A stretch of DNA of 64,000 nt from an uncultured Candidatus Saccharibacteria bacterium (GCA_947166895.1 CAMVFY010000001.1:7522-71521); one strand, 5' to 3'; shown: positions 1-64,000, numbered from the stretch's first letter. Program-made: numbers and translations. The notes: generated by a model from the letters alone, not told the origin.

Positions 1-65
1 CGGCGGCGGAACCAGCAGGGCCGCTGCCGATGACAATGTATTCAAAATCGTATTTCTTACCCATT

Positions 66-305
66 TTATATTATTTTATCACGATTTTTATAAACATAAG
101 CTAAATCGGCGTGATATTTCTTTAATTCTTTATAAACTATCCTTTTTAGATCGTTATTGGTGATTATAGATTTTCCTTTGAGCGTTTTAAGGGTGCTTTT
201 GATAGTTTCGTTGATGAAACTTTCGGCGGCGCCGGCGGGAATTCCGAGCGCACGAGCATCGATCTTTAGTTCTTTTCGTAGACTATTTTCATTAAAAGTT
301 GTCAT
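66..305 (-). CDS. hypothetical protein (79 aa)
   Basis: ORF with GGAGG upstream; start overlaps the stop of the upstream minus-strand gene. Confidence 0.7.
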   Translation of the reverse strand: MTTFNENSLRKELKIDARALGIPAGAAESFINETIKSTLKTLKGKSIITNNDLKRIVYKELKKYHADLAYVYKNRDKII

Positions 306-1000
306 AGGATAAGCCCTCCAATAAGTAGGGTGGCAAGGATAAAATATAGTAGGCCAAGAAAAATACGGAAGAAAGTTTGATTTTTGAGACGATGGCGCAA
401 GAAGTCAGCGAGGTTGTGTCCGGTCCTGAAATAAAGATGGGTGGCAAAAAGCGGACAAACAGCCAAAATGGCGTAAAAAATGATAAGTCCCGCACAGGGA
501 AATGGTGACAGGCTGACATTTGAGATGGCAAGAATAGAAACAAAATATAGTGGTAAAGTGAATGGAAGCTCTGGGATACCAGACATCAGGCCAAAGACAA
601 AAGCGTCGGAGGAATTTTTAATAGATTTTGGACGGTCAATGAGCGTGGCGGCGGTTTTCCTAGAGATGAAGAGCTGACCGTTTTTGCGAAAATATACAAA
701 AAAAGCAGTGAGGCTTAGACCAAAAAAGATGCCGGCGAGTATCCAGACTAAAATGGGATTTTCGAGGTTGACGGTGGAGGGGGGCAAAGTCCAAATAATT
801 GTGGCGATAAGAAAAAGACCTAAAACGACCATAGTTTCAGTACCAAGAATGAAGAAAAGGCTGAGCGAGTCGGCTTTGGTACGAGTGTATTTACCGGAAG
901 CATGATGGAAGAAATTGGCGAAAATTCCGGGAATAAGCATTAAAAAAGATGAGATAAGCACAGCCAGAATTAAGATTCCCAAAGAGGTGAAAACACTCAT
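302..1000 (-). CDS. multi-pass membrane protein
   Basis: About six hydrophobic segments. Start moved to ATG at 1000 because TGCTATAAT lies 6 nt upstream (leaderless pattern). Confidence 0.75.
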   Translation of the reverse strand: MSVFTSLGILILAVLISSFLMLIPGIFANFFHHASGKYTRTKADSLSLFFILGTETMVVLGLFLIATIIWTLPPSTVNLENPILVWILAGIFFGLSLTAFFVYFRKNGQLFISRKTAATLIDRPKSIKNSSDAFVFGLMSGIPELPFTLPLYFVSILAISNVSLSPFPCAGLIIFYAILAVCPLFATHLYFRTGHNLADFLRHRLKNQTFFRIFLGLLYFILATLLIGGLIL

Positions 1001-1059
1001 GCTTAAATTATAGCACAAAGGGGGTTGTATTTCTAGATTGAGCATGTTAGCCTCGCGGC

Positions 1060-2328
1060 ATGAAAAACTTATTCATCAAGGCCATCAACCCGGGATATTC
1101 CACAGATGGCAAGAACAATGTCGGAGAAATGATTGAAATTGCCCGTAGAGACTCCGATGAACCGATTTCGCTCGCTGGTACTACTGTAAGCTATACTAAT
1201 TCGAGCGGGAACGAATCGATTTTGTTTGAGTTTCCCGAGAACAGTTGGATGACCGGCGAGAGCATCCTCCTTCGTTTAGCTAGCTCGCCAGAAAGCGAGC
1301 TAGCGGCCGGGAACTATACAAAGACATTGGCGTTTAAGGCGGGATTAACATTAAGCGTGCAAGGTGAAGTGATAGATGAGGTGTGTTGGACTGGAAAGAG
1401 TGGCTGCTATACGGAATTTAAATCGGCTACTTCGACGACTTTAGTGAGAGATGCAGAAACCGGGGAGTTTAGGCATGTGCCGAGCTATACTCCAGAATAC
1501 GATGCAGAGGCCTATAAGGTAGAAAAAGATGAGGAAATAGAGCCAGTGAGTCAGTGCAAGGGGCTGATTTTTTCGGAGATTTTAAGTTACTATGAATCTT
1601 CACGGTCGGAGCAGTTCGTTGAATTATACAATGTAGGACCCGGGCAAATACTGCTTGATGGTTGTGGTATTCGCTATAAAAACAAGATATATGGGCTAAC
1701 GGGTGTAGTGCGGGAAGAGGAGTATTTTAGATATTTGCCGACAGAGTTTAGTTTAACAAAAAATCCAACTAACGAAGGTGTGCTTGAAATAATTGATACT
1801 ACTGGTGAGGTGGTGGATAAGTTAGAATATCCGAATGGGCAGCGCAAAGGGACGTCTTATGCCCTGATTGGTTACGATGCTTTGGGGGCCGAAATCTGGC
1901 GAACAACTTATGCGCCGACACCGGGTGAGGCTAATCATTATCAGGAGTTTAAGACGTGCGAGGAGGGAAAAGTTATCAACGAAGCGACGGGTAATTGCGT
2001 GAAAGTAACGAGCGTAGTGGAAAAGATTTGTCCGGCTGGGCAGTATTTGAATATTTTAACAGGGCGGTGTCGGAAATACGTGGAAACGACCGAAAAAACC
2101 TGCAGGGAAGGTTATTACTTGAATTCTGAGACAGGGCGGTGTCGGAAGATTCAGGAGAATCAGGGGGCAGATTACGAAATTAGCCTTGATAGTTATAAGG
2201 CAGAATCCTCTTTTGTGGCACTATATGCAGTAATTGGGGTAGTAATAGTGGGGGTGGTGTGTTTGGTTTATGAGTTTAGGCGAGAGATTCAGAAGCTTTG
2301 GCGTAAAGTTTTTCGACGATTTCGTTAA
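1060..2328 (+). CDS. lamin-tail-domain-like surface protein with Cys-rich repeats and C-terminal TM anchor
   Basis: LIFSEILSYY...EQFVELYN motif; three CxxGxxxNxxTGxC repeats; C-terminal hydrophobic helix followed by basic tail. Confidence 0.7.
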   Translation: MKNLFIKAINPGYSTDGKNNVGEMIEIARRDSDEPISLAGTTVSYTNSSGNESILFEFPENSWMTGESILLRLASSPESELAAGNYTKTLAFKAGLTLSVQGEVIDEVCWTGKSGCYTEFKSATSTTLVRDAETGEFRHVPSYTPEYDAEAYKVEKDEEIEPVSQCKGLIFSEILSYYESSRSEQFVELYNVGPGQILLDGCGIRYKNKIYGLTGVVREEEYFRYLPTEFSLTKNPTNEGVLEIIDTTGEVVDKLEYPNGQRKGTSYALIGYDALGAEIWRTTYAPTPGEANHYQEFKTCEEGKVINEATGNCVKVTSVVEKICPAGQYLNILTGRCRKYVETTEKTCREGYYLNSETGRCRKIQENQGADYEISLDSYKAESSFVALYAVIGVVIVGVVCLVYEFRREIQKLWRKVFRRFR

Positions 2329-2899
2329 AAACTGCATCACGAGGCTGATCGCCGTTTACTTCTACGAGTAAGCCAAGACTTTTGTAGTACTGCAAAACAG
2401 GGAGGGTTTTTTGGCGGAACTCTTGGATGCGGGTGCGGAAAACTTCGATATTGCGATCATCTTCGCGTTCACCGCGGTCGCCGAGAGATTTGCTGGCCTC
2501 AAAACGGTTTTCGACATCGGCTTCGGAAATATTTAAAATAATGACTGCCTTGATGTGATGACCAGAATCGGCGGCGGCGGATATAACCTTTTCTTCTTCG
2601 CCGGACCAGCGGCCGACGGATGAAAGAATGAGAGGATACTCAAGCAAATCGTGACGTTCAAAGTAGGGGAGAACCCACTCATAAAAAATATCGGTGGGGA
2701 TGAGGGCACCTTTGGTGGAATATTTATTCTTGGTTTCTTTTTCCATGGCGCGGATGATTATGCCGGAAGACAAAAATTTGGCGTTTAAGGCTTCGGCCAG
2801 ACGAATTCCTTGAGTATCTTTGCCGGACATAGGGAGGCCAAAGATATTGATACTGCCGGTGCCAAGCCAAGTTTTGATAGTTTGAAGTTTGGTTTCCAT
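2276..2899 (-). CDS. adk: adenylate kinase family protein
   Basis: IFGLPMSGKDTQ P-loop, FLSSG, RxDD-type lid motif RGEREDD, EVNGDQ. Confidence 0.85.
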   Translation of the reverse strand: METKLQTIKTWLGTGSINIFGLPMSGKDTQGIRLAEALNAKFLSSGIIIRAMEKETKNKYSTKGALIPTDIFYEWVLPYFERHDLLEYPLILSSVGRWSGEEEKVISAAADSGHHIKAVIILNISEADVENRFEASKSLGDRGEREDDRNIEVFRTRIQEFRQKTLPVLQYYKSLGLLVEVNGDQPRDAVFNEIVEKLYAKASESLA

Positions 2900-2930
2900 A
2901 GATTTATTTTATCATAATAAAATACACTGA

Positions 2931-2959
2931 AAAAGCTCCGACAAAAGATGTCGGAGCTT
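2931..2959 (-). terminator. intrinsic terminator
   Basis: 11-bp perfect stem aagctccgaca/tgtcggagctt, with T-run on the minus strand downstream of ORF 2981-3208. Confidence 0.7.
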
Positions 2960-2980
2960 GGACTATTGGATGGATATAGG

Positions 2981-3208
2981 TTACACACCAAAAGATGTTT
3001 CGAACATTTTTTTGACGGTGGTGGGGATGCAGCTCCTGCGACTACAGTCGTTCCAGGATTTGGTTTTGATGTCGTAGGTGCCGGCGCTGATGAGCTGGCC
3101 TTTGGCGGTCTGAGAGACCTTGACATTGATGGAGCCGCTGCGTTTGAAACCGATATACTTCTTGTCGTTCCAGTGGATGGTTTTTTGCGAGTGAACCTTC
3201 TTAGCCAT
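2981..3208 (-). CDS. small basic hypothetical protein (75 aa)
   Basis: AAGGAGG Shine-Dalgarno upstream, own terminator downstream. Confidence 0.65.
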   Translation of the reverse strand: MAKKVHSQKTIHWNDKKYIGFKRSGSINVKVSQTAKGQLISAGTYDIKTKSWNDCSRRSCIPTTVKKMFETSFGV

Positions 3209-3325
3209 AATAAATCCTCCTTTAAAAGTACGCTAGTAAATAACTAGTCGAATTTTCGAACGAACAAAATATGTCTTGCTCGTGCGAATGTTATTATTGT
3301 AGCACAACCTGAATTTTTTTAAAAA

Positions 3326-3352
3326 TTAGCACTCTTTACATTTTAGTGCTAA
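3326..3352 (+). promoter_or_regulatory. CIRCE operator (HrcA site)
   Basis: TTAGCACTC-N9-TAGTGCTAA, one mismatch from the CIRCE consensus, just upstream of the hrcA -10 box (3358-3363). Confidence 0.93.
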
Positions 3353-3369
3353 TTGCATATAATGTAGGT

Positions 3370-4134
3370 ATGGAAATTACTCAGCGCCAAAAGGAAATTC
3401 TTTGCCAAATTATTGAGGAGTATGCTGAAACCGCTTCACCAGTAGGGAGTGTGACGTTGGCGAAGTTGTTTGGTGTGTCCTCGGCGACAATTCGGGCGGA
3501 GATGGCGCGATTAGAAGCACTAGGTTTGATTGCGCAGCCGCATACGTCGGCGGGACGGGTGCCGACAGATGCGGGGTATCGTTTTTACGTAAATACTTTA
3601 AATGGTGAAAGTGGTGGTTTTGGTAGGGATTTTTATGATGATAGTGTGACGGATGTTCGATTATTAGAAGATGGTAATTTGCGGCGTGGGATGCATGCTC
3701 TTGAGGTGAGAGTAAATGCACAGTCACGGGCTGATACGGCAATTCGGGGGGCGGTAGATGCCTTGGTGGAACTTACCGGGAACTTGGGACTTGCTACTAT
3801 TGGTGAGCAATTATACTTGGCTGGAATTTCGCGGTTATTTACGCAGCCGGAGTTTGGCGACACACGGCGGGTGCAATCTGTAGCTAAGTTATTAGATAAC
3901 TTGGAACCGTGGCTTCGAGAAGCAGCACCAGGAGAGGCTCTTAATATTTTTATTGGTCAGGAAAATCCTATCGGCAAGAATTCGGAAGTATCGTTGATTA
4001 TATCGAAATTCCGTTCGCCGTTTTCGGACCGAAGTTATATTGGCGTGCTTGGGCCAACGCGACAAAACTATTCAAGGGTAATGTCGCTGGTGAAGTATGC
4101 TGGCAATATGTTAGAGGAAATTTTGGAGAATTAA
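3370..4134 (+). CDS. hrcA: heat-inducible transcription repressor HrcA
   Basis: RQKEIL...PVGS...SSATIR.EMA.LE...QPHTSAGRVPTD.GYR.YV; GVLGPTR. Start at 3370 is 6 nt after TATAAT. Confidence 0.96.
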   Translation: MEITQRQKEILCQIIEEYAETASPVGSVTLAKLFGVSSATIRAEMARLEALGLIAQPHTSAGRVPTDAGYRFYVNTLNGESGGFGRDFYDDSVTDVRLLEDGNLRRGMHALEVRVNAQSRADTAIRGAVDALVELTGNLGLATIGEQLYLAGISRLFTQPEFGDTRRVQSVAKLLDNLEPWLREAAPGEALNIFIGQENPIGKNSEVSLIISKFRSPFSDRSYIGVLGPTRQNYSRVMSLVKYAGNMLEEILEN

Positions 4135-4135
4135 G

Positions 4136-4570
4136 ATGAAAGAAAAAAAATCAGAAGATAAATTTGACGAGAAAATTACTGAGCTGACCAATGATTTACA
4201 GCGGACGCGGGCGGATTTTGAAAATTTTAGAAAACAGGTTGAAAATCAGAAGGAGAATGAGCGTAAAGCGACAAGGCTAGCAACCGTGTATAAAGTTTTG
4301 CCGCTGCTAGATGATTTAGACAGAGCGATTGCGGCTTACGAGGAGCTAAAGCCGCTCGAAAAATCTCTTACCAAAACTCTAGGTGAGCTAGAACTTAAGA
4401 AAATTGACTCGAATGAAGGCGTGGAATTTAATCCGGATTTGTTTGAGGCGGTAATGGTGGAGGGTGAAGGCGAAAAAGAAGTGGTGGCGGAGACTTTGAG
4501 GCCAGGATATTATTATGGTGGCGAGGTGTTGCGACCGGCAATGGTTAAAGTTAAACGCATCGAGGGGTAG
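4136..4570 (+). CDS. grpE: nucleotide exchange factor GrpE
   Basis: QRTRADFENFRK, LLPLLDDLDRA-like motif, FNPDLFEAV, LRPAMVKV; follows hrcA. Confidence 0.95.
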   Translation: MKEKKSEDKFDEKITELTNDLQRTRADFENFRKQVENQKENERKATRLATVYKVLPLLDDLDRAIAAYEELKPLEKSLTKTLGELELKKIDSNEGVEFNPDLFEAVMVEGEGEKEVVAETLRPGYYYGGEVLRPAMVKVKRIEG

Positions 4571-4624
4571 TTTACAATTTCCTCTAAAAGTGATAAAATA
4601 ATGAGTAAATTTAAAGGATAAAAT

Positions 4625-5302
4625 ATGGCTGAATACAAATTAACGCTAGAGAAGCGTGAGTTAACTGGGAAAAAATTAAGGACTTTGCGGGAAAAGGGTT
4701 TGATTCCATCAGTAGTTTATGGTGGTAAGGAGCCGATGCTAATGGCATCAGAATATGTAGCGACCGAAAAGGTTTTGCAAAAGGCTGGTTACCATTCGCC
4801 GATCGATCTTGACATGGCTGGTAAGAAGCAGCTAGTGATTGCGAAAAATGTGCATATCGATCCGGTCTCACGGAAAATTATCAACATTGAGTTTCAAGCG
4901 ATTTCGGCAAACGAAGTGGTTGAAGCTACAACGCCAGTAGTGGTTGTAAACTTTGAGGCTTCTGAGGCGTCGAAAATTTATCATTTTGCTTTAACACAGG
5001 CGATCACAGAGCTTGATGTGAAGGCAAAGCCAGCAGATTTACCAAAAAGTCTTGAACTTGATGCCGCTTCCTTGAAGGAAGTCGATGACAAATTGACGAT
5101 TGCGGATATTGTTTTGCCTAAAGGCGTAGAACTAGCTGATAAGGAATTGGATGCTGAGCAAGTGGTGGTTTCGCTTTATGATCCAGCTGCCGAAGCAGAG
5201 AAACGTGAGGCTGAGGCGGAGGGGCCTACCGTCGAAGCGGCAGATGTGCCAGCTGATAATGGTACGAAGCCTGAAGCGGAAGCTACTTCTGAGCAAGCTT
5301 AG
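4625..5302 (+). CDS. rplY: 50S ribosomal protein L25 (CTC type)
   Basis: LRxxGLIPSVVYG, HIDPVSRKIINIEF, acidic tail. Confidence 0.93.
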   Translation: MAEYKLTLEKRELTGKKLRTLREKGLIPSVVYGGKEPMLMASEYVATEKVLQKAGYHSPIDLDMAGKKQLVIAKNVHIDPVSRKIINIEFQAISANEVVEATTPVVVVNFEASEASKIYHFALTQAITELDVKAKPADLPKSLELDAASLKEVDDKLTIADIVLPKGVELADKELDAEQVVVSLYDPAAEAEKREAEAEGPTVEAADVPADNGTKPEAEATSEQA

Positions 5303-7158
5303 TTGATTAAAACATTAGTATTTGCAATGAGGCGTTCTTTGAATGCCTCTTTTGCTAATTCAGCGTTGGCGTTGTTGCCAGCCCAAGCATAGAGGGCGGG
5401 ATCCTGCAAGGCGCGAGCGAAGGAAAAGGTGACTGGCCAAGGAAAGGGTCCGTTTTTGATGATTTCAGCGAGGTTATCGGTGGCTTGCTCCGGGGTTTGA
5501 CCACCGGAGAGGAAAACGATTCCGGCGAGATCTTTGGGGACATGGTTTCTTAGGACTTCAGCAGTAGTTTGGCCGACGATTGCTGGGGAGGACTTCTCAG
5601 GTTGTTTTTTGCCTGCCATAATCATGTTAACTTTGAGGAGGCAGGCTCTTAGGTTAACGTTTTGTTTTTTCAGTTCGTCAAAAAGAACGTCGAGGACATG
5701 GGCGGTGACTTCGGCGCATTTGTCAATAGAATAATTACCATCGTAAACAATTTCAGGTTCAACAATTGGGACGATGCCGGCGGATTGGCAAGCTAGAGCG
5801 TATTTTGCAAGGATCTGACAGTTTTCTTCGATGGCGATATCGGTCGGGGTCAGAATCTCGCCGGATTCAGAGAGAGTGATATTAAAAGCGGCGCGCCATT
5901 TAGCGAAGCGGAGCCCCATTTGATAGTACTCATTCAAGCGGGGTTCAAGGCCGTCTAGCCCTTTGGTATAATTTTCGGTGGTTTCTCCGATTTCTGGACG
6001 GATTTCGTTTAGAGGGGCGAGACCTTGGTCGACTTTGATGCCAGGAATAATGCATTTACTGGTGAGATAATTGACAAAGTTTTGGCCATCGTCGGCAGTT
6101 TGGCGAGCAGTTTCGTCAAAAAGGATGACACCGTTGACGTACTTTTCTAGTTCTGGGGTGGTAAAAAAGAGATTACGATAATCACGACGATTATCATAGG
6201 TATCCTCGATGTCTAGTTGTGCGAATTTTTTCTGGATAGACCCACCAGATTCGTCAGCGGCTAGGATACCTTTACCATTTAATACCAGACTGGCTGCGAG
6301 AAGTTCGAGTTCGTTTTCGGAGCCATAAGTAGTGGCAATGTCTTGGAGCTCGGATAAGGATAGAGTGGAATTGATTTTTGCGTTTTCGACGTTGGCACGA
6401 GCCATCTTTAGGCTATCTTCGACAGAAAATCCGAGCACAAAACCGCCAAGAATGGTGGCTGACATGATTGAGTAAGCTGAAAGGTGAGTTAATACATCGA
6501 CGCGTTCGATGTTGATGTTTTCGGTGATGCTTAAGTAAGAAAGCTGAGCTTCGGTAATGTGAATGATTTTTTCAGGCGGGACAGACGCCAAAGCCGACTT
6601 TAAATCTGGTGAAGCGAGCGCGTAAGGTTTTTCCGATTGGCCCCTGTTATTTTCAAGAAAGATTAAGTTGGCAAGCGGAATAAGCTCGGAGAGATTATGT
6701 TTACTGTCGCCTCCGAGATACAAGACGAGCTTGGTTTTTGAGGAAAGTTCAAGGTAGGTTTTGATTTGCTGGATGGCAGTATGGTCCAAACTAGCGGAAC
6801 GGTCAATATAAAGATAATCGACTGATTCGGCGGGAGCAATAAAAGTAGTACTGCAAAATTCGCTCGGAGTAAAGTAAGTGACGTTATCGTTAACGAGTAA
6901 AATATAGCGATAAGTAGAAGGGGCGGTTTTGGAATTGGTATCTGAAGCGATAGCAGAGAGGTTCATTTTTTGTAAAACTTCAATGGAAACAGCTGCGCCA
7001 CCAAAATTGCTACTGCGGTTAAAAAAATGGTGTTTACTGGCATTAAAGCTGAGGTTGAGCCATTCGGTATGATCACTATCGGTTTCGAAGTTTTCTGAGC
7101 GAGTATCGAGATTTAGATAGACGTCTTTTGTAATGTTGCCCACCACTAAGATTTTCAT
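5299..7158 (-). CDS. fusion of a degenerate PfkB-like domain and class I fructose-bisphosphate aldolase
   Basis: C-terminal half has KGILAADES, PGIKVDQG, FAKWRA, IVPIVEPE, FLSGGQ, TFSFARALQ. N-terminal half has PfkB-like start (ILVVGNITKD, FGGAA). Confidence 0.88.
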   Translation of the reverse strand: MKILVVGNITKDVYLNLDTRSENFETDSDHTEWLNLSFNASKHHFFNRSSNFGGAAVSIEVLQKMNLSAIASDTNSKTAPSTYRYILLVNDNVTYFTPSEFCSTTFIAPAESVDYLYIDRSASLDHTAIQQIKTYLELSSKTKLVLYLGGDSKHNLSELIPLANLIFLENNRGQSEKPYALASPDLKSALASVPPEKIIHITEAQLSYLSITENINIERVDVLTHLSAYSIMSATILGGFVLGFSVEDSLKMARANVENAKINSTLSLSELQDIATTYGSENELELLAASLVLNGKGILAADESGGSIQKKFAQLDIEDTYDNRRDYRNLFFTTPELEKYVNGVILFDETARQTADDGQNFVNYLTSKCIIPGIKVDQGLAPLNEIRPEIGETTENYTKGLDGLEPRLNEYYQMGLRFAKWRAAFNITLSESGEILTPTDIAIEENCQILAKYALACQSAGIVPIVEPEIVYDGNYSIDKCAEVTAHVLDVLFDELKKQNVNLRACLLKVNMIMAGKKQPEKSSPAIVGQTTAEVLRNHVPKDLAGIVFLSGGQTPEQATDNLAEIIKNGPFPWPVTFSFARALQDPALYAWAGNNANAELAKEAFKERLIANTNVLIN

Positions 7159-7919
7159 AGGACTCCTAAAATACCCCTCAAGGCAAAGGCGGTGTCTTCG
7201 TGGTTTCGGACGGTGATGGTGTCGATACCCATTTGAACAATGGGGTAGTCGTTGCCACCAGGTTGAGTCATGTCGCCAAAGTATAAAATATCGTCTTTTT
7301 TGACATTTAGTTCCTCTAAGAGATGAGTCATGCCGAATGTCTTGTTCATACCTGGTATGATGGCGTTGATTGAGGTAGTGCCACCGATTTCGTAGTCAAA
7401 TTCAGGCGTAAGCTCTTTACAGCGCTTGACGATGGCTTCGCGCTTTTTGTGATCGGGGTCCCAGGCATATTTGGCTTCGGTACCGGCTTTTTGACCAAGG
7501 GCAGAAAAGGTGACTTGGGAGAGACGGTTTTCGATAATTTCATCACCTTCGGCGAGCTTGTCTTCTTCCCAAAATCCAAGTTCACGAGCGGCTTGCTCGA
7601 TAGTTTGGCTGATTTTGGCGACTTGTTCATCGGTCATAGGGTAGTTGTAGATTTGTTGCCATTCTCCATCTTCGTAGCGATAATATTGAGTACCCTGAGC
7701 AACGAAAAGATGCAGATGCGTTAGGGCTTCTGGTGTAACGCCACAATCGAGTAAACGATTAACAATTTGAATTAAAAATTGATCAAATTTTTGGCCGGAA
7801 ATGGGACAAATCTCAAAATGATTAAGGCATTTGATTAAAAGTTCGGCGATGTCGTCGGTGATGGGGGTTTTTGCGACATTTAAAGTTTGGTCAATATCAA
7901 AGGCTAAAACTTTTTTCAT
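7155..7919 (-). CDS. HAD-IIB hydrolase, eukaryote-type phosphomannomutase-like
   Basis: LAFDIDQTL, IGGTTSI, FGDMTQPGGNDY motifs. Confidence 0.85.
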   Translation of the reverse strand: MKKVLAFDIDQTLNVAKTPITDDIAELLIKCLNHFEICPISGQKFDQFLIQIVNRLLDCGVTPEALTHLHLFVAQGTQYYRYEDGEWQQIYNYPMTDEQVAKISQTIEQAARELGFWEEDKLAEGDEIIENRLSQVTFSALGQKAGTEAKYAWDPDHKKREAIVKRCKELTPEFDYEIGGTTSINAIIPGMNKTFGMTHLLEELNVKKDDILYFGDMTQPGGNDYPIVQMGIDTITVRNHEDTAFALRGILGVL

Positions 7920-7940
7920 GTTATAATTGTAACATGAAAA
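7913..7940. promoter_or_regulatory. palindromic bidirectional promoter (PMM-like gene / tpiA)
   Basis: ttttcatgttataattgtaacatgaaaa: TGTTATAAT-6nt-ATG on plus and TGTTACAAT-6nt-ATG on minus. Confidence 0.75.
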
Positions 7941-8704
7941 CTTATATTGTGGGCAACTGGAAGCTGAATTTTACGGTCGGAGAGGCTTCCATCTATCTTC
8001 ATAAGCTACTGAAGGCTTTACCAAATTACAGAGATATCGAGGTGGTGGTGGCGCCATCTACGATTGCTTTGCAGCCTTTGTCACTTCAGGTTGATAGACA
8101 CAAAATAAAGCTTGCTGCACAAAATGCTTTTTATAGGGATTATGGGGCTTTTACGGGTGAAACTTCTTTTTCGCAACTGAGGGGAATAGCTGACTACACG
8201 ATAGTAGGACACTCTGAAAGACGGTATATTTTTGGTGAAAATGACAAAATGATAGAAAAAAAGGTAGCGGCAGCCATTCGAAATAAGATTACGCCAATTT
8301 TGTGCGTGGGGGAGACGGAGTCGGAGAGGTCGTTTGGCGAGACGGCGGATGTGATTCGGGATCAGGTGATTGGTGGATTGACGGACGTAGCAGACGATGA
8401 TTTGGATAAAGTTGTAATTGCCTATGAGCCAGTATGGGCGATTTCGTCCACTAAAGCGGCGAAGTTAGCGACTCCAGATGAGATAGCGGAGGTGGTAGCG
8501 TTGATCCGAAAGACGCTTGCCGATACTTACGGCAAAGAGGTGGCCGAGAAAGTTCCGGTGCTGTTTGGTGGGAGTGTAAACCCATCTAATGCGGGGGCAT
8601 ATCTTACGGTGCCGGGCGTGAATGGTTTGTTGGTTGGTGGATCGAGTTTGATTCTTAGCGAGTTTACTGATATAATCGAAGTAGCAAAAAGAGTGAGATC
8701 ATGA
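7934..8704 (+). CDS. tpiA: triosephosphate isomerase
   Basis: VGNWKLN, VGHSERR, AYEPVWAI, LFGGSV, LVGGSS. Confidence 0.97.
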   Translation: MKTYIVGNWKLNFTVGEASIYLHKLLKALPNYRDIEVVVAPSTIALQPLSLQVDRHKIKLAAQNAFYRDYGAFTGETSFSQLRGIADYTIVGHSERRYIFGENDKMIEKKVAAAIRNKITPILCVGETESERSFGETADVIRDQVIGGLTDVADDDLDKVVIAYEPVWAISSTKAAKLATPDEIAEVVALIRKTLADTYGKEVAEKVPVLFGGSVNPSNAGAYLTVPGVNGLLVGGSSLILSEFTDIIEVAKRVRS

Positions 8705-9225
8705 ATAAAAGATATATGGATTTTGTTCCGACCAAGAAAGCTAGTGGTGAGGTTTCGACTGCGCCAAAATCATCCAGGCCGGCAGTAAGGAACGAAGTAA
8801 AGTTGCCACCGAGAATGACTGTCAAAAAGGCCACGACTAGGCCTATGCAGCCAGCGGTGAGGGCTAAGGATGAAGCCGAATTGGGTGTGATCGAGAATCT
8901 GGGAGTAGTAGAGAGCAAAACCGAAACGACACCCGCAAAGAAAGTTGATCTAAAAACCGAGGAAAAACCTAAAAAAGAAGCGAGCAAATCTTTTCAAGTT
9001 CCCCGTAATCCATTTATCAACCAAAACAAAGTGGAAAAACGGCCATTATCTAAGAATGTCTACCCAAAGAAGATAGTGGTGCCAAAAGAGGAGCCGAAGG
9101 GACCGGTGACGATTATTACAAAGCCGGAGAAAGATGCTCATGTTAGCTTGATTGTGGCGGTGATTTTGACAATTATATTAGGTGCTGCTGCTGGAACGGT
9201 GGCGTTTCTTCTTTTACCTAAGTAA
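8701..9225 (+). CDS. hypothetical protein, low complexity with C-terminal TM helix
   Basis: Start overlaps tpiA stop (ATGA); C-terminal hydrophobic helix. Confidence 0.7.
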   Translation: MNKRYMDFVPTKKASGEVSTAPKSSRPAVRNEVKLPPRMTVKKATTRPMQPAVRAKDEAELGVIENLGVVESKTETTPAKKVDLKTEEKPKKEASKSFQVPRNPFINQNKVEKRPLSKNVYPKKIVVPKEEPKGPVTIITKPEKDAHVSLIVAVILTIILGAAAGTVAFLLLPK

Positions 9226-9237
9226 GGAGTAAATAAA

Positions 9238-9546
9238 ATGACAAATAATCCATTCCTAAAACGCCTGATGAAAGCGAAAATGGAGGATGTGGCACATTCT
9301 TCGGCCTATGCAAAGGCGCAAAATCCTGGGGGGATGGGATCCGCTTCGGCTGAAAGCTTTGGGGCTAGGATGATGATGGAGCAGAACCGCAAGAATGTTA
9401 GAGGGTATGGAGATTCACGGGTAGTTAGCGATATGCGCGCAGGCGCGCCAAGGGCAAAAACCTTTGAAGGCGCGGTTGGTGCTGGTGGTACGAATACGAA
9501 GCCAGTAACGCCACCTATACGGAAAAATCCTGGGATTTCAAGATAA
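9238..9546 (+). CDS. hypothetical protein (102 aa)
   Basis: AAGGAG SD upstream. Confidence 0.65.
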   Translation: MTNNPFLKRLMKAKMEDVAHSSAYAKAQNPGGMGSASAESFGARMMMEQNRKNVRGYGDSRVVSDMRAGAPRAKTFEGAVGAGGTNTKPVTPPIRKNPGISR

Positions 9547-9565
9547 TATGATATAATTGGGGTAT

Positions 9566-9643
9566 GGTGGGATTAGCTCAGATGGTTAGAGCGTCTGATT
9601 GTGGTCCAGAAGGTCGTCGGTTCGATCCCGATATCCCACCCCA
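9566..9643 (+). tRNA. tRNA-His (GTG)
   Basis: G-1, acceptor GTGGGAT/ATCCCAC, anticodon loop ttGTGgt, GGTTCGATCC T-arm, C73 and encoded CCA. Confidence 0.95.
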
Positions 9644-9656
9644 TTAAAAATATGTT

Positions 9657-9731
9657 GCGAGTGTAGTACAGCGGTTAGTATACAAGTTTTCCAAACTTGG
9701 GATGAGGGTTCGACTCCCTCCACTCGCACCA
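9657..9731 (+). tRNA. tRNA-Gly (TCC)
   Basis: Acceptor GCGAGTG/CACTCGC, anticodon arm caagt-ttTCCaa-acttg, GGTTCGACTCC, encoded CCA. Confidence 0.95.
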
Positions 9732-9808
9732 TTTTTGTGTCAGAAAAACTTTACAGTCGGGAGTCGGACCTTCGGTGCGACTCCCTCCACTTGCACCATT
9801 TTTGTGTC
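9711..9808 (+). repeat. 31-bp direct repeat of the tRNA-Gly 3' end (att-like)
   Basis: 9711-9741 versus 9778-9808, 30/31 identical. Confidence 0.9.
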
Positions 9809-9815
9809 TTTATAA

Positions 9816-9844
9816 TTGACATTTTGAGTAAAGTGTGATATAAT
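9816..9844 (+). promoter_or_regulatory. sigma70-type promoter
   Basis: TTGACA-17-TATAAT with AAGTGTG before the -10. Confidence 0.85.
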
Positions 9845-9899
9845 TGAGGTATGTAGCTTAAAATCTGGGAGCAAATTAGAGTAAAAGGAGGACATAACT

Positions 9900-10337
9900 A
9901 TGTCTAAGCAGGCGGTACGCAAGGAAAAAGAGGCTGGGCCCGTTGAGCCCGCAAAGGCCACTCCCAGCGACAAGGTCGACAACGAGATCAGACTTGAGGA
10001 TCTCAAGGCCGAGGTCGCTCAAAAGGTAAAGGAGATCGAGGAGCTCGAGAAGGCTGAGGCTGAGCGCAAAGCGGAAGAAGAGCGCAAAGCGGAGGCAGAA
10101 GCCAAGAAAAAGCGGGCCAAAACCGACAAGCTGAAGGATTTGGCTCAATCCTACGAAGGGGTCGGACGTGCTTACAAGTACTACGATCCCGTGACGAAAA
10201 CCTACGGGCTTTCGTCGGACATCTGGAAGGCAAAACAGATTTCGAATGGGAATTATGAGCCCATTTGGGTCTGGTATGCCACCGGAGAAATCGATCACGT
10301 CCTCTCGAAGGACGAACTGGAAGAATACCTTCCGTAA
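9900..10337 (+). CDS. hypothetical protein with charged coiled-coil region
   Basis: AGGAGG SD, own promoter and terminator; C-rich codons unlike flanking plus-strand genes. Confidence 0.75.
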   Translation: MSKQAVRKEKEAGPVEPAKATPSDKVDNEIRLEDLKAEVAQKVKEIEELEKAEAERKAEEERKAEAEAKKKRAKTDKLKDLAQSYEGVGRAYKYYDPVTKTYGLSSDIWKAKQISNGNYEPIWVWYATGEIDHVLSKDELEEYLP

Positions 10338-10488
10338 CCCAGATTTTAAGCTCAAGTACCTTGAAAGAGGTCCGGCAATCGTCGGGCCTTTTTCATGCGG
10401 TTTTTTTGGCGTTTTTGGCGGCGAATTCTCTAATTAATACGCTAATGTATAATAAAATAGACATAAGCTCAAAATACTGATATTTATA

Positions 10489-10517
10489 TTGACAAAAAAG
10501 CTAAAGTGTGATACAAT
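10489..10517 (+). promoter_or_regulatory. sigma70-type promoter
   Basis: TTGACA-17-TACAAT with AAGTGTG. Confidence 0.85.
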
Positions 10518-10672
10518 GTAGGCAGTCTGAGTTTTGGTGTGTTTTCAAAACAAGAAGACCATTTACAACCAAATCATCTCAGATTTCAAATGAAATCTGA
10601 GAGCTATCTAACTAACTCCCCACCCCCGGGGGCGTTAGCCTCCGGAAAAAATTATGAAGGAGGCTAAAAGCC

Positions 10673-12598
10673 ATGATTTTAAGCATTATTTTGGCAATCA
10701 TTGTGGCGCTGGCGATTGCTACGGCAACGCATTTGCTCCACGGGGGCGGGTTGACTGAAGAGGTCGAAACCCGTACAGGAAAAAAGAGGAGCAAGTTTGC
10801 TTTTCTGAAGGAAGTAGGTTCGGATGAATGGATAAAGGCCATTTGTGTCGGTCTGATAGTGGGGGCGATAAATTATTTTACGCCCAAGCTGTCGGCTGCA
10901 CTGTGGCTGGCTCCGGTTTTCTTGGCCGTAATGGTGGCCTGGTATATTTATTTGATGTACTGGTGGCACCGTGATGGTTCTGAGTGGATCGAAGTAATTC
11001 CGTTTGTCGTGCTAGCGGTTGTGTCGTTTTTTACGATGCGGGCTACAGCGATGGCAACAGCGGCGCTCTGGAACAGTGCGTTTTGGACTTCTGTTGTTGT
11101 AACTATTCCGTGGCTGTTCATTATGGCAACGATCGGATTTATCATTATCGATGCGTTTTATTTCCGCTATCGGGAAATGTATGAAGCTGAAGATGGTGAC
11201 TCCGATGAAGTGCTTGATGAAAAGGATGAGAAGAAGGGACATTATCATGCACTAGGCATTCTTGCCAGCGTGGTGACGACGATTATCCTGATTGTCATTT
11301 TGGCAACTGGGGTAAAGTGGTCTAGTTTCAATCTTCCGGCACGGAATGTGACTCAGCCAGTAGTGGTGGAGACGCCAACTGTAACGCCGAATGAGCCGGT
11401 GATAACTGAACGAGCGGCGCAGCCGTTCATAGCCTTTTTTAATCCGTCGATGCTGAAGGACGAGGACTCTTCGAACGATTTTAACTTTGGTTATAATCCG
11501 AGAGAGTTCTTTCCGGAGTGGACGGAGGCGAAGGATTTCGACCGTGATTTTCGCGATCGGATTGAAGTTGACCCGGCGCTACTCGCGGCAGATGCGGCTT
11601 GGCTTGATGCAGTGGTCGGAACCAGATACACTGGTAAATTTTATGACTCTTGCAAGGGTGACTGGGCGGAAACTATGAATCAGGCTAAAGTCAAGTTCAT
11701 GGAAGATCCGGAGCTTTATAAGGCGACTCGGGAAGCGTGTTTCGCTTTTCTCGATTCGGCGACAAAGGTCGAGCTGAAGGAAGCTGAGGATATGGACGAT
11801 CAGATGTATATGAACCCGTTCACGGTGGACGGAGTGCCTGACATCATCGTCATGAAAACGAACGACCACACTGGATTGTTCCTAGTGTATAGTTTCGAAA
11901 TTAAGGGAGAAGTGTTTGAAGTGGCGTACCGGATTGACTGTGGGTATCAGCCCACGAACGTCGAGAAGGTGATGAAGATTCCTCCGGTGAAACCGCCGGT
12001 GAATCCTACTCCGACACCCACTCCTACGCCCACTCCGACTCCGACTCCGACGCCTACGCCTACACCGACGCCCACACCGACTCCCACGCCTACTCCGACT
12101 CCGACACCGACTCCCACGCCGACTCCGACACCCACGCCTACTCCGACTCCGACGCCGGAACCGACGCCGGATCCTCCGGAGCCGTGGTGGCCTTATTATG
12201 ATAAGGATCCGCGCGAAGGAGTCCAGGGCGATCCAGTCGCCCCGAATGACAATCCGGGACCTGGACCGAACACCAACAACGGTCGCGGCGCGATGGAATC
12301 CACTGAGGATTTGGATACAAATTCCAATCACTATAACAGATATCGGGATTACCAGAAGGACCTCGATGAGTTGGAGGAAATCAACGACAATCAGAGAACT
12401 GGGGACGATAATAATCGGCCCTCGACTCCGGCACCGACGCCTGGCACAAACGTTGATAACAACGGAAACCGGGGCACTGGAAACGGCGGCATTAACAACC
12501 CGACTCCGGTGGAACCGTTGGTGGAAGAAGAAGACGGAGACACAATTGTCAACAATCCCTCGAATCCGGCTGGCGAATGGGGAGGCCCGCCGGATTAA
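10673..12598 (+). CDS. membrane-anchored protein with (PT)25 linker and Asn/Asp/Pro-rich tail
   Basis: About six N-terminal TM segments; Pro-Thr repeat; GGAGG SD. Confidence 0.8.
12005..12154 (+). repeat. (Pro-Thr)25 coding tandem repeat
   Basis: 25 consecutive CCN-ACN codon pairs with varied third positions. Confidence 0.95.
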
Positions 12599-12790
12599 GC
12601 ACCATAGATAGCTATGTGGGTGAAGTCCATGGGCGGGACGGCCCAAGTACCTTAGTAAAAAGTCCGGCGGTTTTGAACCGTCGGACTTCATCCAAGATTT
12701 GAGACTGAGATGATTTGGCTGTACAGACGAATATTAACAATTCGGCTAGCAACACAAAATTATTATCAATTATTTAAAGAAAGGAATAAT

Positions 12791-14068
12791 ATGCGTAATA
12801 TTTACAAAAGCATTTTAGGCTTATCTGCTGCTGTAGTTATAGCAGCCGGTACGCTAACTCCTGCTATCGTAAATGCTTGGGGTGACTCTAACAATGGTCG
12901 TCCGAGCTATACGTTGTCGCAGATTGAAAATGGGGTACTTGGTAATACAATTACCTTTAACTCCATTTCAAATAACCAAAAAATCGGAAACGAAAAGAAT
13001 TTCGTCGGTGCAAAAGTAGCTGGTGAAAAGGTCACCACTTGGAATGCCGACACGATAAATGTGAAAGATGGCGAAACTTATACGATTCGTCTTTATGTTC
13101 ACAACAATAACCCCAAGGGGTTAAATGCAATTGCTAAAGATGTAAGAGCTACCTTTAGCGTTCCTACTACAGTTGCTAAAACTCAAACGATTATCGGGTA
13201 TCTTGATTCTTCAAATGCCTACCCGGCTCGTTATTGGGATGAAGTAACCCTTAAAGCTAGTGAGGATGTTTACCTTGAGTATGTTGACGGTTCGGCTAGG
13301 TATGTAAATGCCAAGCTTGGCACCGTTAAACTTGCAAACTCAGTGGTAACCTCTGGTGCGCTTTTGGGTTATGATAAATTGGACGGCAATATCCCTGGTT
13401 GTTATAAATATGACGGCGTAGTGATGATTGACGTTAAGGTCCATAGCTCTGTAGCTGCGAAGGTCTCTAAAACTGTGCGAATTAAGGGCAGCTCTGACAA
13501 GACTTGGAAAGAATCTGTTACCGCTAAAGTTGGTGATGAAGTAGAATTCCAAATTGAGTACGTGAATTTACTTGCATCGCAAGTGAATAATGTGATGATT
13601 CGGGATGTGCTTCCGACTAACATCGAGTACGTAAAAGATTCTACTTATCTTTATAATGCTGCTTACCAAAAGGGTATTTTGCTAAATGATAATACTTTGG
13701 TTACCAATGGTATTAACATCGGTAGTTACAGCCCTAAGGGTAATGCTTATGTTCGCTTTACTGGTAAAGTAGTGAATAAGACTTTGGCTTGTGGTTCTAA
13801 CCAGTTAGTTAACTGGGCAAGCGCTACGGTCAATAAGGATGTTTACAAGGATGATGCGTCAGTGATGGTTAATAGGGATGATGAAACCTGTAAGACCACT
13901 CCGACACCGACTCCTACTCCGACACCAACTCCTACTCCAGAACCGACTCCAACCCCAACCACAATAGTGTCGACGGGTCCGGAGACGATTGTAACTGGTG
14001 CGATTGGTGCTGGTTCGATCGTAACCGCTGCTGGTTACTTTATTGCTAGCCGTAAAAAGTTAATGTAA
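12791..14068 (+). CDS. secreted DUF11-like repeat protein with PT linker and xxTGP-type C-terminal anchor
   Basis: Signal peptide; KTVR...VTAKVGDEVEFQIEYVN...IRDVLP; STGP followed by TM helix and RKK. Start set by AAAGGA SD. Confidence 0.75.
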   Translation: MRNIYKSILGLSAAVVIAAGTLTPAIVNAWGDSNNGRPSYTLSQIENGVLGNTITFNSISNNQKIGNEKNFVGAKVAGEKVTTWNADTINVKDGETYTIRLYVHNNNPKGLNAIAKDVRATFSVPTTVAKTQTIIGYLDSSNAYPARYWDEVTLKASEDVYLEYVDGSARYVNAKLGTVKLANSVVTSGALLGYDKLDGNIPGCYKYDGVVMIDVKVHSSVAAKVSKTVRIKGSSDKTWKESVTAKVGDEVEFQIEYVNLLASQVNNVMIRDVLPTNIEYVKDSTYLYNAAYQKGILLNDNTLVTNGINIGSYSPKGNAYVRFTGKVVNKTLACGSNQLVNWASATVNKDVYKDDASVMVNRDDETCKTTPTPTPTPTPTPTPEPTPTPTTIVSTGPETIVTGAIGAGSIVTAAGYFIASRKKLM

Positions 14069-14145
14069 TTGACCGCTTCACTAGGGTGGTCTCAAAAATA
14101 AACTCCGTAACAGGGGTTTATTTTTTTGTGAAAAAGGAATTAAGC

Positions 14146-14174
14146 TTGACATTTTTTGTGAAGTGTGGTATAAT
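14146..14174 (+). promoter_or_regulatory. sigma70-type promoter
   Basis: TTGACA-17-TATAAT with AAGTGTG. Confidence 0.85.
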
Positions 14175-14272
14175 GAGAGTATAAAGTTAGAGGCAGCTTT
14201 GGTAGATTAAGTATTAGGAAGATTGTCAGAATTTCACTACATTTTGAAAATTAATATGGGGAGGATATTAAA

Positions 14273-15094
14273 ATGAAAAAGGTATTTTGTGTCATTTTGG
14301 TCATGGTGGCGCTTTTGACTCTCGTGGCGTGTAAGAAAAAGACGCCCACAGTGTCGACGACGCCCAGTGTGGCAAGCGGTGGCTATGTTACGAGTGGACC
14401 TGACGAGCCGCGTGTGACAGAGTCGCGGCCAACCGAGTCGCCCAAGTGGGAAGAGTTTCCGGAAGTGAAACTGGTCCCAAAACAAACTCCAGGAGTAGAG
14501 GATGAATATGCAGGTTTGGAAATGTCGGGTTTTGATTTGGAAAGAGCGGGAGTGTATCTTCTAAGAAATGATAAGATCTACACTATTGATGATCTGGCAG
14601 AAGTGAAGGAGAAATACCCCGGGTATGGCTATTTCATCTCGCCAGGCAGAATGGAAATCTATCGTTTAAGGGGTATGGAAGTAGTTTCGCATGGCGACGT
14701 GCCGGTATTAGTACTTGAAGAGTCGGATAAGATAGTGATGTGTTCGCCTAAGGGTGACGTGCCAATACTGCGGTTATACACTACGGTGTATGAGGGTTAC
14801 ACTTTGCCGGTTTATGGTCGCGAATACTATGATTACAGTATTCATTCGAGTAAAGCTTGGGTAGGAAAGTATGATGCAAAAAGCATCACTATAACAGATA
14901 GTGAGGGCAACGAGAGGGGAGTCAATGGTCTGGATAGGGGAGCAGAGTACACGATTTCGTGGTACATAGGAACTTTGTACGATGAGACGACTCTCGTTGC
15001 AAACTGCCGAGCTTATAGCCTGGAAGGGACTACCCTCACCGAGATCAAAGGAACGTTGACAACTGGCTGCAGGATATTACTGCGTGTCTGGTGA
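14273..15094 (+). CDS. putative lipoprotein
   Basis: MKK, hydrophobic stretch, LVAC lipobox-like motif; GGAGG SD. Confidence 0.7.
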   Translation: MKKVFCVILVMVALLTLVACKKKTPTVSTTPSVASGGYVTSGPDEPRVTESRPTESPKWEEFPEVKLVPKQTPGVEDEYAGLEMSGFDLERAGVYLLRNDKIYTIDDLAEVKEKYPGYGYFISPGRMEIYRLRGMEVVSHGDVPVLVLEESDKIVMCSPKGDVPILRLYTTVYEGYTLPVYGREYYDYSIHSSKAWVGKYDAKSITITDSEGNERGVNGLDRGAEYTISWYIGTLYDETTLVANCRAYSLEGTTLTEIKGTLTTGCRILLRVW

Positions 15095-15210
15095 AGGAGC
15101 AGGGCGAGGAATAATCGAAATTCGATAATCTTTTAACCTAAAAACGTGTCGGTTTTCCGGCACGTTTTTCTTTTGCAAAAATAAAAATGCTTATGTTATA
15201 ATGAGGATAT

Positions 15211-16059
15211 ATGAATCCGTCATCCAATAATGTTTTTGGTGATACTCCTTTAGGCCAGGGTAGTATTTTGGTGTCTACTCCTGAAAAAACTACTGATAAA
15301 AAATGGGTGATTTTTGTGGTGATTGCGTTTTTGATTCTGATTGGTGCGATTGTGGCGCTTGTAATCATTAATCGTAGCGCGGGAGAAAAAAGGAACGTGG
15401 AGGGGGTAGAAACTGCGTTAGGGAGGTTAGCAAATTATACCTATTATGGTGGCGATGGTTATTCGGATAGTATTTCTGCAATGCGACCAGAGCAAAGTTA
15501 TTTGATGGGAACACTGATGGGGGTGTTTGATAAAAATGTTTTGCAAGGTTATTATTCGGAGAGTCTTTTACTTTATGATGAGTATGTGAAATTATCAGAT
15601 GATTTTTATGCGGATGAGGGTGAGGGAAAGATGCTTGCGGATAATGATGCCTATATGAAAGGTATTTTAACTTTCTTGCAGGCATATACGATGAATGTTC
15701 CGCAGGTGATGCCAGAAGATTATAACCTGACCGAGGCGGAGTATCTAGCTAAGTTTACGGGGATTTCGGATTTGGATTCCGAGGTATCGCGGGATTATCT
15801 TGAGCTTCAGGGAGAAAATTACAGAGCAGGTAGAAGCGTTTTTGCAATATACTTGGCAAAAGGTTGCTATCAAAATTCGGTCCTATCGCCGGAGTGTGTT
15901 GACGGGCTAGAATATTCTGCAGATGAAGCGGATTTGTTGGCTGAGTTAGATGTTATTTCAACGAATTTGTTTGAATATCCAAGTTTATTGGTGAGAAAAT
16001 TTTACAATCGGTGCTTAGATAACTACAACATAATTCAAGGTGGCGAAGAAAATGCTTAG
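15211..16059 (+). CDS. single-pass membrane protein
   Basis: One TM helix near the N-terminus; overlaps the start of the next gene. Confidence 0.75.
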   Translation: MNPSSNNVFGDTPLGQGSILVSTPEKTTDKKWVIFVVIAFLILIGAIVALVIINRSAGEKRNVEGVETALGRLANYTYYGGDGYSDSISAMRPEQSYLMGTLMGVFDKNVLQGYYSESLLLYDEYVKLSDDFYADEGEGKMLADNDAYMKGILTFLQAYTMNVPQVMPEDYNLTEAEYLAKFTGISDLDSEVSRDYLELQGENYRAGRSVFAIYLAKGCYQNSVLSPECVDGLEYSADEADLLAELDVISTNLFEYPSLLVRKFYNRCLDNYNIIQGGEENA

Positions 16060-19000
16060 GAAAACTAATCGAAAAATTGCTGTAGTAATTGCGATGTTCG
16101 GGTTACTTTTGAGCGTGGTTTGTGGAGGGCGAGTATTTGCCGATAGTGTAACGGATTACAGTAATTCGCAAATACGAAAAGCTTTTTTGACGGCAATGTA
16201 TAATTGCTATACAAGTGGAAAGTTGGAAACTACGGCGGGGTACTATTCGGATTTTAATGTGGTTGATTATAAGCGTGATGAAGCCTTGGAAAAAATCATT
16301 AATGGTACCAATAATGTTTATTTGCCGGCTGGGCAAACGGATGTCGCTAGCGATAAATTAAGCTGTCGCCAGCTTTTATTGGGGGCAAAATCGTTTTTCG
16401 GAGATCAGATTTTTGCTGGATTACTAAGACTTAGTGGGCACTATAACGATGGGGCTGAAACATTGTTGAAAGGGTTGGGATATACAAATACTACAGTGGT
16501 GGGTGCTGGCGGTGAGGAGGTAAGTGGTCGAAAATGTATGTCGTTTGCTTATGATTGGAAAACTTATGAATTTAGCGTTTGGGGTGGGTTTAGATATGTA
16601 CTTAAGGATACTAAAACTTGGACCAGTCAGAACGTTTGCGCGGACACGGATGGCGACACTATTACTGGGTTTAGTATAGAGCCAGATAATTGCCCTTCCT
16701 CTGGTGATGGGTGGGATAGATGTTTATTCTTCAGATTTCGCGAAACTAACGATGGCAAAATAACCGTCACTACAGAGGGTGCGGGCTATAGTGGGATTGG
16801 GCTTACGGTTACCTCTGGGCTTCCTGTAACAACTACACAAGGGGTTGGTAGTAGTTGGAATGACTTTAGCAGAGAACTGGGGAATTTGGTAGGCAGTAGT
16901 GTACAAAGAGTAGAAACAGGCTCTTCTTCTGTAGGTAGTAACCCGTCGTATTATGTGATTGATAATCTGCATGCCCAAGGAGTGGAGGATACGGAATCAA
17001 TTTCAAACGATACTTTGTACAGTATGCCGTCTGGAAGATCGCAGGACGAAGTTTATCGGCTAGCTGGGGATGCGGCCATTAGATATTTATCTAATGGTAC
17101 CATCACTGAAGGTGATGATTTAAAATTTGATCCAAACGATAAACTGAACTTCTACCTTTATATGCTGAAAAATCATTTTTTTGAAGGAGTAGCTGCATCG
17201 GATTATTGGGTTTGTAATATTGATGAAAATAATTTTTCGCAGGCGAGATTTGATTACGATATTTTAATTTCGGCGAGTGGGGCGAAGGGTGAGAGATGTA
17301 AGATTGACGGGGATATGGCTTCGAAAACGGATACGATCGAGGGGATTTCGGGCGATTACTACGATTCGACTGGTGCTACGAGGATGAATTTGGAGCAGGT
17401 GATTGCCGCGATTAATGAGCTTTTGGCCGAATATGATATTGACGATCCAAATTCAGGAATTATCGTTGACCCCGATATTGATGATACTGAAGGCGTAGAA
17501 CAAACATGTGCTAGTTCGGGGGCGGCGGGTTCACTGGGATGGATTGTGTGCCCGATTATAGAATGGATGAGCACCGCTGCTACAGATGTTTATAATGACT
17601 ATGTGAAGCCGAGCTTGCAAGTACAACCGACGATTTTTACCGGTGCTAATGACGGTGTACGCGGAGCGTGGGAGACATTCAGAAATTTTGCAAATATTAT
17701 TTTTATAATTATCCTCATGGTGGTGATTTTCTCCCAGTTGACTGGATATGGGATTGATAATTACGGTGTAAAGAAGATACTGCCGAGACTAATTATAGCG
17801 GCGGTATTGATTAACTTGTCGCTTTTGATTTGCCAAATCTGTGTGGACCTTTCAAATATAGTTGGTAATGGACTGCAAAATTTGTTTGATGGCCTGGCGA
17901 ACGGAGGGGGGTTAACAGACAAAATAACAATTAGCGGAAAAAGTGGTTCGATAGGTAGTGGTGATGCTATTTCGGCGATCGTAATACTTGTCACTTTGTT
18001 TGGTGCAATCGGAATCATCGCTAATCCGGCCATATTATTAACTTTGCTAGTGTCGGCCCTTGGGGTGCTGATATCGATTTTGTTCCTGTTTGTTTTACTG
18101 GCTGGTCGTAAAGCGGCAATTGTAATACTTACTGTGATTGCGCCGATAGCCTTAATCCTATTTATGCTACCAAACACAAAGAAATACTTTGATAAATGGC
18201 TGAAGTTGTGGGGGGCGATGTTGCTTTTGTATCCGATTTGTGGTTTGTTGGTGGGGGGCGGTAATTATGTATCGAAATTGCTACTTTCGATTGGTACGGC
18301 GGCGGAAACGAGCCCGTTTGAAGCCTTTACGGCGATGATTATCGGAGTGTTGCCTATTTTCTTTATTCCTTCACTACTTAAAGGATCATTTGCGGCGATG
18401 GGAAATATCGGAGCAAAGGTGTCTGGTATTGGAGCGAAACTTCGAAGTGGAGCGACGAGTAGGATGCGTGGATCGGAGTTGTACAAGGGAGCACAGGAGC
18501 GAGGTCAAGAACGGCGAACGAGGTTACGGGCCGGCCTAAATAGGAGAGGGGAAGAATCTGTTACTGGTAGTATAAGAAATAGTTTGGGGATTGGTAGGCG
18601 AGGAATGGCGAGAGCCAGGGCGCAGTACTTGAAGAATCAGGATGCGAGAACGAGGGAAGGAAGTTTGATGGGTGTGGGATATGCGGCTGCGGCAATTGGT
18701 TTACAGAAGAAGGCAGAAAAAGATGAGACGGCGGACTATATGACACTCATCAATAACGAAACAAGGAATGGTGAAAATACGGATAGACTGTATCAGATGT
18801 TTGATGAATACATGGAGGCAGGCAATAAGGCTGGCGCGGTGGCAGTGGCGAGAATTGCTGGGCGACGAAAAGATACGGCTGACGATTTCTTGTCGAAAAA
18901 AATTACTGGTGTCAGAGTTTCTAGAGGTGAAAATGGGGAATTGGTAGAAACGATGTCGAATGTGTCGGCTGGATACAATAAGAAGACTTTGTCGTCGGTA

Positions 19001-19774
19001 ATGAAAGAGATTTCAACTGGTGAAAGTAGCGGAATGTATCGTTCTTCGTCGCCACTTGGCTTTGAATTTGCGGCGCAATTTAACCGTGAATACCGTGAAG
19101 ATGAAAACGGTGCGCCTGTGGATGGGGCGGGAGAAGCAAACTATGAGGTTTGGAGAGGTGCAACAGCTACCGATGAAAGTGGACGTACTATCAGGAATGT
19201 AAATACTGACAGATCGATGAGTAACTATGTTACTGATAGCAGGGAGCTTGTGGGGGTAAAGAATTCGTCGCTTCGTGAAATGAACAAATTGATAGAGGAT
19301 GGAGCGATTTCCCCAGAAGAAATTGGACGCTTGAGGAGATTAGCTAACGATACTATTAATAATAAAGACTCTACCGGTGTGTGGGATACGACTAAAGCAG
19401 AAAACATTTATCGTATGGCTGGAAGGTTGGATGAATACAGGGCTATAGCGGCTTCTGATGACGGGAGAAGTGGCACCACGACTACTGGCGGTGGTGCTAG
19501 CGAGGGTGGCTCTGGCGCGGCTTCTGGTGCGACTTCTGGTGCGGCTACGCCGACTCAAACTTCGGCTCCGCAGCCTGTGGTAACGGGGCAGAGTACCCAA
19601 AGGCCTCAGGCGATTAGGGAGCCTCGAAATAGTAGCAATGACTCTACGCCTCGACGTGAAATAATTTTAGACACTACCGGCGAGCAAGCACGACAAGCGA
19701 TGCGTGAGTTTGATGAACGGCAGAGAGGCAATCGTAATTGGCCAGGAAACCAGATAGGGGACCAGACGCGATAA
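16040..19774 (+). CDS. large VirB6/TrbL-like membrane protein with extracellular N-terminus
   Basis: Signal peptide; central multi-TM block (FANIIFIIILMVVIFSQLTG...KKILPRLIIAAVLINLS...VDLSN); long charged C-terminus. Confidence 0.65.
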   Translation: MAKKMLRKTNRKIAVVIAMFGLLLSVVCGGRVFADSVTDYSNSQIRKAFLTAMYNCYTSGKLETTAGYYSDFNVVDYKRDEALEKIINGTNNVYLPAGQTDVASDKLSCRQLLLGAKSFFGDQIFAGLLRLSGHYNDGAETLLKGLGYTNTTVVGAGGEEVSGRKCMSFAYDWKTYEFSVWGGFRYVLKDTKTWTSQNVCADTDGDTITGFSIEPDNCPSSGDGWDRCLFFRFRETNDGKITVTTEGAGYSGIGLTVTSGLPVTTTQGVGSSWNDFSRELGNLVGSSVQRVETGSSSVGSNPSYYVIDNLHAQGVEDTESISNDTLYSMPSGRSQDEVYRLAGDAAIRYLSNGTITEGDDLKFDPNDKLNFYLYMLKNHFFEGVAASDYWVCNIDENNFSQARFDYDILISASGAKGERCKIDGDMASKTDTIEGISGDYYDSTGATRMNLEQVIAAINELLAEYDIDDPNSGIIVDPDIDDTEGVEQTCASSGAAGSLGWIVCPIIEWMSTAATDVYNDYVKPSLQVQPTIFTGANDGVRGAWETFRNFANIIFIIILMVVIFSQLTGYGIDNYGVKKILPRLIIAAVLINLSLLICQICVDLSNIVGNGLQNLFDGLANGGGLTDKITISGKSGSIGSGDAISAIVILVTLFGAIGIIANPAILLTLLVSALGVLISILFLFVLLAGRKAAIVILTVIAPIALILFMLPNTKKYFDKWLKLWGAMLLLYPICGLLVGGGNYVSKLLLSIGTAAETSPFEAFTAMIIGVLPIFFIPSLLKGSFAAMGNIGAKVSGIGAKLRSGATSRMRGSELYKGAQERGQERRTRLRAGLNRRGEESVTGSIRNSLGIGRRGMARARAQYLKNQDARTREGSLMGVGYAAAAIGLQKKAEKDETADYMTLINNETRNGENTDRLYQMFDEYMEAGNKAGAVAVARIAGRRKDTADDFLSKKITGVRVSRGENGELVETMSNVSAGYNKKTLSSVMKEISTGESSGMYRSSSPLGFEFAAQFNREYREDENGAPVDGAGEANYEVWRGATATDESGRTIRNVNTDRSMSNYVTDSRELVGVKNSSLREMNKLIEDGAISPEEIGRLRRLANDTINNKDSTGVWDTTKAENIYRMAGRLDEYRAIAASDDGRSGTTTTGGGASEGGSGAASGATSGAATPTQTSAPQPVVTGQSTQRPQAIREPRNSSNDSTPRREIILDTTGEQARQAMREFDERQRGNRNWPGNQIGDQTR

Positions 19775-19781
19775 AAATCAT

Positions 19782-20558
19782 TTATAGCGTAGCTTGAATA
19801 ACGTGATCAAAAAGGCAGGAGACAGTGAGAGGCCCGACGCCGCCTTTGACGGGGGTAATGGCGGCGAGGTCGGTGCGAGAGCGAATTTCATCATCGATGT
19901 CGCCTTTTAACACGCCGTTTTCGGAAGCTGTGCCGGCGTCGATTACTACGGTGCCGGGTTTAATCATAGAACTAGAAATCAGACCGGGAACACCAGTCGC
20001 TGTGATGATTATATCATATTGGTTAAGCTTTGTCAAGTCAGAACCGCGGTGAAAGAGGTCGACGTGGTAGTTTGAGTTTGTAAAAATTTTATAAAGTGGT
20101 GCACCGACGAGCTTGCCACGGCCAACGATGGCGATTCTTTGGTTGTCCAATTTGATGTCGTAACCGGCAAGAAGCCAAAGAATGGCGGTGGCGGTGGCGG
20201 AGTCGAAGTTGGCATGGATACCTAGGCCGTCGACGTCTTTTTCGGGTGCGATGAGGTCGCAGAGAGTTTCGGTATGAGATTTATTGATGAGGGGGAGTTG
20301 GATGATAATGCCGTTGATAGATGGGTTTGAATTTGCACGAATGATTTCTTCTCGGAGCGCATCGGATACGAGGCGATCCTCAACGACGATACCGATATCG
20401 TTGCCGTAACGTTTTTTTAGTTCGACATATTTTGTGATGACGGGATTGTCGGAGTCACGAAGAATGAGAAGTTTGGGTTTTATCGTCATGGTGGCGACTT
20501 GGTGAGCTTGGCGCTCCTTAATAAAACCGGCAAGTTCACGGCCGTTTAATTCTTTCAT
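19782..20558 (-). CDS. folD: methylenetetrahydrofolate dehydrogenase/cyclohydrolase
   Basis: GIIIQLPL, PEKDVDG, IVGRGKLVG, ITPVKGGVGPLTV. Confidence 0.94.
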   Translation of the reverse strand: MKELNGRELAGFIKERQAHQVATMTIKPKLLILRDSDNPVITKYVELKKRYGNDIGIVVEDRLVSDALREEIIRANSNPSINGIIIQLPLINKSHTETLCDLIAPEKDVDGLGIHANFDSATATAILWLLAGYDIKLDNQRIAIVGRGKLVGAPLYKIFTNSNYHVDLFHRGSDLTKLNQYDIIITATGVPGLISSSMIKPGTVVIDAGTASENGVLKGDIDDEIRSRTDLAAITPVKGGVGPLTVSCLFDHVIQATL

Positions 20559-21646
20559 TTGATTTCCTCGGGCTCTTGTTGGAGCCAGTAGCCGAATTTA
20601 TCGTAAACTTTGCCTACGATTTCGGTACGGGCGGCGACGAGGTCTTGATAGGACTTGGCAGATTCGTTAATGAGGATGAGAGAGGCTTTGTCGCTGACGC
20701 GGAAACCATGAAGTAGTTTGCCTTTGAGGCCGGCTTTTTCGATTAGCCAGCCGGAGTTGATTTTGTTGCCATCATGACCACGGTGGACTGGGTAGCCTTT
20801 GGCCTCAGCGGCGTCGGCTTCTTCGTTGGTGAGGTAGATGTTTTTGAAGAAAGAACCAGCGCTGGGGGTGGTTGATGGATCCGGTAGCTTGTCGGTGCGG
20901 ATGCGACTTACGATGTCACGGATGCCTTGGGGTGAGAAGTCGGTGCAGTTGTTTTCGGCGATGTAGCGTTCGACAGAATTGTAAAAAGGACGAGACATTT
21001 GGCCTTTTTTTAAGGCAAGTGTAACGGAGACGACGAAGTAGCGACCTTTTTCAGTGGTGTTGAGTAGGCTTTTACGGTATGAAAATTGAAGGTCGGACTT
21101 TGCTAAAGTTTTGAAAGTGTTAGTGACGGAATCGAAAACTTCGATTTCGACTAACGTGTCGGCAATTTCTTGACCGTAGGCACCGATGTTTTGGACAGGG
21201 GCAGCGCCGGCGAGACCAGGGATTTTGCTTAAGGCTTCGATGCCAGTAAGACCACGTTTACAAGCGAAGGCGACAACATCATCCCAGTATTCGCCACCCA
21301 TAACTTTCAAGCACGTTCCGCTCGGCGGGTCCTGCCGCGCCTTTTCCTCCCCCATTTCGCTGACGCTCAATGGGGGGCCCCCTCCAGGCGCGTCACCCGC
21401 TGATGTAATGTCTTGCTCGGATATGCCACGGATGCGGTTGGTGAGGATGACGCCGGGATAGCCTTCGTCGTGGCCGATGGTGTTGGCGCCATAGCCGAGG
21501 ATGAAAATCGGGAGATTGTTGGTACGAGCAAAATTATAAGCTTCGGGAATATCTTCGGGCTTTTCGATTTCGATAACATATCTTGCTGGGCCACCAAGAC
21601 GCATGGTGGTAAGGCTAGAAATCAAAACGTTTTCACTGATTCGCAT
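20555..21646 (-). CDS. murB: UDP-N-acetylmuramate dehydrogenase with in-frame insertion
   Basis: TTMRLGGPA, IPGLAGAAPVQNIGAYGQE, FSYRKS, PSAGSFFKN, SGWLIEKAGLKG, EPE. Confidence 0.94.
   Translation of the reverse strand: MRISENVLISSLTTMRLGGPARYVIEIEKPEDIPEAYNFARTNNLPIFILGYGANTIGHDEGYPGVILTNRIRGISEQDITSAGDAPGGGPPLSVSEMGEEKARQDPPSGTCLKVMGGEYWDDVVAFACKRGLTGIEALSKIPGLAGAAPVQNIGAYGQEIADTLVEIEVFDSVTNTFKTLAKSDLQFSYRKSLLNTTEKGRYFVVSVTLALKKGQMSRPFYNSVERYIAENNCTDFSPQGIRDIVSRIRTDKLPDPSTTPSAGSFFKNIYLTNEEADAAEAKGYPVHRGHDGNKINSGWLIEKAGLKGKLLHGFRVSDKASLILINESAKSYQDLVAARTEIVGKVYDKFGYWLQQEPEEIK
21308..21415 (+). repeat. GC-rich palindromic element inside murB
   Basis: Nested stems tcggcgggt/acccgctga and tgacgc/gcgtca; contains ACGCTCAA, shared with the pnp and ruvA copies. 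Confidence 0.6.
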
Positions 21647-21779
21647 ACTGTTATTATACTATATTTATAAGCCTAGGCGGGATAAAAGTGTTGATTATAG
21701 TTTTGGGGTGTGATACAAGGGGGCGCAGAGGGTAGGGTTGGTGTAGTTTAATAGAATGTGGTCAGAAGAAAGGAGGTTT

Positions 21780-21854
21780 ATGGAAGTTGAAGTTGAAAAC
21801 ATAAAGTTGATAATCAGACTAAAAATTTCTCCTCGCAAAGCGAAGAGAAATTAA
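21780..21854 (+). CDS. candidate small protein (24 aa)
   Basis: AAAGGAGGT SD then MEVEVENIKLIIRLKISPRKAKRN*; TTGATT-17-TACAAG-like promoter upstream. Confidence 0.4.
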   Translation: MEVEVENIKLIIRLKISPRKAKRN

Positions 21855-21953
21855 CCAAAACTTAATTGATTCTACCATACAAAGTTGCTAAAATCAACCC
21901 TATCTTCATTTTACTAAATAATATATAATAATCAACAGAAAGGTAATACTATT

Positions 21954-22979
21954 ATGGCAAAAAAGGATGCGGTGGCGGAAAAGAAAAACGACAATGACGG
22001 AAAAAGTGAGGCTTTGAAACTCGCGATTTCGCAGATTACAAAACAATTTGGTGACGGTTCTATCATGAAACTAGGTGAGACTCCAAAAATGGACGTGGAG
22101 CTACTCCCGTCGGGTTCTTTGTCTTTGGATTTAGCATTAGGTGGTGGATATCCAAAGGGGCGAATTATTGAAATATACGGACCGGAATCTTCAGGCAAAA
22201 CGACTTTGGCTTTGCATGCGATTGCGGAGATTCAGAAACAGGGTGGACAGGCGGCGTTTATTGACGCGGAGCATGCACTTGATCCGGCTTACGCAAAAAG
22301 GATTGGTGTGGATACGGCGAATTTACTAATTTCGCAGCCGGACAATGGTGAGCAAGCACTCGAAATTACCGAGACTTTGGTGCGTTCTAACGCGGTGGAT
22401 TTGATCGTGGTTGATTCAGTGGCGGCACTAGTGCCACAGGCCGAGATTGATGGCGACATGGGTGAGGCTCAAATGGGACTTCAGGCAAGGCTAATGTCGC
22501 AGGCGATGCGAAAACTTACGGGTATTATTTCGAAGTCGCGTGCGACGGTGATATTTATCAACCAAATCCGGATGAAGATTGGCGTGATGTTTGGCAACCC
22601 AGAAACTACGACGGGTGGTAATGCACTGAAATTTTATGCGTCGGTGCGGATTGATATTCGGCGAATTGGGCAGATTAAGGAAGGCGATAACATTTCGGGT
22701 AACCGTACTAAAATTAAGGTCGTGAAGAATAAGATAGCGGCGCCTTTTCGCACGGCGGAATTTGACATTATGTATAATGAGGGGATTTCAAAAGCTGGTG
22801 ATGTATTGGACCTTGGTGTGCAATATAATGTGCTGGAGAAGTCTGGTGCGTTTATTAAGTATAACGGTGAAACATTGGGGCAAGGTCGCGAAGCGGTGAA
22901 AAAGTTATTCAAGGAAAAACCGGAATTGATGGCGGAAATTGAAGCCAAGGTACGCGAGAAAGCTTCTGCGGAAGAATAA
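21954..22979 (+). CDS. recA: recombinase RecA
   Basis: [53 protein letters not shown]. Confidence 0.99.
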
Positions 22980-23659
22980 TGATAATCACTAACTTAAAGC
23001 AGGGGGTGAAGAATCCGAATCGGGTGAATGTGTTTGTTGACGGAAAGTTTGAGTTTTCGTTAGATATCACGCAGGTAGTGGATTATAAATTGAAGGTCGG
23101 AAAGGAATTAACGGTTAAGGAGTTTGACGAGTTAAAAAAGGCGAGTGAATTTGGAAAGTTATATCAAAGGACTTTGGAATGGGTGCTAACGCGACCGAGG
23201 AGTGAGAAAGAGGTCCGAGATTACTTGGTGAGAAAACTGAAAACATCTTCTTCGGGACGCTCCTCGCTCCCGTCTTCACGGGGCTCGTCGCTGCGTCCTC
23301 GTAGCAACTGCGGATGCCCCTCAGAAGATATTTTCCAGTTTTCTCAGGCAATCATCGACCGTCTAATCACCAAGGGGTATCTGGATGATAGAAAGTTTGC
23401 AGAGTGGTACGTTCAGAATCGGTTTGTGAAGAAGGGGGTGTCGAGGAAACGTCTTCAGATGGAACTGATGAAAAAAGGGATTTCTCGCGAGATTATTGAT
23501 GAAGTATTAAATGCACGAAATGATGAGGAAGAAATTTTAAAGATAATCGCCAAAAAGCGGACAAAATATACGGACGAAAAGCTTATTCAGTATCTTTGTC
23601 GGCAGGGGTTTTCGTACGAGCTGGTGCGTAATCTTGTTCAGACTTACGAAAAGGATTGA
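22979..23659 (+). CDS. recX: regulatory protein RecX with in-frame insertion
   Basis: Follows recA; NRVNVFVDG, RPRSEKEVR, YLDDRKFA, YLCRQGF. Confidence 0.88.
   Translation: MIITNLKQGVKNPNRVNVFVDGKFEFSLDITQVVDYKLKVGKELTVKEFDELKKASEFGKLYQRTLEWVLTRPRSEKEVRDYLVRKLKTSSSGRSSLPSSRGSSLRPRSNCGCPSEDIFQFSQAIIDRLITKGYLDDRKFAEWYVQNRFVKKGVSRKRLQMELMKKGISREIIDEVLNARNDEEEILKIIAKKRTKYTDEKLIQYLCRQGFSYELVRNLVQTYEKD
23237..23338 (+). repeat. GC-rich palindromic element inside recX
   Basis: Arms ctgaaaacatcttct / agaagatattttccag; inner ends TTCGG...CCTCAGAAG match the pnp-leader copy; 102 bp. Confidence 0.75.
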
Positions 23660-24191
23660 CGAAATTGGGGACAAAATCTTCTTTTTCGGCGCGGGATTTT
23701 AGGACTTTTTCTTCGTCTTTTACGATGACTTTGTAATCGGTGATTTCGACAATTTCCTTTCTTGAAATGGTGAGTTCGGGATCGATAAAACTTTTAACAA
23801 GTGGGCGTTTTACAATAATCTGTTGGACAACAAAGTCATTGTCAGTGACGGTGTAGTCAGCAATACGGCCGAGTTTGTTACCTTTTTTGGTTTCGACTTT
23901 GAGGCCAGGGAGTTTGAAATTAAGGGTGAGGATTTTCTGAATTTTAATGACGTCATCGGCGGAGACTAACTCGTCGATATTATCAATGACGGCGCCGAGG
24001 CTGGAATATTCACGGATACTGGTAACGTCGAGAATGTTGGCGGATTTGGAGACGAGGGGACCGTCGGCGACAAAAGCGATGATTTTAAGATTGTCGGGAT
24101 CGATGATGGGTTCGGCGAGATAGCCAATGGGGCCGCCGGCTTGGATGCTAAGAATAGGGGTACCAATGAGGCGTGAACTTGTGACTAACAT
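23583..24191 (-). CDS. PRC-barrel domain protein
   Basis: LIGTPILSI...GYL.EPIIDPDNLKIIAF; second barrel KVETKKGNKLGRIADY. Confidence 0.75.
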   Translation of the reverse strand: MLVTSSRLIGTPILSIQAGGPIGYLAEPIIDPDNLKIIAFVADGPLVSKSANILDVTSIREYSSLGAVIDNIDELVSADDVIKIQKILTLNFKLPGLKVETKKGNKLGRIADYTVTDNDFVVQQIIVKRPLVKSFIDPELTISRKEIVEITDYKVIVKDEEKVLKSRAEKEDFVPNFVNPFRKSEQDYAPARTKTPADKDTE

Positions 24192-24198
24192 AAGTTTA

Positions 24199-24954
24199 TT
24201 ATATCATATCGGTAAAATTTGAAAGTGGCGTAGAATCTTTGATGTCATAGGTTCCAACCTTGGTGCGGCGCAGGGCGGTGAGATAGGCGCCAGTTTGAAG
24301 CTTGGCGCCGATATCTTCGGCTAACGTGCGGATGTAAGTGCCGGAGCTGCAGTGGATGCGGAGTTTGAGTTCGGGGTAGTTATAGCTTAAAATGTCGATG
24401 GAATAGATTTCAACTTCGCGAGAGGGGATTTTGAAATCTTGGCCTTTGCGAGCGAGCTTGTAGGCACGTTCACCGCCTATTTTGATGGCGGAGAATTTGG
24501 GTGGGGTTTGCACAATTTTACCAACGAATGTTCTGGTAATTGTCTCAACAGCATCCAACTCGGGGCGCGTCGCTCGCGCTCGTCGGCACGGGGCGAGCGC
24601 GCTACTCCTCGCCTTGCCAGGCTCCGGACCCCCTTCGTTTGGATACTGTTGAGACTTTGAAAATGGTTGAATCATTCCCTCCGGGTCGCCGGTGGTGGAG
24701 GTGTAGCCGAGTTTCAGGGTGGCTTCATAGATTTTGTCGAGTTTTAGAAAATCGGTGGATTTTTTGGTCATTTGGCCGGTTAAGAGGATTAAGAGGCCGG
24801 TGGCGAAAGGGTCTAATGTCCCAGTGTGGCCGACTTTGACTTTGTGGCCGAGTTTGGCTTTTAGATACCCACGGACTTTGGCGACGACGCCGAAGCTAGA
24901 AATCCCCGCGGGTTTGTCGATTAGGATAACTTGATTATCGGGAGTATTTTCCAT
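24199..24954 (-). CDS. truB: tRNA pseudouridine(55) synthase with in-frame insertion
   Basis: IDKPAGISSFGVV, KVGHTGTLDPFATGLL, PPKFSAIKIGG, CSSGTYIRTLAEDIG. Confidence 0.96.
   Translation of the reverse strand: MENTPDNQVILIDKPAGISSFGVVAKVRGYLKAKLGHKVKVGHTGTLDPFATGLLILLTGQMTKKSTDFLKLDKIYEATLKLGYTSTTGDPEGMIQPFSKSQQYPNEGGPEPGKARSSALAPCRRARATRPELDAVETITRTFVGKIVQTPPKFSAIKIGGERAYKLARKGQDFKIPSREVEIYSIDILSYNYPELKLRIHCSSGTYIRTLAEDIGAKLQTGAYLTALRRTKVGTYDIKDSTPLSNFTDMI
24542..24655 (+). repeat. GC-rich palindromic element inside truB
   Basis: 17-bp arms gtctcaacagcatccaa / ttggatactgttgagac (16/17); core starts CTCGG; 114 bp. Confidence 0.8.
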
Positions 24955-25049
24955 AAGATTATTTTATAAAAAAGTGTTGACATTGTTAAGCATAATCGAT
25001 ATACTTAGAAGTAGCTGGGGGCGGTCATACATTAATTAAATAAAAAAAG

Positions 25050-27926
25050 ATGAAAAACAAAAATTATTTTTGGAACTTGTTGGACTATTGTGGCGGTAAA
25101 GTATTGTTGTTGGTGGGCTGTGCATTTATCGGGTTGAATTGTGGTTTTGCAGGTGAAGCATTTGCTTATACGGCTTCGATTGCTACTTCGGGTACCGTAT
25201 CGATGGAGGTTTCGGCTTCGGGAAACCAGGCTAATATCGGTGTAGATAATGTGGTGGTAAACTCAACTTGCCCGCTAGGTTATGTTGTTTCTATTGTTGG
25301 GCCTTCAGATAGTGCTTTGTATAAAAACGGCAACAATGCTGACGGTAATAAGATAGATCCGTCTGCTGGAACTAGCGATGCCCCACGCCCTATTTTGGGT
25401 AGCGACGGCGGTAATAGTTATTTAGGTACTTGGGGTTATACCACTCAAGAAAATGCAACGGTTAGCTCTAATTTTATCGGCCTCACTGGAACTCCTGCGG
25501 TATTAGTCACCAAAAACTCTGCTTCTACTAGTGGGGGTGATACTATTTCGGTCCATTATGGCGTGTCGGTGACAAGTACGACTGAGCCAGGTATTTATAC
25601 GCTGGCAGAATCTTCTCCTGGCGCTAACGATAATGTTATTACCTACTACTTGACTACTAGTCCGAATTGTAACAGTTTTATTATTAAGTATAATGATAAC
25701 GGCGCTAATTCGCCTACTACCATGGCGGGAGTAAGTCATGTTGTGGCGGAGAATGATGAGGTGACTTTGATGCCGTCGAATTATCAGCGTTCTAATTATG
25801 GTTTTGCGGGTTGGTCTACTGAGCAACTCAACCCGGATGCTACGGATTTTGATACGAAGCTTGCAACGGCAAGGGCCAATGGTCATGTTTTTGGGCCAAT
25901 GGAGACGATTACAGTAGATCAATCCTTGATAAGCCAGTCTGTAGTTGACAATAATACACAGGTTATTACCTTGTATGCAATTTGGGTTAAGCCAAAAACT
26001 AATCCTACCACTTCTCAACCGGAAACTCTCCAAGATTGGACTGGTTGTAGTACTTTGTCGCAAGGACAGGTGACTGCCCTGAAAGATATTAGAGACAATA
26101 ATACTTATGCGATTGCTAAGTTGCCTGATGGCGATTGTTGGATGATTGAAAATTTGAGGCTTGACAATACTGCTACGATAAACAGTACCAATACGGATAA
26201 TCCTGCCAGTGAATTTGCTTTTGTGGCACCACAGAATCCTACCGCGACGAATCCCTGGTGCAATGAATCGACAGAAGCGTGTGTGAACCAACCATTATTA
26301 GCGACATTCAACACGGCCGATACGGTGGCTGAAATGACTTCGATTAATCAAAATATCTATAGTTATGGAAATTTGTATAACTGGTATTCGGCTACTGCGG
26401 GTAGAGGGACGCTCTCTACTGATGGTGGACAGAATGTTTCGGGTAGTATTTGTCCGGCGGGGTGGAGATTGCCTACCGGTGGAGGCTCCGGTGATACTAA
26501 TAGTGATTTTTGGAGATTATCTGTGGCTACAGTAGGTTTTGAGCCACAGGATAACACTTGGGCAGAAGCTTCGAGATACCGCTATGGTAACCTGGACAAC
26601 AATAATCATGGTGTGCAAGCCTCTTTGGCGATGAGATCTTATCCGGCGAATTTTATTTATTCTCATGCGTTGCATTGGTCTCCGGGGGTAGTTAATACTG
26701 GATATTTGTGGACGTCGACAGCCTATAACACCAATAATGGTTTCCTGTTTGTGGTTAATAATAGCTATGAATATCCTGGTTCTGGTAGCAATACGAAAAA
26801 CAGTGGCTTTGGCGTGCGATGCGTGGTGGATGACTTTGTTCAATATGACGAAAATGGCGCTAATAGTCCTACTACGATGGGTAACCAAGTGATTGAGCCT
26901 TCTGACAGCGAGATAGTTCTTTGGGCTTCGAACTTTAAGAGGCCGGGATATGGGTTTGCTGGCTGGAACACCAAGGCGGATGGGACCGGAACTTCTTACG
27001 GCCCTAACGAGACTATTACGGATACAACTACTGTTAATAATATCAAAGACGATGGGCTTAAGCTTTATGCTATGTGGGTGCCTAGTGCGGGAAATTTGCA
27101 GGCCTGGGATGGATGCTCTGCGCTTTCGATTGGTGCTGTTACTGCTTTGACCGACACCCGCGACAACAACACTTATGCGATTGCGAAACTTGCTGATGGT
27201 CAGTGCTGGATGATAGAAAATCTAAGGCTGGATAGTACGGCCACTATCAATAGTACTAACACGAATAATCCTGTTAGCGGGTTCACTTTGGCGACAGCAC
27301 ATAACCCTACTGAGGCTAATCCTTGGTGTACTGATCTTACTGAGGCTTGCGTTAATCAGTCGCAGCTGGTAAACGCTAATACTGTTGATACTGTCGAGAA
27401 AATGACAGATAGAAGTCAAAATGTTTATGGATATGGTAATTATTATAATTGGTATGCAGCTACGGCGGGTAATGGTACGTATGGGACGATTGATGTTTCT
27501 TCTAATGTTGCTGGCAGTATTTGTCCGGCGGGGTGGCGTTTGCCGACTGGTGGAAGTGATGTTTCAAACACCGACTTTGGAAGATTAGCGATTCAGAGTA
27601 TAGGGAGTGCACCGAACGAACTGTATGGTGCTGATGCTCAGAGCAATAGGCTCAGCCGATATGGAAACTTGGATGGTGGGACTCTTGGTACTGAAGCATC
27701 AAATAAGCTGAGAACTTACCCGTATAACTATGTGTATTCTGGGCTTGTCGATAGTAGCGCAATTAGTTATCATGGCATTTCTTATGTTTCGTATTGGTCT
27801 TCTACACCCAATGGGCGAAACGGCGTGCTTAGTACGGTTATGGTTAGTAGTAGACTTTATCCTGGAACCGCTAACACGACGTATATACTGAAACGATATG
27901 GGCTTTCGGTACGGTGCGTCAAATAG
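25050..27926 (+). CDS. surface protein with two InlB-B/Flg_new-like repeat plus FISUMP (Fib_succ_major)-like modules
   Basis: Twice: RD...Y.IAKL.DG.CWMIENLRL, GN.YNWY.ATAG, SICPAGWRLPTGG, terminal VRCV; FAGWNTKADG repeat. Confidence 0.8.
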   Translation: MKNKNYFWNLLDYCGGKVLLLVGCAFIGLNCGFAGEAFAYTASIATSGTVSMEVSASGNQANIGVDNVVVNSTCPLGYVVSIVGPSDSALYKNGNNADGNKIDPSAGTSDAPRPILGSDGGNSYLGTWGYTTQENATVSSNFIGLTGTPAVLVTKNSASTSGGDTISVHYGVSVTSTTEPGIYTLAESSPGANDNVITYYLTTSPNCNSFIIKYNDNGANSPTTMAGVSHVVAENDEVTLMPSNYQRSNYGFAGWSTEQLNPDATDFDTKLATARANGHVFGPMETITVDQSLISQSVVDNNTQVITLYAIWVKPKTNPTTSQPETLQDWTGCSTLSQGQVTALKDIRDNNTYAIAKLPDGDCWMIENLRLDNTATINSTNTDNPASEFAFVAPQNPTATNPWCNESTEACVNQPLLATFNTADTVAEMTSINQNIYSYGNLYNWYSATAGRGTLSTDGGQNVSGSICPAGWRLPTGGGSGDTNSDFWRLSVATVGFEPQDNTWAEASRYRYGNLDNNNHGVQASLAMRSYPANFIYSHALHWSPGVVNTGYLWTSTAYNTNNGFLFVVNNSYEYPGSGSNTKNSGFGVRCVVDDFVQYDENGANSPTTMGNQVIEPSDSEIVLWASNFKRPGYGFAGWNTKADGTGTSYGPNETITDTTTVNNIKDDGLKLYAMWVPSAGNLQAWDGCSALSIGAVTALTDTRDNNTYAIAKLADGQCWMIENLRLDSTATINSTNTNNPVSGFTLATAHNPTEANPWCTDLTEACVNQSQLVNANTVDTVEKMTDRSQNVYGYGNYYNWYAATAGNGTYGTIDVSSNVAGSICPAGWRLPTGGSDVSNTDFGRLAIQSIGSAPNELYGADAQSNRLSRYGNLDGGTLGTEASNKLRTYPYNYVYSGLVDSSAISYHGISYVSYWSSTPNGRNGVLSTVMVSSRLYPGTANTTYILKRYGLSVRCVK

Positions 27927-27984
27927 TGCGCTAGGTTGCTTTAGATAGTAGACAATTTGGGCAAGAGGTGATATAATAGAGCGC

Positions 27985-28251
27985 ATGATAACAAAAGAGA
28001 ATAAAGACAAGGCTATTGCCAAGGTTGCTCGTAATAAGAACGACGTTGGTTCTCCTGAAGTTCAAGTTTCGATTTTGACTGAGCGCATCAAAGAGGTGAC
28101 GGAACATGTCAAAAACAATAAACATGACTTTATGGCCAAAAGAGGTTTAATGCAGATGGTAGGCAAGCGCAAGAAGCTCTTACGCTATCTAGAAGAGACC
28201 GATTTTGAGCTGTATAAGAAAACTGTGAAGAAACTTGGGCTTAGGAAATAG
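27985..28251 (+). CDS. rpsO: 30S ribosomal protein S15
   Basis: DVGSPEVQVSILTERI, HDFMAKRGL..MVGKRKKLL.YL. Confidence 0.97.
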   Translation: MITKENKDKAIAKVARNKNDVGSPEVQVSILTERIKEVTEHVKNNKHDFMAKRGLMQMVGKRKKLLRYLEETDFELYKKTVKKLGLRK

Positions 28252-28264
28252 CTTAGACGTTAGG

Positions 28265-28295
28265 AAAATCCCGCCTGAAATTCAGGCGGGGTTTT
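28265..28295. terminator. bidirectional intrinsic terminator
   Basis: aaaatcccgcctgaa-a-ttcaggcggggtttt. Confidence 0.8.
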
Positions 28296-28305
28296 GGAGT
28301 TGGAG

Positions 28306-28677
28306 TTAATTGGGGAGATGGGGGATTTCTTTGGTGATTTCGTCGGCGACGTTTTGAATATACATCGAGGCGAAATAATTGATTTCGTCATCAGTGTATC
28401 GTTTTTTCAGTGACACCAGGTCGCTGACGAGTACGCGAATGATTAAACCATCGCCCAATGGCGTCACCAGGTAGACGAAGCAGATTTCAGGGCATTTTGC
28501 CCATTTTTTGAGCTTGAGGTTGTTTTTCTTGCGGGTTTTGCGCCCGCAAGGGTATCCATCCAGGTAAAGGTGTTTAATTTTGTGGCAGGCTTTCAGAATT
28601 TGCTCTATTTCGGCTTTCGAATTGATATCCACCCCGGATAGTTCGATGGTGGAAGTGGTGATTTTTCTGATCTCCAT
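28306..28677 (-). CDS. hypothetical protein
   Basis: AGGAGG SD fixes the start at 28677. Confidence 0.7.
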   Translation of the reverse strand: MEIRKITTSTIELSGVDINSKAEIEQILKACHKIKHLYLDGYPCGRKTRKKNNLKLKKWAKCPEICFVYLVTPLGDGLIIRVLVSDLVSLKKRYTDDEINYFASMYIQNVADEITKEIPHLPN

Positions 28678-28803
28678 TTTTATCCTCCTAAGGTACAAGA
28701 TTTGAGCATCCTCTGCCTATATTATAGCACAGATTGCGAATTTTGTCAATAACTGATATAATAAAAATAACATTAACAATAGGGAAGACGGCAGATATGG
28801 GTT

Positions 28804-28890
28804 TAGGAGCCATCATAATCTCCTCTTCGGACACGCTCAAGGGCGCTCGCCCAAGCTTACGGTCCTCAGAAGAGATTATGATGGCTTCTA
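28804..28890 (+). repeat. palindromic element in the pnp leader
   Basis: About 22-bp imperfect arms around a 41-bp core (28827-28867). Confidence 0.85.
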
Positions 28891-28930
28891 GGTCAATACC
28901 TGAAGTTTTCCCCAAGAAAGGATTATTTTT

Positions 28931-31108
28931 ATGGAAATAATTAACCCGAGTGGGAAGAAAACGGTGCGGGTTTCGACCGAGTGGCTAGGGCGAGAATTGA
29001 CGCTCGAGGTGAACCGAGTCGGGTTTCGGTCAACTTCGTCGGTTTTGGTGACCTACGGTGACACTGTGGTGCTTGGAAGTGTAGTGGTTGGAACGAAGCC
29101 GGTGGTGCAGGACTTCTTCCCTCTCTCGATTGATTACGAAGAAAAATTTTACGCGGCGGGGAAAATTAGTGGATCGAAATTCATTAAACGTGAGGGTAAG
29201 CCAGCGGATGAGGCAGTGCTAGTAGGGCGACTGATTGATCGACCGATTCGCCCGTTGTTTCCGAAGGGTTATCGGCAAGAAGTACAGGTGGTATGTACGG
29301 TATTATCAATGGATCCAGCGTTTCGGCCAGATTGCGTGGCGATGATTGCGGCATCGTCGGCACTAATGAATGCGGGTGTGCCGTTTGATGGGCCAGTAGC
29401 CGGGGTGAGAATTGGGCAGATTGCTGGGGAATTTAAGGCGTTCCTTAGCCCTGAAGAACGAGAGGTGTCGCCGCTTGACCTAGTAGTGGCTTGTAGAGAC
29501 GGTAAAGTGATGATGGTGGAAGCTGGTGCAAATGAGGTGACAGAAGCTACTATTATTGATGCGATGAAATGGGCGGTGAAGAACGTACAGCCGGTATTAG
29601 ATTTGCAAAGAGAGTTGTCGCGGCAGGTAGCGGCTCCGGCGCAAGAATATGAGTTAGTGCTACCTGATGAAGCGATTTTGAAGGAAGTTGAGGAATGGAC
29701 GAAGGGTAAATTTGGTTCGAAGGTGCGCGGTAATGTAATGGAGCGAGCACACATTTTGGATGACATTAAGTACGCGATGCATGATGAGTTTGCGCTTTCC
29801 AAGGGGCAGGGCGAGACAGACAACGAGAAAGTAGAATGGTATGATGAGAATTTGCGCGACGTATATGATCAAGCGTTTGAGCTGGCGGTATTTAAGGAAG
29901 TACGCCGAGGGATTGTGGAAGAAGGCGTGCGACCGGATGGACGAAAGCTAAATGAGGTACGGCCGCTGTCGAGCCAGGTGTCGATTTTGCCGAGAGTACA
30001 TGGGTCTTCCCTCTTTACGCGTGGGGTGACACAGGCGATGAACATTGTAACGCTTGCGCCGTTGTCGTATTCGCAAGAAGTGGACACAATGGAAGTGACT
30101 GACGGTAAAAGGCGTTATATGCATCACTATAATGCGCCGTCTTATACGGTGGGTGAGCCAGGGAGAATGGGGTCGCCTGGGCGTCGAGAAATTGGCCACG
30201 GATATTTGGCGGAAAGGGCGTTACTCCCGGTATTGCCTTCCGAGGAAGAGTTCCCTTACGCGATTCGCTCGGTGACTGAGATTATGTCGCAAAATGGTTC
30301 GACTTCGATGGCAGCGACATGCTCGTCATGTATGGCATTGATGGATGCGGGTGTGCCTCTTAAGCGGCCGGTGTCGGGCGTGGCGATGGGGCTAATGGTA
30401 GATGTACCCAAGGGGACTGAAATCACAGCGGATGATGTAGATAAAGCGTATGTTTTGACCGATTTGATGGATGCGGAAGATTTTGCTGGAGATATGGATT
30501 TTAAGGTAACGGGTACGACTGAAGGCGTGACGGCACTCCAGATGGACATGAAAGTGCACGGACTTCCGGTAGAAATCATGGAGAAGGCTTTGAAACAGAG
30601 CCATGAAGGGCGGATGTTTATTTTGAAACATATCCTTGAAGTGATTCCGGAACCGAGGAAAGAAATTTCAAAGTATGCACCACGAATTGAAAAGTTGATG
30701 ATTAAGCCCGAAAAGATTGGTGCGGTGATTGGCAAGGGCGGCGAGATGATCAATAAAATCACTACGGAGACTGGCGCCGAGGTTGATATTGAGGATTCAG
30801 GTCTCGTAACGGTATCTGGTAAAGATCCGGAAAAAATTGCAAAAGCTTTGGAGTGGATTAAAGGGCTAGTGGAAGAGCCGGAAGTAGGGAAAGTTTATAA
30901 TGGCACGGTGGTGACGATTAAGGATTTTGGTGCGTTTGTAAATATCATGCCGGGGATTGACGGAATGCTTCATATTTCACAGATTGTGGAAGGACGACGT
31001 TTGAAGAAGGTTGAGGAAGTTTTACATGTGGGTGATAAAGTACGGGTGCGCCTAGTCGCGATTGATAACGGAAAGCTGTCACTCACGATGATTGGTGTCG
31101 ACAAATAA
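28931..31108 (+). CDS. pnp: polyribonucleotide nucleotidyltransferase
   Basis: FFPLSIDYEEKFYAAGKI, RLIDRPIRPLF, RREIGHG.LAERAL, GDMDFKVTG, KH and S1 domains. Confidence 0.98.
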   Translation: MEIINPSGKKTVRVSTEWLGRELTLEVNRVGFRSTSSVLVTYGDTVVLGSVVVGTKPVVQDFFPLSIDYEEKFYAAGKISGSKFIKREGKPADEAVLVGRLIDRPIRPLFPKGYRQEVQVVCTVLSMDPAFRPDCVAMIAASSALMNAGVPFDGPVAGVRIGQIAGEFKAFLSPEEREVSPLDLVVACRDGKVMMVEAGANEVTEATIIDAMKWAVKNVQPVLDLQRELSRQVAAPAQEYELVLPDEAILKEVEEWTKGKFGSKVRGNVMERAHILDDIKYAMHDEFALSKGQGETDNEKVEWYDENLRDVYDQAFELAVFKEVRRGIVEEGVRPDGRKLNEVRPLSSQVSILPRVHGSSLFTRGVTQAMNIVTLAPLSYSQEVDTMEVTDGKRRYMHHYNAPSYTVGEPGRMGSPGRREIGHGYLAERALLPVLPSEEEFPYAIRSVTEIMSQNGSTSMAATCSSCMALMDAGVPLKRPVSGVAMGLMVDVPKGTEITADDVDKAYVLTDLMDAEDFAGDMDFKVTGTTEGVTALQMDMKVHGLPVEIMEKALKQSHEGRMFILKHILEVIPEPRKEISKYAPRIEKLMIKPEKIGAVIGKGGEMINKITTETGAEVDIEDSGLVTVSGKDPEKIAKALEWIKGLVEEPEVGKVYNGTVVTIKDFGAFVNIMPGIDGMLHISQIVEGRRLKKVEEVLHVGDKVRVRLVAIDNGKLSLTMIGVDK

Positions 31109-31109
31109 A

Positions 31110-31139
31110 TCAAAAATAGCCCCGTGGGGCTTTTTTGAT
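31110..31139. terminator. bidirectional intrinsic terminator
   Basis: tcaaaaatagcccc-gt-ggggcttttttga. Confidence 0.8.
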
Positions 31140-31244
31140 TGAGAATATTTAAAATCCGGTTCGGTTCTAAAACTAAAAGAGTTACCATTCGGATAGAGTG
31201 GTAACTCAAACAACCCGTGGCGGTGGCTAGGCGCCGCCCTTATA
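31112..31244 (-). ncRNA. candidate small RNA
   Basis: Orphan TTGACA-17-TACACT promoter on minus (31278-31250), two hairpins, ends at the bidirectional terminator. Confidence 0.4.
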
Positions 31245-31352
31245 AGTTAAGTGTAGGCTATATGGCAAAATCTGTCAAGATTGTGGCGTGTGCCAGAAAA
31301 AAGAACAAGGGAAGTTTTTGTCTTATAAGGTGGATGTTGTATAATTGGAAGA

Positions 31353-31898
31353 ATGGAAAAGATACGGAATTTTTGTATTATTGCGCATATTGATCACGGG
31401 AAGTCGACGATTGCAGATCGGATGATGGAGCTCACGGGGACGGTGGAAAAGCGCGAGATGAAAGCGCAGCTGCTCGATTCGATGGAGCTGGAGCGGGAAA
31501 AGGGGATTACGATTAAGCTCACTCCAGTGACGATGCAATGGAAGGGCTACACCTTGAACCTGATTGACACGCCGGGGCATGTGGATTTTTCGTACGAAGT
31601 GTCGCGGTCTTTGCAAGCGGTGGAGTCGGCGGTGCTAGTGGTAGATGCGACGCAAGGAATACAGGCGCAGACGCTGGCGAATGTATATCTAGCTTTGGAG
31701 CAAGATTTGATGATTATTCCGGTAATTAACAAAGTGGATTTGCCGGCAGCGGATGTTCCGAGGGTTGCGGCGCAAATTATAGATTTACTTGGATGTAAGC
31801 GGGAAGAAATTATTGAGGCGTCTGGCAAAACTGGGCTTGGTGTTGATAAGATTTTGGATGCAGTAGTGGAACGAGGCCCGGCGCCAAGAAAACCGTAA
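31353..31898 (+). CDS. lepA: elongation factor 4 (LepA), N-terminal half: complete G domain
   Basis: [56 protein letters not shown]; stops after the GPAP linker. Confidence 0.95.
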
Positions 31899-31976
31899 AA
31901 TTAAAGCGAAAGCGGGTTGACTTTGAATTGTGGAGTGATATACTAATATACAATATAGAACTCTAAAATAAGGCGT

Positions 31977-33545
31977 ATGAAAATGGCAATAAAAAAAGAA
32001 CCCGTGGGCGGGGATAATTACAAGGTAAATGCCGGTAAAAGTGGCATAGTGAAGCTTTTTGCGTGCGATGCGGCGGCGTTGATGCTGACGGTGCTGGTGG
32101 GGACAGTGTTAGCTAGCGTAAGAGCTGCGGCAAGCGACACGGTACAATCTAGAGCGGCGGTGACGGTGTCGTCATCTTGCCAGCTTGAGGCCGAGGTGGA
32201 CACGGCACATGAAGCGGAGGTAACCGCCAGCACCTATCGGGACAACATCGGGCAAACGACGATTACTGCGACTTGTAATGACGTGAATGGTTATGCGGTA
32301 TATGCGATTGGCTATACTAATACGGAGTTTGGTCGTAATGATATGCTGGGTGAGAATACCGGCAGGACGATTGCAACGGGTTCCGCTACATCGGGTAGCG
32401 TGTCTAACTGGGCGATGAAGCTAACTGCTGTATCGGGCGAAGTAGCGCCGACGATCGAGACGGGTTACCAGGCCTACCATGCGGTGCCAGATGAATACGA
32501 AAAGGTGGCGAGCTATGGTGGTAGTACGGTAAACTACGTGGCGGGCTCACAGTTTAGGACGACATACGCAACATATGTAGCAAGTGACCAGGCGCCAGAT
32601 ACGTACGTTGGTAAGGTAAAGTACACCTTAGTACACCCAGCGGATACAACCAATGCGCCTTGCTCAGCAACTTATACAATTGGCTATAATGCGAATGGTG
32701 GTACTGGCAGTATGGATAGCCAGACGGGATGTCTTGATACACCAATTACATTACTGCCAAACGGCTTTACGCCGAAGGCACCTCTAAACGAATACCAATT
32801 CGGTGCATGGAACACAGAGGCGGATGGTAGTGGGTACATTTACTGGCCGGGCCAAGCGGTGACGAACCTTTCTGCCCCGGATGGAATGGTGATACTTTAT
32901 GCAATGTGGATTCCGCGCTATATTCAGGACCTTACTCCTGGGGTGTGCCAGGCGATGACGGCCGAAGATCCGCTTACGATGATTGACCGTAGGGATGGTA
33001 ATGATTATACGGTCCGATACCTGCAAAACGCTTGCTGGATGACGCAAAACCTAAGACTAACCGATACGGTAAGCTCACAATACTCAAACTTTAGCACTAA
33101 CCCTACCTTTAACCCGTGTGTGGGTGACCTAACTGCAGGTAACACTTACGATGAGGCACGATGCCATGATTCGGGAAGTACTGAAACGGGTGTATGGTAT
33201 AACTACGCTTCAGCTTCGGCTGGCACCATCACAGGAAGCAGTAATAGTACAGCCGCTACTGAAGATATCTGCCCTGCTGGATGGCACTTACCAAGCTACG
33301 ATACAGCTAAGCCAGCTGGCTCCGTTAATAGTCTACTAGATTTGCCGATTAAATCTTACTTCTCCCCGGTTACCGGCGGCTACTACAGCGGCGGTAATAT
33401 CAGCAGTACCGGCATCGGTTACTGGTGGTCGTCTATCGCCCTCAATACCACGAATCGCTACGCCCTGTACTACAGTGGTAGTAGCCTGAATACCCGCAGC
33501 CTCGTCAGGAACAGCGGGTTCTATATTCGCTGCGTTAGAGAGTAG
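31977..33545 (+). CDS. DGR target protein: exported, Flg_new-like repeat plus C-terminal FISUMP-like domain
   Basis: N-terminal hydrophobic segment; YNANGGTG...WNTEADGSG; WMTQNLR, ICPAGWHLPS, GYWWSS, FYIRCVRE; 3' end is the VR. Confidence 0.92.
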   Translation: MKMAIKKEPVGGDNYKVNAGKSGIVKLFACDAAALMLTVLVGTVLASVRAAASDTVQSRAAVTVSSSCQLEAEVDTAHEAEVTASTYRDNIGQTTITATCNDVNGYAVYAIGYTNTEFGRNDMLGENTGRTIATGSATSGSVSNWAMKLTAVSGEVAPTIETGYQAYHAVPDEYEKVASYGGSTVNYVAGSQFRTTYATYVASDQAPDTYVGKVKYTLVHPADTTNAPCSATYTIGYNANGGTGSMDSQTGCLDTPITLLPNGFTPKAPLNEYQFGAWNTEADGSGYIYWPGQAVTNLSAPDGMVILYAMWIPRYIQDLTPGVCQAMTAEDPLTMIDRRDGNDYTVRYLQNACWMTQNLRLTDTVSSQYSNFSTNPTFNPCVGDLTAGNTYDEARCHDSGSTETGVWYNYASASAGTITGSSNSTAATEDICPAGWHLPSYDTAKPAGSVNSLLDLPIKSYFSPVTGGYYSGGNISSTGIGYWWSSIALNTTNRYALYYSGSSLNTRSLVRNSGFYIRCVRE

Positions 33546-33570
33546 CTAGTCCCCCTACAGGCCTCCACCC
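33353..33570 (+). repeat. DGR variable repeat (VR) including putative IMH
   Basis: 218 bp matching the reverse complement of 35626-35843 with 22 mismatches, all at TR adenines. Confidence 0.97.
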
Positions 33571-33579
33571 CAGGAGAAC

Positions 33580-33604
33580 GCGCCTCGGTCTGAGACCGAG
33601 GCGC
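33580..33604. promoter_or_regulatory. post-VR hairpin/cruciform
   Basis: gcgcctcggtc-TGA-gaccgaggcgc, perfect 11-bp stem 9 nt after the VR. Confidence 0.85.
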
Positions 33605-33630
33605 AGAGGTAATAAAAGAGGATTGACGAG

Positions 33631-34491
33631 ATGTTGCCAAAAACTGATCTGAACAAGAAAGAAGTTAGAGAAGCGATTTCGCACAATTCGCGTGGGCGTG
33701 GCAGAAGTGATGCGGAAAAGCGTGATTCGTTTGCTAAGTATCAAGACAACAAGAAAAAGGTAATTGAGCTGGAGCGCAAAAATTTACAATATCTCATTTT
33801 GTTTCCTGCTTCGGATGTTGATGTGAATAAAAAATATCGGTTTTATAACATGGGTGGTAATTCGGCGATTATTTACGTTCACGAAATTGCTCCAAGGCTA
33901 AAGCGCAAGGCCAAGATGCGTCGCGATATGGATCCTTGTTCGGAGAAAGAGAAGTTTCACAGTGGCATCTGTTCGATTGCAAATCTTGAAGGTTTGGAAG
34001 CGGCACTTCTTACTATCGACGTGAAGCGAATGAGCGTGAAAGGTGAAATTGTAATTTTTAAGCTAAACCGCGAGTATTCAAAAGACGAAATCAAAAACAT
34101 GTTGAAGCTGGAGCAGCAGAGGCTCGATTCTTTGAACGAACTAATTTACTCAAAAGTACTTTATCCGGATGTACACAAAAAAATCATTGATTTGAAACGT
34201 TCGATTCCGGCGAAGGTTAAAAACATGGAGAAAACTTATCGTGAAGTGGTGGGTATGGAGATGATAAAGTCTTTGATGACGCTTGTAAAAACATATTCGC
34301 AGGTTGCCCATGGTAATGATTCTCCAGAAAACGGTGGTAATGTAATGCTTGCTGCGTGCGATAATCTGCTCGCGGAAGTGTCGATGATGAATGAGCTTCG
34401 GGTGGGGGAAGTTGATGCGTGTATTCGGATAGCAAGTACAATAGTTGAACTAAAAAGAGCAATAAAGGGGAGGCTAAACAAGATACAATGA
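33631..34491 (+). CDS. DGR accessory protein: C-terminal Avd-like four-helix bundle, N-terminal possible MutS-I-like domain
   Basis: Directly upstream of RT (ATGA overlap); C-terminal about 110 aa helical with P..VK.M.K.YR...G pattern. Confidence 0.65.
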   Translation: MLPKTDLNKKEVREAISHNSRGRGRSDAEKRDSFAKYQDNKKKVIELERKNLQYLILFPASDVDVNKKYRFYNMGGNSAIIYVHEIAPRLKRKAKMRRDMDPCSEKEKFHSGICSIANLEGLEAALLTIDVKRMSVKGEIVIFKLNREYSKDEIKNMLKLEQQRLDSLNELIYSKVLYPDVHKKIIDLKRSIPAKVKNMEKTYREVVGMEMIKSLMTLVKTYSQVAHGNDSPENGGNVMLAACDNLLAEVSMMNELRVGEVDACIRIASTIVELKRAIKGRLNKIQ

Positions 34492-35624
34492 AGGTAAGTG
34501 ATGGGAACAACCGAGAATGGCTGCATGACGTGGAGAATCGGTTGTTGTTTGAACTATACATAGCTTACTTACAGGCGAGGGCTGGTGGAAAGCGTGGAAC
34601 TTTTGATGAACATAAGTTTGAGGTGAATGAGTTTGAGAATTTAATAAACTTGCGAGATAGCTTGATTGATAAAACTTATCGTCCGTCGAGAGGGACGGCA
34701 CACGTGATTTTTAAGCCTGTGATTAGAGAAATATTTGCGGCGTCTTTTCGCGATAGGGTGGTGCATCATTTTATTTACAATACGGTTTGTGATTGGTGGG
34801 ATAGACATTTTATTTATGATTCATATTCGTGTCGGGAAAATAAGGGAACGGATTTTGGAATTAAGAGGTTAAGCAGAATGTTGCAATCGGTAACGGATAA
34901 TTATAAAAAAGAAGCTTGGGTAATAAAACTGGATGTGCAAGGATATTTTATGAGTTTGCCACGTAAGCAGCTGTATCGGCGAGCAATATGGGGGCTTGAT
35001 AGACAATTTGAAAATAATCATAATTGGAAATACGAACTAGTAAAGTTCCTGTGGGCACAAACAATATTTGATGATCCGTGTGCTGGGGTGCGAAAGAAAG
35101 GCTGGCCTGAGGATTGGAAAGATTTGCCGGCTTCGAAAAGTTTGTTCACGCAATTGCCGGGGGTCGGGATTGTAATTGGTAATTTGACTTCACAATTGCT
35201 GTCGAACATCTATTTGGACCAGCTGGATAGATATATTAAGTATGAGTTAGGCTGGAAGTATTACGGTAGATATGTGGATGATTTTTTTATCATTGTAACT
35301 GAAGAACAGTTGCCGCGAGCTTTAGAGGACGTAAAGAGGATAGAGGCATTTTTGGGGAGACTAGGACTAACGTTGCATCCTAATAAACGCAAAGTACAGC
35401 CGGCTCGGAATGGAGTGGAGTTTTTGGGGGCAGTTGTATATCCTGGTAGAGTACATCCTGGGAAACGAATAGTAAAAAATGCTGGGATGGCGTTTTCTGA
35501 AGTTGTTGAGGGGGTGAAAGATGTTGAGAGTGTCGTGTCTTATATGGGGCACATGAAACACTATAATACCCAGATGTTAATGACAAAATTGTTTGACAAA
35601 GCTGGGTGGGACTATAGGAGTTAA
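34488..35624 (+). CDS. DGR reverse transcriptase
   Basis: REIFAASFRDRVVHH, DSYSCR..KGT, KLDVQGYF, IGNLTSQLLSNIYL, RYVDD, FLG; no group II intron X/En domains. Confidence 0.96.
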   Translation: MKVSDGNNREWLHDVENRLLFELYIAYLQARAGGKRGTFDEHKFEVNEFENLINLRDSLIDKTYRPSRGTAHVIFKPVIREIFAASFRDRVVHHFIYNTVCDWWDRHFIYDSYSCRENKGTDFGIKRLSRMLQSVTDNYKKEAWVIKLDVQGYFMSLPRKQLYRRAIWGLDRQFENNHNWKYELVKFLWAQTIFDDPCAGVRKKGWPEDWKDLPASKSLFTQLPGVGIVIGNLTSQLLSNIYLDQLDRYIKYELGWKYYGRYVDDFFIIVTEEQLPRALEDVKRIEAFLGRLGLTLHPNKRKVQPARNGVEFLGAVVYPGRVHPGKRIVKNAGMAFSEVVEGVKDVESVVSYMGHMKHYNTQMLMTKLFDKAGWDYRS

Positions 35625-35625
35625 T

Positions 35626-35843
35626 GGGTGGAGTCCTGTAGGGGGACTAGCTACTCTCTAACGCAGCGAATATAGTTCCCGTTGTTCCTGTTGTTGTTGT
35701 TGGTATTCAGGCTACTACCATTGTAGTTCAGGTTGTAGCGATTCGTGGTATTGTTGGCGATAGACGACCACCAGTAACCGTTGCCGGTATTGTTGATATT
35801 ACCGCCGTTGTAGTTGCCGCCGGTAACCGGGGAGAAGTAAGAT
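35626..35843 (-). ncRNA. DGR template repeat (TR), antisense to the RT operon
   Basis: Minus strand has 20 AAY codons in the VR frame; a minus-strand TATAAT lies at 36082-36077. Confidence 0.95.
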
Positions 35844-36117
35844 GCTTGGAGGACGCACTACTTCTTACAACAAATACACCGAAAGGAACTTCAGCCTAAT
35901 ACCCATTAGGAACGGAACGAAGAAGAAGCAACTTAAAACCTACTTGGTTCGTAAGTCAGGTAGGCGCTATGACCTTCACTCATCACGAAGGGTGCTTCTG
36001 GCCTCCACCCTTACTGCGACCTTTTAGCGACACCGTGATCTACTGCCAGGTCGGAGGGATATTCCCCCATGTTGTTATTATATTATGTTATAATTATCTT
36101 AGTAATGAGAGAGGTGT

Positions 36118-36963
36118 ATGATGCGAAATGATATGTTTTTAATTACGCCGATGAACCAAAAGGTGTATCTAAATCGGGGGGAAGAATACCGTGGGTCGAT
36201 TCGGGTGGTGAACCCGGCGGAAGCAACAAGAGATTTTCACTACCGGGTGGACGTGGCACCATACGGTGTAGTGGGCGAGGGGTATGATGCGGACCTTACG
36301 AGCGAGTCGCAATGGACGCAGATAGTGGATTGGATTACGATTGAAAATAACGAAGGCGTGCTGGCGCCAAACGAAGTGCGGGATGTGGAGTTTGTAATAA
36401 AAGTGCCTGAGGATGCGATAGTGGGGGCGCAAACGGCAGCACTAGTAGTGAGGCAGGAAGATGACGAGAAGGCTATCGATGGGGTGAAGGTAGAGAACGT
36501 TTTTGAGATGGCGAGTATTATTTATGGCCAGGTGCTTGGAATTGAGGAGCACGATGCGTCGATACTAGCGATGGATGTTCCGGGGTTTTCGACAACGCCG
36601 GACGTAGCGGTGACGGCGAGTTTTGACAATCATGGGAACGTGTTTGAAGAGGCAGAAACCAAGATTGTTGTAAAAAATGCACTGAGCGGTGAAGTGATAC
36701 TTCCGACTAGTGAGGCTTCTGGTGAATATACCGAGATAGTAATGCCCGACACTACTCGTAAAGTGACGCGTAAGATAGACGATTTGCCGATGCTGGGGGT
36801 GGTACATGTTGAATACCAAGTGAAATATAACGGTGAAGAAATGATGATGGAGAGGGATTTGGTGATTTGCCCGATTTGGTTTATGGTGATGATGGCGGTA
36901 GTAGTAGGGATGATCATAACGACGATTGTAATGCTGATAAAAAAATATCATAAAAAAGCTTGA
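36118..36963 (+). CDS. DUF916/WxL-interacting-like membrane-anchored protein
   Basis: ITP...YL..G..Y.GSI.V.N beta-sandwich start, FDNHGNV, C-terminal IPIW-like segment plus TM plus KK. Confidence 0.55.
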   Translation: MMRNDMFLITPMNQKVYLNRGEEYRGSIRVVNPAEATRDFHYRVDVAPYGVVGEGYDADLTSESQWTQIVDWITIENNEGVLAPNEVRDVEFVIKVPEDAIVGAQTAALVVRQEDDEKAIDGVKVENVFEMASIIYGQVLGIEEHDASILAMDVPGFSTTPDVAVTASFDNHGNVFEEAETKIVVKNALSGEVILPTSEASGEYTEIVMPDTTRKVTRKIDDLPMLGVVHVEYQVKYNGEEMMMERDLVICPIWFMVMMAVVVGMIITTIVMLIKKYHKKA

Positions 36964-37067
36964 CATTTTATAGCATTAGCGTTATATTGAGGTTACAAAA
37001 GGTCATACAAAAATAAAAAGGTCATACAAACATACCAAGCTTTGGTGTTTTGTGCCAAGGAAAACAC

Positions 37068-39182
37068 ATGAAAAACACAATAAAACAAAAACGAGTAATC
37101 GCTGGTGCGGTGTTTTTTGGTATTGTTGCGGTAGTTGCTAGTATCGCAGGCTCTGAGAAAAGTTATGCTGAGGGTATTTTGTGTAACCCTAACGCAAGGA
37201 CGATAGAAAGCGCAGTGTGTATTCAGGATGTGAACCAGTCGGTGATTAACAGTATGGAAGAAGGAAATGAATACTATTTGATCGATTCGCGTGATGAGGA
37301 AGAGTACATCGTGGGGAAGCTAGCGGATGGGAAGGTATGGATGCTCGACAATTTGCGCCTAGGTGGTACAAGCGAGATACGCTTGACATCGAGAGATACG
37401 AATATAGATGAAAGTGTGAACGGTGGGGAGTTTATTTTGCCTTCTGCAGACGACTGGGCGGATAGTTATGAGGAGCCATATTTGAACGACTATTATAAGT
37501 GGGATTGGAGCATTGATGAGGATTGGCTAATTGGCAATTATTACAACTACTGTGCGGCGTCGGCGGGGACCTATTGTGGCGAAGAGGGGGAAGAATTTGG
37601 TGACGCTAAGTATGATATTTGTCCGGCGGGATGGAGAATGCCAACTGGTGGATATGGTGGTGAGTACGAAACTTTGTATAATGCGTATGGGGCTGAGCTT
37701 GAACCTTTTGGCATGGCGTTTCACCTGACGCTTTCGGGAAGATTTTATGATTATGGTGCGGGTTATATTGATGAAGACGGGTATTTTTGGAGTTCATCTT
37801 ACCGAGATGGAGCTAGAATGAGATATTTGCTCGTGAGCCGTAACGATGGCGTGGCCGCAACATCCGGATTTAATCGTGATCGGGGGTATTCGATGAGGTG
37901 TGTGGCTAAGGGTAATGAGGCGCCGGAGCCTGAACCAGAAGCGGTGGTGTGTAATGCGAGTGCTAAGAATATTGACGAGGCATCTTGTATGCAAGATATG
38001 AATCCGCTAGTAAAGCACAGTATGTCGGTGGGGCAGCGCTATACCTTGGTGGATAAGCGTGATGGCGAAAAATACACTGTGGCTAAACTTAGAGATGGCA
38101 ATGTGTGGCTGCTAGATAACTTGAGGCTGGGCAAGAATGAGCCGATTACCTTGACTGCCGAGGATACTAACCTTGTAGGTGGTTCGTTTGTTTTGCCGGC
38201 TGGCGGAAATTGGGAAAATACTTATGTTGAGCCGAAGCTGAGCATATCGAATATTTACGAGAAAGTGGAAGCTGTGGTGCCACTAGACGTAAATCCTGAC
38301 ATTAACGTTATTAAAAGTAATTTACTTAAGGGAAGTGCGAATATTGTGAACGGGCTAACGATTGGTAATTATTATAATTACTGTGCGGCGTCGGCGGGAA
38401 CTGTGTGTGATGAGAGAAATACGAATTTTGCGAGTGCGGAATCGGACATTTGTCCGGCTGGTTGGAGAATGCCAACCGATGCGGCGGATGGGGAGTTTGC
38501 CAGATTGTATAGCCTTTACGATAATAATTATGATAGTTTTATGGGGGCGCTTAGATTACCTTTAAGTGGGCGGTTTTATAATGGCCATGTAGGGTACCTG
38601 AATTATTCGGGGTACACTTGGTCATCGACTTATCGAGACGAGGAGAGAATGAGGATTGCGACGGTATCTAGAGGTAGCCTGGATTTGGTGAGTAGTCACT
38701 ATCGGGATCGAGGATTTTCGATGAGATGCGTGGCGAAGGTGGGGGATTATGGAAGTGGTGAATACGAATGGGTGTACGGGAATGTGTATAGCGATGAGGA
38801 TGATAACAGGTTGGTCTTAAAAATTGACTTTGACATTGATGCGTTAATTCGGGTTGAAGTTGATGGCAACGAACTTGATGTTAGTAAGTATGTTTTGGAA
38901 GAAGGAAGTACCATAATTAATTTTAAGGATGAGTATTTAGACACATTAGCGGATGGAACTTACGCGGTAAAGGCAGTGTACAAGGATGGGTTAGAGATTA
39001 ATACGGATTTTATCGTGATAAATTCGGTGGTGGTGCCAAATACTGGAACGATTGCTTCTGGTGAAATTAACTCTAAAAATGACCTTACGGGGATTGCGGT
39101 GATGGGCGGCGTGTTAGCTACGGTTACCTCACTTGGCGGATTTGTTGTTTATAAAAGATACCACAGAAAAATGTCCTTTTAG
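37068..39182 (+). CDS. surface protein with two FISUMP-like domains and VPNTG anchor
   Basis: Twice WMLDNLRLG, GNYYNYCAASAG, ICPAGWRMPT, SMRCVAK; VPNTG followed by TM and basic tail; TTGACA-17-TATATT promoter. Confidence 0.82.
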   Translation: MKNTIKQKRVIAGAVFFGIVAVVASIAGSEKSYAEGILCNPNARTIESAVCIQDVNQSVINSMEEGNEYYLIDSRDEEEYIVGKLADGKVWMLDNLRLGGTSEIRLTSRDTNIDESVNGGEFILPSADDWADSYEEPYLNDYYKWDWSIDEDWLIGNYYNYCAASAGTYCGEEGEEFGDAKYDICPAGWRMPTGGYGGEYETLYNAYGAELEPFGMAFHLTLSGRFYDYGAGYIDEDGYFWSSSYRDGARMRYLLVSRNDGVAATSGFNRDRGYSMRCVAKGNEAPEPEPEAVVCNASAKNIDEASCMQDMNPLVKHSMSVGQRYTLVDKRDGEKYTVAKLRDGNVWLLDNLRLGKNEPITLTAEDTNLVGGSFVLPAGGNWENTYVEPKLSISNIYEKVEAVVPLDVNPDINVIKSNLLKGSANIVNGLTIGNYYNYCAASAGTVCDERNTNFASAESDICPAGWRMPTDAADGEFARLYSLYDNNYDSFMGALRLPLSGRFYNGHVGYLNYSGYTWSSTYRDEERMRIATVSRGSLDLVSSHYRDRGFSMRCVAKVGDYGSGEYEWVYGNVYSDEDDNRLVLKIDFDIDALIRVEVDGNELDVSKYVLEEGSTIINFKDEYLDTLADGTYAVKAVYKDGLEINTDFIVINSVVVPNTGTIASGEINSKNDLTGIAVMGGVLATVTSLGGFVVYKRYHRKMSF

Positions 39183-39227
39183 AGTGAAACGGAGGGAGAC
39201 GAGGCCACAATATGGTATAATACGGGT

Positions 39228-40454
39228 ATGAATGGTACTCGGGCTTTGATATTTGATTCGTATTTTGATGATTACCGTGGGGTGGTACTATACGTTAGGA
39301 TTTTTGAGGGGAAAATTCCGAAGGGGGCGGAAATTTTGATGATGGCAGCAGGGACAAAGGGGTTAGCGCTTGAAGTGGGGGTGTTAACTCCCAAAATGTC
39401 ACCGCGAGACAAACTTGACACTGGTGAAATAGGCTATATTGTAACAAACCTTAAAACAACGCGTGAGGCAAAGGTGGGCGACACGGTTACTTTGGTGCAT
39501 GAGCCAGCTAGTGAGGCTTTGCCTGGATATAAAAACGTGTTGCCCTTTGTGTACGCGGGGTTTTTTCCTGTTTCGAACGACCAATATAAGGAGCTAAAGG
39601 AAGCGATAGAAAAACTGAGTTTGTCGGACTCGGCCTTGCGATACGAACCGGAGAACTCGCCGGTTTTAGGATTTGGGCTACGAATTGGGTTTTTGGGGCT
39701 TCTTCACATGGATATTATACGAGAGAGGTTGGAACGGGAGTTCGGACTAGATTTGATTGTAACAAACCCGTCAACGAATTATGAAGTAGTAATGGCGAAC
39801 GGTGAGGTTCGTGAAATTAAATCAGCAGCGGATTTGCCGGACGTGTCGGAGATTTCTGAAATACGAGAGCCTTGGGTAAAGGGCGAAATAATTTTACCAA
39901 AATCAATGATTGGAAACGTGCTGAATTTAATCAACGAGAAGCGTGGGCATCAGACGAATTTGTCGTATATTGAGACCAAAGCGGTGATAGATTTTGAGGC
40001 GCCGATGGCAAATTTGCTGACGGATTTTTATGACCAGTTAAAATCGGTAACTTCGGGGTATGCATCCTTTAATTATGAGATTAATGGTTATCGGGCGGGA
40101 GATTTGGTGCGAGTGGATTTTTTGGTGGCAGGGCACAAGATGGATGCTCTCTCGGTGATGGCGCATCGAAGTGAGGCGGATGCAATTGGGCGAGAAGTGA
40201 CAAAAAAGTTGAAAGAGGTAATTCCACGTCAAAATTACGAGGTGGCTCTCCAGGCGGCGATTGGGGCGCGAGTGATAGCGCGTGAAACGATTGGTGCGTA
40301 CCGAAAGGACGTGACAGTAAAAATTCACACTGGGGATCGCGATCGTAAGGCAAAACTGCTAGACAAGCAGAAGCGTGGTAAGGCGCGGATGAAGAGGTTT
40401 GGTAAGATCGACATCCCATCGGAAGCCTTTACGGTGATGCTAAAACGTGATTAA
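39228..40454 (+). CDS. lepA: elongation factor 4 (LepA), C-terminal half: domains II, III, V and CTD
   Basis: ALIFDSYFDDYRGVV, GEIGYI, GLRIGFLGLLHMDII.ERLEREF, YASFNYE, KKLKEVIPRQ, YRKDV, KAKLLDKQKRGKARMK. Confidence 0.95.
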   Translation: MNGTRALIFDSYFDDYRGVVLYVRIFEGKIPKGAEILMMAAGTKGLALEVGVLTPKMSPRDKLDTGEIGYIVTNLKTTREAKVGDTVTLVHEPASEALPGYKNVLPFVYAGFFPVSNDQYKELKEAIEKLSLSDSALRYEPENSPVLGFGLRIGFLGLLHMDIIRERLEREFGLDLIVTNPSTNYEVVMANGEVREIKSAADLPDVSEISEIREPWVKGEIILPKSMIGNVLNLINEKRGHQTNLSYIETKAVIDFEAPMANLLTDFYDQLKSVTSGYASFNYEINGYRAGDLVRVDFLVAGHKMDALSVMAHRSEADAIGREVTKKLKEVIPRQNYEVALQAAIGARVIARETIGAYRKDVTVKIHTGDRDRKAKLLDKQKRGKARMKRFGKIDIPSEAFTVMLKRD

Positions 40455-40462
40455 ATAAGAGT

Positions 40463-40954
40463 ATGATTAAAAAAATAGTGCTTTTTTGTCTGATGGCCAG
40501 CTTGCTGTCGTTGCCGGTAAGTGCGATTTCGGAGGTGCAAAAAAATGCGGTTTCGAATAACTGTATTTCGATAAAAGAGAGTCTAAAAACGACGCAACGA
40601 ATGGACGCGAGGACGAGGGTGTATCTTGGTGGTAAATTCGAGACGATTTTGACGAAATTTATTACACCACTAAACGTCAAGTTGGTGGAGAAAAACATTT
40701 CTAACCCTGGGCTAATCGAAAATCAAAGTAGTTTTGCTGAGATGAAGGCGATGTTTTCGAGTGATTTTATTAGATATCAGCAGAGCTTGGAGGAACTTAT
40801 TGGAACGGATTGTGAAGCAGAGCCGGAGGTTTTTTACAATAGGCTACTCGTAGTGCGGGAGCGACGGAAATTGATGGGACAGGATGTAGCTAGACTAAAG
40901 AGGCTAACTACAGATAACGTGAGATTAGTGACTGAACTTAGGAGTAAATTGTGA
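40463..40954 (+). CDS. secreted helical hypothetical protein
   Basis: Signal peptide, coiled-coil character. Confidence 0.7.
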   Translation: MIKKIVLFCLMASLLSLPVSAISEVQKNAVSNNCISIKESLKTTQRMDARTRVYLGGKFETILTKFITPLNVKLVEKNISNPGLIENQSSFAEMKAMFSSDFIRYQQSLEELIGTDCEAEPEVFYNRLLVVRERRKLMGQDVARLKRLTTDNVRLVTELRSKL

Positions 40955-41319
40955 TGCGAGAAGAAAAAGTTAGAAAAATAACGCGTGGGGGGAGAAATTT
41001 GATACTCCTAGGAGTGTTATCGGTTTTGATTGCTGGAGCAACGACTGGAGTGAGCCTAGCGATTTATCATAACTCCGGAGATATTTACCTAGATCGGTCA
41101 CGACCGGGATTTTTGCCGGACCAGGAAGAAATTGAGCAAGAAGAAGAAAATGAACCTGATGTAATATATGATTACGCAACGGAGGGGGACGTGACGGTGG
41201 AAGGTTTGACGGAATATTTGGAAAAATTGGACTTAGAAATAAAGTTAATTGATGCTTATGAGAAACCGTTTGATATGGAAATCTTGTCGGATGAGCATTT
41301 TGGAATACCGACGGAATAG
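40951..41319 (+). CDS. single-pass membrane hypothetical protein
   Basis: TM helix followed by YL DRSRPG and an acidic domain. Confidence 0.7.
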   Translation: MMREEKVRKITRGGRNLILLGVLSVLIAGATTGVSLAIYHNSGDIYLDRSRPGFLPDQEEIEQEEENEPDVIYDYATEGDVTVEGLTEYLEKLDLEIKLIDAYEKPFDMEILSDEHFGIPTE

Positions 41320-41367
41320 AGGGCTTGATTTTAGTAAACAAAAGTTTTATATTTTAATTAAGTAAAT

Positions 41368-42498
41368 ATGAATAAGGCGATTAAAATGAAACAAAAAAAG
41401 CAGAACTCAATGATTGTTGGGGTGTTTGCGTTGACTGCGATGGTTGTTGTGACAGCGATGGCTATTTATGGGCTTTCTAGTACGGTGGGAGAGATTCGGG
41501 AGTTGGCGGTGGCGGAAACGCCAGAGGCGGTTTTAGCTAGCGCTGGGGTGGAGAACGCAGGCGACGTCATGGTGCCAGTGGCATATTTTGATCAAAGGGC
41601 GGATGAGTGCGTGAATATGTATGATGATGCACTGAGAGCAATTTTACTAGCTAGACAGTTTGAGTGGACTAGGTGCGGATATGGGGGACAGTGGGCCGAG
41701 GAAGGCCTGGTCGATTATTATCTCGGCAACGATAGTTTACCAGTTGGAGTGGGGGGGAGGTTGACAGTTAATCGTAGCCTCAATGACTTAACTCGATGGT
41801 TTAAAGAGGTTGACAACAAAAGCAAAAGATATGCAAAGACATTGCCCCTGAGATATGTAGCTCAGGAGCTAAAATTTTTTTATGAGGGTAGTGAGTTTTA
41901 CCCACTAGACGATGTTGATTTTAGTAATGATGACTATGTAAACGGGGATGGACATAATCATTTGTTTACTATGAGTTTAGCGGTGCCGTTTAGAGTTGCT
42001 GGTAATGGTAGCGAAGCGCTAGAAATAGAAGCTGATGATGACACTTTTGTGTTTGTGAATGAGAGGTTGGCAATTGACCTAGGTGGAGTTCATGAGCCGA
42101 TGAAAGGCGTTTTTCGGATCAATGAGCAGGGTGAGGTGATGGCTGGTAAGCAAGGGGAAGAGCTAGCGTTTACTGGTATAAAATTAGAACTAGGCGATAA
42201 TGCAATAATTCGGATTTTTCATGCGGATAGGGATGCGGAGAGCTCAGTATTCAATATGAGTCTGATTGGTATAGAACCAAAAATCGTTAATACACAGATA
42301 GCGGATAGTGACGGAGTACAGGTGGCCTATGATCCGAATGATCCATTGTATGCAAAGCCACTAGGTGTAAGCAAGACCGTACAGTTAGATAATAAAAGAA
42401 GCTATATCATAATAGCGACAATTTATGGCGTGACCATTATAGTGGTGGCGATGGGGGTTGTGGTGCTAGCACGATATTTGATGAGGGTGCGACGGTAG
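41368..42498 (+). CDS. fibro-slime/PA14-like domain protein
   Basis: HNHLFTM, ADDDTFVFVN..LAIDLGGVH; N- and C-terminal TM helices. Confidence 0.75.
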   Translation: MNKAIKMKQKKQNSMIVGVFALTAMVVVTAMAIYGLSSTVGEIRELAVAETPEAVLASAGVENAGDVMVPVAYFDQRADECVNMYDDALRAILLARQFEWTRCGYGGQWAEEGLVDYYLGNDSLPVGVGGRLTVNRSLNDLTRWFKEVDNKSKRYAKTLPLRYVAQELKFFYEGSEFYPLDDVDFSNDDYVNGDGHNHLFTMSLAVPFRVAGNGSEALEIEADDDTFVFVNERLAIDLGGVHEPMKGVFRINEQGEVMAGKQGEELAFTGIKLELGDNAIIRIFHADRDAESSVFNMSLIGIEPKIVNTQIADSDGVQVAYDPNDPLYAKPLGVSKTVQLDNKRSYIIIATIYGVTIIVVAMGVVVLARYLMRVRR

Positions 42499-42499
42499 A

Positions 42500-42832
42500 T
42501 TATTTGCGAGGTTTAGATATATTGGCGGGGCGGTCGTAGATTGGCAGAATGATGGGGTGTTTGTTGCCGAGGTGGTCGTAGAGAGGGATATTTAGCTCGT
42601 GTGCGAGAGTGTTGACGATAGAAGCGCCGATGCGGAGTCCGGTAAAAGAGCCAGGACCGGACATGAAAGTGATTTCGGTGATGTCGCGAAAAGTACAGTC
42701 ATTCTCTTGCAACTTGTCGCGAATGAAAGCAAGGAGCTTTTCGGCGAGAGTATTGTCAAAAACATAACGATATTCGTGGTCGTTTAATCTTAGGATGGTT
42801 TCGGGAGTAGAGGTATCGAGATACAATTTCAT
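42500..42832 (-). CDS. tsaB: minimal TsaB (t6A modification)
   Basis: LYLDTS, GPGSFTGLRIG. Confidence 0.85.
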   Translation of the reverse strand: MKLYLDTSTPETILRLNDHEYRYVFDNTLAEKLLAFIRDKLQENDCTFRDITEITFMSGPGSFTGLRIGASIVNTLAHELNIPLYDHLGNKHPIILPIYDRPANISKPRK

Positions 42833-42851
42833 GGTATAATATTATACAATG
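42830..42851. promoter_or_regulatory. palindromic bidirectional promoter (tsaB / tsaE)
   Basis: CATggtataatattatacaATG, TATAAT on both strands 8 nt from each start. Confidence 0.75.
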
Positions 42852-43250
42852 GACATCAAATCTGAACAAGAGATGCTGAATTTTGGGCGTGAATACGCAT
42901 CAAAAATAGTAAGACCGGTCGTAATCGAGTTGGTGGGAGATGTGGGGACTGGAAAAACGACTTTTGTGAGAGGATTAGCGGAAGGGTTAGGTGTACGAGA
43001 ACCGGTTACGAGTCCGAGTTTTACGATTTCGAAATCTTATGCCTTGCCAGAGGGCGGGCGATTAATACACTATGATTTTTATCGACTTTCGGAACCGGGA
43101 ATAATGAAGGATGATTTAGTGGACAATATGAAAGATGAAAAAAATATATTGGTTGTGGAGTGGGGTGAGTCGGTGGCGGAATTGTTGCCCAAGAAGCACA
43201 CTAAAATTGAAATTGAATATACTGAAGACGGAAGGAGAATTATAATATGA
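42849..43250 (+). CDS. tsaE: tRNA threonylcarbamoyladenosine ATPase TsaE
   Basis: LVGDVGTGKTTFVRG, VTSPSFTI, HYDFYRL, VVEWG. Confidence 0.95.
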   Translation: MDIKSEQEMLNFGREYASKIVRPVVIELVGDVGTGKTTFVRGLAEGLGVREPVTSPSFTISKSYALPEGGRLIHYDFYRLSEPGIMKDDLVDNMKDEKNILVVEWGESVAELLPKKHTKIEIEYTEDGRRIII

Positions 43251-44500
43251 ATATTTATATTTCGGGAATTACTGGGACTGGTATGGGGCCACTGGCTTTG
43301 ATGGCTCGGCAGGCTGGATTTACGGTGTGCGGTTCGGACTTGAATAAGGGAGCGATTTATGATGAGCTAATAAGGGCGGGAATTGAGGTTTGCATAGGAC
43401 AAGACGGGGAATTTTTGCGTGAGAAATTAGCTGAGGGAGTAGATTGGTTTTGTTATACATCGGCGCTACCAGATGACCACGTAGAGCTTACGTTAGCACG
43501 TGGGGCTGGAGTAAAGGTTACGAAGCGAGATGACCTGACGGCTTTTTTGGTAGAAAAATTGGGACTTAAGATGGTGGCGGTAGCGGGAACTCATGGTAAA
43601 ACGACAACAACGGCGATGATTGTATGGGCGGCAATGAAGTTGGGTTTGCCAATTTCATATTTAGTGGGGACGACTTTGGGGTTTGCCCAAAGTGGCTCGT
43701 ATCACAAAGGTGACAAGTATTTTGTTTATGAGGCAGATGAATACGATCGGAATTTTTTGAAGTATCATCCCTGGATAGCCGTGGTACCGGCAGTGAGCTA
43801 CGATCATCCAGATATTTATCCTACGAGGGAGGATTATAGGCTTGCGTTTGAACAGTTTAAGGCGCAAAGTGAAAGAGTGATAGAAGATAGTAGTAGGTAT
43901 CGGCCTGATGATTTTCGGTTGGCGGGTGAGGCACGGAGACGCGATGCGAGCCTTGCGGCAGAGGCGGTTTTGCAAGTGGCGCAGGATGAAGCTAAAGGAA
44001 GGGGAGAAAAACTTTCGTTTGACGGTTCTCGGTTAGTTGAGATTTTGGACGAATTTCCGGGTGTAGGCCGGAGGTTCGAGAAAATTAAAGAAGGGGTTTA
44101 TTCGGATTATGCACATCATCCGGAGGAGATAGCAGCAACGATGGATGTTGTGAAGGACGAAAAGCGACTTCACGGGTACAAGGGGGTGGTAGTGGTATAT
44201 CAACCGCACCAGAATACGAGGCAGCACGAGGTGCGAGAGGGGTACAAAGATGCGTTTATGGGGGCGGATAAGATTTTTTGGTTGCCAACGTACTTAACAC
44301 GAGAGAATCCGAATTTGGCAGTTCTGACGCCGGAAGAGTTAACTAAGGGGCTATCTAACCGAGAGGTGGCGGAGACGGCGGAGGCGAACGAAGTTTTGGC
44401 GGATAAATTAAAACAGTACGTGCTGCAGGGGTATTTAGTAATTTTGATGACGGCTGGCCCGGCGGATGGGTGGCTACGTTCGGTTTTTGATAGAGATTAA
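43247..44500 (+). CDS. murC: Mur ligase family protein (MurC-like)
   Basis: GITGTGMGPLA, VAGTHGKTTT, EADEYDR, DYAHHPEEI, YQPH. Confidence 0.8.
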   Translation: MNIYISGITGTGMGPLALMARQAGFTVCGSDLNKGAIYDELIRAGIEVCIGQDGEFLREKLAEGVDWFCYTSALPDDHVELTLARGAGVKVTKRDDLTAFLVEKLGLKMVAVAGTHGKTTTTAMIVWAAMKLGLPISYLVGTTLGFAQSGSYHKGDKYFVYEADEYDRNFLKYHPWIAVVPAVSYDHPDIYPTREDYRLAFEQFKAQSERVIEDSSRYRPDDFRLAGEARRRDASLAAEAVLQVAQDEAKGRGEKLSFDGSRLVEILDEFPGVGRRFEKIKEGVYSDYAHHPEEIAATMDVVKDEKRLHGYKGVVVVYQPHQNTRQHEVREGYKDAFMGADKIFWLPTYLTRENPNLAVLTPEELTKGLSNREVAETAEANEVLADKLKQYVLQGYLVILMTAGPADGWLRSVFDRD

Positions 44501-44528
44501 ATAAACCCCCGAATGATCGGGGGTTTAT
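44501..44528. terminator. hairpin between convergent genes, likely bidirectional terminator
   Basis: 12-bp perfect stem ataaacccccga/tcgggggtttat. Confidence 0.75.
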
Positions 44529-44539
44529 CAGGAGGTGTG

Positions 44540-45706
44540 CTAACGATTTTTTAGAACTTGCAGTGCGCGATAGGCGGTGACAATGGCTTGCTCGGTAGTG
44601 AGTGGACCGTTGGGGTTGAACAAATTGTTCCCCACTCCTTTTAGGATGCCGGTTTGGGACGGCCAGCCTAATTCGGGGCTAGACCAATGTCCGATGACAT
44701 CGGTAAAGTTGTGGGTGTAGCCACTGGTGTTTACTCCGACGACATTGGCGACGCGATTGACTAGTGCTGCAATCTGAGCGCGGGTAAGTGTGCCATCAGG
44801 ATAAAATTGGTTGTTGCCGATGCCGTTGATGATGCCAAGGGCGTTGGCAGCAAAGACATTAGGATCATCCGTGTCGGTGAAAGCCTGAGGGTTGACTGTA
44901 ACGTTTTTGTCGACCAAGATGTCGCTGATGGGCTTGCCGTAGCTTTCCTCGAGCAGGCGCACAATGATAGCGGTAACCTTTCCACGTGTGATGGGCTGCT
45001 TATAATTTTTTTGCTCACTTTCTGGGACTAGGTGGCTGGCAATAGCAGCGATAACTTCGTCTCTAGCCCAGTCAGAAGGGTGGTCTTCGTTTACCGTAGT
45101 GTCGCCATAGTGGATGGTTGACATCAAGAGAAAATGGTTGTTTTTCTCAAAAACGATGTTTTCCCATTGCTCGGCACTGCCTGCGTAGTAAACGCTCTCT
45201 AGATTTTCACAAGCGAAGGCTGCATCGCCTACGCTTGTCAGCGTGGACGGCAAACTGAGGCTGGTTAAATAGCGACAGTAGATGAAGGCTTGCTCGCCGA
45301 TGGACGTAACTCCTTCTGGAATTACGACATTAGTGAGCCCATCACAGCTGCCAAAAGCGAATTTGCCGATGGTTTGTACGCTGCTAGGAATTTCTACGCT
45401 GGTGAGATAAGGATTGTTGTGCCACATAAAGTAAAACGAGCGGTCGCCGATGTGGGTGATACCGTTTTCGATGATGACCGTTTTGACCTTGGTGGTGTCC
45501 TTCAACTTTAGCCAGGGAGCCAACGAGGAACTGGTATAATCTTCCATGGGCCCCTGTCCGCTGATGGTGAGTGTGCCGTCATCGGTGAGAGTCCAAGTGG
45601 CGTTTTCGCCACAGGAACCACTACCGGTGACTCCTAACGCGTAGGTTTGTGGCGCCAAGACAAGACAGAGAATTAGTGCCAACATAAAGGTATAGATTCT
45701 TCTCAT
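44540..45706 (-). CDS. secreted BspA-type LRR plus S-layer homology (SLH) domain protein
   Basis: GSCGENATWTL, IP.SV..IG..AF repeats; SLH-like IINGIGNNQFYPDGTLTRAQ and ILKGVGNNLFNPNGPLTTEQA; AAGGAGGT SD. Confidence 0.85.
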   Translation of the reverse strand: MRRIYTFMLALILCLVLAPQTYALGVTGSGSCGENATWTLTDDGTLTISGQGPMEDYTSSSLAPWLKLKDTTKVKTVIIENGITHIGDRSFYFMWHNNPYLTSVEIPSSVQTIGKFAFGSCDGLTNVVIPEGVTSIGEQAFIYCRYLTSLSLPSTLTSVGDAAFACENLESVYYAGSAEQWENIVFEKNNHFLLMSTIHYGDTTVNEDHPSDWARDEVIAAIASHLVPESEQKNYKQPITRGKVTAIIVRLLEESYGKPISDILVDKNVTVNPQAFTDTDDPNVFAANALGIINGIGNNQFYPDGTLTRAQIAALVNRVANVVGVNTSGYTHNFTDVIGHWSSPELGWPSQTGILKGVGNNLFNPNGPLTTEQAIVTAYRALQVLKNR

Positions 45707-45834
45707 TATGATACCTCCTTTTTAAGGTCCATAGTGGGTAACTACAATATAATTATAACATATTTGTTGAAAAAATAAAAGTATTAGCAAAAAACGGGGT
45801 TGTTTTTTCTTTATGCTTATGCTATAATAGAGAG

Positions 45835-46368
45835 GTGAGTATAGGTGCAGTACTGACAAATGATAAAAAACAAGGCGTTGGTAGTTTTGTTTTTGTTTTT
45901 TTGGTTTTAATGATTCTGATTGTTGGCTTAACGATCGGGATCATTATTTTTAATGTTAGAAATAGTAGGGATGCTGATGAGGTAAGTATTGATGCTGCAC
46001 AAGAAGATTTGGCGGTTGCCTATTGGGCTGATTCGGTTACAACTGATATCATAGTGAAGTTGGAGGCGGGCGAAGGGTATACTTTGGATGAGGCTAGGTT
46101 GGATTTTGAAAAATTGCTAGATGAGAATGAGGGGCGTGAAAAATATTATTTGACGGTGCAATTCGCGTATTTTATTTATTTTTACTATGGCGACATCGGA
46201 TGGTCGGTCAATGTGCTGAATGGGGTGGACGAGTTGGTGGGGGATAGTTTGCGGATGGATTACTATTTGTCGTATAGGAATTTATATGAGATGGCAGAGG
46301 ATGAAAGCCAGGCGCGATATTATGACGATTTGATTAAGGAGGTCATGGAGAAAAATGCGACTAAGTAA
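45835..46368 (+). CDS. single-pass membrane protein, partner 1
   Basis: TM helix then helical acidic domain; paralogous in layout to 50078-50638. Confidence 0.7.
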   Translation: MSIGAVLTNDKKQGVGSFVFVFLVLMILIVGLTIGIIIFNVRNSRDADEVSIDAAQEDLAVAYWADSVTTDIIVKLEAGEGYTLDEARLDFEKLLDENEGREKYYLTVQFAYFIYFYYGDIGWSVNVLNGVDELVGDSLRMDYYLSYRNLYEMAEDESQARYYDDLIKEVMEKNATK

Positions 46369-49300
46369 AAAAAATGGCTTGATTGTGGGGATTTTGGCGT
46401 TTGCTTGTTGTGCTTTATGTGGTGGGAATGTGTTTGCGGATGGTGATGGATGGGTGGGGACTGGCGGGACTCCTGGTGGACAATCTGGGGGAGGAGGCAG
46501 TAGTTGTTTAGCGAACGTTTACGATACCAATGGAACTATATTGCAGTATGGCTATGATAATTATCGATATAGAATAGACTGTGCTAAAGTTTCGTGGATT
46601 TATTATGAGGCCCAGCCTGGCGGGGGAAACTATCCAGTTACGATTGCGCCAGACTCTAGACTTGGCGGTGGTGAAACGGCGCAGATTCCTGAGGTTTGCT
46701 ATCATGATGGGCAGGGTGGTTTTTGGCACTATGGTGTAAATAGGCAAAGTACGAAAAATGGAATAATAGAATGTTCTTGGTCTGGATGTGTGCCGAATTA
46801 TAGTGCGATGCCGCACAAGTGGGGGCACTGGATGACGGTGACGGTTGGTGATGGGTACGGAGAGGCGATGCCTGGTCAGGAAGGTTATGACAATCGTTTT
46901 AATTTGTCGCCAGATAATCCTTTTGGATGGCATGTAAATGAATTGGGGCATACGATGTATTCGTCTGTCGATAGCGGCACGAGGTATACGGCTACGAGAG
47001 CGGCTCTTTCGGGGGATTCCGAACTGCTAGATGATTATAAAAATGCTCTGCTATATTTTGACGACAATAGAAGCGAAAACGAAATAATGAATTTGACGCG
47101 GATTGATAATGGCGTGTGGGGATTTTGTGCGTGGGAGGGAATGAATAAAGAGTATTATGCATCGTCGAATATTTCTAATGGAATAAACTGGAAAGGGACC
47201 GGAAGAGTTAAGGAAAACGCCACGGTAAACTTAAACCCGGATCGTTTGGTGACAATACCGGACGGTGCGACGAATATAACGGTGGCGGGGGCTTTAAGGT
47301 TTAGTCACAATATTTATGCGTCTTTTGAGGATACGTCAAGCTCTAACTGGAGAGTAGAGAGGAGCGGGAATGGTTTTTCTGATTCTAGCGTTTCTATGAG
47401 TAGAACCAATACACCTGCTGCACAATATTCTGGTTCGACGACGATAACTAGTAAAATTACTAGCAGTCTTTATCAGGCGACAACGCGGCCGTTTGGGGAT
47501 GGAGAAAATTATTACATATCTAGGGATGTTTTTGATGTGACTTTTTCGAAAGAGGGGACTTATGAGTTTTGTGAGTCTTTATATTTAAGTAATAGTGCGG
47601 TTTCTAATAAAAGATTGACTACTGTATGCACTACTTATAAAGTTTCAAAAGAATCGTCGCCGCCACCGCCACCGCCTAGTGTTGAAATTTGTGATAGATG
47701 GACGCCAGCTAGCTACACGAGTTCGTATTTGGATTCCGATAATAATGGTCAGGGGACGACTTCCGTGGTTTCAAAGGTTAGAAATAACACGTTGGGTGGA
47801 GATTATGTAAATAGCGTATATGCTAAACCAACGGACAATATAAATTGGGCACACTGTTATTATCCGGGGATACAAAAGATTGCATCGGCGCTAGCTACAA
47901 GTGTTCATGGTAGTCATAGCGAAATGCTACCAGACGGAAGTAAGACCACCAATATCAATACCATTATGTCACAACTATATGCGTGGGGTAATTATTTTAG
48001 CGTGACTTCGTCTGTGAGTAAAGGGAGCAATTTTAGAAATCCGAATTCTACTAGTACTGGCAACTATCGTGTTGGTACGTTGACGCCGACTATTTATAAT
48101 GGTGGTAGATATGCGATTGGGAGTTCTGGAGTGAAGTCGCTGCTTGATAACACTTATCGTGTTGAGTACGGTAGCGGAAAAAATAAAGCCGGTGCAACGT
48201 TGACTGAAACAAATAAGAGTAGTAGGCCGACTTCTGCAGTGGTCTGGAATGAACACATCCATGTTTGGTCTTGTAATTATGAAGAAAGTTGCGAAAAATG
48301 CGGTTCTTATTCGTGTAATTGTGTTTCATGTAATTGCGAGGAAGTTTGTACGGGTGAGGGAGAGGACCAGTCATGTACGATAGTATGTGATACTTGCTGC
48401 GATATTTGTTGCTATTCTTGTGCGTGGGGTAGATGTGAACATTCGAACAATTACTATGGGAGTTTTTGTCATGAGAATGTCGCTTCTGACCATGCTGACG
48501 TGCTAGTGCCGTATAATTTCATTAATACTGCTACTATTAGTTTAAACTCTAGCTACGTTTATGCTGGTGAAATAGCAACGATTGGTTCGTCGGCTGTACA
48601 GATTCGGACTAAAAGTAATAATGTAACGCGGGGGACTTATGCTACACAGGTAGATGATGCCAAAGTGAAATTCGTGGCGTATTTATCTAGTAGTAACTCT
48701 GGCTCGGCAAAAGAAGGAGTAGGAAGCGGCAAAGCGTACAATATTTGTAATGCACTAAGTGGCTATGAGGCTTGTAATGAACTGGATTCGCGCGATGGAG
48801 CTACGCTAAATTCTAGTGGGGTGTTAGGCCTTGGGACTTCGCCAAGCACACAAGTAGCGTCTAACTCTCTAACTTCGCTCATGGGTTCTTCTTATAATGT
48901 TTATGATGGTCGGGCGGGTAAGTATTATTGCGTGGTGGCGGCGGTTTATCCGTATACTAGTGGTACTGATACCAATATGGATGCAAGTGGTAGCAATAAT
49001 TGGTATGTGTCGGCGCCTTCTTGCGCGGTAATCGCAAAAAAACCAAGCCTCGAAGTATGGGGGAATGGGCTTTATACTGCTGGAAAAGTGTTTACTGCTT
49101 CGGCTGAGAAGAGGGTGATAGATGGTTTTGTGGGCTTTACCCCGAGATCATCAAGCAATACTACTGTTTTTGGTTCGTGGGTAGAAACTAACATTATTGC
49201 TAATGGGCAAGTGGCGGGATTGGCAAGTGGAGCGGCAACGGGATTTCCGGGTTATACTATCAGGACTCTAACTAATGGAGTTCAGAGACTGAGCGGTAGT

Positions 49301-50026
49301 AGGGAAGGAAGTACTAGAAGATTTTGTACGTATCGTAGCCCACTAACAATGCCAAATGCTGGTTGTCTTACTACAATAGGGGGGTTACCTGGAGTGAACG
49401 TTGGTAGCTTGGGCAGTCCGGCGGCAGGGATGAACAAGCCCGTAGACCGTGACGCCCTAATTGCTCGCTTCATGACTGAAGACGGAACCTTTAAATATAG
49501 AAATACCTATACAAGACTCAGTCAACTAGTCTCAGAACTTGGCTCTACTATCATCCCAGCTGGTCAAAACCAAACTTACGTGATTGATGCTAGTGGTAAA
49601 ACATTTACCATTGATTCCAATATCCAGTATGCAGAACTTTACAATAACTTTACGGATATACCAAAACTAATTATTAGGGCAGACAATATCAATATCAATT
49701 GTAACGTTAATAGAATTGATGCAGTACTAATTGCTGACAAAATACAAAATAACACAGTAGCAGGCAACGTAAATACTTGCAGCAATGCTGGTGGGGTTGA
49801 TGACAGTGCTAGATCTAACCAACTTAAAATCAATGGTGCAGTAATCACTGGTTCGCTTACAGCTAATCGTACTTATGGTGCTGGAGTAGGAGCTTATTCA
49901 GTAATTCCAGCTGAAATCGTTGATTATGACTCTTCCCTTTATATTTGGGGTTCACAACGAGCTGAGGCTTCTGCTTCGGGGAAGTTAGATGTAATCTATT
50001 TACGCGAATTGTCTCCAAGATTATAA
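46355..50026 (+). CDS. giant secreted protein, paralog 1, with Cys-rich insert
   Basis: Signal peptide; colinear with 50610-54161; ends RELSPRL. Confidence 0.8.
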   Translation: MRLSKKNGLIVGILAFACCALCGGNVFADGDGWVGTGGTPGGQSGGGGSSCLANVYDTNGTILQYGYDNYRYRIDCAKVSWIYYEAQPGGGNYPVTIAPDSRLGGGETAQIPEVCYHDGQGGFWHYGVNRQSTKNGIIECSWSGCVPNYSAMPHKWGHWMTVTVGDGYGEAMPGQEGYDNRFNLSPDNPFGWHVNELGHTMYSSVDSGTRYTATRAALSGDSELLDDYKNALLYFDDNRSENEIMNLTRIDNGVWGFCAWEGMNKEYYASSNISNGINWKGTGRVKENATVNLNPDRLVTIPDGATNITVAGALRFSHNIYASFEDTSSSNWRVERSGNGFSDSSVSMSRTNTPAAQYSGSTTITSKITSSLYQATTRPFGDGENYYISRDVFDVTFSKEGTYEFCESLYLSNSAVSNKRLTTVCTTYKVSKESSPPPPPPSVEICDRWTPASYTSSYLDSDNNGQGTTSVVSKVRNNTLGGDYVNSVYAKPTDNINWAHCYYPGIQKIASALATSVHGSHSEMLPDGSKTTNINTIMSQLYAWGNYFSVTSSVSKGSNFRNPNSTSTGNYRVGTLTPTIYNGGRYAIGSSGVKSLLDNTYRVEYGSGKNKAGATLTETNKSSRPTSAVVWNEHIHVWSCNYEESCEKCGSYSCNCVSCNCEEVCTGEGEDQSCTIVCDTCCDICCYSCAWGRCEHSNNYYGSFCHENVASDHADVLVPYNFINTATISLNSSYVYAGEIATIGSSAVQIRTKSNNVTRGTYATQVDDAKVKFVAYLSSSNSGSAKEGVGSGKAYNICNALSGYEACNELDSRDGATLNSSGVLGLGTSPSTQVASNSLTSLMGSSYNVYDGRAGKYYCVVAAVYPYTSGTDTNMDASGSNNWYVSAPSCAVIAKKPSLEVWGNGLYTAGKVFTASAEKRVIDGFVGFTPRSSSNTTVFGSWVETNIIANGQVAGLASGAATGFPGYTIRTLTNGVQRLSGSREGSTRRFCTYRSPLTMPNAGCLTTIGGLPGVNVGSLGSPAAGMNKPVDRDALIARFMTEDGTFKYRNTYTRLSQLVSELGSTIIPAGQNQTYVIDASGKTFTIDSNIQYAELYNNFTDIPKLIIRADNININCNVNRIDAVLIADKIQNNTVAGNVNTCSNAGGVDDSARSNQLKINGAVITGSLTANRTYGAGVGAYSVIPAEIVDYDSSLYIWGSQRAEASASGKLDVIYLRELSPRL
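49437..49989 (+). repeat. 553-bp direct repeat, copy 1
   Basis: No mismatch found by eye against 53572-54124. Confidence 0.92.
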
Positions 50027-50077
50027 ATTATGTTAAATAATAATTAGATTTTATTTTTCTTATGCTATAATGGGAGT

Positions 50078-50638
50078 ATGAAAAATGATGAAGGCGTATC
50101 TTTTGGTAGCAGGAAACGTTCTGACAGGTTGCTCATTGGCATTTTTGTTACGTTAATGGTGGTGATTGTTGGCTTGGGTATTGCGGTGACGCTTAGCTTT
50201 GTTTTAAATGGTAATTCGGAAGATAAAGAATCTGATTTGCCGGAAAACGCTGTGACACAAAATGACGCTTTTTCGGTGGCTTTTGGAATAAATGAACGCT
50301 ACGACAATGATCCAGACTACTATTATGATGAAGCGGTGGCCGACTATGAGCAGCAAATGTCTCAGGGTGACGACTGGTATAAGTTTTCGATAGCATGTTA
50401 TTACGCTCGATTTTTGCGAGATCAGGGCAATGACTTAAATGCTGCGCTTGATGTGATGGGAAGAGCTGGGGAGTATGTAAAGACTGATAATGCGAATCAG
50501 ATGATTGACTATTATGTAGTTGTTCGGGATTTATACAAAGGTGTTAATGATGAGATGTATGATTATTATAACGGAGAAATAATCAAACTTAGTACGGTAA
50601 AGGAGGTTAATGATGCGGGTTTGCCAGTCGAAGAATAA
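50078..50638 (+). CDS. single-pass membrane protein, partner 2
   Basis: TM helix then Tyr/Asp-rich helical domain. Confidence 0.7.
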   Translation: MKNDEGVSFGSRKRSDRLLIGIFVTLMVVIVGLGIAVTLSFVLNGNSEDKESDLPENAVTQNDAFSVAFGINERYDNDPDYYYDEAVADYEQQMSQGDDWYKFSIACYYARFLRDQGNDLNAALDVMGRAGEYVKTDNANQMIDYYVVVRDLYKGVNDEMYDYYNGEIIKLSTVKEVNDAGLPVEE

Positions 50639-53600
50639 TTGGCAGATAAAGCTTGTCGCTATTTTGATGATTTTTTTGGCTTTAGGTATAAGTTTTGCTG
50701 CAGGAAAGGAAGTTTTTGCCGAAAATGGGGCGGAGGTACTTACTGGCAACGTTTTGAACAAGTGGGGCGGAGGTGGCAGTGGAGTTAACTGTAATGACCG
50801 ACTATTTTCGACTTATGCCGCTGAGTGCCAGGGTTACTCATGGGTATTTTACGCAAGCACAGGAAATGTATCAGACATGACTTTTCGGCCGGATATGACT
50901 GCCAATGATTGGCCTCAATCTTCTCAGGGTATTTATATTCCGCAAACCTGTTCTGAGCATACGGAAGATGGTGGTGGTTTTTGGCATTTTGGTCAGAATG
51001 CTAGGGCGCTGAGTAACAGCGGCTGGAGTTATTTTGGGAACTTTATGTATTTGAATGGCTATGGTGGAAAAGCGACGGATACTTATACTTACTCTACGTC
51101 GTCTGGGAGTTATGGTCATATTTTTACGACTAGCTATCAGTATGGAAGCGGTAACTTAACTGTACCGCCTTCTGGGGTGAGCCAATCTTTGTATAAGAAT
51201 GGTGCTGAAATATATTACGCAAGTAAGGTTGAATCTGGGACGAATCATAGTGGGGATAGTGGAGTTTGGGCTGATTGGTTGAAGGCTTATAAATACAAAA
51301 ATGGTTCGGAATATACCGGAAGTGATTTCCCCAGTGATTTGTATGCGTTTTGCTACTGGGGGTCAATGGATTCGGAATACTTTGCGCGTTCAAGTATTTC
51401 GAACGGGATTGAATGGAAGAGTACAAATTTTGTGGGGACGTCGGATGAAACGCCCCGTAAGGTGACACTCACTAAACGGGTGGTCGTGATTCCTGAAGGT
51501 TCTAATGAGGTTAAGGTGGAAGGCGGTTTAAGGTTTAGCCACAACATATATGCGTCGTTTAAAGATAAAGAGAATACGGCGTGGAATGTGGTAAAGGAAT
51601 TTCCTAGCGACGGAGTGAGTGCAACAAAAACTAATCAGCCAGCGATATACAGTGGTTCTACGCCTTTGAATGTTGATTTTCTTGAGTCTCTTTATCAAGC
51701 TCCGGCAAACAAGCAACCATTTGTGGATGGTAATGATACTTATATTTCTAGGGATGTTTATGATTTAGTCTTTACTAAAGCTGGGACTTACACTTTTTGT
51801 GAAAAATTGTCGATCAATAATAAGAAGACCGAAAATGCAAATAGAGAGATGACTGCAGTTTGTGCGGTTTATGAAGTTAAGAAGAATGATACTCCTCCAG
51901 ACGGTGGCGGTGGTGGTGGCGTTACGCCCCCTCCGTCCACATGTGGTTTGTGGACACCGGCTAGCTACACGGCATCTAGCAAAACGTCTGGTAACACTTC
52001 GGTGGTGTCAAAGGTGAGAAATGCGACACTTGGTACCAGCTATGAGGACAGCGTATATGCTAAGCCAACTGATAACACACAGTGGATTCACTGTTATTAT
52101 CCGGGCGCACAAAAGGTGGCTTTTACGGATGCTACAATGGTTCACGGAGCACACGACTCGTCGCTAAGTGCGGGAGGAACTACCGCAAACACGAATGTGG
52201 CACTTTCGAGCTTTGCGCCATGGTCTAATCAATTTAAGGTTACATCTACGAACCTTAGAAACCCGTCTCCAAATGGGGGAAGTTATAGCTACGGTGACTC
52301 AGCGACTAAATCCTTAGAAGATACGAGTTATAACGTCGAATATGGTACCGGTAAGAATAAGGCCGGCAAAACTTTGGTAGAAACTTCGACTGGCAAGTTG
52401 GCCTACGCAAATGTTACCAATGAGGGAAAACACAGCTGGGCGTGTGACTATTACGAGTCATCAAGCTGTAGCAACTGTGGTTCGTATTCTTGTAATTGTT
52501 CTACGGATGAAGACGGAAATGAGTCGTGTGATACATGTTGCTATAGTTGTACTTATTCGCATAGTAATTGTACTCACTCAAATGATTATATCGCTCACAG
52601 TAATGGTGGAACTGTTACTGATCATGCAGATGTATTAGTGCCATTTAACTTTTACAATGTGACTACAATTACGCTGAAAGACGGGCCTGTGTATTCTGGT
52701 GAAACGGCTACGATTAGCTCTTCTAATGTTCAGACGCTAACTAGAACCAATAATGTGACACGAGGGACCTACGCTACGCATGTAGAAAATGCAAAAGTAG
52801 TGTTTGCGGCGTATGTTTCGTCTAGCGGTAGCGGCAGTGCGAAAGAAGGTATTGGGAGCGGAAAAAGTTATGACATTTGTGGTGCAGTTAGTGGGGCGGA
52901 GGATTGTACGGAGATAGATAGTCGGGATGGACTCGCTTTGAATTCGAGCGGTGTTTTGAAATTAAACTCTTCGGAGAAAACTGAAGCGGCATCGAGCTCG
53001 TTAACTTCTCTTATGAGTTCGACGTATAACGCCTTTGATGCTTCGGCCGGTAAGTATTATTGTGTTGTGGCGGCGGTTTATCCATACACGGTGAGTTCTG
53101 ATACGGATATGAACGCTGCTGGTAGCAATAGCTGGTATGTTTCGGCTCCGAGTTGTAGGGTGATTGCCAAAAAGCCAGCTTTTCAGGTATGGGGAAATGG
53201 TTTATACACTGCTGGTAAAGTATACACGATTTCGGCTGAAAAGCGTATAACGAAGGGTTTTTATGATTTATCTAGAAGTACAGCTAAGGACGGGAAGAAT
53301 TTGACGACCTTTGGCTCTTGGGTGGAAACCAGTATTATTGCTAATGGTCAAGTGGCGGGGTTGGCAAGTGGTGCAGCGACGGGATTTTCTGGCGATACCG
53401 CAAGGACCTGGGCGCAAGGCTTAGGGGGAAGTAAAAATAGTATTTCTTCTAGTAGCTCTGGTGTTTGTGTGCTTGGTCCGTTGACTTTTCCGAATATAAG
53501 ATGTGTAACGCAGGGATCGCTTCCGGGTATATCTGCCAGCGTTGTCGGTGGTTCAGGGGCTAAGATGGCGGAGCCCGTAGACCGTGACGCCCTAATTGCT

Positions 53601-54161
53601 CGCTTCATGACTGAAGACGGAACCTTTAAATATAGAAATACCTATACAAGACTCAGTCAACTAGTCTCAGAACTTGGCTCTACTATCATCCCAGCTGGTC
53701 AAAACCAAACTTACGTGATTGATGCTAGTGGTAAAACATTTACCATTGATTCCAATATCCAGTATGCAGAACTTTACAATAACTTTACGGATATACCAAA
53801 ACTAATTATTAGGGCAGACAATATCAATATCAATTGTAACGTTAATAGAATTGATGCAGTACTAATTGCTGACAAAATACAAAATAACACAGTAGCAGGC
53901 AACGTAAATACTTGCAGCAATGCTGGTGGGGTTGATGACAGTGCTAGATCTAACCAACTTAAAATCAATGGTGCAGTAATCACTGGTTCGCTTACAGCTA
54001 ATCGTACTTATGGTGCTGGAGTAGGAGCTTATTCAGTAATTCCAGCTGAAATCGTTGATTATGACTCTTCCCTTTATATTTGGGGTTCACAACGAGCTGA
54101 GGCTTCTGCTTCGGGGAAGTTAGAGACAGTCTATATCCAAGAACTATCGCCGAGATTATAG
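50610..54161 (+). CDS. giant secreted protein, paralog 2, with Cys-rich insert
   Basis: Signal peptide; ends QELSPRL. Confidence 0.8.
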   Translation: MMRVCQSKNNWQIKLVAILMIFLALGISFAAGKEVFAENGAEVLTGNVLNKWGGGGSGVNCNDRLFSTYAAECQGYSWVFYASTGNVSDMTFRPDMTANDWPQSSQGIYIPQTCSEHTEDGGGFWHFGQNARALSNSGWSYFGNFMYLNGYGGKATDTYTYSTSSGSYGHIFTTSYQYGSGNLTVPPSGVSQSLYKNGAEIYYASKVESGTNHSGDSGVWADWLKAYKYKNGSEYTGSDFPSDLYAFCYWGSMDSEYFARSSISNGIEWKSTNFVGTSDETPRKVTLTKRVVVIPEGSNEVKVEGGLRFSHNIYASFKDKENTAWNVVKEFPSDGVSATKTNQPAIYSGSTPLNVDFLESLYQAPANKQPFVDGNDTYISRDVYDLVFTKAGTYTFCEKLSINNKKTENANREMTAVCAVYEVKKNDTPPDGGGGGGVTPPPSTCGLWTPASYTASSKTSGNTSVVSKVRNATLGTSYEDSVYAKPTDNTQWIHCYYPGAQKVAFTDATMVHGAHDSSLSAGGTTANTNVALSSFAPWSNQFKVTSTNLRNPSPNGGSYSYGDSATKSLEDTSYNVEYGTGKNKAGKTLVETSTGKLAYANVTNEGKHSWACDYYESSSCSNCGSYSCNCSTDEDGNESCDTCCYSCTYSHSNCTHSNDYIAHSNGGTVTDHADVLVPFNFYNVTTITLKDGPVYSGETATISSSNVQTLTRTNNVTRGTYATHVENAKVVFAAYVSSSGSGSAKEGIGSGKSYDICGAVSGAEDCTEIDSRDGLALNSSGVLKLNSSEKTEAASSSLTSLMSSTYNAFDASAGKYYCVVAAVYPYTVSSDTDMNAAGSNSWYVSAPSCRVIAKKPAFQVWGNGLYTAGKVYTISAEKRITKGFYDLSRSTAKDGKNLTTFGSWVETSIIANGQVAGLASGAATGFSGDTARTWAQGLGGSKNSISSSSSGVCVLGPLTFPNIRCVTQGSLPGISASVVGGSGAKMAEPVDRDALIARFMTEDGTFKYRNTYTRLSQLVSELGSTIIPAGQNQTYVIDASGKTFTIDSNIQYAELYNNFTDIPKLIIRADNININCNVNRIDAVLIADKIQNNTVAGNVNTCSNAGGVDDSARSNQLKINGAVITGSLTANRTYGAGVGAYSVIPAEIVDYDSSLYIWGSQRAEASASGKLETVYIQELSPRL
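53572..54124 (+). repeat. 553-bp direct repeat, copy 2
   Basis: No mismatch found by eye against 49437-49989. Confidence 0.92.
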
Positions 54162-54180
54162 GGCATGTTATAATGGGGGT

Positions 54181-55530
54181 ATGAAAAAACGGAGTCAGTT
54201 TGTTTGTCAGCAATGCGGGGCTTCCTATGCTAAATGGGTAGGACAGTGCACGAATTGTCGGGCCTGGAACTCTCTGATTGAACAGATTGTTGATGAAGTC
54301 GGTGACAAAAAGACGACTTTGGCGAAAGGGCAACTTTCTGGTAAAAAGTTAGATTTTGTAAAATTATCGTCAATCACGCCGTCTGATGCAAAAGCAAGGT
54401 TGGTGACGGAGTTTAAGGATTTAAATACTGTGCTGGGTGGTGGGATACTGCTCGGTTCGGTCTCTTTGCTGGCTGGGCAGCCGGGGATTGGGAAGTCGAC
54501 GCTACTTATGCAGATTTGTGCGGAAGTAGCAAAGACTCGAAAAGTTTTATACATATCGGGCGAAGAGTCGGCAGGGCAAGTGAAGCTTCGGGCGGTGCGG
54601 CTTGGTGCGGGTTCAGACAATTTGAGTTTTGCGGCGTCAACATCGGGAAATGATATTGCTAAAACAATTGAGGCGGGTGAGTTTGACCTCGTGATTGTGG
54701 ATTCGATTCAGACACTTGCGATGGATGAAATATCGTCGGCGCCGGGCACGGTATCGCAAGTAACAAATTGTGGTAATTTGATTATTCGAGCAGCAAAGGC
54801 GACTGATACAGCGGTAGTGATTGTGGGGCATGTGACGAAAGAGGGAACCTTGGCGGGGCCGAAAGTTTTGGAGCATTTGGTGGATGTGGTGCTGAATTTT
54901 GAGGGGGATAGATACGGTGGGTTTAAAACAGTGCGGGCGGTAAAAAACCGGTTTGGATCGACGAACGAGGTAGCAATTTTTGAAATGGCACCAGAAGGAT
55001 TAAAAGAAGTACAAAATCCGTCGGCAGCTTTGCTTGCCGAAAGGACTAATACGGATGGTTCAATTATTCTTGCAACTTTGGAAGGGAATCGGCCGATCTT
55101 GGTGGAAATACAGGCGCTTGCGACTACGTCAAATTATGGTTACCCAAAAAGAACAGCGAGTGGATTTGATTTGAACCGGCTAAATTTGCTGATTGCGGTA
55201 CTTGAGCGGCGGACAAAATTGAAATTATCAGATAAAGATATATTCGTAAATGTGGTTGGCGGGATGAAGCTTAATGATTCGGCGGCAGATTTGGCGATCT
55301 GTATGGCAATCGCTTCGGCGGTAGCGGGGAGGAAGTTGAGTGAGGAATATGTAGTATTTGGTGAAGTGGGGCTTGGTGGTGAAATTCGGTCGGCGTTTCG
55401 GGCGGATCAGAGAATAGCCGAAGCGAAAAAACTTGGATTTAAGCATGCGATTGGTCCGGTGACGATTCGGGATAAATTTGTGGTGCCGGTGAAAGATTTG
55501 CGCGAAACTTTAATTAGGTATGTAAAATGA
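54181..55530 (+). CDS. radA: DNA repair protein RadA/Sms
   Basis: FVCQQCG...KWVGQCTNC zinc finger, GQPGIGKSTLL, KNRFG, Lon-like C-terminus. Confidence 0.97.
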   Translation: MKKRSQFVCQQCGASYAKWVGQCTNCRAWNSLIEQIVDEVGDKKTTLAKGQLSGKKLDFVKLSSITPSDAKARLVTEFKDLNTVLGGGILLGSVSLLAGQPGIGKSTLLMQICAEVAKTRKVLYISGEESAGQVKLRAVRLGAGSDNLSFAASTSGNDIAKTIEAGEFDLVIVDSIQTLAMDEISSAPGTVSQVTNCGNLIIRAAKATDTAVVIVGHVTKEGTLAGPKVLEHLVDVVLNFEGDRYGGFKTVRAVKNRFGSTNEVAIFEMAPEGLKEVQNPSAALLAERTNTDGSIILATLEGNRPILVEIQALATTSNYGYPKRTASGFDLNRLNLLIAVLERRTKLKLSDKDIFVNVVGGMKLNDSAADLAICMAIASAVAGRKLSEEYVVFGEVGLGGEIRSAFRADQRIAEAKKLGFKHAIGPVTIRDKFVVPVKDLRETLIRYVK

Positions 55531-56036
55531 GGATTCTTGGAATTGATCCGGGGATTGGAATCTGTGGGTTTGGGTTGATTGAAACGACGTCGCGGGCGCG
55601 GGCGCTAGATTTTGGTGCAGTTACAACGATGGTGGATGCGCCTTTGCCGGCTCGGTTGAAAGAACTATACGATTCCTTGTCGGAAGTATTTGAGGAGACG
55701 AAACCAGAGATGGTAGCCGTAGAAAAGTTGTTTTTTGCAAAAAACATTACGACTGGAATTGCGGTGGCTGAGGCGAGGGGGATTGTGCTACTTGTTGCTG
55801 AGCAGCATGGGTTACCGGTTTATGAATATACTCCGAACGAAATCAAAAAGAGTTTGACTGGTTATGGTGCGGCGACTAAAACTCAGATTGAGGAAATGGT
55901 GCGAGTGCATTTGGGGCTTGAGTGCAAGCCAAAGCCGGATGATGCGGCGGATGCGCTGGCGGTGGCGATTACTTGCAGTTTTCTTTATGAGCATGGTCAA
56001 AATCAAGAATATAGTTTTTCAAATTCGCGTCGTTAA
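55527..56036 (+). CDS. ruvC: Holliday junction resolvase RuvC
   Basis: ILGIDPG, VEKLFF, AEARG, YTPNEIK..LTGYG.A.K, PDDAADALAVA. Confidence 0.96.
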   Translation: MRILGIDPGIGICGFGLIETTSRARALDFGAVTTMVDAPLPARLKELYDSLSEVFEETKPEMVAVEKLFFAKNITTGIAVAEARGIVLLVAEQHGLPVYEYTPNEIKKSLTGYGAATKTQIEEMVRVHLGLECKPKPDDAADALAVAITCSFLYEHGQNQEYSFSNSRR

Positions 56037-56117
56037 AATATGAGATTTTCTTTCTCGGACACGCTCAAGGGCGCTCGCCCGAGCTTATGGTCCTCGAAAT
56101 GAAAATCTCATATTTTA
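56034..56117 (+). repeat. palindromic element between ruvC and ruvA
   Basis: Perfect 17-bp arms taaaatatgagattttc / gaaaatctcatatttta around a 41-bp core that is 39/41 identical to 28827-28867. Confidence 0.9.
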
Positions 56118-56135
56118 TATGATACAATTAGTATT

Positions 56136-56711
56136 ATGATTGCACATGTGAGAGGTAAAGTTGAGGAAAAGTTTGGTAATTCCCTAATTGTTGATGTGAA
56201 TGGAGTTGGCTATGAGATTACAGTGCCGACACCGGATTTTGAGGCGGTGAATCTTGATGAAGAAAGAAAATTTTATACCTATCACCAGGTGCGGGAAAAT
56301 GCGGAGGAACTTTATGGCTTTTCATCACTCACGGCGAAGAAGATATTTGAACTTTTGATTTCGGTGCAGGGGATCGGCCCGAAAGCTGGGATTGCAATTT
56401 TGTCTTTAGCTGAGGTGGAAGAGGTGAGAAATGCGATTGCGAATGCGGATGCTGCATTTATTGCCAAGGCTTCAGGAGTAGGCAAGAAATCGGCGGAAAG
56501 GGTAATTGTGGATCTTCGTGATAAGGTTGGGATACCGAGCCATTATGGTGCAACGGAAGCAAAATTTGCGAAGGCTACTAACGAGCCCGACGAGGCCCTA
56601 GATGCGCTAATTGCGCTGGGTTTCCCTCTGAAAGAGGCGACAGCGGCGTTGGAGAGAGTTGATTCGTCTCTTTCGGTGGAAGAACGGATAAAAATGGCCT
56701 TGAAAAAATAA
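56136..56711 (+). CDS. ruvA: Holliday junction branch migration protein RuvA
   Basis: VDVNGVGYEI, VRE...LYGF, LISVQGIGPK, GVGKKSAERV. Confidence 0.96.
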   Translation: MIAHVRGKVEEKFGNSLIVDVNGVGYEITVPTPDFEAVNLDEERKFYTYHQVRENAEELYGFSSLTAKKIFELLISVQGIGPKAGIAILSLAEVEEVRNAIANADAAFIAKASGVGKKSAERVIVDLRDKVGIPSHYGATEAKFAKATNEPDEALDALIALGFPLKEATAALERVDSSLSVEERIKMALKK

Positions 56712-56760
56712 GTAAAGTATGATAATATTATCTTCAATCGTATAATATAAAAGGTAAAAT

Positions 56761-57252
56761 ATGAGTTTTTCGATTCTAAAACAGATTGGTGATGCACAAA
56801 AAAAGAAAGCCGTTGTTGATGTGCGTTCTGGTGATACCGTGCGTGTAACCCAGAAAATTAAAGAAGGCGGTAAGTTTCGTTTGCAGACTTTTGAAGGCGT
56901 GGTGATTCGAGTCGATCGTAAAGAGTCTCATACGGCTCGGATTGTAGTGCGCAAGGTAACTTCAGGGGTGGGCGTAGAGAAGTCTTATTTGATCCACTCG
57001 CCACTAGTAGAAAAAATCGAGATTACCAAGCGTTCAAAGGTACGCCGTAATAATCTTTCGTATCTTCGTGAGCGTTCTGGTAAATCAGCAAGGCTTGCCG
57101 GTAAAGATTTTGACCGTGCAGCAGTGAATGACGTGACAGTTGAGGAAGAACCAGTTGACGATGTAGCACCAATTGCTGAGGCTGAGGCTAAGACTGAGGA
57201 GAAAGTTTCGGTTGAGGAAGCAGCTCCGGCTGAAGAAACTAAAGAAGCCTAA
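56761..57252 (+). CDS. rplS: 50S ribosomal protein L19
   Basis: GDTVRV...KEG.K.RLQTFEGVVI, VRKVTSGVGVE, KVRR..L.YLRER.GK. Confidence 0.97.
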   Translation: MSFSILKQIGDAQKKKAVVDVRSGDTVRVTQKIKEGGKFRLQTFEGVVIRVDRKESHTARIVVRKVTSGVGVEKSYLIHSPLVEKIEITKRSKVRRNNLSYLRERSGKSARLAGKDFDRAAVNDVTVEEEPVDDVAPIAEAEAKTEEKVSVEEAAPAEETKEA

Positions 57253-58199
57253 TGGCGATTCTCGGAATAGACGAAGTTGGACGCGGACCCCTAGCGGGTC
57301 CGCTTGTTGTGGGGGCAGTAATTCTCCCAGACGAAAAACCGGAATGGGTTTTGGAGCTAAAAGATTCAAAAAAATTGTCGGCAAAGAAACGCGAAGCTTT
57401 AAATGAAATAATTTTACATGAAGCGGTAGCGGGGCTTGGCTTCGTGATGGCGGAAGAGCTGGATGCAGTGGGGATTTCGGAGGCTTTGCGACTGGCGACG
57501 AGACGAGCTGTGAAGTCAGTTCAGGGACTTCACAGGGAATTTTTACAGATAGTAATTGATGGAAAAGTAAATTTTTTGAAGCAAACGGCGCTTGAAGGAT
57601 ATGTATCGACAGTGGTGAAGGGAGATAATTTGATTCGCGAGGTGTCAGCGGCTTCGATTGTGGCGAAGGTGGCACGGGATCATTATATGGTGGAGCTTGC
57701 GAGCCGATTCCCGAACTATGGTTTTGAGAAGAATGTAGGTTATGGTACGGCAAAGCATCTAGCAGCGATTTCTGAATTTGGGATTTGCGAGGAACATCGG
57801 AAGAGTTTTGAGCCGATTAAAAGTATGGTGGGATTTACTAGGCCGACAGACATGAAGAAAAATACGACTTTGGTTGGTAAGCAGGGTGAAGATGCGGTGG
57901 CAGAATATTTGATATCATTGGGGCATCGGATTGTGTCGCGAAATTTTAAGACACGGGGTTGCGAGATCGACATTATTTCCGTTAAAAATGATAAGATTTA
58001 TTTTACGGAAGTAAAATATCGTCATAATGGTGGCGGATTGATGGCGATTACGGAAACAAAGCGTCAACAAATGGGGTTTGCTGCGAATGTGTTTTTGAAA
58101 TACAATAAACAATTTAGTGAACTGAATCCACTTCTTGCGGTGGCGGAAGTAGTTGGGGATGATTTTGCGGTAAAAAATTGGTTTTCGCTTGGATTTTAG
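57252..58199 (+). CDS. rnhB: ribonuclease HII fused to YraN/UPF0102-like domain
   Basis: GIDEVGRGPLAGP, DSKKLS, SAASIVAKV.RD, GYGT..H, HRKSF; then GKQGEDAVAEYL...RNF...EIDII...FTEVKYR. Confidence 0.9.
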   Translation: MAILGIDEVGRGPLAGPLVVGAVILPDEKPEWVLELKDSKKLSAKKREALNEIILHEAVAGLGFVMAEELDAVGISEALRLATRRAVKSVQGLHREFLQIVIDGKVNFLKQTALEGYVSTVVKGDNLIREVSAASIVAKVARDHYMVELASRFPNYGFEKNVGYGTAKHLAAISEFGICEEHRKSFEPIKSMVGFTRPTDMKKNTTLVGKQGEDAVAEYLISLGHRIVSRNFKTRGCEIDIISVKNDKIYFTEVKYRHNGGGLMAITETKRQQMGFAANVFLKYNKQFSELNPLLAVAEVVGDDFAVKNWFSLGF

Positions 58200-58232
58200 A
58201 TTTTTTCAAGATTTTCGTGTATAATAAAGCTT

Positions 58233-59564
58233 ATGGAAAAGGGAGATAATGTTAAACAGCCGGAGAAAACTCCGGAAGAAGTAATTAAGGAAACTGTTGA
58301 GGAGATTCGAAGCGAGGATCGGAATGGGGTTCGCGAGGAGGAACCAAAGAAGAAAAGTCGAAAGGGTTTGTTTGCCGGAATTAGCGTTTCATTGGTGGTT
58401 TTGATAGCGACAATTGCTGCGGTGGTGACGATTGTAATGCAGCAAAAAAATGAGGAGCCAAATGGAAGTACGGTAGTGGTGGATGACGATGAAGAAGTGG
58501 GGGAGCAGGAGATGGATGTGCAGTTGGTAGCAGGAACGGTAACAACGACGATTGGTGGGCAGGCTTTGACCTATAATGCTGCTTACGTGGTAGATGGGGT
58601 TGAAGCTACGGTGTCGGCGGGCGAATATGCGTCGGCGAACGATAATGAAGTGGTGTTTTTGGTGATCAACGGTGGAAAGTTAACAATTGATGGTAATGTT
58701 GTGGTGAATAAGTCTGGAAGTGCGGATTTTCAGGGTAGGGGCGATAATTATAGTTTTTATGGGTTAAATTCGGCTATTGTGGTGGTTGGTGAAGGGTCTT
58801 CGGTTAATATTAACGGAGCGAGGATTAATACCGACGTGTCGGGAGCAAATGCGGTAGTGGCAACCAATGGCGGTGAAGTGACGATTTCGAATTCGAAGAT
58901 TACGACTTCGAAGGACAATTCGAGAGGGCTTCATGCTACTTATGCTGGTACGATTAACGCCGACAACGTTTCGATTGCGACTAAGGGCGGGTCGTGCGCT
59001 TCGCTTGCGACCGATAGAGGTGAGGGGACTATCGTGGCGAAAAAGATGACTCTAAATACTGAAGGTGCGGGTTCGCCGTTGATTTATTCGACCGGTTCGA
59101 TTACAGTGTCCACTGCAAATGGCGTGGCTAAGGGGGCGCAGATTGCGGTAGTGGAAGGAAAAAATTCGGTTACACTTTCTGACTGTGATTTTTCGGCTAA
59201 TGGGAATGGTAATCGTAATGAGGTTGATAATGCAGGGATTATGATTTACCAGTCGATGTCGGGGGATGCTGGAGAGGGGACAGGAACGTTTACGGCGGAA
59301 GACTGTAGTTTTGCGATTTTGGCGGATTCGAGCGTGTATTATACAACGCCAATGTTTTTCGTGACTAATACAGCGGCAACGATTAAGCTTACCGACGTGA
59401 AGGCGGACTTTTATGAGGATGGGTATTTTCTGCTGGCTAAAGGTACGGAAGAATGGGGTAAGTCTGGCAAGAATGGTGGTATTGTAACTTTGGAGACATC
59501 GGGGCTTGAGGCGACCAATGCAAGTATTGGCGTGGATGAAATTTCTTCGGTCGAAAGTCTTTAG
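58233..59564 (+). CDS. membrane-anchored beta-helix-like protein
   Basis: TM helix, then G/S/T/N/V-rich repetitive strands. Confidence 0.65.
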   Translation: MEKGDNVKQPEKTPEEVIKETVEEIRSEDRNGVREEEPKKKSRKGLFAGISVSLVVLIATIAAVVTIVMQQKNEEPNGSTVVVDDDEEVGEQEMDVQLVAGTVTTTIGGQALTYNAAYVVDGVEATVSAGEYASANDNEVVFLVINGGKLTIDGNVVVNKSGSADFQGRGDNYSFYGLNSAIVVVGEGSSVNINGARINTDVSGANAVVATNGGEVTISNSKITTSKDNSRGLHATYAGTINADNVSIATKGGSCASLATDRGEGTIVAKKMTLNTEGAGSPLIYSTGSITVSTANGVAKGAQIAVVEGKNSVTLSDCDFSANGNGNRNEVDNAGIMIYQSMSGDAGEGTGTFTAEDCSFAILADSSVYYTTPMFFVTNTAATIKLTDVKADFYEDGYFLLAKGTEEWGKSGKNGGIVTLETSGLEATNASIGVDEISSVESL

Positions 59565-59596
59565 ATCTAGGGTGCTTTAGCCGTGGGGCCGAGGTT

Positions 59597-60592
59597 CTAG
59601 ACGTTGAACTTGAATTCGACAACGTCGCCATCTTGCATAATGTAGGTCTTGCCCTCGGTGCGGAGTTTGCCGGCAGCTTTTACGGCCTGTTCTGAACCGA
59701 GAGCTTTGAGATCATCGTAATTGCAAATTTGGGCAGCAATGAAACCACGCTGAAAATCAGTATGAATGGTACCGGCGGCTTCGGGCGCGGTGGCACCTTT
59801 TTTGATGGTCCAGGCGCGACACTCTTTTTTGCCGGCGGTGAGGAAACTTTGTAAGCCGAGGGTGTCGTAGGCTGCCTTAATTAGTTCTTCCAGGGCATCA
59901 TGCTCGACGCCGTAGCTTTTTAAGAACTCTTTGCGTTCCTCGCGGTTCATGTCGGACATTTCTTCTTCGAGCTTGGCATTGACAAAAATACAATTAGCTG
60001 GAGCTACGAGTTTGTGTAGATTTGATTGCAAAGTTTCATCAGTGAGACCTTCTTCGTCGACGTTAAACATGTAGATGACGGGTTTGTCGGTGAGATAAGG
60101 GATGTTTTCGTCGGCTGGGTCTTTTTTACGTTTGGCTGCGATTTTTTCTCTGGTTTCTTCGTCGGCGAGCTGGAGTTCGAGATTGATGATATCGATGTCA
60201 TCTTTGGCTTGTTTGATGATGTCGTCTTCGGGTTTATTGTCGGCGCGAACGATGTCATTTGACTTGAAAGCGCGGACAACGTGACAGATAGCTTGGCATT
60301 CGCGGATGTGAGCAAGAAATTTATTGCCGAGACCTTCGCCTTTAGATGCGCCCGCTACCAGCCCAGCGATGTCGACAAATTCAACCGTAGCTGGGACGAT
60401 TTTGTCGGTTTCGTACATTTTGGCAAGGACGTCTAGGCGTTCGTCTGGAACCGGTACGATGCCGACGTTTGGTTCGATGGTCGCAAAAGGATAATTCGCG
60501 GCGAGTGCGCCAGCGTTTGTGAGGGCGTTAAATAATGTAGATTTGCCGACGTTTGGCAATCCTACGATTCCGATTTTTAAATTCATAACCAA
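59597..60592 (-). CDS. ychF: redox-regulated ATPase YchF (short form)
   Basis: GIVGLPNVGKSTLFNALT, NYPFATIEPN, DIAGLV.GAS.GEGLGNKFL, TGS domain, Y.MQDGDV..FKFNV. Confidence 0.96.
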   Translation of the reverse strand: MVMNLKIGIVGLPNVGKSTLFNALTNAGALAANYPFATIEPNVGIVPVPDERLDVLAKMYETDKIVPATVEFVDIAGLVAGASKGEGLGNKFLAHIRECQAICHVVRAFKSNDIVRADNKPEDDIIKQAKDDIDIINLELQLADEETREKIAAKRKKDPADENIPYLTDKPVIYMFNVDEEGLTDETLQSNLHKLVAPANCIFVNAKLEEEMSDMNREERKEFLKSYGVEHDALEELIKAAYDTLGLQSFLTAGKKECRAWTIKKGATAPEAAGTIHTDFQRGFIAAQICNYDDLKALGSEQAVKAAGKLRTEGKTYIMQDGDVVEFKFNV

Positions 60593-60703
60593 TCTTTCTA
60601 CCTGTTATTATAGATATATTATATCAAATTCGTCATTTAATGGTTATTGCAAAATCTGAGGAAATATTGTTATAATTACCTTAAGATAAAAAGGATAAGC
60701 GTA

Positions 60704-61213
60704 ATGGTAAAAAAGAAAAAGACTTCAACGAAAATTAAAAACTTCTTTATTGCGGCGGGGATGATTGCCTTACCGGTGGTGGTGGGGTTAATAGCATCGG
60801 CTTTAACTGGCGACGCAATGACTTCGTTTGGTGAATTAAATCAGCCACCACTAGCGCCGCCAGCTTGGCTATTCCCAGTGGCGTGGACTATATTGTATAT
60901 CTTGATGGGGGTGGCGTCGTATCTAATTTATCGGTTAAAACCGCGCACAAAAAAGGAAAAGATGCTACGGAAGGCCGAGCTTATAGTTTATTTTGTACAA
61001 CTTGTATTTAATTTCTTCTGGACATTATTCTTCTTTAAGTGGGAGTTTAGGTTTTTTGCGTTTGGGTGGCTAATTGTAATGTGGGCGATGATTCTCGCGC
61101 TCATTGTGATGGCGTTTAGGAACCAAAAAGCGGCGGCGTGGTGCTTGGTGCCGTACATATTATGGTGTACGTTTGCGGCATATTTAAATATCATGATTGC
61201 CGTGTTAAACTAA
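60704..61213 (+). CDS. TspO/MBR family protein
   Basis: LNQPPLAPPAWLFPVAWTILY.LMG, QLVFNFFWT, LVPYILWCTFA.YLN. Confidence 0.92.
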   Translation: MVKKKKTSTKIKNFFIAAGMIALPVVVGLIASALTGDAMTSFGELNQPPLAPPAWLFPVAWTILYILMGVASYLIYRLKPRTKKEKMLRKAELIVYFVQLVFNFFWTLFFFKWEFRFFAFGWLIVMWAMILALIVMAFRNQKAAAWCLVPYILWCTFAAYLNIMIAVLN

Positions 61214-61217
61214 AAGA

Positions 61218-61964
61218 GTGAGATTTCAAAATAAACTGAAGGTGCGGAGAATTTCAGTGATGGGGGTGGCACTGTTAGGGGTAATATTGTGGCTTGTTGT
61301 TAATCCGGCGAGCTATGAGGAAATCTTTACTAAGGTAGAAAATACTGGTGCAGAGGCAGGGCTAGACTATTCGGCTGAAGCGGTGACGGAGGCCGAGGCG
61401 GGTGCGAGGCTAGCCGTAGAGGTACTTGAAGAGCTAGAAGTGAAGGGACGAGCGCCCAAAACTGGATATAAGCGGGAAGAGTTTTATGGTGGTTGGCCAA
61501 CGGTAGATGGGTGCAATCTTCGGCAAAGGATTTTGAAGCGGGAGCTGGGGGACACGGCGGTGCTAGATGGATGCACGGTAGTGGCGGGGGAGTTTGATGA
61601 GCCGTACACAGGGCAGCATGTGGTGCTAAAAGATAAGATAGAGGTAGCAAAGATTCAGATTGACCATGTAGTGGCTTTGTCGGACGCATGGCAGAAGGGG
61701 GCGCGGTATCAAGATTACGAAACGCGGAACAAGCTCGCAACGGATCCTTTGAACTTACTGGCGGTGGATGGCAAAGCGAATCAAGGGAAATCGGATGGTG
61801 ATGCGGCAACGTGGCTACCGCCGAATAAGAAGTTTCGTTGTCAGTATGTGGCAAGACAAGTTTCGGTGAAATATAAATATGGGTTATGGGTAACTGAGGC
61901 GGAGAAGGAAGCAATTTCGCGAGTTTTACAGAATTGTCCAAATGAGCCGGCGGTTGGTGTATAA
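61218..61964 (+). CDS. exported HNH-type (DUF1524-like) nuclease-domain protein
   Basis: IQIDHVVALSDAW, DPLNLLAVDG.AN..K.D.DAATWLP; N-terminal TM helix. Confidence 0.8.
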   Translation: MRFQNKLKVRRISVMGVALLGVILWLVVNPASYEEIFTKVENTGAEAGLDYSAEAVTEAEAGARLAVEVLEELEVKGRAPKTGYKREEFYGGWPTVDGCNLRQRILKRELGDTAVLDGCTVVAGEFDEPYTGQHVVLKDKIEVAKIQIDHVVALSDAWQKGARYQDYETRNKLATDPLNLLAVDGKANQGKSDGDAATWLPPNKKFRCQYVARQVSVKYKYGLWVTEAEKEAISRVLQNCPNEPAVGV

Positions 61965-61989
61965 TATAGATAACTAAAGTGGAGATAAT

Positions 61990-62679
61990 ATGAAAAAATA
62001 TATCTGGAGTTTGTCAGTGGGGGTGATGGTTCTGATGATTGGGGCGTTTCTTTTGGGGAGATTTGCTTTCCCGGAGGGAGGTTTAGCTAAGCTACCGGCA
62101 CCGGAGTTAGCGGAAGGTGAGCGGGGACAACTTGGAATAGACAAAAACATCAACGAGGCGACAATAGATAATTATTTGAATCGACCAGATGCGGTGTATC
62201 GTGACGTGCGGATGCTGAAGGACCCGGGGAACTATGAAGCGATAGGTGGTGATTCGTATTTATCGGGGTTTGTGGATGGTTTTGAGGTGGTACCTTTGCC
62301 ATATATTGTGAATGTGACGGGTTTGCCGGAAGCGGTGGGAGATACTTATACTGGTAAAACGTTATTTACAAATGTTGACGGTAAATATGTAGCGAACTAT
62401 GAGGAATCAATGGACATTTTGGAATCATTATTTCCGAAAGATAAGGTGATATTCTTGATGTGCGGGGGCGGCGGATACTCTGGGATGCTTAAAAATATGT
62501 TGGTAGCGCTAGGCTGGGATGCGACGAAAATATACGATGTGGGTGGCTATTGGTTTTATGATGGGGATAATAAGGTAGAAGTAAAGCGGGAGCTTGCGGA
62601 TGGCACCGCAGTGTATGATTTTTATAAGGTGCCGTATCATGAGATTGATTTTGATAGCTTAACTAAGGCGAGCCGATGA
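61990..62679 (+). CDS. rhodanese-like exported protein
   Basis: YRDVR, IFLMCGGGGYS, IYDVGG. Confidence 0.55.
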   Translation: MKKYIWSLSVGVMVLMIGAFLLGRFAFPEGGLAKLPAPELAEGERGQLGIDKNINEATIDNYLNRPDAVYRDVRMLKDPGNYEAIGGDSYLSGFVDGFEVVPLPYIVNVTGLPEAVGDTYTGKTLFTNVDGKYVANYEESMDILESLFPKDKVIFLMCGGGGYSGMLKNMLVALGWDATKIYDVGGYWFYDGDNKVEVKRELADGTAVYDFYKVPYHEIDFDSLTKASR

Positions 62680-63179
62680 GCGAAGTGAAACATCCAAATG
62701 GTGGAGTGTTGGGACTGGTAGTAGCCTTGGTGGTGGTATTGATTGGTGGGGTGCTATTTGTGGGCGCGGTAAGCGGTTGGTTTGATGATCCAAAGGTGAC
62801 GCTGGATGCAGAATATTATTGCGAGGTGGATTGCGGCGAGCTTATGGAGATAGGCGCGACTTCGTATGATGATTTAATAGTGGCGAAGAAATCTTTTGTG
62901 GTATTTGTAGACCAAGGGGGCTGCACGACGGCGGACAGACTGAGGGGATTTGTGACCGAATACGCAAAGGAGACGGGGATCCGTATTTATCGGATGATGT
63001 TTGAGGAAATTAAAAAAACGTCATTATATGAGTCGGTAAAGTATTATCCTTCGGTGGCGGTGGTGGCGAAAGGTATGGTAGTAAGTTGGCTCCGGGCGGA
63101 TAGCGATGAGGATGCCGGGGCATATAATAGTTATGATGAATTAAAAGGGTGGTTGAGCGGGCGCTTAGAGCTTAGATAA
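62676..63179 (+). CDS. thioredoxin-like membrane-anchored protein
   Basis: FVVFVDQGGC, YYPS cis-Pro-like motif, N-terminal TM helix. Confidence 0.5.
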   Translation: MSEVKHPNGGVLGLVVALVVVLIGGVLFVGAVSGWFDDPKVTLDAEYYCEVDCGELMEIGATSYDDLIVAKKSFVVFVDQGGCTTADRLRGFVTEYAKETGIRIYRMMFEEIKKTSLYESVKYYPSVAVVAKGMVVSWLRADSDEDAGAYNSYDELKGWLSGRLELR

Positions 63180-63219
63180 AGATAAGATATGATAGGTTCC
63201 AAGAAAGGAACCTATTTTA

Positions 63220-64000
63220 ATGAAAAAAATTAATAAACAAATTGATGAATATTTAGGTTATTGCAAAGAGATAAGGGGGATGTCTCCAGTAACAATTTTG
63301 AATAAAAGGTATATTCTCGAAAATTTTGTGATGACAGTTGGGATACGAGATTTGCGGCAATTTACGAATGAAGTATTTGACGAATGGGTGATGAAAGCAG
63401 TGGAGCGTAAAGTTGGAGTAAGTTCGATCAACACTTATAGTGCTACGGTATTTGCGATGGTAAAATATCACAAAGAGATTGGTGTGAAGGTGCCGCTTAA
63501 AATAAACATAGTGAAAAAGAAAAAGGCGCAAAAAGTTCAGAGAAAATTTTACAGTACGTTTGAGGTGGAAAAAGCAATTGCGTTGGCGGACGACGAAACT
63601 GGGTTGATGATACGGATTATGTTTGAGACCGGCATGAGGATAGCTGAGCTTACGAGGTTGAGAATGGGAGATTTTGATAGTTACAGAATAAGATTTGTTG
63701 GTAAAGGGCAGAAGCTCAGGGAAGTATACATTAGTGAAAAGACGCTAGTGCTATTGCGAAAATTCGTGGAGGAGGTTGGAGCTTGTGATTATCTGTGGGG
63801 AGCAAGATCGATCGATGGGCGACCGCCAACTGTTAATACGGTGCGAAATAGGATGGGGAAGGTATTTGATGCGGCTGGATACAAGGGATTTTACCCTCAT
63901 GCTTTAAGACATTCGTTTGCGACGAATCTACAGATTCGCGGAGCTTCGATGTCAGAGATAAAGGAAATGATGGGGCATGAGTCTATCGCAACGACAGAGC
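63220..64000 (+). CDS. tyrosine recombinase/integrase (XerC/D-like), runs off the window end
   Basis: Own translation from ATG 63220: MFETGMRIAEL, VGKGQKLR, YPHALRHSFAT, MMGHESIATT. Confidence 0.92.
   Translation, partial: MKKINKQIDEYLGYCKEIRGMSPVTILNKRYILENFVMTVGIRDLRQFTNEVFDEWVMKAVERKVGVSSINTYSATVFAMVKYHKEIGVKVPLKINIVKKKKAQKVQRKFYSTFEVEKAIALADDETGLMIRIMFETGMRIAELTRLRMGDFDSYRIRFVGKGQKLREVYISEKTLVLLRKFVEEVGACDYLWGARSIDGRPPTVNTVRNRMGKVFDAAGYKGFYPHALRHSFATNLQIRGASMSEIKEMMGHESIATTE

Follow-up and report, generated by a model that had tools for sequence, protein, structure and literature searches.

A diversity-generating retroelement in a gut Saccharibacteria genome with an opposite-strand template repeat and a probable stand-alone DGR RNA gene

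The window, a 64,000-nt stretch of a gut Saccharibacteria genome (uncultured Candidatus Saccharibacteria; GCA_947166895.1 CAMVFY010000001.1:7522-71521), contains a real, intact diversity-generating retroelement (DGR). Its template repeat (TR) lies on the strand opposite to the reverse transcriptase (RT) gene. The TR probably belongs to a stand-alone DGR RNA gene that is circularly permuted relative to the DGR RNA of BPP-1, so that the locus would consist of two convergent transcription units with cDNA synthesis cis-primed from the leader of the RNA.

The plus-strand unit would encode a FISUMP surface protein with the variable repeat (VR) at the 3' end of its gene, an Avd-like accessory protein extended by an additional N-terminal domain, and the RT. 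The ORFs of target, accessory protein, and RT are all intact. The target ORF (31977-33545, plus; 522 aa) matched Pfam PF09603 (E=2.3e-10) and PF09479 and NCBIfam TIGR02145. Its product has an N-terminal membrane/signal segment, a Listeria-Bacteroides repeat, and a C-terminal FISUMP (Fib_succ_major) domain bearing the VR. We take the FISUMP domain to be a lectin-like fold; given that fold, the VR with its AAY codons is located at the 3' end of a ligand-binding (C-type-lectin-like) domain, as in DGRs. The RT ORF (34488-35624, plus; 378 aa) matched RVT_1 (E=4e-13) and contains the IGNLTSQ and YVDD motifs. The RT is of the DGR type and groups with RTs whose loci all have A-biased TR/VR pairs.

The accessory protein (33631-34491, plus; 286 aa) had no Pfam or NCBIfam matches, and no sequence-level resemblance to Avd was detected. 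Its three-dimensional structure was predicted by AlphaFold (pLDDT 87) and showed an N-terminal alpha/beta domain and a C-terminal Avd-type four-helix bundle. In Foldseek, the model matched Avd 4dwl, 8ub7/8ubb (the Avd chains of DGR RNPs), and 2gsc/2rld with TM(target) of 0.80-0.85 and rmsd of 1.6-2.4 A, and the Avd superposition (4dwl, 8ub7) covered the C-terminal 110 aa. By this model, the C-terminus of the accessory protein is the Avd fold expected of a DGR. The N-terminal domain had no PDB match in the structure search.

The VR (33353-33570, plus) and the minus-sense TR (35626-35843) make up an inverted repeat of 218 nt with 22 mismatches (90% identity). The VR covers the last 64 target codons and 25 nt past the stop codon, and the TR contains 67 A and 20 AAY codons. 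The first-pass annotation had read the VR as the reverse complement of the TR except at 22 TR adenines, and the repeat comparison confirmed this: each of the 22 mismatches fell on an A of the minus-sense TR, with 9 A>G, 8 A>T, and 5 A>C changes, the adenine-confined pattern that defines DGRs. The probability of this pattern by chance was about 5e-12, given 67 A in 218 nt. As also annotated, 21 mismatches were in 15 of the 20 AAY codons, and the remaining one (VR 33562) was past the TAG stop of the target. The 21 were all at codon positions 1-2. The comparison supported the annotation in reading the template on the minus strand and convergent with the RT. The A-only TR/VR pair, the intact target, the Avd-fold accessory protein, and the DGR-type RT agreed with the earlier description of a complete DGR. 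None of the 151 non-A positions differed between TR and VR, which indicates that rewriting of the VR is recent when set against neutral drift. A second VR-like copy, with non-A differences and indels, was present elsewhere in the genome.

The VR ends in an IMH-like element (GGCCTCCACCC, 33560-33570, plus), and the 3' end of the TR is an IMH*-like element (GGACUCCACCC, 35626-35636, minus) that would serve as the template strand of a template:primer duplex. IMH (GGCCTCCACCC) and IMH* (GGACTCCACCC) are non-identical, and a GC-rich inverted repeat follows the VR, as in other DGRs. This hairpin, already noticed in the first-pass annotation, was located at 33580-33604 (plus) with an 11-bp stem, a 3-nt loop, and a free energy of -23.4 kcal/mol, consistent with the DGR target-site stem-loop. 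A hairpin of -10 kcal/mol or stronger was present at the same place 3' of the VR in 19 of 28 related loci. The 22nd difference (TR A35634, VR C33562) falls within the IMH/IMH* element, the pairing partner of the leader primer strand. Because relatives show non-A changes too at the equivalent site, this difference more likely sets IMH apart from IMH* than stems from adenine mutagenesis, and the annotated change past the stop codon is reread accordingly.

The RT stop codon TAA occupies 35622-35624 and TR homology starts at 35626, so the TR does begin 1 nt after the stop codon, as had been stated. The TR was opposite in strand to the RT, 6-170 nt past the RT stop, in 25 of 28 related Saccharibacteria loci, and it was downstream of the RT in all 28 (RT clade support 100/100). 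Six outgroup loci from Bacteroidota and Spirochaetota, the nearest outgroups of the window RT, had the canonical layout. The opposite-strand TR is the rule within the Saccharibacteria clade. A 218-bp inverted repeat with 90% identity can confuse assemblers, and a segment mis-oriented between the repeats during assembly or binning would also give an inverted TR. However, the same orientation was found in 25 independent assemblies from different studies and hosts, with differing sequences, and the promoter and leader of the TR module stay in register. Moreover, an inversion between VR and TR would not be confined to the TR but would turn around the accessory and RT genes. An artefact of this kind is extremely improbable.

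The first-pass annotation had considered the architecture unusual, which overstated its novelty: DGRs in which the TR differs in strand from the RT or from the VR are already catalogued as rare (PMC6602519, PMC3521204, PMC5758913), opposite-strand TR and VR being the rare case in MyDGR (PMC6602519), and the layout is regular in this clade. The catalogues describe only order and orientation; they do not include the layout as a clade rule or a noncoding scaffold moved 5' of the TR. The 'inverted' DGRs of DiGReF group 4 (Shewanella baltica OS155, Vibrio sp. [quoted passage not shown] In group 4, TR, VR, and target are all opposite to the RT, while in the window only the TR is, with VR and target on the RT strand. 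The group-4 arrangement was found in six relatives. No leader RNA is described for group 4 (PMC3521204). The window order target-avd-RT-TR resembles B2 (avd-RT-TR) and A2 (RT-TR) of Wu et al. 2018 (PMC5758913). The CPR-type B3 DGRs, TR-(avd)-RT (Wu et al. 2018; Paul et al. 2017), share a candidate phyla radiation host with the window and differ in a TR upstream of the RT, an antisense avd, and a different RT clade.

The minus-strand unit, from about 36070 to at least 35626, would be the stand-alone DGR RNA gene. A leader of about 150 nt (36068-35924, minus) is located 5' of the TR behind a conserved TATAAT. The -10 box TATAAT (36077-36082, minus), a sequence match that had been annotated as a possible promoter, was confirmed. 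Of 20 related loci, 16 have a TATAAT-like box (TATAAT or TGnTAnAAT, often TGnTATAAT) that precedes the first hairpin of the leader by 7-10 nt. A two-hexamer consensus promoter scan detected no full -35/-10 site at the proposed promoter. As judged from the sequence, the TR unit most likely has its own promoter.

The proposed RNA contains, in order after the -10 box, P1, P2, the primer strand, AG, P3 enclosing P4 and P5, an 80-nt linker, and the TR. The P1 hairpin (GGGGG...CCCUCC, 36053-36068, minus) is at the predicted RNA 5' end and was 86% paired with little covariation. The P2 hairpin (CGACCU...AGGUCG, 36016-36053, minus) lies upstream of the primer strand, in the place of the Avd-binding stem-loop of BPP-1. 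The primer strand (GGGUGGAGGCC, 36000-36010, minus) is 157 nt 5' of the TR, is complementary to the TR 3' end, and is perfectly complementary to the IMH of the VR. The 5' strand of P3 (AGAAGCA, 35993-35999, minus), whose first bases are the conserved A35999 and G35998, begins right after the primer strand. It is directly followed by the P4 hairpin (35973-35991, minus), at the position of the Sp71-78 stem-loop of BPP-1, and by the P5 hairpin (35939-35964, minus), whose loop is of the CAAG or UACG type in relatives. A conserved UAAG-N and then the 3' strand of P3, UGCUUCU, occupy 35924-35934 (minus), and the AAG was invariant in alignments A3 and A4. The linker from the leader domain to the TR (35844-35923, minus) measures 13-217 nt in relatives and is not conserved.

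The conservation of the leader was investigated with covariance models. Model R1 had one match in the window (35922-36030, minus; 90.9 bits) and matched seven loci outside its training set, always in TR sense. Model R2 matched 19 loci. Its reach was limited to the closer relatives within the clade, with matches in 7 of 41 genomes of the genus, and leaders further away were matched by eye. P3 was 96% paired with compensatory changes at 6 of 7 pairs. P5, a helix absent from the model that built its alignment, had 78% of cells paired and compensatory changes at 6 of 6 pairs. None of 500 shuffles attained the score, and slid controls had at most 51% of cells paired. In a structure-blind MAFFT-only alignment, P2 had compensatory changes at 5 of 6 pairs with 83% of cells paired, and P3 at 6 of 7. 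For P4, a hairpin of at least 5 bp started within 3 nt in 15 of 15 loci with differing sequences; 30% of shuffles reached 5 bp. The AG after the primer strand was conserved, with A in 14 and G in 15 of 16 loci. The leader was 5' of the TR regardless of TR direction (L032, L018, L026). Counts of G-U versus A-C in the helices (16 vs 10; 7 vs 6) gave no decision on the strand of the structured RNA.

The covariation also bears on whether the element is a frozen relic, that is, a locus with the layout described here whose target is no longer diversified and whose leader is without function or serves some other purpose. No second strain turned up when metagenome contigs were scanned for exact patterns, and the second VR-like genomic copy has non-A differences and indels; both would fit a relic. 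However, compensatory changes maintain the leader helices, the RT, accessory, and target ORFs are intact, and the absence of non-A differences in the local TR/VR pair points to recent rewriting. A relic is unlikely, and the DGR is presumably still active.

The pairing of the primer strand was examined in predicted folds and across loci. In both the MFE and the centroid fold of the 476-nt RNA, 36010-36000 was paired with 35626-35636 (10/11). The number of contiguous Watson-Crick pairs was 11 with the VR and 8 with the TR; stronger pairing with the VR was also found in most relatives and in BPP-1. The primer strand co-varied with the TR/VR end in the divergent loci L003, L006, L012, L032, L091, and L018/L026. 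This tracking of the IMH of the VR across loci supports the published RNA-guided homing. Sequence and predicted folds support a template:primer duplex between the 3' end of the TR and a strand outside it that is followed by conserved A and G, and priming from this duplex is predicted.

The leader could instead be a scaffold for RT and Avd, with synthesis target-primed or primed from the RNA 3' end and the IMH complementarity used for target recognition only. The primer strand fits the IMH of the VR far better than the TR end in L009 (10 vs 4), L077 (8 vs 4), and L004 (9 vs 5); these loci and L012 have poor pairing with the TR end (4-5 contiguous pairs) and good pairing with the VR end. However, the strand of L018/L026 pairs only with the TR 3' flank (9-10 bp), not with the VR flank, and in many loci it follows the private flank of the TR past the homology. 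The conserved AG also matches the priming A56 and the required G57 of BPP-1. A purely scaffolding leader is therefore given little credence.

A different priming region had been proposed in the first-pass annotation, in which a minus TR transcript runs into the antisense RT end and its 3' flank acts like the BPP-1 spacer. The BPP-1 priming region does sit 3' of the TR (10.1101/2023.10.23.563531), and in the window the TR and the RT gene are not separated by a terminator, so the template RNA may continue into antisense RT sequence. However, no stretch of at least 6 nt complementary to the IMH was found in the 300 nt 3' of the TR, and a same-strand priming spacer of the BPP-1 type between TR and RT is absent there. 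The spacing from RT stop to TR was 18-112 nt in most relatives. In about half of the relatives, the TR is immediately followed by a strong terminator-like hairpin, frequently with a U-run, at which the RNA would end. Every Sp-like element found was 5' of the TR, with covariation. Priming from the 3' flank is thus very unlikely, and the covarying, primer-bearing leader is preferred.

The BPP-1 DGR has the order mtd-avd-TR-Sp-brt, with an avd-TR-Sp RNA and a bRT-Avd RNP (Handa et al., 10.1101/2023.10.23.563531; Naorem et al. 2017, PMC5703328); Sp A56 is its priming nucleotide and G57 is required (10.1101/2023.10.23.563531). The window DGR resembles it in adenine-specific TR-to-VR transfer, an IMH with a downstream GC hairpin, an Avd-fold accessory protein, and a DGR RT. 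In each, a lectin-like fold carries the VR at its 3' end. The order of RNA elements is also alike: stem-loop, primer strand (..GGUGG..GGUCA-G), duplex strand, small stem-loop, and further stem-loop. The window primer strand resembles BPP-1 Sp47-56 (UAGGUGGUCA), and A35999/G35998 align with A56/G57. BPP-1 Sp47-58 reads UAGGUGGUCA-GC and the window GGGUGGAGGCC-AG, with the duplex strand and small hairpin next in both. In both, the primer strand complements the IMH of the VR more than the IMH* of the TR. Unlike that of BPP-1, the window TR lies downstream of the RT gene on the other strand, in what would be its own transcription unit, with the Sp-like domain on its 5' rather than its 3' side, a circular permutation. 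The partner of the 'stop' duplex follows the leader in the window and precedes the whole RNA in BPP-1. This P3 partner is 13-217 nt from the TR, whereas that of BPP-1 is adjacent, and the 'stop' role of P3 is uncertain. The window accessory protein is about 2.5 times longer and has the additional N-terminal domain, and the DGR resides on a Saccharibacteria chromosome, whereas BPP-1 is a phage.

In the proposed mechanism, the leader would be bound by the RT and the accessory protein, with the last 11 nt of the TR paired with the primer strand. Synthesis of cDNA would be primed in cis near A35999, with the TR 3' end as template, and adenines would be miscopied. The RNA-linked cDNA would then pair with the IMH of the VR beside the hairpin and replace the VR. 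The permuted RNA could form the same three-dimensional RNP as the BPP-1 DGR RNA. Since the cDNA would act in trans, it would be immaterial on which strand the TR lies with respect to VR and RT, and nothing 3' of the TR would be required; the TR can thus abut the RT stop codon. The layout may also permit separate control of mutagenesis, as the first-pass annotation suggested.

The target ORF (522 aa, 31977-33545), the accessory ORF (286 aa, 33631-34491), and the reverse transcriptase (RT) ORF (378 aa, 34488-35624) were adjacent on the plus strand. The target contained a FISUMP (Fib_succ_major) domain and a Listeria-Bacteroides repeat according to Pfam and NCBIfam, and it is a surface protein that probably helps the cell attach to a host or substrate in the ruminant gut. 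The RT ORF was assigned to reverse transcriptases by the same two databases and carried the IGNLTSQ and YVDD motifs usual for RTs of diversity-generating retroelements (DGRs). The variable repeat (VR, 33353-33570, plus strand) and the template repeat (TR, 35626-35843, minus strand) formed a 218-nt inverted repeat, with the TR homology starting at 35626 and the RT TAA ending at 35624. The two copies differed at 22 positions, and the TR copy had A (in the target-gene sense) at 22/22, which would occur by chance with a probability of about 5e-12 given 31% A in the template. Codon positions 1-2 accounted for 21 of the differences, in 15 of 20 AAY codons, and the remaining one lay past the stop codon. 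An 11-bp GC-rich hairpin was located 3' of VR (33580-33604), and a TATAAT was found on the minus strand at 36082-36077. The repeat pair, the adenine-only differences, the hairpin, the spacing, and the TATAAT had been described in the first-pass annotation, and all of these statements were correct on rechecking. Since there was no difference among the 151 non-adenine positions of the local TR/VR pair and all three ORFs were intact, the sequence suggests that the local DGR was recently active. An exact-pattern scan of metagenome contigs, using the VR end element (IMH) plus the hairpin as the pattern, gave no match.

Nearly all relatives of the RT came from gut Saccharibacteria; the MAGs were of the Nanosyncoccaceae type, and their hosts included ruminants and mice. 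Every fetched locus was searched for A-biased repeat pairs, and a TR/VR pair was obtained in 28 distinct Saccharibacteria loci. TR was opposite the RT strand, 6-170 nt past the RT stop, in 25 of the 28 loci; among these, VR was on the RT strand in 19, as in the window, and opposite as well in 6. Two further loci had TR about 270 nt past the RT and on its strand, with VR opposite, and in one locus RT, TR, and VR shared one strand with TR downstream. The 28 loci formed one clade in the RT tree with a support of 100/100, and the canonical VR-TR-RT order was present in 6/6 outgroup loci (Bacteroidota, Spirochaetota). Therefore, the inverted TR is a lineage trait and not an assembly error; the assembly inversion that the first-pass annotation had named as a possible refutation is excluded by the 25 loci. 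TR and RT, or TR and VR, on different strands are known as possible and rare (DiGReF group 4, PMC3521204; MyDGR, PMC6602519), and Wu et al. (2018, PMC5758913), who defined the architectures avd-RT-TR and RT-TR, also found components on different strands to be rare. The novelty attached earlier to the inverted TR is reduced by these catalogues, yet the layout catalogued as rare is the rule in this clade.

Viral contigs contained only distant RT relatives with 32-38% identity, and a phage origin of the clade was thus unsupported. In the loci of a more distant sub-clade (L013-L031 and L049), many contigs ended 1.4-3 kb after the RT. These ends corresponded approximately to the VR position in L018 and L026, consistent with assembly breaks at a heterogeneous VR.

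It had been proposed that the template RNA is a separate convergent transcript and that priming takes place in its 3' flank, antisense to the RT coding end. The separate transcript is likely. The gap between the RT stop and TR in relatives was usually 18-112 nt, and about half of them had a strong hairpin in this gap, often with a U-run, which would terminate both convergent transcripts. Priming from the 3' flank was unsupported, and the evidence points to the 5' side of TR. No IMH complement of at least 6 nt was present in the 300 nt 3' of TR in the window. In most loci, a strand 130-370 nt upstream of TR (in the TR sense) was complementary to the TR 3' end. Where the sequences differed, this strand covaried with the TR end, as seen in the six strand/end pairs compared: GGUGGAGGUC with ..CCUCCACC, UGGUGGGGAC with ..CCCCACCA, GGAAGAGAGC with ..CUCUCUUCC, GGGGAACGC with GCGUUCCCC, AUAGAGAUCA with GAUCUCUAU, and AAAAAGAUCG with CGAUCUUUUU. 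For the 476-nt RNA of the window, RNAfold placed the primer strand (36010-36000, GGGUGGAGGCC) opposite 35636-35626 in a helix that was present in the MFE structure and also in the centroid structure. A scan of canonical Bacteroidota outgroups for a 3' primer strand pointed neither way, probably owing to poorly defined IMH windows.

The primer strand was part of a structured leader of about 150 nt located 5' of TR (36068-35924, minus strand). The order of the leader was a -10 box with hairpin P1, P2, an A-rich linker, the primer strand, a conserved AG, the 5' strand of P3, P4, P5 (CAAG or UACG loop), an invariant UAAG, the 3' strand of P3, a variable linker of 13-217 nt, and TR. The -10 box (TATAAT, often TGnTATAAT) was found 7-10 nt before P1 in 16/20 loci; a two-hexamer promoter scan gave no site in the leader, and conservation is the only argument for this putative promoter. 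The covariance model R1, built from nine leaders, had one match in the window (35922-36030, minus strand, 90.9 bits) and also matched 7 loci outside the seed, always in the TR sense. A second model, R2, matched 19 loci; it was found in 7/41 genomes of the genus and in 3/201 genomes of a family-wide sample, all three of the same genus. Both models omitted P1 and P2. The matches of R2 were confined to the genus of the window, more distant leaders being recognised by eye only.

P3 was paired in 96% of cells, with compensatory changes in 6/7 pairs. P5, which was absent from the model behind the alignment, was paired in 78% of cells, with compensatory changes in 6/6 pairs. The covariation score was reached by 0/500 shuffles, and at most 51% of cells were paired in slid controls. 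In a structure-blind MAFFT alignment, compensatory changes were found in 5/6 pairs of P2 and 6/7 pairs of P3, and P4 was present in 15/15 loci with differing sequences. The counts of G-U versus A-C in the leader helices favoured neither RNA strand. A BLASTN search of relatives with the 274-nt spacer gave almost no matches; the conservation of the leader is structural. Rfam gave no family in the leader region. The same leader was also present 5' of TR where TR faces the RT direction (L032, L018, and L026); therefore, promoter, leader, and TR form one module that has been placed downstream of the RT in either orientation. At the RNA level, the DGR RNA of the window would be a stand-alone gene with a domain resembling the BPP-1 spacer RNA (Sp) on its 5' side.

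The leader was compared with the BPP-1 sequence (AY029185) and with the cryo-EM study of the BPP-1 RNP (10.1101/2023.10.23.563531). The BPP-1 primer strand, Sp47-56 (UAGGUGGUCA), is base-paired to TR117-129; A56 is the priming nucleotide, and G57 is essential. The 'cPRT stop' is a duplex of Sp59-70 with sequence lying upstream of TR, and Sp71-78 forms a small UUCG stem-loop. Avd and RT are gripped by stem-loops at both Sp ends, and in the cryo-EM model the RNA around the template positions primer and template in the active site (10.1101/2023.10.23.563531). The leader had the same order of elements, namely stem-loop(s), (A)AGGUGGAGGUC-A-G, a duplex strand, a small stem-loop, and a further stem-loop, and its primer sequence was similar. 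The connectivity was different: the order is stop partner, TR, and Sp in BPP-1, whereas it is Sp-like domain, stop partner, (linker), and TR in this clade. The leader-TR RNA could therefore be described as a circular permutation of the BPP-1 RNA. Its free ends would lie where the TR 3' end meets the first stem-loop, and folding into the same RNP would still be possible. Such a permutation would leave no requirement for sequence 3' of TR, and this would account for TR lying directly against the RT stop codon. The weakest link is the putative equivalence of P3 and the stop duplex, because the P3 partner is not adjacent to TR. A stand-alone RNA gene with a 5'-side Sp-like domain is supported by covariation and by the element-by-element match to BPP-1. 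In the literature searched, neither a scaffold 5' of the template nor a DGR RNA in permuted order was described.

The complement of the primer strand matched the VR end over 8-11 contiguous bases and the TR end over 4-10; the VR match was at least equal to the TR match and usually better. Fourteen loci were compared by hand. At the one or two positions within the element where TR and VR differed, the primer strand followed VR in 13/14 loci, with L032 as the exception. These positions included non-adenine differences (G/C in L003; C/T in L012; CA/AC in L005, L011, and L036). Past the end of the homology, the primer strand tended toward the private flank of TR. BPP-1 was similar, as the complement of Sp47-56, TGACCACCTA, matches GTGACCACCTGAT of VR over 9 bases and GTGCCCATCACCT of TR imperfectly. 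This asymmetry was noted by Naorem et al. (2017, PMC5703328), who proposed that the cDNA-linked RNA primer pairs with IMH and directs homing; primer/IMH pairing was accordingly dropped as a new idea. The pattern across the clade gives comparative support to their proposal. Since the primer strand follows VR at differences within the element, the 22nd difference (33562) is better read as a difference between IMH and its TR counterpart IMH*, which would lie outside the cDNA. A slightly better than even chance is given to the whole reading, namely a clade-wide natural circular permutation, in which the template of a stand-alone RNA gene, functional in either orientation, is preceded by the scaffold that binds Avd and RT, by the priming strand and its AG, and by the stop helix, together with IMH-guided homing.

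The 286-aa accessory protein had no family or PDB sequence match in Pfam, NCBIfam, and PDB. In a confident model (pLDDT 87), its last ~110 residues superposed on Avd and on its chains within the BPP-1 RNP with a TM of 0.80-0.85. An N-terminal alpha/beta domain (residues 26-150, 33706-34080, model pLDDT 93) was fused to this Avd-like bundle and was conserved in 19/19 homologues examined. A search of PDB folds with this domain gave no match with E <0.2, and a MutS-like reading was rejected, its match being very improbable.

In the same genome, a FISUMP paralogue ended in a second VR-like copy (G000:C4:14258-14455; L095 5259-5456, minus strand). The copy was 82% identical to the window TR, with 26/36 differences at TR adenines and with non-adenine changes and indels too, and it had its own IMH-like GGCCTTCACC and hairpin. 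By sequence, the copy may be targeted by the window TR from a distance, or may have been in the past. The same 660-kb genome contained a second DGR RT with 52% identity (G000:C6:1254-2375, L087). A TR-like stretch followed this RT at a distance of about 355 nt and lay on its strand, an orientation that a minority of the clade shows. The lepA (EF-4) gene of the window was in two pieces, each an intact ORF: 31353-31898 encodes the GTPase part (181 aa) and 39228-40454 the C-terminal part (408 aa). The ~7.3 kb between them contained the DGR, a 281-aa membrane protein, and a 710-aa surface protein (37050-39182). The latter had two FISUMP domains with VR-like ends, ...RGYSMRCVAK and ...RGFSMRCVAK, and the local TR did not match these ends. 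Since related DGR loci were without lepA flanks, the cassette seems to have been inserted specifically at lepA.

The most striking new feature is a putative DGR RNA gene that stands alone and has its Sp-like domain on the 5' side. DGR-finding tools built on the assumption of a 3' spacer, or of TR on the same strand, will give a wrong description of this clade. A natural permutation, in which the same elements are reconnected, would provide an independent test of which RNP contacts matter. The template could come from an RNA gene of its own in whichever orientation, and because template and enzymes can be uncoupled, tools for targeted mutagenesis based on DGRs would profit. The agreement of the primer strand with the VR IMH, seen across differing loci, bears on how cDNA finds VR and spares TR. 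If the proposal is true, RNA attached to the cDNA guides homing via IMH, and this would account for the one-way transfer of information from TR to VR.
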